Of a stretch of DNA of 4,741 nucleotides, positions 1-4,741 are shown piece by piece; position 1 is the first letter of the stretch; every line of letters begins with the position of its first letter. The translations under genes were made by a program, and so were the position numbers. The stretch lies in the IMG/VR virus record IMGVR_UViG_2724678985_000016; one strand, given 5' to 3'. Under the pieces are notes generated by a model that saw only the letters and a program-made list of their open reading frames with translations, was not told the origin of the DNA and did no database searches. This stretch comes from a virus. Lineage: Duplodnaviria; Heunggongvirae; Uroviricota; Caudoviricetes.

Positions 1-41
1 TATTATGCTTCCATCGGAAACGATGATCTGGCAGCCTGAGT

Positions 42-323
42 TCACAGATAAAACACTCTCCAGGTAACCCGGGGCGGTTCAAGTTTTTTGCGGGCATTTT
101 GCCAGTCCTTTCGTGCCTGTTCAGACGGGAATAACCCGTAGCCGGAGTTGTATACATAACCACTGGCAACCAGCTCTCTGGCAAGAATGCTCATCAGATA
201 TCTTGTCGCACCTGTTTTAGCTTCCAACTGTCGTAATGTCTCGCGACCGCTCTGGCGCACAAGTTCGACCACCTGCTCTTTAATTTTTTTCCCGCTCTTC
301 CTGTGTAAAAACTTTTGCCACAA
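42..323 (-). CDS. Small hypothetical protein (93 aa as drawn), possible helix-turn-helix, immediately downstream of the replication initiator gene
   Basis: Seen in sequence: ORF with stop at 42-44, 38-bp gap after the replication gene stop. Strong Shine-Dalgarno AAGGAGG lies upstream, but only 2 nt from the TTG at 321-323, so the true start is uncertain. Segment RETLRQLEAKTGATRYLMSILAREL looks HTH-like (inference). No family recognised. Confidence 0.45.
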   Translation of the reverse strand: MWQKFLHRKSGKKIKEQVVELVRQSGRETLRQLEAKTGATRYLMSILARELVASGYVYNSGYGLFPSEQARKDWQNARKKLEPPRVTWRVFYL

Positions 324-361
324 GTCCTCCTTAAAATTACCTCATGACCTGAAATCAACAC

Positions 362-1327
362 TTATCCCCTGAAACCAGGCGGAATTTCTGTATCCGGTTC
401 AGAAATATGATTCACACAACGCTGTACAGGTGAACGTCCCAAGCGGATGACCAGTTCGTCCCATTTTTCGCGGAGTTTTGACGGGCTCATGATGTTTTTT
501 ACCCAGAATGGATCTCGCTGTACCCGACCAAACATTTCGCAAATTTGTCTGTGGCTTCTGCCATCCAGCATCCGCATTGTGCGCACGTCATTGGCCCAGG
601 CTGTCCAGTTAGGCTCTTTTGGTCGCATGATCTCTCCATCGTCGCTGGCAGCCTGTTCGTAAAGGTTCACGATCCGCCCCCAAATCCACTGCGCACACGC
701 CAAATCCTCCCTGCTACCCCACTGGCGTTTTTTCGCACTAAACACAACCGCGTCGGGGTTCCGGATTAAAAAATCCTGTTCAGCGGTCTGCGGGTCCGGT
801 TGCGAAGCTTCCGGACGAAAAGTGTTTTTATTCTCTGTAGTAATCTCTGTTGTATTCTCTGTAAGATCATCAGGCCATTTTGACCCGATGACATTGGGTC
901 GTTTTGAACCAATGGAGCGTTTCATTTTGACCTCTTCCATCGTGTCATTTTGACCTGATGGAGCGGCGCATTTTGAACCGATGGATTCGTTCAATTTGCC
1001 ACCATCTAAAAGCTCGTTCCCATAGTTGATCGTGTAGAAATTGGTCATATCGCGCTTTGATTTATTGAGCTTTTCACAACGCAAAAGCCCCAGCGTTTTC
1101 AGACTTGCAAACGCGCGCTTTAACGTTGACTCTGACCAGAATGGGAACTGTTCCAGCCATTGTTCCGTTGTGTTGTAAATCCAGCGAACACCATCACATT
1201 CCATGCCGGAATTGGTATCTCTCAACCAGTAATGCAACTGCTGCAACACAATGGCTTCATTTAAGCCAATCTTCATCGCAAGCTGTGTGTTTATAACCAG
1301 TGGGCGTTCAGCAAAAAGAAGGCTCAT
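362..1327 (-). CDS. Phage replication initiation protein (lambda O-like / replisome organizer), 321 aa from ATG at 1327
   Basis: Long ORF on minus strand (track ORF 362..1381). I place the start at the ATG at 1325-1327 (MSLLFAERPLVINTQLAMKIGLNEAIVLQQLHYW...), which overlaps the upstream gene stop by only 20 bp instead of 74. The N-terminal motif resembles phage replication-initiator N-domains (recalled). The gene contains 23-bp direct repeats at 876..1006 encoding repeated IGSK peptides, the classic ori-inside-O arrangement. Position downstream of cro/cII-like genes fits a lambdoid replication module. Confidence 0.75.
   Translation of the reverse strand: MSLLFAERPLVINTQLAMKIGLNEAIVLQQLHYWLRDTNSGMECDGVRWIYNTTEQWLEQFPFWSESTLKRAFASLKTLGLLRCEKLNKSKRDMTNFYTINYGNELLDGGKLNESIGSKCAAPSGQNDTMEEVKMKRSIGSKRPNVIGSKWPDDLTENTTEITTENKNTFRPEASQPDPQTAEQDFLIRNPDAVVFSAKKRQWGSREDLACAQWIWGRIVNLYEQAASDDGEIMRPKEPNWTAWANDVRTMRMLDGRSHRQICEMFGRVQRDPFWVKNIMSPSKLREKWDELVIRLGRSPVQRCVNHISEPDTEIPPGFRG
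820..1006. other. Putative prophage origin of replication (iterons plus adjacent AT-rich tract) embedded in the initiator gene
   Basis: Iterons at 876..1006 are followed, in the direction of initiator transcription, by an AT-rich tract at 820..875 that contains the short repeat tattctctgta twice (833-843, 858-868). This mirrors the lambda ori organisation (established knowledge); function is inferred. Confidence 0.6.
876..1006. repeat. Iteron array: about 6 direct repeats, 23-24 bp period, consensus roughly CATTTTGA(A)CCnGATGG
   Basis: Seen in sequence: copies begin at 876 (cattttgacccgatg), 900 (cgttttgaaccaatgg), 923 (cattttgacctcttcc), 946 (cattttgacctgatgg), 969 (cattttgaaccgatgg) and a degenerate copy at 992 (caatttgccaccatc). 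Spacing is 24,23,23,23,23 bp. Confidence 0.8.
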
Positions 1328-1829
1328 AATTCCATCCAGCTTTTTGTTGGTATTGCTGTCGATACGCAAGTTTGAAAGCAATTGCTTTTTCTATAAGTTC
1401 GTCAGTTTCACGATCCACTACGGCAGGATCAGCAAAAAGCATTCCGGACTCCACCACATCGCCATATTCTTTGTTTAACCCGGCGATCATGTACGTGATG
1501 CTTTTTCCGTCACTAATTTCACGATACAACCTGAAATCATTAATCCGGATAGCCTCCATAATTGCAGGCACTAGCGCCGTGAACTTTTCACGCTTATCCC
1601 TAGTGTCGATAGCCTTCCAGCGTTCGAATATCTTCACTCGATTAACGCCAAGCGCTCGCTGATCAACCGCGCCACCTTCATCTGTGACACGCTGAACATC
1701 GATGTTCGGGCGCTCTTTCAAAGCCCAGAATGATTCAGTGATTAATATCGTCGCCTGCTCCTGTGTCATTCCTGGTCGACATATCCAGGCATCCAGAGCC
1801 TCACGAGCCTGTTCAGGAGTGATTTTCAT
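1308..1829 (-). CDS. YdaT-family protein (prophage CII-like regulator / toxic protein family), 173 aa
   Basis: ORF with ATG at 1827-1829 overlapping the dicC-like stop by 17 bp (translational coupling). The segment KIFERWKAIDTRDKREKFTALVPAIMEAI matches my recollection of the conserved core of E. coli Rac YdaT (pattern RW...T..REK...L.PAI). Position immediately after the cro-like gene matches the ydaS-ydaT arrangement. Recalled, not searched. Confidence 0.65.
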   Translation of the reverse strand: MKITPEQAREALDAWICRPGMTQEQATILITESFWALKERPNIDVQRVTDEGGAVDQRALGVNRVKIFERWKAIDTRDKREKFTALVPAIMEAIRINDFRLYREISDGKSITYMIAGLNKEYGDVVESGMLFADPAVVDRETDELIEKAIAFKLAYRQQYQQKAGWNYEPSFC

Positions 1830-2040
1830 TGTTCAACCGCCCCGCCCGCTTCGTCTTACGATATTCGTCATAAACCTTGGGATCATACAGAAGCTCGCCG
1901 CCAGATGCCTCCTGTAGACGCATCGCGCGACCTTCAGGAACCAGCTCTTGCCATTGAGAAACAGCAGATGGGTCAACGCCAGCAGCTTTCGCTACTTTGG
2001 CTTTCGTACCGTAAAAATTAATTACGTCTGATTTAAACAT
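1813..2040 (-). CDS. dicC: Cro-like small DNA-binding regulator, DicC/YdaS family, 75 aa
   Basis: ATG at 2038-2040 preceded by GGAGG (TTGGAGGTGCG-ATG); the track ORF begins 9 codons further upstream but lacks an RBS there. Divergent from dicA across a 77-bp operator region. The C-terminal VPEGRAMRLQEASGGEL...YDPKVYDEY matches my memory of DicC/YdaS proteins. Confidence 0.75.
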   Translation of the reverse strand: MFKSDVINFYGTKAKVAKAAGVDPSAVSQWQELVPEGRAMRLQEASGGELLYDPKVYDEYRKTKRAGRLNNENHS

Positions 2041-2053
2041 CGCACCTCCAATA

Positions 2054-2067
2054 TTGAGTTTTCTCAA
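2054..2067. promoter_or_regulatory. Perfect inverted repeat TTGAGttttCTCAA, candidate DicA/DicC operator in the divergent dicC-dicA control region
   Basis: Seen in sequence: TTGAG(2054-2058)-tttt-CTCAA(2063-2067), 5-bp arms with a 4-bp spacer, about 14 bp upstream of the dicC start. A near-identical copy occurs at 2590..2603. Additional CTCAA half-sites lie at 2077-2081 and 2087-2091. A possible leftward -35 TTGACT (revcomp of 2091-2096) is present but its -10 is poor. Confidence 0.5.
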
Positions 2068-2117
2068 AGCTAATCACTCAAGGAATCTCAAGTCAAGGGT
2101 TATTAAGATATCTAAAT

Positions 2118-2525
2118 ATGAACGAGAAAACTTTAGGTCAACGCATTAGAGAAAGACGTAAGCAGGTAGGCTTAAGTCAAAACGGTTTAAGCAAAGCTGC
2201 TGGCGTATCTGGCTCATCAATTTCATTATGGGAAAGTGACCATACAGCCCCGCGTGGGCAAAATTTGCATCGCCTCGCCGAGGTATTGCAATGTTCACCA
2301 ACCTGGATACTGTTTGGCGACGAGGACAAAACACCAGCTCCCCCTGTTTCACTCGATAGTGCCTTAGACTTATCGGAAGATGAGTTAGAGATGCTGCGTT
2401 TGTATCGCGCACTTCCTAAATCAGAGCAACAAGCACAACTCAGCGAACTCCGCGCCCGCGTTGAGAATTTTAATCGCCTGTTCACCGAGCTATTAGAGGC
2501 TCGCAAACGCAACAAGCATCAATAA
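2118..2525 (+). CDS. dicA: DicA repressor (XRE-family HTH, cI/C2-like prophage repressor), 135 aa
   Basis: 135-aa ORF, the same length as E. coli K-12 DicA. N-terminal HTH (QRIRERRKQVGLSQNGLSKAAGVSGSSISLWE) and the stretch LHRLAEVLQCSPTWILFGDEDK plus C-terminal LSELRARVENFNRLFTELLEARKR closely match my recollection of DicA. Divergent from the cro-like gene. Confidence 0.9.
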   Translation: MNEKTLGQRIRERRKQVGLSQNGLSKAAGVSGSSISLWESDHTAPRGQNLHRLAEVLQCSPTWILFGDEDKTPAPPVSLDSALDLSEDELEMLRLYRALPKSEQQAQLSELRARVENFNRLFTELLEARKRNKHQ

Positions 2526-2582
2526 TCATCCCTTCACAAAATTTTAAAGCCTTACATTTCAATGTATTGGCTTTATCTTGCG

Positions 2583-2603
2583 CCAATACTTGAGTTTTCT
2601 CAT
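2583..2603. promoter_or_regulatory. Second operator-like site (gccaatacTTGAGttttCTCAt) downstream of dicA, upstream of the dicB-operon promoter
   Basis: Seen in sequence: 2590-2602 ttgagttttctca is identical to 2054-2066; the flanking ccaata is also shared (2048-2053 vs 2584-2589). The right arm is imperfect (CTCAt). The position is analogous to lambda OL relative to cI (inference). Confidence 0.45.
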
Positions 2604-2611
2604 CAAAAAAT

Positions 2612-2641
2612 CTTGACGAAAAATAATGAGAAAACTAAATT
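2612..2641 (+). promoter_or_regulatory. Candidate sigma70 promoter of the dicB operon (-35 TTGACG, about 18-bp spacer, -10 TAAATT)
   Basis: Seen in sequence: TTGACG at 2612-2617 and TAAATT at 2636-2641 (4/6 match to TATAAT), about 75 bp upstream of ydfA and immediately downstream of the operator-like site. Not experimentally positioned here. Confidence 0.35.
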
Positions 2642-2717
2642 ACCTCCATCAACACACCGCACGGTGTTCTCAGCAAACAGTTCCGCTACCCCGGCGTTAA
2701 GGGGAAATGAGGTCAGC

Positions 2718-2870
2718 ATGGATACTATCGATCTTGGCAACAGCGAATCTCTGGTATGTGGCGTGTTCCCCAACCAGGACGGTACGTTCACCGCGATGAC
2801 ATATACCAAAAGCAAAACGTTTAAAACCGAATCTGGCGCGCGTTGCTGGTTAGCCAGAAACACTGACTGA
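2718..2870 (+). CDS. ydfA: YdfA-like small protein (first gene of dicB operon), 50 aa
   Basis: ATG at 2718 with GAGG 7 nt upstream (GGGGAAATGAGGTCAGC-ATG). Protein MDTIDLGNSESLVCGVFPNQDGTFTAMTYTKSKTFKTESGARCWLARNTD matches my recollection of K-12 YdfA. The track ORF 2562..2870 extends upstream but has no RBS there. Confidence 0.8.
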   Translation: MDTIDLGNSESLVCGVFPNQDGTFTAMTYTKSKTFKTESGARCWLARNTD

Positions 2871-3247
2871 TGAGGCTGACGATGGAATTTAAAGATTTAC
2901 CGTCTGATGTACAGAAAACAGCAGCTCATACATTGCATTCTGTGCTGCGAGAAATCGGGAAAGATATTGCAAGCGAGCCAGCAAAAGATCTGGCCCGGAA
3001 AATCAAGACCGCTTTCGTTGAGCTTTATAATGTTGGCACTGACTCTGAAACTGTCGAGACCAAGACCGTAAGTTCACCAATATTCTCACTTGAGCCAGGC
3101 GTATTAGCAGGTGAAATGTGCACCGAGATTTCCAGCGAACTGCTTCCGGTAATACGAGAAGCAATTTGCCGTCGCGGTTTGGATGGAAGTTACGATCATG
3201 ACGTCCTGCAAGTTCTCAGGACAATGGTGACTTCACTGGGGATTTGA
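2870..3247 (+). CDS. YdfB/YdfC-like protein encoded here as one continuous ORF (125 aa from ATG 2870, or 121 aa from ATG 2882)
   Basis: ATG at 2870 overlaps the ydfA stop (TGATG). An alternative ATG at 2882 has GAGG 6 nt upstream. It occupies the position of ydfB+ydfC in the K-12 dicB operon (recalled as two short ORFs of 42 and 72 aa); here no in-frame stop separates them. Confidence 0.6.
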   Translation: MRLTMEFKDLPSDVQKTAAHTLHSVLREIGKDIASEPAKDLARKIKTAFVELYNVGTDSETVETKTVSSPIFSLEPGVLAGEMCTEISSELLPVIREAICRRGLDGSYDHDVLQVLRTMVTSLGI

Positions 3248-3416
3248 TCCCTGCGTCCTCTAACCTTTTGATATAGCGGTCCTCCAAGAAGCGGTAAATT
3301 TTGTCGAAATCATCTTTCCCCTCTGGTTTATTCAGAGGATTACAGGACCCGTAAGTAGCGGCATACATTTCAACCGTTTTATCAAAAATATAAGAGACAA
3401 ATTCTTCTTTAGTCAT
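3216..3416 (-). CDS. Hypothetical acidic 66-aa protein encoded antisense to the dicB operon (moron-like), convergent with and overlapping the 3' end of the ydfB/C-like ORF
   Basis: ATG at 3414-3416 (minus) preceded by AAGAAGGAAATCTAT (SD AAGGA, 7-8 nt spacing). Protein MTKEEFVSYIFDKTVEMYAATYGSCNPLNKPEGKDDFDKIYRFLEDRYIKRLEDAGIKSPVKSPLS has a balanced, protein-like composition. The local sequence appears more AT-rich than its flanks. No homolog recalled. Confidence 0.4.
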   Translation of the reverse strand: MTKEEFVSYIFDKTVEMYAATYGSCNPLNKPEGKDDFDKIYRFLEDRYIKRLEDAGIKSPVKSPLS

Positions 3417-3691
3417 ATAGATTTCCTTCTTGGTTATTCGGAATAAGAAGGATACCACCTCGCCTGACGTGGTTAAAAGCAGGCACACAACACGAAAGCG
3501 CACGGCGAAGTTCGTCTCACTGTACGGTGTCGTTAAATTTAATTCGACCGTGCGCTTCCGGTTGTGGCAACCCGCGAAATGGCGCGGCGGTAAGTATGGC
3601 GGGGTTATTCCTTCCCCGTTGAGGACACCGGGTTGTCAGGTTGACCATACGCTTAAGTGACAACCCCGCTGCAACGCCCTCTGTTATCAAT

Positions 3692-3749
3692 TTTCTGGTG
3701 ACGTTTGGCGGTATCAGTTTTACTCCGTGACTGCTCTGCCGCCGTTTTT
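3692..3749 (+). ncRNA. dicF: DicF small RNA (Hfq-dependent sRNA targeting ftsZ and other mRNAs), including 3' U-tract
   Basis: 3692-3743 (tttctggtgacgtttggcggtatcagttttactccgtgactgctctgccgcc) matches the 53-nt DicF sequence as I recall it, with a possible single difference at the last base. It lies between ydfB/C and dicB as in K-12 and ends in a GC stem plus T5. Confidence 0.75.
3707..3749 (+). terminator. Intrinsic terminator at the DicF 3' end (GGCGG...CCGCC stem followed by TTTTT)
   Basis: Seen in sequence: GGCGG 3707-3711 pairs with CCGCC 3739-3743, followed by g + TTTTT at 3745-3749. DicF is known to be generated partly by termination at its own terminator (established knowledge). Confidence 0.6.
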
Positions 3750-3918
3750 AAAGTGAATTTTGTGATGCGGTGAATGCGGCTAAGCGCACGCGGAACAGTT
3801 AAAACCAAAAACAGTGTTATGGGTGGATTCTCTGTATCCGGCGTTAATTGTTAACTGGTTAACGTCACCTGGAGGCACCAGGCACTGCATCACAAAATTC
3901 ATTGTTGAGGACGCGATA

Positions 3919-4107
3919 ATGAAAACGTTATTACCAAACGTTAATACGTCTGAAGGTTGTTTTGAAATTGGTGTCACTATCAGTAACCCTGTATTTACTG
4001 AAGATGCCATTAACAAGAGAAAACAAGAACGGGAGCTATTAAATAAAATATGCATTGTTTCAATGCTGGCTCGTTTACGTCTGATGCCAAAAGGATGTGC
4101 ACAATGA
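3919..4107 (+). CDS. dicB: DicB cell-division inhibitor (MinC-activating, ZipA-dependent), 62 aa
   Basis: ATG at 3919 with GAGGA 7 nt upstream. Protein MKTLLPNVNTSEGCFEIGVTISNPVFTEDAINKRKQERELLNKICIVSMLARLRLMPKGCAQ matches my recollection of K-12 DicB (62 aa). The track ORF 3814..4107 has a spurious N-terminal extension. Confidence 0.9.
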   Translation: MKTLLPNVNTSEGCFEIGVTISNPVFTEDAINKRKQERELLNKICIVSMLARLRLMPKGCAQ

Positions 4108-4295
4108 ATTCAGCATTTGCGCTTGTTCTGACAGTTTTTCTTGTTTCCGGAGAGCCAGTTGATATTGCAGTCAGTGTTCACAGGACAATGCAGGAGTGTA
4201 TGACTGCAGCAACCGAACAGAAAATTCCCGGTAACTGTTACCCGGTCGATAAAGTTATTCACCAGGATAATATCGAAATCCCGGCAGGTCTTTAA
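4104..4295 (+). CDS. ydfD: YdfD-like small membrane/lysis protein, 63 aa
   Basis: ATG at 4104 overlaps the dicB stop (ATGA), with AAGGA 8 nt upstream. N-terminal hydrophobic segment MNSAFALVLTVFLVSGEPV. Position and sequence fit ydfD of the dicB operon (recalled). Confidence 0.8.
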   Translation: MNSAFALVLTVFLVSGEPVDIAVSVHRTMQECMTAATEQKIPGNCYPVDKVIHQDNIEIPAGL

Positions 4296-4388
4296 AACAG
4301 TTCCGTAATAAATATCCGGTTTCATTCTTATATGCCAGCAATGGCAGGGATTTGTTCATCCTTAAATCTGTCATGAGGTTAAAACAAA

Positions 4389-4741
4389 ATGAGTAAAGTC
4401 TTTATTTGCGCCGCTATTCCTGACGAACTGGCAACAAGGGAAGAAGGCGCTGTGGCTGTAGCCACAGCCATTGAAGCTGGCGACGAACGCCGTGCTCGAG
4501 CAAAATTTCACTGGCAGTTCCTGGAACATTATCCGGCTGCTCAGGACTGCGCTTATAAATTTATTGTCTGCGAGGATAAACCTGGCATACCCCGCCCTGC
4601 CCTCGATTCATGGGATGCTGAATATATGCAGGAAAACCGCTGGGATGAGGAATCCGCTTCCTTTATTCCGGTCGAACCAGAATCCGATCCGATGAACGTC
4701 AATTTTGACAAGCTGTCCCTTGAAGTACAGAACGCGGTCCT
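4389..4741 (+). CDS. ydfE: YdfE-like protein, 5' portion only (open reading frame runs off the window end)
   Basis: ATG at 4389 with GAGGT about 10 nt upstream; in-frame translation MSKVFICAAIPDELATREEGAVAVATAIEAGDERRARAKFHWQFLEHYPAAQDCAYKFIVCEDKPGIPRPALDSWDAEYMQENRWDEESASFIPVEPESDPMNVNFDKLSLEVQNAV continues without a stop to position 4741. It is absent from the ORF track because it has no stop in the window. Position after ydfD fits ydfE. Confidence 0.7.
   Translation, partial: MSKVFICAAIPDELATREEGAVAVATAIEAGDERRARAKFHWQFLEHYPAAQDCAYKFIVCEDKPGIPRPALDSWDAEYMQENRWDEESASFIPVEPESDPMNVNFDKLSLEVQNAV

Follow-up and report, generated by a model that had tools for sequence, protein, structure and literature searches.

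Phage lambda carries its replication origin in the central part of the gene for its own initiator, O, where the annotated lambda record shows four iterons, at 39034-39118, with spacings of 20, 24 and 23 nt. For the Stx phages 933W and P27, experiments have established origins in which O contains six iterons (PMC7466680), and another paper on Stx replication modules does not treat iterons (PMC8044961). Lambda, 933W and P27 have in common direct repeats that are 20-24 nt apart and show partial dyad symmetry about an A-tract, an AT-rich tract just downstream in the direction of the gene, and a rightward-type early operon in which the initiator gene stands behind Cro- and CII-like genes. All of these traits recur at the locus described here.

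A second point of comparison is provided by the RepA_N initiators, for example those of pSK41 and pTZ2162 and the RepA of Vibrio PLE, whose C-terminal domains are variable and host-specific. Weaver et al. are said to have described, in 2009, an origin within repA in many RepA_N plasmids. The N-terminal winged-helix domain of these initiators binds iterons described as direct repeats that are semi-palindromic and converge on a poly-A tract (PMC7145576).

We analysed a 4,741-nt stretch of DNA (the window) whose sequence is matched at 100% identity by a prophage of E. coli O111:H8 genomes, which occupies the Qin attachment site there and adjoins rspB. Judging from the sequence, we consider it about 80% probable that positions 825-1007 constitute the vegetative replication origin of this lambdoid prophage, located inside its own initiator gene. 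The proposed design is of a known kind, the lambda-type iteron origin, and the family of iterons and N-terminal domains to which it would belong appears to be largely unannotated. A lambda-type origin within O had already been suggested by the first-pass annotation, and that suggestion stands with some corrections of detail, since an N-terminal domain of DNA-binding type, the repeats, the AT-rich tract, the C-terminal domain and the lambda order are all present, with the parts following one another as in the lambda record annotation. What does not carry over is the N-terminal domain, which is not that of lambda, and the P gene, which is missing.

Gene setting of the candidate origin

The features of the region are collected in Table 1. 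The initiator gene matches PHROG 391, 'replication initiation O-like' (E 1.9e-92), and its product is labelled 'hypothetical protein' in RefSeq. The mechanical ORF reaches further than the gene as we delimit it, to a TTG at 1381; a CDS of the same length, 966 nt, is found for the O-like gene of phages mEp460_ev081 and HannyBb.

Table 1. Coordinates in the window of the candidate origin elements, the initiator gene with its domains, and neighbouring genes.
Feature	Position	Strand	Description or basis
O-like replication initiator gene	362..1327	-	321 aa; ATG at 1327, stop codon 362-364
C-terminal tail, aa 301-321, VQRCVNHISEPDTEIPPGFRG	365..427	-	near-identical to last 21 residues of E. coli DnaT
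C-terminal domain coding region, ~aa 183-296	440..781	-	lambda O C-domain homologue
AT-rich tract, 3 x 12 nt	829..864	-	presumed DNA-unwinding element; repeat searches, GC, duplex stability
Iteron array, six ~23-nt units	869..1007	-	repeat searches, shuffles, position matrix
N-terminal domain coding region, ~aa 1-105	1013..1327	-	presumed iteron-binding winged-helix domain
YdaT/CII-like gene	1308..1829	-	Pfam YdaT_toxin; PHROG 163 CII-like, E 1e-39
Cro-like (DicC-type) gene	1813..2040	-	Pfam P22_Cro, E 4.5e-16; RefSeq CDS coordinates
DicA-type repressor gene	2118..2525	+	Pfam HTH_3, E 2e-15

The early operon runs leftward, begins with the Cro-like gene and continues through the O gene and the candidate origin. 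The YdaT/CII-like gene lies immediately upstream of O in the same operon and overlaps its start codon by 20 nt, and the DicA-type repressor gene is divergent from the operon, in the position that dicA has in K-12. Beyond O comes a DUF977/Ren-like gene that has been shortened by IS1203, the end of which extends into window positions 1-39. The O111:H8 prophage is a damaged one, with IS1203 adjoining the O gene and the Q region missing. Searches of 300-2200 found no sigma-70-like promoters and only a chance level of terminator-like sites, and a search for DnaA boxes (TTWTNCACA) gave a single chance-level match at 302-310 and none in the origin.

The contrast with the Qin prophage of K-12 that was drawn at first reading is borne out by alignment. 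In MG1655 the matches to the window are confined to 1550-1941, 2283-2348, 2647-2861 and 3475-4739, and since nothing to the left of position 1550 matches there, the O gene and its repeats are absent from K-12 Qin.

Iterons, AT-rich tract and constraint on the DNA

With Tandem Repeats Finder two arrays were detected, one of period 23 at 902-985 (3.7 copies, score 70) and one of period 12 at 832-863, and a separate repeat-family search returned families at 23-nt spacing over 868-999. On the plus strand, cores of the form CATTTTGAMC occupy 876-885, 900-909, 923-932, 946-955 and 969-978. Allowing at most one mismatch, this core occurs five times in the window, always on the plus strand, against 1.17 expected from shuffles, and only 1 of 200 shuffles reached five matches. 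The longer 16-mer CATTTTGAMCNGATGG, which includes GATGG, occurs four times with up to three mismatches where 0.33 would be expected, a count reached in none of 200 shuffles. A sixth copy, CAATTTGCCA, stands in register at 992-1001 and is weak and degenerate. The initial description of six tandem repeats of about 23 bp is thus best restated as five strong copies plus a weak sixth, which are periodic and exceed chance expectation. All six units share one orientation, and the cores are spaced, by rising coordinate, at 24, 23, 23, 23 and 23 nt.

Read on the gene strand, the iteron unit is atCCATCrGGTCAAAATGac, with the core GGTCAAAATG and, within the unit, the partial palindrome GGTCA-AAA-TGACC. 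This consensus comes from a position matrix of 86 distinct iterons taken from 15 loci. The iteron sequences are unrelated to those of lambda, where the corresponding element is ATCCCTCAAAACGAGGGA. The arrangement GGTCA-AAA-TGAC(c) does fit the description given for the iterons of RepA_N initiators, from which the locus differs in its phage setting, its lambda-O-like C-domain and its lack of a Pfam RepA_N match.

The AT-rich tract was recovered by the second repeat search as a family of three 12-nt units. On the plus strand these read TATTCTCTGTAG, TAATCTCTGTTG and TATTCTCTGTAA; the gene strand carries ACAGAGAATACA, and the tract codes for TENTTEITTEN. Its GC fraction is 0.30 at 820-859 and 0.28 at 825-864, and the latter interval is the least stable 40-mer in the O gene at -44.3 kcal/mol, about three standard deviations below the mean for 40-mers of the gene (-55.0, sd 3.5). 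The first-pass annotation placed an AT-rich tract after the repeats, and this order holds in the direction of the gene. Because the gene is on the minus strand, the tract lies at lower coordinates yet downstream of the iterons.

The repeats could in principle form a tandem repeat of the protein, a low-complexity linker of IGSK type, with the DNA itself having no role. Three cores do encode SIGSK, the triplets TEN, TEI and TTE recur in the peptide, and the 12-nt period of the AT-rich tract is a multiple of three. However, 23 is not a multiple of three, and the same DNA cores are consequently read in three frames to give differing peptides, with the remaining three copies encoding SGQND, EEVKM and GGKL, so that the IGSK-encoding linker described initially applies to three of the six copies. 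Moreover, residues 108-175, which cover the iteron array together with the AT-rich tract, have a pLDDT below 50 in the AF2 model and are predicted to be disordered between two folded domains, and the DNA motif is kept in relatives while the peptides vary.

Codon-position comparison provides a second line of evidence. The origin segment aligns without gaps across ten orthologous loci, and in this sample, which comprises only ten related sequences, conservation at codon positions 1, 2 and 3 is 0.92, 0.96 and 0.70 in the N-domain, 0.95, 0.96 and 0.875 in the iteron cores, 0.86, 0.89 and 0.87 in the spacers, and 1.00, 0.87 and 0.98 in the AT-rich tract (95% overall). The origin segment shows uniform conservation of the DNA in place of a protein-coding signature, and the relaxation of third positions is lost, these being conserved as well as first and second positions. 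Given the three reading frames, the loss of third-position relaxation and the modelled disorder of the peptide, we place the constraint on the DNA rather than on the protein. We have therefore rejected the notion of a protein-level repeat, which is largely refuted by the reading-frame and codon-position evidence and which we regard as highly improbable.

Conserved DNA repeats could nonetheless serve the initiator in some other way. They might be binding sites used for autoregulation, copy control or incompatibility, or a relic, with replication starting elsewhere or, in a damaged prophage, nowhere. Binding sites by themselves are no proof of an origin, the prophage with the identical sequence carries IS1203 beside O and lacks the Q region, and some relatives of the N-domain have no linker repeats, such that in those the origin must be elsewhere. 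We consider this explanation unlikely, because the least stable tract of the gene always follows the repeats, third codon positions within that tract are conserved, and the layout is exactly the one annotated for the lambda origin. Furthermore, no second combination of repeats and AT-rich tract exists anywhere in the window, and the gene is undamaged and shares 97-99% identity with its copies in the isolated phages mEp460_ev081, HannyBb and PhiR42_1. A relative with 82% identity is carried on a 43.7-kb circular record that was deposited as a plasmid and is clearly a phage genome.

The AT-rich tract also occurs apart from its partners at this locus. O genes of Stx phages whose replication module consists of O plus a DnaB-type helicase (for example Stx2_14040, locus L003) carry 40 nt of the tract at 97.5% identity and in the same position, where it is again preceded inside the gene by direct repeats, in this case of their own GGGAAAMC type. 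These genes are unlike the initiator studied here in that the N-domain, iterons and C-domain are all unrelated and a DnaB-type helicase gene follows. Conversely, a Klebsiella phage and several genome loci have the N-domain, iterons and AT-rich tract as in the window and then change to another C-domain directly after the tract. On this pattern, the tract behaves as a portable element, which fits a generic unwinding element, and it may also serve as a recombination joint between modules.

Both of these exchanges also suit another proposal, namely that the tract, and perhaps the repeats, are mainly boundary sequence at which N- and C-domains are shuffled by homologous recombination, and that the tract is not an unwinding element. 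This leaves the periodic iterons, their shared orientation and their fixed spacing unexplained, and an equivalent tract, recognisable by its TE[IT]TTE coding, occurs all the way from E. coli to Staphylococcus, far past the range of homologous exchange. A boundary role is in any case compatible with origin function and is not a substitute for it. We accordingly judge it quite improbable as the main role, somewhat more so than the proposal that the repeats are binding sites without an origin, and retain the reading of 825-1007 as an iteron array with an adjoining unwinding element.

The initiator protein and its DnaT-like tail

The C-terminal domain ties the protein to lambda O. A blastp alignment of residues 147-294 with residues 135-270 of lambda O gives 34% identity (E 2e-28) and starts only where the origin segment finishes, and the C-domain is helical in the AF2 model. 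No blastp alignment was obtained with the N-domain of lambda O, and neither Phage_rep_O (PF04492) nor RepA_N (PF06970) gave a Pfam match for the initiator or for ten N-domains. More generally, no Pfam family was found for the whole initiator or the ten N-domains, for which there are only sub-threshold winged-helix matches, and searches of PDB with sequences and profiles returned nothing for the N-domain and matched the DnaT-like tail only.

Structural modelling gives some indication of what the N-domain might be. The AF2 model, a rough one built from a shallow alignment of 16 sequences (mean pLDDT 56), shows it as folded, with the order H-H-E-H-H-E-E over residues 10-101. When this model was compared by Foldseek with PDB, the matches were non-significant (best E 0.09) and the top ranks were occupied by winged-helix DNA binders, among them the RepA_N structures 5kbj and 4pt7 in first and third place (E 0.09-0.12). 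The fold assignment is only suggestive because the model is of low confidence and no Foldseek match is significant. The origin segment codes for a linker, disordered in the model, that joins a presumed winged-helix-type N-domain to a lambda-O-type C-domain.

The final 21 residues of the protein constitute an extra feature relative to lambda O. The tail, to which the NCBIfam matches of the initiator are confined, matches positions 160-179 of the 179 in the NCBIfam DnaT model, and the DnaT chains 2ru8, 6aep and 9zbt in PDB match it at residues 159-179. The resemblance to E. coli DnaT (primosomal protein i) is close, with SEPDsQIPPGFRG in DnaT and SEPDtEIPPGFRG here, and is limited to the tail, as the initiator lacks the N- and C-domains of DnaT. 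Identity with full-length DnaT was considered and rejected, since the bit score with NF002770 is 16.2, where the cut-off is 201, and the model aligns at those positions only. Neither a review nor a 2026 structure paper on the preprimosome states a function for the DnaT C-terminal tail (PMC5778457, PMC13377028).

The 63-nt piece that encodes the tail is 92-98% identical on otherwise different O genes, and the motif P.GF[RK] is present at 26 related Enterobacterales loci, where the C-domains that bear it are of three or more different kinds. At none of the 26 does a Walker-A ORF occur among the first two ORFs after the initiator, and at 23 of these loci only ORFs of less than 170 aa come after it. 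At loci without P.GF[RK], downstream ORFs are more often 240-450 aa in length. In the window, likewise, no P, DnaC or DnaB gene accompanies the initiator, and the DUF977/Ren-like gene comes next. The 45-kb phage HannyBb has the O-like gene as its sole annotated replication gene, with no helicase or loader gene annotated anywhere. We found no paper on such 'initiator-solo' modules in the searchable literature.

These observations lead us to propose, tentatively and at somewhat less than even odds, that the DnaT-like tail might be a docking motif that links the origin complex to the host primosome, through PriA/PriB or DnaB-DnaC, thereby replacing lambda P, such that no helicase or loader of the phage would be needed. 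Because the P, DnaC and DnaB genes are missing, helicase loading would probably proceed via the C-domain and this tail.

From the parts described above we infer the following course of events. Loss of the DicA-type repressor would permit leftward transcription of the Cro-like, YdaT/CII-like and O genes, and the initiator would be made. Dimers of the N-domain would then bind the iterons and form an O-some-like complex that strains the adjoining AT-rich tract open. The host DnaB helicase would subsequently be loaded, probably through the C-domain and the DnaT-like tail acting on host proteins, and this is the most speculative step. Given that the Q region has been lost beside IS1203, the prophage may be capable of in situ replication and yet not be viable as a phage.

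Distribution and biological meaning of the replication module

The module is both common and widely dispersed. Of 5426 complete E. coli genomes, 1779 contain at least 80% of the O gene. A wider search counted 4297 homologues. The N-domain was detected by tblastn in 139 phage records, with about 51% identity even in phages of Staphylococcus and Bacillus, and a scan of one genome per species yielded 80 loci; identity ranges from 49 to 99% in these loci and in many phages. Among 86 non-redundant N-domain loci, a shared layout comprises the N-domain, repeats spaced at about 23 nt, a TENTTEITTE-coding tract and a variable C-domain, and its taxonomic reach extends from Enterobacterales to Bacillaceae and Staphylococcus. 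This layout is common and not universal, as some distant relatives, Neobacillus among them, have neither the repeats nor the tract. About half of the distant relatives, including several Neobacillus loci, have no such linker repeats.

Of 15 loci whose N-domains are 62-100% identical, 11 preserve six iterons at 23, 23, 23, 23 and 24 nt together with the frame pattern. When 90 loci were compared, the 240 nt that follow the N-domain contained the best 9-mer family in 3.7 copies, compared with 2.0 and 2.2 in control coding regions, and among all spacings pooled 23 nt was by far the most frequent (102 cases), followed by 24, 22 and 46 nt. The 7-mer CAAAWTG has a frequency of 1.80 per 240-nt linker in the 86 non-redundant loci versus 0.01-0.12 elsewhere, and it lies mostly on the coding strand. 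An A-rich tract coding for TE(I/T)TTE lies behind the repeats in nearly all loci.

The sequence of the core varies with the clade. Cores of the types GCAAATTGC and GAGGGCAA are found in Pantoea and Pseudomonas, GGACAAA in Hafnia and Staphylococcus phages, and CTGTTCAAA in Geobacillus. Alignments of the N-domain stop just short of the repeats, and variation of the core by clade is what would be expected if every N-domain reads its own repeats. We found no paper on this iteron family or on the replication of mEp460 in the searchable literature.

It seems appropriate to ask what is gained by assigning one more origin of a known design. We regard the origin itself as being of modest interest, and the lead offered by the DnaT-like tail as being of higher interest. 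If the proposed role of the tail is true, an O-type initiator that operates without P could reveal the host partner of the DnaT tail. The assignment of the origin would, for its part, add a defined set of iterons and an unwinding tract to a replication module that is very common and poorly annotated. It also yields a DNA signature for locating origins, consisting of CAAAWTG cores spaced at 23 nt and then a TENTTEITTE-coding tract, which is usable in a family that reaches phages of Staphylococcus and Bacillus. Finally, a known origin helps to predict which prophages at the Qin site are still able to amplify in situ after induction.

Recurrent parts of the initiator gene

The replication initiator ends in a 21-residue tail, VQRCVNHISEPDTEIPPGFRG (residues 301-321), that is nearly identical to the final 21 residues of E. 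coli DnaT. The motif P.GF[RK] recurs in 26 related loci on at least three different C-domains, and the 63-nt piece encoding the tail keeps 92-98% identity among O genes that otherwise differ. In all 26 of these loci, a Walker-A ORF is absent from the two ORFs downstream. The tail may mimic a host docking motif and serve in place of a phage helicase loader.

A second shared piece is the 40-nt AT-rich tract that follows the iterons in gene direction, which is found at 97.5% identity in the O genes of many Stx1a and Stx2a phages. In those genes, such as that of the Stx2a phage Stx2_14040 (L003), the N-domain, iterons and C-domain are all unrelated to their counterparts in the window. The tract appears to be a portable element for unwinding, a joint at which modules recombine, or both. 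Some distant relatives from Neobacillus and Bacillus (L054, L057, L059, L068, L069, L074 and others) have the same N-domain followed by a short linker that carries neither the ~23-nt repeats nor the TENTTE-coding (AT-rich) tract, which implies that their origin is located elsewhere or that the protein has another role.

Neighbouring genes and the state of the prophage

The end of the YdaT/CII-like gene overlaps the initiator gene by 20 nt, taking in the initiator start codon, and this overlap is identical in the isolated phages mEp460_ev081 and HannyBb. Its retention suggests that the two genes could be translationally coupled. The window also holds a full-length gene for the small RNA DicF, within a block that is ~97% identical to K-12 Qin.

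Features of the window
Feature	Window position	Strand	Remarks
IS1203 copy entering left end	1-39		L095 (O111:H8 genome) 18826-20321
DUF977/Ren-like gene	42-323		truncated by IS1203
Initiator (O) gene	362-1327	-	ATG at 1327
Initiator C-terminal tail	365-427	-	match to E. coli DnaT end
AT-rich tract	829-868		
YdaT/CII-like gene/initiator overlap	1308-1327		YdaT/CII-like stop at 1308
DicF small RNA gene	3693-3744	+	Rfam RF00039, 72.5 bits, E 3.6e-15

At the left end of the window, IS1203 truncates the DUF977/Ren-like gene. This O111:H8 genome (L095) lacks the nin/Q region that would lie between O and the lysis genes, and on this gene content late gene expression in the prophage is probably defective. 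The O gene and the predicted origin are intact.

Distribution of the initiator

Of 5426 complete E. coli genomes, 1779 carry at least 80% of the initiator gene. The homologues of this gene fall into more than 4000 clusters. No Pfam family covers the protein, which RefSeq/PGAP names 'hypothetical protein' in E. coli genomes. A relative at 82% identity is encoded by a 43.7-kb circular record from E. coli AH02 (L097, NZ_CP081704.1). This record was deposited as a 'plasmid' and contains no plasmid replicon type. Its gene content, including integrase, lysis and tail genes, is that of a complete temperate phage genome, and it may represent a replicating episomal form of the phage.

Follow-up and report, generated by a model that had tools for sequence, protein, structure and literature searches.

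Gene content of the locus

The stretch of DNA analysed here, referred to as the window (4741 nt), shows full identity to a lambdoid prophage that E. coli O111:H8 carries next to rspB, the chromosomal site of the cryptic prophage Qin in K-12. Its left part is read from the minus strand and holds a DUF977 open reading frame (42-323), a replication-initiator-like frame (362-1381) that has no Pfam match and is annotated in phage HannyBb as 'replication initiation O-like protein', a YdaT-family gene (1308-1829) and a cro-like gene with its ATG at 2040 (1813-2040; Pfam P22_Cro, E 3e-16). The 75-aa product of this last gene, an allele of dicC, has the accession WP_000476993.1, is 70% identical to K-12 DicC and matches the structure of P22 Cro (1rzs, E 2e-12). 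Divergently, on the plus strand, lies an allele of dicA (2118-2525; Pfam HTH_3, E 2e-15) encoding a 135-aa repressor, WP_001003381.1, with the recognition helix S-G-S-S-I-S-L-W and 57% identity to K-12 DicA over 127 aa. The differences from K-12 DicA and DicC are concentrated in the helix-turn-helix. Residues 1-72 of the DicA allele match the N-terminal domain of P22 C2 (E 8e-16), including structures solved on operator DNA (1adr, 2r1j, 3jxb), and the PDB matches end at residue 72. Beyond it, the conserved C-terminal segment of DicA proteins (LQCSPTWILFGDED...LPESEQ...RARV.NFN.LF.ELL.AR.R, invariant columns in the family alignment) is present. Pfam returned helix-turn-helix families only for the 135-aa protein and no S24 peptidase or autocleavage domain, and the S24 domain and Ala-Gly site that mark the LexA/CI-type autocleaving class are not found in it. 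Judged by its sequence, the DicA allele is a protein that would act on DNA like C2, yet lies outside the LexA/CI autocleaving class.

Downstream of dicA, and in the same orientation, follow ydfA (2718-2870; Pfam DUF1391), a 121-aa open reading frame (2882-3247), the DicF RNA (3693-3744; Rfam, 72.5 bits), dicB (3919-4107; Pfam DicB) and ydfD (4104-4295; Pfam DUF1482), all on the plus strand. An earlier note, made from the letters of the window, had named dicA, dicC and the dicB operon, and these gene calls are borne out by Pfam, by Rfam and by the identity to K-12 DicA and DicC. RefSeq annotation also backs the assignments within the operon. With an HTH_3 repressor of about 135 aa, a divergent dicC of the P22_Cro family and a ydfA/dicF/dicB operon downstream in the orientation of the repressor gene, the locus has the make-up of the Qin family.

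Five related palindromes in the intergenic regions flanking dicA

The 13-mer TTGAGTTTTCTCA occurs in two mismatch-free copies (2054-2066 and 2590-2602), both on the plus strand and one on each side of the dicA-like gene, as the earlier note had claimed. Extended to 14 bp, the first copy is a perfect palindrome (2054-2067, TTGAG-TTTT-CTCAA); the second has another base at position 14 (2590-2603, TTGAG-TTTT-CTCAT). The ccaata flank that was said to be shared by both copies does not belong to the element: it touches TTGAG at the first site (2048-2053) and stands one base apart from it at the second (2583-2588), and relatives read CCAAAG, CCAGTA or TTAAATA instead. At the first site, the first two bases of ccaata overlap the Shine-Dalgarno sequence of the cro-like gene (CCTCC, 2045-2049).

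When the whole 4741-nt window was scanned for TTGAG-N4-CTCAA with at most two arm mismatches, six matches were obtained, five of which fall inside the 269 nt that make up both intergenic regions flanking dicA. The two sites named at the outset are thus real, but the inventory was incomplete, since it missed those at 2078-2091, 2103-2116 and 2626-2639. In the divergent region, the perfect palindrome at 2054-2067 is followed by TCAAG-GAAT-CTCAA (TCAAGGAATCTCAA, 2078-2091) and TTAAG-ATAT-CTAAA (TTAAGATATCTAAA, 2103-2116), each with two arm mismatches, the centres lying 24 and 25 bp apart. On the far side of dicA, the site at 2590-2603, with one arm mismatch, is accompanied at a centre spacing of 36 bp by ATGAG-AAAA-CTAAA (2626-2639, two arm mismatches), which as ATGAGAAAACTAAA is an inverted copy with 12 of 13 bases in common with the repeat. 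A third site upstream of 2590, comparable to OL3 of P22, was sought within two mismatches and was not found; a terminator-like hairpin lies there instead. Another candidate, CGAGAAAACTTTA at 2123-2135 (three mismatches, inside dicA), was considered as a fourth copy and rejected as a coding coincidence, because it is lost where the N-terminal codons differ (in Buttiauxella and in the relatives L099, L105 and L107).

The 13-mer repeat, the palindrome and the clustering of the five sites are all well beyond chance. The longest word common to the two intergenic regions after separate shuffling is usually 6-9 nt, and 2 of 2000 trials gave a common word of 13 nt or more; for a perfect TTGAG-N4-CTCAA, the expectation in a shuffled window is 0.006. 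Within 44.7 kb around the locus in the O111:H8 genome, the 12-mer TGAGTTTTCTCA is found nowhere but at the two sites of the 13-mer, and no further prophage copies of the sites were found there, save for a chance arm match within the host gene mlc.

The divergent control region

Two promoters can be placed between dicC and dicA. A leftward promoter for the cro-like gene, equivalent to PR, is predicted on the minus strand at 2067-2096, with the -35 element TTGACT at 2096-2091, an 18-nt spacer and the -10 element TAGCTT at 2072-2067. Its -35, read as GTCAAG, is the same in every relative and aligned to the annotated PR -35 of P22; its -10 is TAGCAT in most relatives and TAGCTT here. The promoter is absent from the output of the promoter scan, and TAGCTT is a weak -10. 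The promoter of dicA, equivalent to PRM, is assigned by homology to 2081-2109 on the plus strand (AGGAAT at 2081-2086, 17 nt, TAAGAT at 2104-2109): the annotated PRM of P22 has identical hexamers and spacing, and its transcript begins 4 nt before the c2 ATG. By this analogy the dicA mRNA probably starts at about 2115, 3 nt ahead of its ATG. The dicA gene has no Shine-Dalgarno sequence, which is consistent with a nearly leaderless mRNA.

The three related palindromes, matching at 10, 8 and 8 of the 10 arm positions, overlap both of these promoters. The first (2054-2067), at the position of OR1 and of K-12 'Oc', lies directly downstream of the leftward -10 and over the start of this promoter, which is predicted at about 2060. 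The second (2078-2091), at the OR2 and K-12 'Om' position, lies between the leftward -10 and -35 and also over the weak dicA -35; it aligned to P22 OR2 (TAAAGGAATCTTTA), and the relative L107 reads ATGAG-GAAG-CTCAA there. The third (2103-2116), at the OR3 and K-12 'Oa' position, overlaps the dicA -10 and the predicted transcription start, and several DicA specificity groups retain it. Its conservation could stem from the dicA promoter and start rather than from an operator.

The predicted promoter of the dicB operon

Downstream of dicA, a hairpin followed by UUUAUCUU (2545-2575, plus strand) has a folding energy of -11.3 kcal/mol (z = -3.5), and 0 of 200 shuffles were equally stable. The terminator scan did not call it; it is nevertheless probable that it ends dicA transcription and so insulates the next promoter. 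That promoter, equivalent to PL and to dicBp, was found by the promoter scan as TTGACG-17-TAAATT (2613-2641, plus strand; predicted start at about 2648), the only sigma-70-like promoter that the scan found in the region, in agreement with the candidate proposed earlier at 2612..2641. It aligned to the annotated early-left promoter of P22 and to TTGACC-17-TAATCT of K-12. The two downstream palindromes bracket its -35. The OL2-equivalent at 2590-2603, which aligned to P22 OL2 (TTAAGTTTTCTTCA), is separated from the -35 by 9 bp, and the OL1-equivalent at 2626-2639 lies over part of the spacer and the four leading bases of the -10. The latter is most likely the site from which RNA polymerase would be excluded from the dicB-operon promoter.

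From 2647 on, just past the downstream -10, the sequence is abruptly near-identical to K-12 again, and the specificity segment therefore spans from within dicC to the downstream promoter. An end at this point, as placed by the K-12 alignment, is as expected for the limit of an immunity module that is bounded by OR and OL. The leader of the dicB operon (2647-2717, plus strand) begins at this right-hand end; from 2648 to 2720 it folds no better than shuffled sequences (z = 0.28) and has no Rfam match at E values up to 1.

Conservation of the sites and covariation with the recognition helix

Loci related to dicA were gathered from genomes and viral contigs. The genome-contig scan yielded 14 loci; the best 80 viral-contig matches were near-identical, and the diversity came from scans with divergent homologues as queries. 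Conservation was assessed in 95 loci with the recognition helix xSS[IV]SLWE, drawn from E. coli alleles, Buttiauxella and viral contigs. In this set the core TGAGTTTTCTCA, of the class TGAG-N4-CTCA, shows 90% conservation or more at both the OR1 and the OL2 position, compared with 40-80% in the flanks. At the OR1 position this level of conservation is maintained in 20 distinct sequence contexts, and at the OL2 position the core is kept in 26 of 28; the OL1 position conserves TGAGAAA(A/T)CTAA. Buttiauxella ferragutiae has two perfect copies of TTGAGTTTTCTCAA amid otherwise unrelated flanks.

Other recognition helices go with other palindromes, each of them common to both sides of dicA: TTGTTGAG...TTAACAA with SHATISLW, TTGTTAGT...ACTAACAA with SHVSVSQW, which is the K-12 type, and TTAG-N6-CTAA with AHVTISQW. 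The operator thus changes with the recognition helix of the repressor across heteroimmune relatives. For a quantitative comparison, the OR1-position 14-mer of each group, anchored on the conserved -35, was compared with the OL regions of its own and of other groups. Across 18 groups, mismatches averaged 2.67 in the own OL region vs 3.95 in those of other groups, a result that none of 20000 permutations equalled. When the groups were collapsed to 12 distinct cores, mismatches were 3.25 vs 4.25 and 105 of 20000 permutations did equally well; these counts are indicative rather than exact probabilities, since the immunity groups are related. The helices of DicA and DicC also co-vary with each other, and because both proteins do so, the covariation does not tell DicA from DicC as the binder.

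Relation to known immunity systems

The published logic of dicA control rests on a resemblance to immC of P22, and this resemblance was verified anew by alignment. The P22 genome record annotates OR1-3 and the OL sites as C2-binding and also gives the promoters; on it, the upstream sites of the window fall on OR1, OR2 and OR3 and the downstream sites on OL2 and OL1. The alignment is base for base at the operator positions, the two -35 elements and the PRM hexamers, and a nearly leaderless repressor mRNA would be common to both systems. The 4-bp centre of the window's sites is A/T-rich, the kind that the P22 repressor favours (PMC4267663). However, the half-site is TTGAG in the window and T(T/A)AAG in P22, the repressor has 135 aa and no S24/RecA-cleavage domain whereas that of P22 has 216 aa, and P22 has OL1-3 whereas the window has no recognisable OL3. 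Lambda likewise has a divergent repressor/cro pair, a tripartite operator and, beyond the repressor gene, further operators at the early-left promoter, but the protein families and operator sequences differ, and neither cooperativity like that of CI nor OL-OR looping is known for DicA.

Qin of K-12 is closer still. The chromosomal site and the order dicC, dicA, ydfA, dicF, dicB, ydfD are the same, as are the length of the repressor (135 aa) and its conserved C-terminal half. K-12 Oc (TTGTTAGTCATAACTAACAA) stands at the position equivalent to 2054-2067, with the sequence-predicted Om and Oa 25 and 50 bp on, so that the divergent sites are 25 and 25 bp apart compared with 24 and 25 bp in the window. 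Downstream of K-12 dicA, ATGTTAGCTATAGCATACAA and ATGTTAGTCATGGCTAATCT surround the -35 of TTGACC-17-TAATCT at a distance of 34 bp, compared with 36 bp in the window. A comparison with the K-12 operators, which had been put forward as a check, thus finds Oc and the dicBp sites at equivalent positions. The helix-turn-helix is SGSSISLW in the window allele and SHVSVSQW in K-12, and the operator is TTGAG-N4-CTCAA in the window but TTGTTAGT-N4-ACTAACAA in K-12, whose outer TTG...CAA symmetry is absent in the window. Such a difference in both helix and operator presumably reflects a specificity distinct from that of K-12, which would make the two heteroimmune. Induction of K-12 Qin proceeds via the antirepressor Rem rather than by RecA cleavage. 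K-12 DicA is described as lacking an S24 peptidase/RecA-cleavage domain (PMC10448788).

Experiments on K-12 bear on both sides of dicA. K-12 DicA binds Oc in vivo, and single-base mutations in Oc abolish binding; dicC is repressed by DicA and dicA activated (Yun et al. 2012, PMC3441716). In the same in vivo assay DicA did not bind Om or Oa (PMC3441716). Deletion of dicA induces dicBp 22-fold (Ragunathan et al. 2023, PMC10448788), and repression of both dicC and dicBp by DicA, in other words the OR/OL logic, has already been published for K-12 (PMC10448788, PMC3441716); as cited in PMC10448788, this logic goes back to 1988 (Bejar et al. 1988). DicA and DicC of K-12 have been argued to form a bistable switch (PMC10448788).

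Discussion

Which proteins use the palindromes around dicA? We consider it very probable that they are operators of the DicA-like repressor in the immunity region of a Qin-type prophage, with a layout like that of P22 immC and a specificity of its own. The evidence consists of the sequences, their conservation and covariation and the positional homology to P22 and K-12, from which we infer binding, the preference of each protein for its sites and the transcription starts. The repressor combines a helix-turn-helix like that of P22 C2 with a C-terminal domain that is short and non-cleavable; most likely, its dimers would bind palindromes of 14 bp in which the core TGAG-N4-CTCA has an A/T tract at its centre. 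On 2054-2067 the repressor would block the cro-like gene together with ydaT and the replication genes behind it, whereas occupation of 2590-2603 and 2626-2639 would shut the rightward promoter of ydfA, dicF, dicB and ydfD. In full-length prophages this rightward promoter also serves exo, xis and int. A single repressor would in this way silence both early operons, comparable to CI at OR and OL in lambda. The OR/OL logic proposed in the earlier note is accordingly well supported at the level of comparative sequence, by positional homology to P22 and K-12, site conservation and covariation across immunity types, while its expectation that the sites predict the exact DNA contacts of this DicA variant was overstated.

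By analogy with P22 and lambda, 2078-2091 and 2103-2116 may serve autoregulation of dicA or repression by the cro-like protein. These two may not be DicA sites at all, because K-12 DicA bound Oc only. On the downstream side, the 36-bp spacing corresponds to about 3.4 helical turns, so that it is not obvious how the two sites would share one face of the helix for cooperative binding. The OR and OL sets lie 536 bp from each other.

It is possible, if somewhat doubtful, that the palindromes are mainly sites of the cro-like DicC, or that DicA and DicC divide the sites between them. In K-12, the DicC sites deduced from ChIP-seq flank dicA on both sides, with the palindromic motif TT(A/C/T)G...C(G/A/T)AA (PMC11430063), and, as described above, DicA bound Oc there and not Oa. 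In the relatives, the OR3-type site 2103-2116 hardly varies between DicA groups whose OR1-type palindromes differ but whose DicC helix, SAVSQW, is the same, and it changes when this helix changes. Moreover, its left half, TTAAG, is a half-site of the P22 type, and DicC of the window resembles P22 Cro. However, the residues before SAVSQW (DP, ER, DR, HP) also track the DicA groups, and the PRM-like -10 TAAGAT, expected to be conserved anyway, lies within 2103-2116. In addition, repressor and Cro of lambda, 434 and P22 read the same operators with differing preferences.

A particular division of the sites is rather unlikely, but conceivable: DicA could read TTGAG...CTCAA at 2054-2067 and 2590-2603 and DicC TTAAG...CTAAA at 2103-2116, with 2626-2639 (ATGAG...CTAAA) as a hybrid that both proteins read. 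It would fit because OR3-type sites hardly vary among several DicA specificity groups and because K-12 DicA was not found on Oa. If this were true, immunity could diversify via the repressor and OR1/OL alone, while the pair of Cro and OR3 stays fixed.

A host factor or another prophage factor, such as YjdC or H-NS/Cnu with their effects on K-12 DicA targets, is very improbable as the protein for which the sites exist, since a fixed specificity fails to explain palindromes that track the recognition helix of the linked repressor. Chance, or a recent duplication without regulatory role, is scarcely credible: although no more than two exact copies are present in the window and short words are readily shared within AT-rich intergenic DNA, few shuffles reproduce a shared word of this length, the core is kept in Buttiauxella and other relatives despite differing flanks, the sites are positionally homologous to P22 and K-12 operators, and the palindrome changes along with the immunity type.

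Operation of the sites by the DicA-like repressor, the reading that we favour, leaves the understanding of the switch mechanism unchanged; the sites are useful for annotation and for the design of experiments, and they are not surprising. The novelty lies in the operator set of a widespread immunity type, which is not in the searchable literature, where no occurrence of the 13-mer was found either. The set offers targets for the study of dicF/dicB silencing in Shiga-toxin-producing lineages such as O111. One paper states the location of binding at dicB in K-12 as unknown (PMC7567609), and the comparative set would place the DicA sites at dicBp throughout the family, in K-12 as well. The dicA region is present in about 800 of 5426 complete E. 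coli genomes (coverage of at least 80%), and the repressor of phage HannyBb is identical to that of the window.

An intact immunity region in a decaying prophage

At the left end of the window (1-323; L202, 18826-20321), the DUF977 gene is annotated as frameshifted and truncated in the source genome, where an IS1203 element lies directly left of the window, and in the O111:H- strain 11128 ydaT and the replication genes have been deleted too. These lesions indicate that the prophage is decaying, while its immunity region is kept intact. The same immunity type also exists in a deposited complete phage genome, since the 45-kb Escherichia phage HannyBb (L203; PP925841.1, 3900-4620) has a repressor identical to that encoded by dicA of the window (2118-2525, plus strand), along with the same five predicted operators (2054-2067, 2078-2091, 2103-2116, 2590-2603 and 2626-2639 in the window). 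In the HannyBb annotation the repressor begins 51 nt before the ATG taken as its start in this analysis, at a position that would fall within the operator region. Repressor genes 100% identical to that of the window are also found in two genome contigs, L003 and L004, and a third contig, L009, carries one nearly identical to K-12 DicA. All three have been assigned to metagenome-assembled genomes with the names Bacillota, Veillonella parvula and Collinsella, almost certainly through mis-binning of prophage contigs from Enterobacteriaceae.

Features of the control region and its flanks

The palindrome TTAAGATATCTAAA (2103-2116) adjoins the dicA ATG and also includes a PRM-like -10 element, TAAGAT. 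Among the window and related loci, it is nearly invariant in the DicA specificity groups that have the common DicC helix SAVSQW, and in loci with another DicC helix the palindrome at this position becomes TTAGCATTAGCTAA or TTAGAATTnCCTAA.

The entire control region is bracketed by a perfect 14-nt inverted repeat, I2, with one arm, ACGCCAGCAGCTTT (1976-1989), within the cro-like gene (1813-2040, minus strand) and the other, AAAGCTGCTGGCGT (2193-2206), within dicA. Both arms are in frame and encode the helix-turn-helix pentapeptide K-A-A-G-V, so that two divergent regulators have identical codons at this point. I2 is present in the window but absent from K-12, and it may reflect chance, shared ancestry or a substrate for recombination.

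Between the dicA stop codon and the downstream operators lies a hairpin (2545-2575) followed by UUUAUCUU. With a fold energy of -11.3 kcal/mol (z = -3.5), it is probably the dicA terminator; a simple terminator scan of the window did not call it. Further downstream, comparison with K-12 Qin reveals a sharp mosaic junction at 2647: the window is unalignable upstream of this position, whereas it is nearly identical to K-12 Qin from CATCAACACACCGC on. The conserved 70-nt leader beyond the junction does not fold significantly and has no Rfam match.

A 66-aa ORF on the minus strand (3216-3416), for which a Pfam search gave no match, is listed as a hypothetical protein in RefSeq. It lies upstream of dicF, is convergent with the dicB operon and overlaps the 121-aa ORF of that operon (2882-3247) at the latter's 3' end.

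Follow-up and report, generated by a model that had tools for sequence, protein, structure and literature searches.

A short reading frame on the strand opposite to the early-left operon of a lambdoid prophage raises two questions: is it a gene, and if so, what could a gene do that faces the early lytic promoter head-on? The stretch of DNA that we analysed (4,741 nt, hereafter the window) belongs to a lambdoid, Qin/mEp460-like prophage, of which it represents the immunity and early-left region. It contains the following features:

362-1381, minus strand: O-like replication gene, with 23-nt iterons
1308-1829, minus strand: YdaT-like gene
1813-2040, minus strand: cro-like gene
2118-2525: cI/DicA-like HTH repressor gene
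2590-2641, plus strand: early-left (dicBp/PL-type) promoter, TTGACG-17-TAAATT, with two flanking operator copies
2718-2870: ydfA (DUF1391)
3693-3744, plus strand: DicF sRNA gene (Rfam RF00039, 72.5 bits, E=3.6e-15, gathering score 48)
3919-4107: dicB
4104-4295: ydfD (DUF1482)
after ydfD: exonuclease gene, start only

The operator, TTGAGTTTTCTCA, is found at 2590-2602 and, on the minus strand, at 2627-2639. In the alignment the early-left promoter matches the position of dicBp of K-12 (PMC10448788), and in K-12 DicF is processed from a polycistronic RNA (PMC5069750, PMC10448788). Within the window the operator motif is limited to 2054-2135 and 2590-2639, that is, to the cro/cI and the early-left promoters.

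ORF66 and its homologues

The reading frame of interest, here called ORF66, lies between ydfA and dicF:

3216-3416, minus strand: ORF66, a 66-aa protein-coding gene with the translation MTKEEFVSYIFDKTVEMYAATYGSCNPLNKPEGKDDFDKIYRFLEDRYIKRLEDAGIKSPVKSPLS
3416-3414 and 3218-3216, minus strand: its ATG start and its TGA stop, from the translation
3424-3428, minus strand: Shine-Dalgarno sequence AAGGA, 7 nt before the ATG

A first-pass annotation, made from the sequence alone, had described exactly this frame, with the same start and ribosome-binding site, as lying opposite to the ydfA...dicF-dicB operon, and the translation bears it out; it is a minus-strand, protein-coding accessory gene. The same annotation saw the region as richer in AT than its surroundings. 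Counted in 150-nt windows, the G+C fraction over 3250-3499 is 0.35-0.41, lower than on the left (0.46-0.49) and on the right (0.55-0.57), which agrees with that impression. The gap between the ORF66 region and its flanks is modest. The start codon of ORF66 is 277 nt from DicF, and the two do not overlap.

An open frame of this size is not informative in itself. The ORF listing for the 4.7 kb of the window holds more than 12 unannotated ORFs of 60-112 aa, so the length of ORF66 alone is no proof of a gene; we count it as one because of the evidence from conservation, not because the frame is open.

To obtain this evidence, homologues were searched for among 5.8 billion proteins and in viral, genomic and metagenomic contigs. 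Homologues of 88-100% identity are found in Escherichia, Shigella and E. albertii, of 73% in Cedecea (L002, L003), of 54-57% in two unassigned enterobacterial phage contigs (L004, L005), and of about 47% in two further loci (L071, L072). The first-pass annotation had proposed Ka/Ks and conservation of the frame as a check, and both point the same way. Every informative pair has a dN/dS of about 0.1-0.25, and dS is saturated between the window and L002, L004 and L005; among the 55 ORF66 codons outside the overlap with the neighbouring gene the variable columns at codon positions 1, 2 and 3 number 27, 19 and 44. The ORF66 frame alone is free of stops in all 8 distinct homologous sequences that were analysed. 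Further, the ATG start is retained in every homologue, with an in-frame stop five codons upstream of it in L004, and each homologue has a purine-rich Shine-Dalgarno sequence (AAGGA, GGGAGG or GGAGGA, from sequence reading and alignment). ORF66 is a genuine, selectively maintained protein-coding gene.

It could be argued that ORF66 is a chance antisense ORF, which is open only because the E. coli prophage DNA that carries it is young and near-identical. Most E. coli copies are indeed 98-100% identical, and chance ORFs of similar length are common in the window. However, the homologues at 47-73% identity, from Cedecea and from unassigned enterobacterial phages, keep the frame, the start and the Shine-Dalgarno sequence, at a dN/dS of at most 0.25 and with saturated dS. 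Judged from these comparisons the chance reading is effectively refuted, and we give it practically no credence.

ORF66 is not a new gene call, as it is already annotated. It is RefSeq WP_000159335.1, a "hypothetical protein" called by PGAP in O111 strain 11128 and in E. coli B REL606, and it aligns over its full length to phrog_34441 (E=1.5e-50, 170 bits, residues 1-66 on profile positions 1-66 of 66). PHROG 34441 and WP_000159335.1 are thus ORF66's own family, with nothing that differs. The identical sequence occurs in E. coli B REL606 (NC_012967.1, 1624621-1624821) and in phage mEp460_ev081, where it is annotated. The exact sequence is present on at least 1000 contigs, and by megablast (at least 80% coverage) the ORF66 region is found in 387 of 5426 complete E. 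coli genomes, about 7%. The family is nevertheless narrow: among 1.84 billion representative proteins, searched exhaustively with an HMM, about 10 clusters were found, and all belong to this one family. In the databases examined no function, structure or publication is attached to PHROG 34441 or WP_000159335.1, and we found no literature for WP_000159335, Ybl81 (a name discussed below), ECB_RS08150 or the peptide string.

The protein itself is small and simple. An AlphaFold2 model based on 7 sequences (pLDDT 82.8) is a helical hairpin with helices at 3-22 and 31-54, followed by a flexible, unstructured tail. The sequence is hydrophilic (pI 5.3, net charge -1.5, GRAVY -0.68), and ORF66 is therefore predicted to be a soluble helical-hairpin protein. 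It had earlier been called acidic and helical-looking; the helices are supported by the model, while the acidity is only mild. There is no significant match of ORF66 in Pfam or NCBIfam. Neither ORF66 nor its convergent neighbour matches the PADLOC-DB defence profiles at E<=1. Against PDB sequence profiles ORF66 gives only hits with E>0.4, and a Foldseek search of the model against PDB and BFVD returns nothing at E<1.

The convergent partner and the mosaic cassette

The 3' end of ORF66 meets that of a gene on the opposite strand, and the two are part of a larger block:

2882-3247, plus strand: partner gene, 121 aa from the PGAP start; RefSeq hypothetical protein, PHROG 33007
3216-3247, both strands coding: 32 nt that hold the last 10 codons and the stop of both ORF66 and the partner
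2871-3500: mosaic cassette of the partner, ORF66 and the block upstream of ORF66, from the alignment with NC_000913.3

The overlap is the one noticed from the sequence at first, there given as about the last ten codons of the plus-strand ORF. The description of that ORF as ydfB/C-like does not hold: in the K-12 alignment the partner has no sequence similarity to YdfB or YdfC, it has no Pfam match, and it belongs instead to PHROG 33007. In one UniRef entry it is named 'Ybl81'. An alternative in-frame ATG of the partner is present at 2870.

The partner has three parts. Residues 1-53 form a helical hairpin that is common to other phage proteins with different C-termini (P0072-P0075), a disordered linker follows, and the C-terminus, from about residue 85 to 120, is a second helical hairpin with the motif E.LP.I..AI...G..G.Y....V...M.TSLG. 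It is the C-terminal domain that accompanies ORF66. It is conserved in L002-L005 and weakly in L071; in L004 and L005 it is fused to a different N-terminus, in Cedecea it makes up almost the whole protein, and in L071 it stands as a 63-aa protein with weaker conservation. Between the window and L002 this domain shows a dN of 0.2 against a saturated dS, which indicates that it, too, is under protein-level constraint. The idea that ORF66 and the partner are copies of one duplicated hairpin was rejected (hhalign probability 0.1%).

Wherever an intact ORF66 homologue has readable downstream sequence, the partner or its C-terminal domain is present, and this includes the homologue of 47% identity in L071. 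The partner of L004 was missed by tblastn and found via protein alignment. The 3' overlap of the two genes is kept in every lineage, at 32, 56 and 35 nt; in Cedecea the partner frame has no stop there and reads through the entire antisense of ORF66. Such co-occurrence could reflect a physical overlap that recombination cannot separate.

A comparison with the Qin prophage of K-12, another check that had been proposed from the start, shows what the pair takes the place of. The two prophages are near-identical over the leader and the coding sequence of ydfA, up to its stop, and from about 3490 onwards, with dicF and dicB included, while between these points K-12 Qin and the window have no similarity. 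With near-identical flanks and an unrelated interior, 2871-3500 is a cassette (about 620 bp) that takes the place of ydfB-ydfC, and in this prophage it sits between ydfA and the dicF leader. The expectation that the K-12 dicB operon has no such gene at this position was correct, as unrelated ydfB-ydfC sequence is found there. The ydfB-ydfC pair has the same position in the operon and no sequence similarity to the cassette; further, the two K-12 genes run in the direction of the operon, while the cassette has one gene that does so and one antisense gene.

The cassette is not tied to the dicB operon. It is found with at least four cI/cro types, and also in Cedecea and other enterobacterial phages that lack ydfA, dicF and dicB. 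In the window the partner is the second gene after the early-left promoter. In four other loci (L004, L005, L062 and L071) the partner comes directly after cI, with ORF66 convergent to it. In L004 the 149 nt between cI and the partner hold a TTGACT-16-TAATAT promoter and a GTAAG/CTTAC palindrome, so the partner, directly after cI and with a promoter in between, is there the first early-left gene. In Cedecea the pair has cro on one side and a cII-like gene on the other, and here, too, ORF66 faces the early promoter. In general, ORF66 is head-on to a repressor-controlled early promoter in 5 of 5 contexts, and always within the first kilobase of the operon. The cassette, a mosaic module, is mobile among lambdoid temperate phages and belongs to their early operons; of this, as of the coding capacity and conservation of ORF66 and of the structure and orientation of the cassette, we are highly confident, since all these points are shown by the comparisons.

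Is ORF66 then a moron, as was first proposed? It is indeed an accessory gene that is present in some and absent from other homologous genomes; however, it is not solitary but half of a two-gene convergent cassette, and its presence and absence take the form of a two-gene replacement rather than of a simple insertion. The base composition of the ORF66 region differs from that of the flanks, if modestly. A factor-independent terminator of its own, as expected of a moron, is not found, and its 3' end overlaps the convergent gene.

One alternative is that ORF66 is an independent gene for lysogenic conversion or defence, for instance for superinfection exclusion or inhibition of a host protein, which is expressed from the prophage and acts on a target in the host or in an incoming phage, with the partner only a linked neighbour. 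Many genes beside lambdoid repressors act in exclusion or defence from the prophage. Genes expressed in the prophage state typically lie where ORF66 does, next to the immunity region and on the strand opposite to the lytic genes, ORF66 comes and goes between otherwise identical prophages, its G+C lies below that of the flanks, no operator is near it, and a small, soluble, mildly acidic and helical product would fit. On the other hand, the searches of PADLOC, Pfam and NCBIfam gave no match and those for structural relatives of ORF66 none either, ORF66 has no terminator of its own, and a free-standing gene would not be expected to keep the same overlapping convergent companion in every examined lineage, even at 47-57% identity. 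We regard this alternative as somewhat unlikely.

Neither gene is indispensable in resident, possibly defective, prophages: some prophages of Shigella and E. coli have ORF66 disrupted by IS1, and L019 has a frameshift in the partner.

Upstream signals and a possible mode of action

A consensus scan (at least 9 of 12 positions) found no sigma-70 promoter upstream of ORF66, and between 2500 and 3950 no intrinsic terminator-like site was found on either strand. The only promoter-like match around ORF66, with 9 of 12 positions, is intragenic, at 3416-3387. Upstream of the gene two elements are of interest:

3449-3475, minus strand: conserved non-coding block CCAC.TCAGGC..GGTGGTATCCTT, a candidate promoter or control element
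3424-3452, minus strand: predicted leader hairpin that hides the Shine-Dalgarno sequence through pairing of UCCUUCUU (3452-3445) with AAGAAGGA (3431-3424)

The block is near-invariant between lineages in which synonymous sites are saturated. It contains a short palindrome, CCAC/GTGG, and an extended -10-like sequence, TGgTATCCT (3457-3449), which is weak: the hexamer is TATCCT and the -35 matches at 3 of 6 positions. The hairpin is predicted in 6 of 8 sequences (the window, L064, L066, L011, L004 and L005, not L002 and L071), with weak z-scores of -0.3 to -2.1. Between the window and L004 two changes in the stem are compensatory, C-G to U-A and U-A to A-U, in an alignment that spans two or three independent lineages and in which MAFFT shifts the 3' arm. 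A hairpin that buries the Shine-Dalgarno sequence is relevant only if the transcript starts upstream of 3452. The extended -10 promoter and the sequestering hairpin are mutually exclusive readings of the same bases.

Three other ideas on ORF66 were considered and rejected. Control by repressor and operator fails because no operator copy lies near the gene. Pairing of DicF with the translation-initiation region of ORF66 is no better than that of shuffled sequences. Finally, a small RNA, sRNA-17, has been published from an mEp460-like prophage of E. coli K1 (PMC7719688); both its primers and its sequence are absent from the window, and it represents a different locus.

As the first-pass annotation pointed out, any transcript of ORF66 must be complementary to the polycistronic RNA that, in K-12, is processed to DicF (PMC5069750, PMC10448788). 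The functional product could then be the antisense transcript, or convergent transcription as such, as a brake on a leaky early operon (here dicF-dicB), with the peptide secondary. The head-on orientation in 5 of 5 contexts with its preserved 3' overlap, the conserved non-coding block upstream, and the full complementarity to the DicF precursor in this prophage would all agree with such a brake. However, amino acids are under strong purifying selection, and frame, start and Shine-Dalgarno sequence are intact in all lineages; a purely RNA-level role is disfavoured because it would not need selection at the protein level. The pairing between DicF and the ORF66 leader, no better than random, also speaks against it. 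We consider an RNA brake to be very unlikely.

The explanation that we prefer starts from the protein. ORF66 would be transcribed from its own weak candidate promoter in the 3449-3475 block, and since no repressor operator lies near this block, its expression would belong to the lysogen, in which the early promoter is closed. Once that promoter is active, the partner would be made and the operon would be read through ORF66 in the antisense direction, so that head-on transcription and pairing of sense and antisense RNA would switch ORF66 off. ORF66 is too small and featureless for an enzyme, and its most likely mode of action is to bind a second protein. Among possible targets the C-terminal helical hairpin of the partner stands first, as the co-occurrence of the two genes and the type of fold point to it; both ORF66 and this domain are predicted to be helical hairpins.

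Not all parts of this explanation are equally firm. Expression in the lysogen, silencing by head-on transcription and action through protein-protein contacts form a package that we offer tentatively, as a possible but rather doubtful account. Taken as a whole, a conserved coding gene in a portable convergent cassette, together with a mechanism of expression, interference and partner binding that we infer, is the explanation towards which we lean, if not strongly.

An effect on DicF and DicB may come along with it. In this prophage the DicF/DicB precursor is complementary to the mRNA of ORF66, and this mRNA may, as a side effect, damp a leaky expression of dicF-dicB. A dedicated role of ORF66 in the tuning of DicF and DicB is unlikely, and the damping cannot be the core role of the gene, because the cassette is also found in phages without dicF.

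A more specific form of the protein-based explanation would make the pair a bistable or antagonistic module, of a kind not yet described from lambdoid phages, in which ORF66 neutralises, or is neutralised by, the partner as the first early-lytic protein. Head-on transcription and shared 3' ends would then enforce mutually exclusive expression, and a switch built from two proteins and antisense RNA would gate the early-left operon (here dicF-dicB, exo, xis and int). Alternatively, the two could form a pair resembling an addiction or an abortive-infection system. We think such a module quite unlikely, and mention it as a speculation.

Significance and comparison with known systems

E. coli B REL606 and EHEC O111 have the identical ORF66, in a region, dicBF, that has received much study; by inference BL21 carries it as well. 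The 'ydfABC-dicF-dicB' operon is thus a mosaic, in which many strains have a conserved antisense coding gene that overlaps the DicF precursor, and a model of DicF/DicB regulation that was built on K-12 needs to be checked before it is applied to strains that carry the cassette. A portable cassette of two convergent genes is a concrete and cheap target for experiments, and the copy in E. coli B makes these easier. If the antagonistic switch were true, it would be a new small regulatory module in lambdoid early operons; if not, ORF66 is one more uncharacterised accessory gene.

Several known systems resemble the cassette in part. In B. subtilis the prophage type I toxin-antitoxin systems txpA/RatA and bsrG/SR4 consist of convergent genes that overlap at their 3' ends, and the cassette likewise has two small convergent prophage units with overlapping 3' ends. 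However, type I toxins are hydrophobic membrane peptides and the antitoxin is an RNA, whereas ORF66 and the partner are both hydrophilic helical proteins under purifying selection. We therefore rejected a type I toxin-antitoxin system, given hydrophilic helical products and selection at the protein level.

Accessory genes next to lambdoid repressors are well known, such as rexAB of lambda and sieB of lambda and P22, which are co-directional with cI or PL, and classic morons carry their own promoter and terminator. Like rexAB and sieB, ORF66 is a variably present accessory gene in the immunity and early-left region, plausibly expressed under lytic repression. In contrast to these genes and to classic morons it is antisense and overlaps its partner, no terminator was detected for it, and its sequence resembles none of theirs.

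Finally, control by opposing promoters or antisense RNA is found in temperate phages, in the face-to-face lytic and lysogenic promoters of P2 and 186, in the oop RNA of lambda, which acts against cII, and in sar of P22. The ORF66 unit is similarly head-on to the early lytic promoter, and interference or antisense pairing is to be expected. In these phages, however, the antisense products are non-coding RNAs or a repressor gene, while ORF66 encodes a conserved 66-aa protein, for which the interference is putative.

The partner gene and the mosaic ends of the cassette

The convergent 121-aa gene that overlaps ORF66, the antisense 66-aa gene, differs between loci. In the two Cedecea loci (L002:3568-3897; L003) this partner consists of the C-terminal domain only, about 50 aa, and its frame has no stop codon, so that it is open across the whole ORF66 homologue on the antisense strand (109 codons). 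Of the overlapping frames in these loci, ORF66 is the one picked by the gene caller. In one viral contig the partner carries a frameshift (L019:4295) and ORF66 is intact.

The partner's N-terminal 50-aa domain (window 2882-3040; MEFK.LP.DVQKTAAHTLHSVL...EPAK.LA..I..AF.ELY) is also found in Enterobacter and Serratia phage proteins (P0072-P0075), where the C-termini are unrelated (PHROGs 9419, 1363 and 2151); there is therefore a recombination joint inside the partner gene. At the right end of the cassette that holds both genes, window 3489-3508, lies a stretch of about 20 nt, AACACGAAAGCGCACGGCGA, with its complement, common to the window, to cassette copies in phages without dicF (L011, L062) and to K-12 Qin (L007). 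This shared stretch could represent a recombination 'boundary sequence' that marks the mosaic joint.

IS1 insertions in ORF66

ORF66 is interrupted by IS1 at about codon 16, directly after ...GATAAAACGGTTG, in L067:3972-4316, L068:4001-4300 and the Shigella sonnei proteins P0006 and P0007. The element is found in either orientation, differing among prophages. These insertions indicate that ORF66 is dispensable in some resident prophages, and their AT-rich target is a possible hot spot for IS1.

Other elements of the window

The dicF-dicB spacer and the start of dicB, nearly the same in K-12, are spanned by a sub-threshold Rfam match to STnc100 (RF02076; E=6e-5; 34.5 bits, where the gathering score is 47). 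This match and the repeats are located as follows.

Sequence elements in the window
3742-3951 (+): STnc100 match
2054-2066, 2123-2135 (-): TTGAGTTTTCTCA copies, cro/cI divergent region
2590-2602, 2627-2639 (-): TTGAGTTTTCTCA copies, flanking the promoter TTGACG-17-TAAATT that precedes ydfA
868-999: four to five direct repeats, 23-24-nt period, CAT...CATTTTGACC.GATG, within the O-like replication gene 362-1381 (-)

The TTGAGTTTTCTCA copies are presumably repressor operators, equivalent to OR and OL, and the direct repeats look like lambda-type ori iterons.

Follow-up and report, generated by a model that had tools for sequence, protein, structure and literature searches.

The dicBF cassette, which has been under study since the late 1980s, brings together the small RNA gene dicF, the division inhibitor gene dicB and the lysis gene ydfD within a prophage operon. 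Positions 3692-4295 of the stretch of DNA analysed here (4,741 nucleotides, hereafter the window) were predicted from the letters of the sequence to carry such a cassette, described as not novel and as able to act as a superinfection-exclusion or abortive module once DicA repression is lifted. This raises the question of whether the three elements are genuine and intact, which regulatory elements surround them, and whether they serve the phage, the host, or neither. We conclude with high confidence that the locus is a canonical dicBF cassette belonging to the early-left (pL-type) operon of a lambdoid prophage of the Qin/mEp460 type in Escherichia coli O111:H8, with the mechanism and the early phage role set out below.

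Source and genomic context

Chromosomes of E. coli O111:H8 and related strains match the window at 100% identity, and in strain 7-55 62A it lies within a Qin/mEp460-type lambdoid prophage adjoining rspB, which is the site of Qin in K-12. The features that bear on the cassette are collected in Table 1. Within the early-left operon the cassette precedes exonuclease, xis and int (in the source prophage the order is ydfD - exonuclease - xis - int), and the lysis, terminase and capsid genes are found farther upstream of the window. The left half of the window encodes, on the minus strand, an O-like replication initiator, a YdaT/CII-like protein and a P22-Cro-like protein. At the other end, the exonuclease gene is full length (2472 nt) in the source genome annotation and is the intact counterpart of the K-12 pseudogene ydfE; exonuclease, xis and int are all intact in the source prophage, their K-12 counterparts being pseudogenes or interrupted by IS2. 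The insertion sequence IS1203 touches the left end of the window, where its end was read from the sequence at approximately position 81, and truncates a DUF977 gene beside the replication genes. With an insertion at this place the source prophage may be defective, and any lytic-cycle role may therefore have ceased in the source strain.

Table 1. Features of the dicBF operon and its surroundings, in window coordinates
Feature	Position	Strand	Evidence
Putative operator, perfect palindrome TTGAG-TTTT-CTCAA	2054..2067	.	between cro-like and repressor genes
DicA-family (CI-like) repressor	2118..2525	+	NCBIfam NF007257 'transcriptional repressor DicA'; Pfam HTH_3
Putative operator, 1 mismatch to palindrome	2590..2603	.	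just upstream of operon-promoter -35
Operon promoter, TTGACG-17-TAAATT	2613..2641	+	consensus scan; equivalent of K-12 dicBp
Putative operator, 2 mismatches, inverted	2626..2639	.	overlaps spacer and -10
ydfA homologue (DUF1391), first gene of the operon	2718..2870	+	Pfam PF07151 E = 4.3e-27; 88% identical to K-12 YdfA
121-aa gene, in the place of K-12 ydfB/ydfC	2882..3247	+	phrog_33007 E = 1.4e-81
66-aa antisense gene	3216..3416	-	phrog_34441
Long hairpin with RNase III site yielding the 190-nt DicF precursor	3483..3568	+	fold of 3480-3760
dicF sRNA gene, 53 nt	3692..3744	+	Rfam RF00039; 52/53 identical to K-12
Conserved structured RNA leader, 174 nt	3745..3918	+	fold energy, covariation, sub-threshold STnc100 match
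dicB, MinC-dependent division inhibitor	3919..4107	+	62 aa, 100% identical to K-12 DicB
ydfD, lysis protein	4104..4295	+	63 aa, 62/63 identical to K-12 YdfD
Large exonuclease gene, 5' part	4389..4741	+	phrog_2082 'exonuclease' E = 1.1e-82; runs past window end

The dicF small RNA and its precursor

A Rfam scan for DicF and an alignment to the K-12 dicF, dicB and ydfD genes had been named as checks on the original prediction, and both bear it out. The scan of the window gave a match to RF00039 at 3693-3744 on the plus strand that covers the full model (1-52 of 52) with 72.5 bits and E = 3.6e-15, above the gathering score of 48 bits. The predicted agreement of 52 of 53 nucleotides with K-12 proved exact in the alignment to b1574, taken from the K-12 Qin locus (NC_000913 1644000-1654000), and the sole change is the last base, 3744, which is G here and C in K-12 and is unpaired in the Rfam consensus structure. 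We considered this single substitution as a disrupting mutation and rejected it: the minimum-energy fold is the same for both alleles (-16.6 kcal/mol for the window, -15.9 for K-12), both alleles form the same predicted duplex with the ftsZ leader of K-12, leaving the last base unpaired, and the window allele is common, being found exactly in 891 records. The 3' end forms a terminator hairpin followed by UUUUU and folds as in K-12. The gene is set, moreover, in a polycistronic prophage operon with a DicA-type repressor upstream and dicB downstream.

The sequences associated with DicF processing are conserved. Homology to K-12 restarts at approximately 3483, the foot of the long hairpin, whose 3' arm is the same as in K-12 and whose 5' arm carries two changes, in each case C for U opposite G, that keep the pairs. 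The segment from approximately 3540 to 3743 is identical to K-12, and between approximately 3540 and 4400 the window departs from K-12 Qin at only about six single positions, including a 1-nt indel. RNase III and RNase E free DicF in K-12, and an RNase III cut at position 813/814 leaves a 190-nt DicF species (PMC10448788); the corresponding 5' end is expected at approximately 3555 in the window, within the 3' arm of the hairpin.

A 68-nt dicF query found the gene in 3947 of 5426 complete E. coli genomes, about three quarters, at a median of one and a maximum of seven places per genome, and the prophages that carry it are often defective. The same query finds 4 places in O111 strain E2863, and a dicF-plus-leader query matched 4721 genomes and six places in the source strain, a count that takes in kil-type leaders. 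The targets of DicF include ftsZ and also xylR, pykA and manX, which are contacted through separate 5' and 3' pairing regions (PMC5069750, PMC9438474), and in enterohemorrhagic E. coli (EHEC) activation of pchA by DicF and strains with four dicF copies have been reported (PMC7873438, PMC9438474). These reports, together with the multiple copies in O111 genomes and the O111:H8 EHEC-type source, suggest an alternative in which the cassette is mainly a host regulator, multi-copy dicF lifting the low-oxygen dose of DicF and through it pchA and LEE type 3 secretion, with dicB and ydfD as passengers. We regard this as somewhat unlikely, as dicB and ydfD have remained intact and their products differ from those of K-12 by zero and one amino acids, which is at odds with passenger status.

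DicB, YdfD and the question of phage defence

Both protein genes of the cassette are present and intact at the positions predicted. DicB matches Pfam PF05358 over positions 1-62 of 62 (E = 1.9e-40; 136.8 bits, cut-off 27) and NCBIfam NF049927 with 132.8 bits (cut-off 100), and YdfD matches Pfam PF07358 (DUF1482) over its full length (E = 2.1e-26; 92 bits, cut-off 25). The only difference between YdfD and its K-12 counterpart lies in the N-terminal domain, where residue 6 is alanine here and valine in K-12, and the ydfD start overlaps the dicB stop as ATGA at 4104-4107, as in K-12. Alignment to K-12 revealed no frameshift or premature stop in the cassette and confirmed the homologues; the cassette is indeed a known one.

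The activities that the original prediction ascribed to the cassette, namely repression of ftsZ, action on MinC and ManYZ, and lysis by YdfD, are published for the K-12 genes (PMC5069750, PMC9438474, PMC6832061, PMC8835842). DicB acts via MinC on division and on ManYZ, and transient expression of dicBF gives a DicB-dependent resistance of approximately 100-fold to lambda and other ManYZ-dependent phages (PMC6832061). YdfD binds and inhibits IspG, leading to cell lysis, and this lysis is reported to be prevented by co-expression of DicB (PMC8835842), which the present operon would also provide. Given its identical sequence and the published data, DicB of this prophage would be expected to act through MinC to block both the Z ring and ManYZ (PMC6832061), and IspG inhibition and lysis by YdfD would carry over from the K-12 literature in the same manner (PMC8835842). 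More generally, the K-12 experiments can probably be extended to DicF, DicB and YdfD here, as the products are identical or nearly so.

These properties also underlie the reading of the original prediction, which is compatible with the explanation we prefer: that the host retains the cassette chiefly as a defence module, in which DicB blocks entry of DNA from competing phages on derepression and YdfD kills the cell if that fails. The published phage resistance, the complete identity of DicB to K-12 and the wide distribution of dicF, often in defective prophages, would fit such a module. A dedicated defence or abortive role is nevertheless less well supported, and as the main account of the cassette we consider it unlikely. 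A search of PADLOC-DB 2.0 at E <= 0.01 gave no matches for the YdfA, 121-aa, 66-aa, DicB, YdfD and YdaT-like proteins, protection comes only once an operon toxic to the cell is derepressed, and the cassette fills the kil slot in the early lytic operon of viable phages. To our knowledge, the operon has no infection-sensing trigger. The prevention of YdfD lysis by DicB, moreover, argues against a built-in abortive step. The exclusion of lambda by DicB stands as published (PMC6832061), whereas no abortive-infection role is published, and this part of the original claim finds no support in either the PADLOC search or the YdfD data (PMC8835842).

Repressor, operators and promoter

The original prediction placed the operon under DicA, and this is correct at the level of the family but not of the individual repressor. 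The window protein matches NF007257 with 239.4 bits (cut-off 101) over positions 1-135 of 135, which makes it a member of the DicA subfamily, yet it is only 57% identical in amino acid sequence to K-12 DicA and its helix-turn-helix sequence is divergent. The Cro-like protein is 70% identical to K-12 DicC, with the differences in the N-terminal half. The DNA is mosaic in this region, with homology to K-12 ending at approximately 1945 and restarting at approximately 2647, the predicted transcription start site. Operators of the K-12 TGTTAG type are absent from the window, which has TTGAGTTTTCTCA sites instead: a 14-bp palindrome, TTGAGTTTTCTCAA, is found in three places (2054-2067, 2590-2603 and, inverted, 2626-2639), and two of these copies bracket a sigma-70-like promoter at 2613-2641. 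Operator sequence and DNA-recognition region are accordingly not the same as those of K-12 DicA.

The promoter itself aligns column for column with the K-12 sequence TTGACC-17-TAATCT, and its position agrees with the published transcript co-ordinates (RNase III 813/814, 190 nt; PMC10448788). In K-12 the regulatory region has a three-operator layout (PMC10448788). There, dicBp is repressed by DicA, and Rem can lift this repression. The position of the three palindromes and their resemblance to that layout suggest putative operator function, and the same layout suggests that the window repressor acts on the promoter of its own operon. Judged from its sequence, this promoter is built like dicBp, yet is of a different immunity type than K-12 Qin, and because the immunity of the repressor differs from that of K-12 DicA, regulatory findings made in K-12, such as those on Rem and the DicA operators, may not transfer directly.

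The operon body upstream of dicF and comparison with related prophages

Relative to the K-12 Qin dicBF operon (ydfABC-dicF-dicB-ydfDE, b1571-b1577), the window shares, besides dicF (52/53), DicB (100%), YdfD (62/63) and YdfA (88%), the 5' UTR, the 190-nt precursor region, the leader between dicF and dicB, the ydfD-exonuclease spacer, the rspB-side chromosomal site and the promoter/operator layout. It differs in its swapped immunity cassette (repressor 57%, Cro-like protein 70%, other operator sequence) and in the replacement of ydfB and ydfC by a 121-aa gene and an antisense 66-aa gene. These differences, together with the intact genes downstream, are ordinary lambdoid mosaicism that affects the immunity type and exchanges the middle section. 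The original prediction mentioned neither the different repressor and operators, nor the ydfB/ydfC replacement, nor the structured leader between dicF and dicB.

The two replacement genes are convergent and overlap by 32 nt, and the same convergent pairing is present in an unrelated prophage. Homologues of the 121-aa protein are present in enterobacterial prophages, and homologues of the 66-aa protein with identities down to 54% remain 65-66 aa long. Comparison with YdfB, YdfC and Rac rac11 revealed no homology to the 121-aa protein, and comparison with Rac rac10 revealed none to the 66-aa protein. For the latter, Pfam, NCBIfam and PADLOC gave nothing and PHROGs gave only a family of unknown function; its AlphaFold model is a two-helix hairpin (pLDDT 82.8), for which Foldseek against the PDB returned no match below E = 4. 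The position of this antisense gene (3216-3416) inside the operon is such that it could hinder read-through to dicF. Phage mEp460 has the same antisense layout inside the operon.

Of 5426 complete E. coli genomes, 392 carry the variant with the 121-aa and 66-aa pair, as does phage mEp460_ev081 (LR597641.1), which has the same order from repressor to int, including the pair, and is 99.4% identical over 2871-3500 and 96.9% identical over the cassette at 3692-4295. The record of this phage contains no insertion sequence and has a rem antirepressor gene and a hok/sok locus, both outside the span of the window, and its dicF is the K-12 allele (76.7 bits). The cassette is also found in phages Tritos, HannyBb and PhiR42_1. 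In the kil/kilR region of Rac-like and Stx phages the same operon slot, from immunity region to exonuclease, is occupied by a division-inhibitor gene directly preceded by the same structured leader. These phages differ in that they encode a Kil protein instead of DicB and have no ydfD after it, and their dicF-like sequence either falls below the Rfam threshold (Rac-SA53, 41.1 bits) or is absent. Kil of lambda is a functional analogue.

A structured leader between dicF and dicB

The spacer between dicF and dicB has a minimum free energy of -65.5 kcal/mol (z = -5.76 relative to shuffled controls) and aligns with the whole 206-position model of the Rfam family STnc100 (RF02076) at 34.5 bits. We did not file the leader as STnc100 because this score is below the gathering score of 47 bits, and homologous leaders elsewhere score 32.9-43.8 bits on the same model. 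A sensitive search of phage records located the same element, without dicB, immediately before kil/kilR in Rac-like and Stx phages and immediately before tciA/terB in P7 and D6. Kil, like DicB, inhibits division; tciA is annotated by homology only as a possible inhibitor. In a 12-sequence alignment RNAalifold predicted six helices with a total of 38 pairs, of which 10 show compensatory changes. The proportion of paired cells was 97.4%, compared with 33-41% in slid controls, and in 500 shuffles the values observed for percentage paired, for pairs changed on both sides and for covariation score were never reached. This covariation supports a structured RNA rather than membership in RF02076.

The leader has boxes GGTGAAT and TCACCNGGAGGCACCNGGCAC and an overall nested-stem layout in common with the STnc100/PasD prophage sRNAs, but it is an internal operon leader that ends at the dicB start codon, whereas STnc100 is a stand-alone sRNA gene. 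A canonical STnc100 copy (143 bits) is present in the late region of the same prophage and has only the two sequence boxes in common with the leader. The outer stem pairs 3757-3772 with 3883-3898 and spans position 3763, at which the published RNase III cut would yield a 72-nt DicF (PMC5069750, PMC9438474). We also considered the spacer as protein-coding, since it contains part of a 97-aa in-frame ORF from GTG 3814 that is annotated as DicB in the mEp460 record; this reading was rejected because the element precedes unrelated genes, varies by insertion and deletion, and shows compensatory pair changes. An internal ATG is given as the DicB start by Cam et al. 1988, as cited in PMC8835842.

Tentatively, the spacer at 3745-3918 may itself be a mobile RNA leader of conserved structure, a distant relative of STnc100/PasD that lambdoid and P1-like phages have immediately before non-homologous genes. 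A search of a limited collection of papers found no description of a leader common to dicB, kil and tciA. Faubladier and Bouché are said to have described dicF-like sequences in Rac and other prophages in 1994, and part of the shared-leader observation is for this reason old. The structure of the leader is supported by the covariation, and its function is a matter of conjecture: it could be an RNase III-sensitive gate that parts DicF from the toxic mRNA and sets the amount of inhibitor, and it could also yield a second Hfq-type sRNA.

The state of the leader also bears on whether the cassette is a silent remnant in the source strain, kept only through recent acquisition. Truncation of the DUF977 gene by IS1203 is consistent with such a remnant, and the near-identical cassette across many strains fits recent spread. 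Yet promoter, operators, both processing hairpins, dicF, leader, dicB and ydfD are all intact, the changes that have occurred in the RNA stems preserve pairing, and in K-12 DicF accumulates in stationary phase from Qin, a similarly defective prophage (PMC10448788). We therefore consider a silent remnant very unlikely, and the reading of the locus as a canonical, intact dicBF operon segment is retained.

Proposed mechanism and biological role

In sequence, the two RNase III hairpins are intact, as are dicF, dicB and ydfD, and the predicted transcript matches K-12 from its start. By analogy with K-12, the repressor would hold the operon promoter off in the lysogen, and once repression is lifted a single polycistronic RNA would be made. 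Cleavage of the upstream hairpin by RNase III would yield the 190-nt precursor, which RNase E would trim to the 53-nt DicF ending at its own terminator, and read-through transcripts would contain the structured leader, dicB and ydfD. Together with Hfq, DicF would block translation of ftsZ and of metabolic mRNAs, the binding of DicB to MinC would prevent Z-ring assembly, and the same interaction would also turn off the mannose permease ManYZ and so block entry of DNA from lambda-like phages. YdfD would inhibit IspG.

The role for which the cassette is selected is most likely an early phage function that halts host division, as Kil does in lambda. Takeover of the host early in the lytic cycle is favoured because phage records place the cassette in the early-left operon, at the position of kil, and we judge such a role no less likely than defence. 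Exclusion of ManYZ-dependent phages and control of pchA by DicF in EHEC would then be added effects.

Implications

The cassette is real, correctly identified and already known, and it is ordinary in E. coli. As identified it is of little importance, being another intact copy of a cassette that most E. coli have. Its description has modest value for annotation, as dicF carries no RefSeq annotation in the source genome and the repressor is of a different immunity, and the host is of the O111:H8 EHEC type, in which expression of virulence genes reportedly responds to the dose of DicF. Of the parts of the locus, the structured leader alone offers something unexplored; if the interpretation of it is true, the presence of this element upstream of dicB, kil and tciA could explain post-transcriptional control of toxic phage genes.

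The dicF-dicB leader RNA

The spacer separating dicF from dicB has a conserved RNA structure, with 10 compensatory pairs in an alignment of 12 sequences, and on comparative sequence grounds we interpret it as a structured RNA leader and a relative of STnc100 (Rfam RF02076), though it falls below the gathering threshold of that family. In Rac-like and Stx phages this leader directly precedes kil/kilR, and in P7 and D6 it directly precedes tciA/terB. A dicF-like sequence (41.1 bits against an Rfam threshold of 48) was also observed in Rac-SA53 (locus L010, 2490-2544), where the shared leader and kilR follow it immediately.

Matches were found in two unexpected phage records. Aeromonas phage AP1 (MT713136.1, a 254-kb record) carries the dicF and leader of the window with 100% identity over 234 nt (249916-250149), and Actinobacillus phage vB_Apl-pPE4 (PP818812.1) carries the leader with 86% identity. 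Because these hosts are unexpected, contamination or a chimeric assembly is suggested.

Annotation of dicF and dicB

A 97-aa ORF with a GTG start is in frame with dicB, and in the mEp460 record DicB is annotated as this longer ORF (285 nt). The real DicB start is the internal ATG, at 3919 in the window, according to Cam et al. 1988, as cited in PMC8835842. In the RefSeq source genome (NZ_CP077506.1, ~2595700; locus L001, 15693-15744) the dicF RNA gene is unannotated, though dicB and ydfD are annotated.

Surrounding prophage and immunity region

Further features of the window
Feature	Position	Strand	Remark
IS1203 (IS3 family), right end	1-81		terminates ...GGTTCA at ~81
DUF977 gene	81-321	-	truncated by IS1203
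Putative operator copies	2054-2067, 2590-2603, 2626-2639		palindrome
DicA-family repressor	2118-2525
Mosaic junction, window/K-12	~2647		predicted transcription start
121-aa gene	2882-3247	+	convergent with 66-aa gene, 3' ends overlapping
66-aa gene	3216-3416	-	convergent with 121-aa gene, 3' ends overlapping
DicF precursor hairpin	3483-3568
Leader	3745-3918
97-aa ORF	3814-4107	+	GTG start at 3814

The DUF977 gene adjoins replication genes. Since the source genome appears to lack the nin/Q region between IS1203 and the lysis genes, the source prophage may be defective. The late region of the same prophage contains, at L001 10139-10391, a canonical STnc100 (minus strand, 143 bits), which the AgvB sRNA (96.5 bits) adjoins, with a DUF6645 gene downstream.

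The convergent 121-aa and 66-aa genes stand in place of the ydfB and ydfC of K-12, and the corresponding position in Rac-like phages (locus L015) is the sieB slot. An unrelated prophage (locus L008) has a 65-aa homologue of the 66-aa gene convergent with a 129-aa gene, whose product shares a C-terminal region with the 121-aa protein (36% over 39 aa), and in Cedecea (locus L006) a homologue of the 66-aa gene is found on the antisense strand, with cro on one side and a cII-like gene on the other. The model of the 66-aa protein is a helical hairpin, for which a search of the PDB found no structural matches.

Homology to K-12 resumes exactly at the foot of the long hairpin with the RNase III cleavage site that yields the 190-nt DicF precursor. 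Its 5' arm differs from K-12 at two positions, both with C in the window for U in K-12 and G opposite, and the stem of the window is therefore more perfectly paired.

The DicA-family repressor has 57% identity to K-12 DicA, and a putative 14-bp palindromic operator (TTGAG-TTTT-CTCAA), not of the K-12 type, brackets the operon promoter. As judged from sequence, the predicted immunity type of the window differs from that of K-12.
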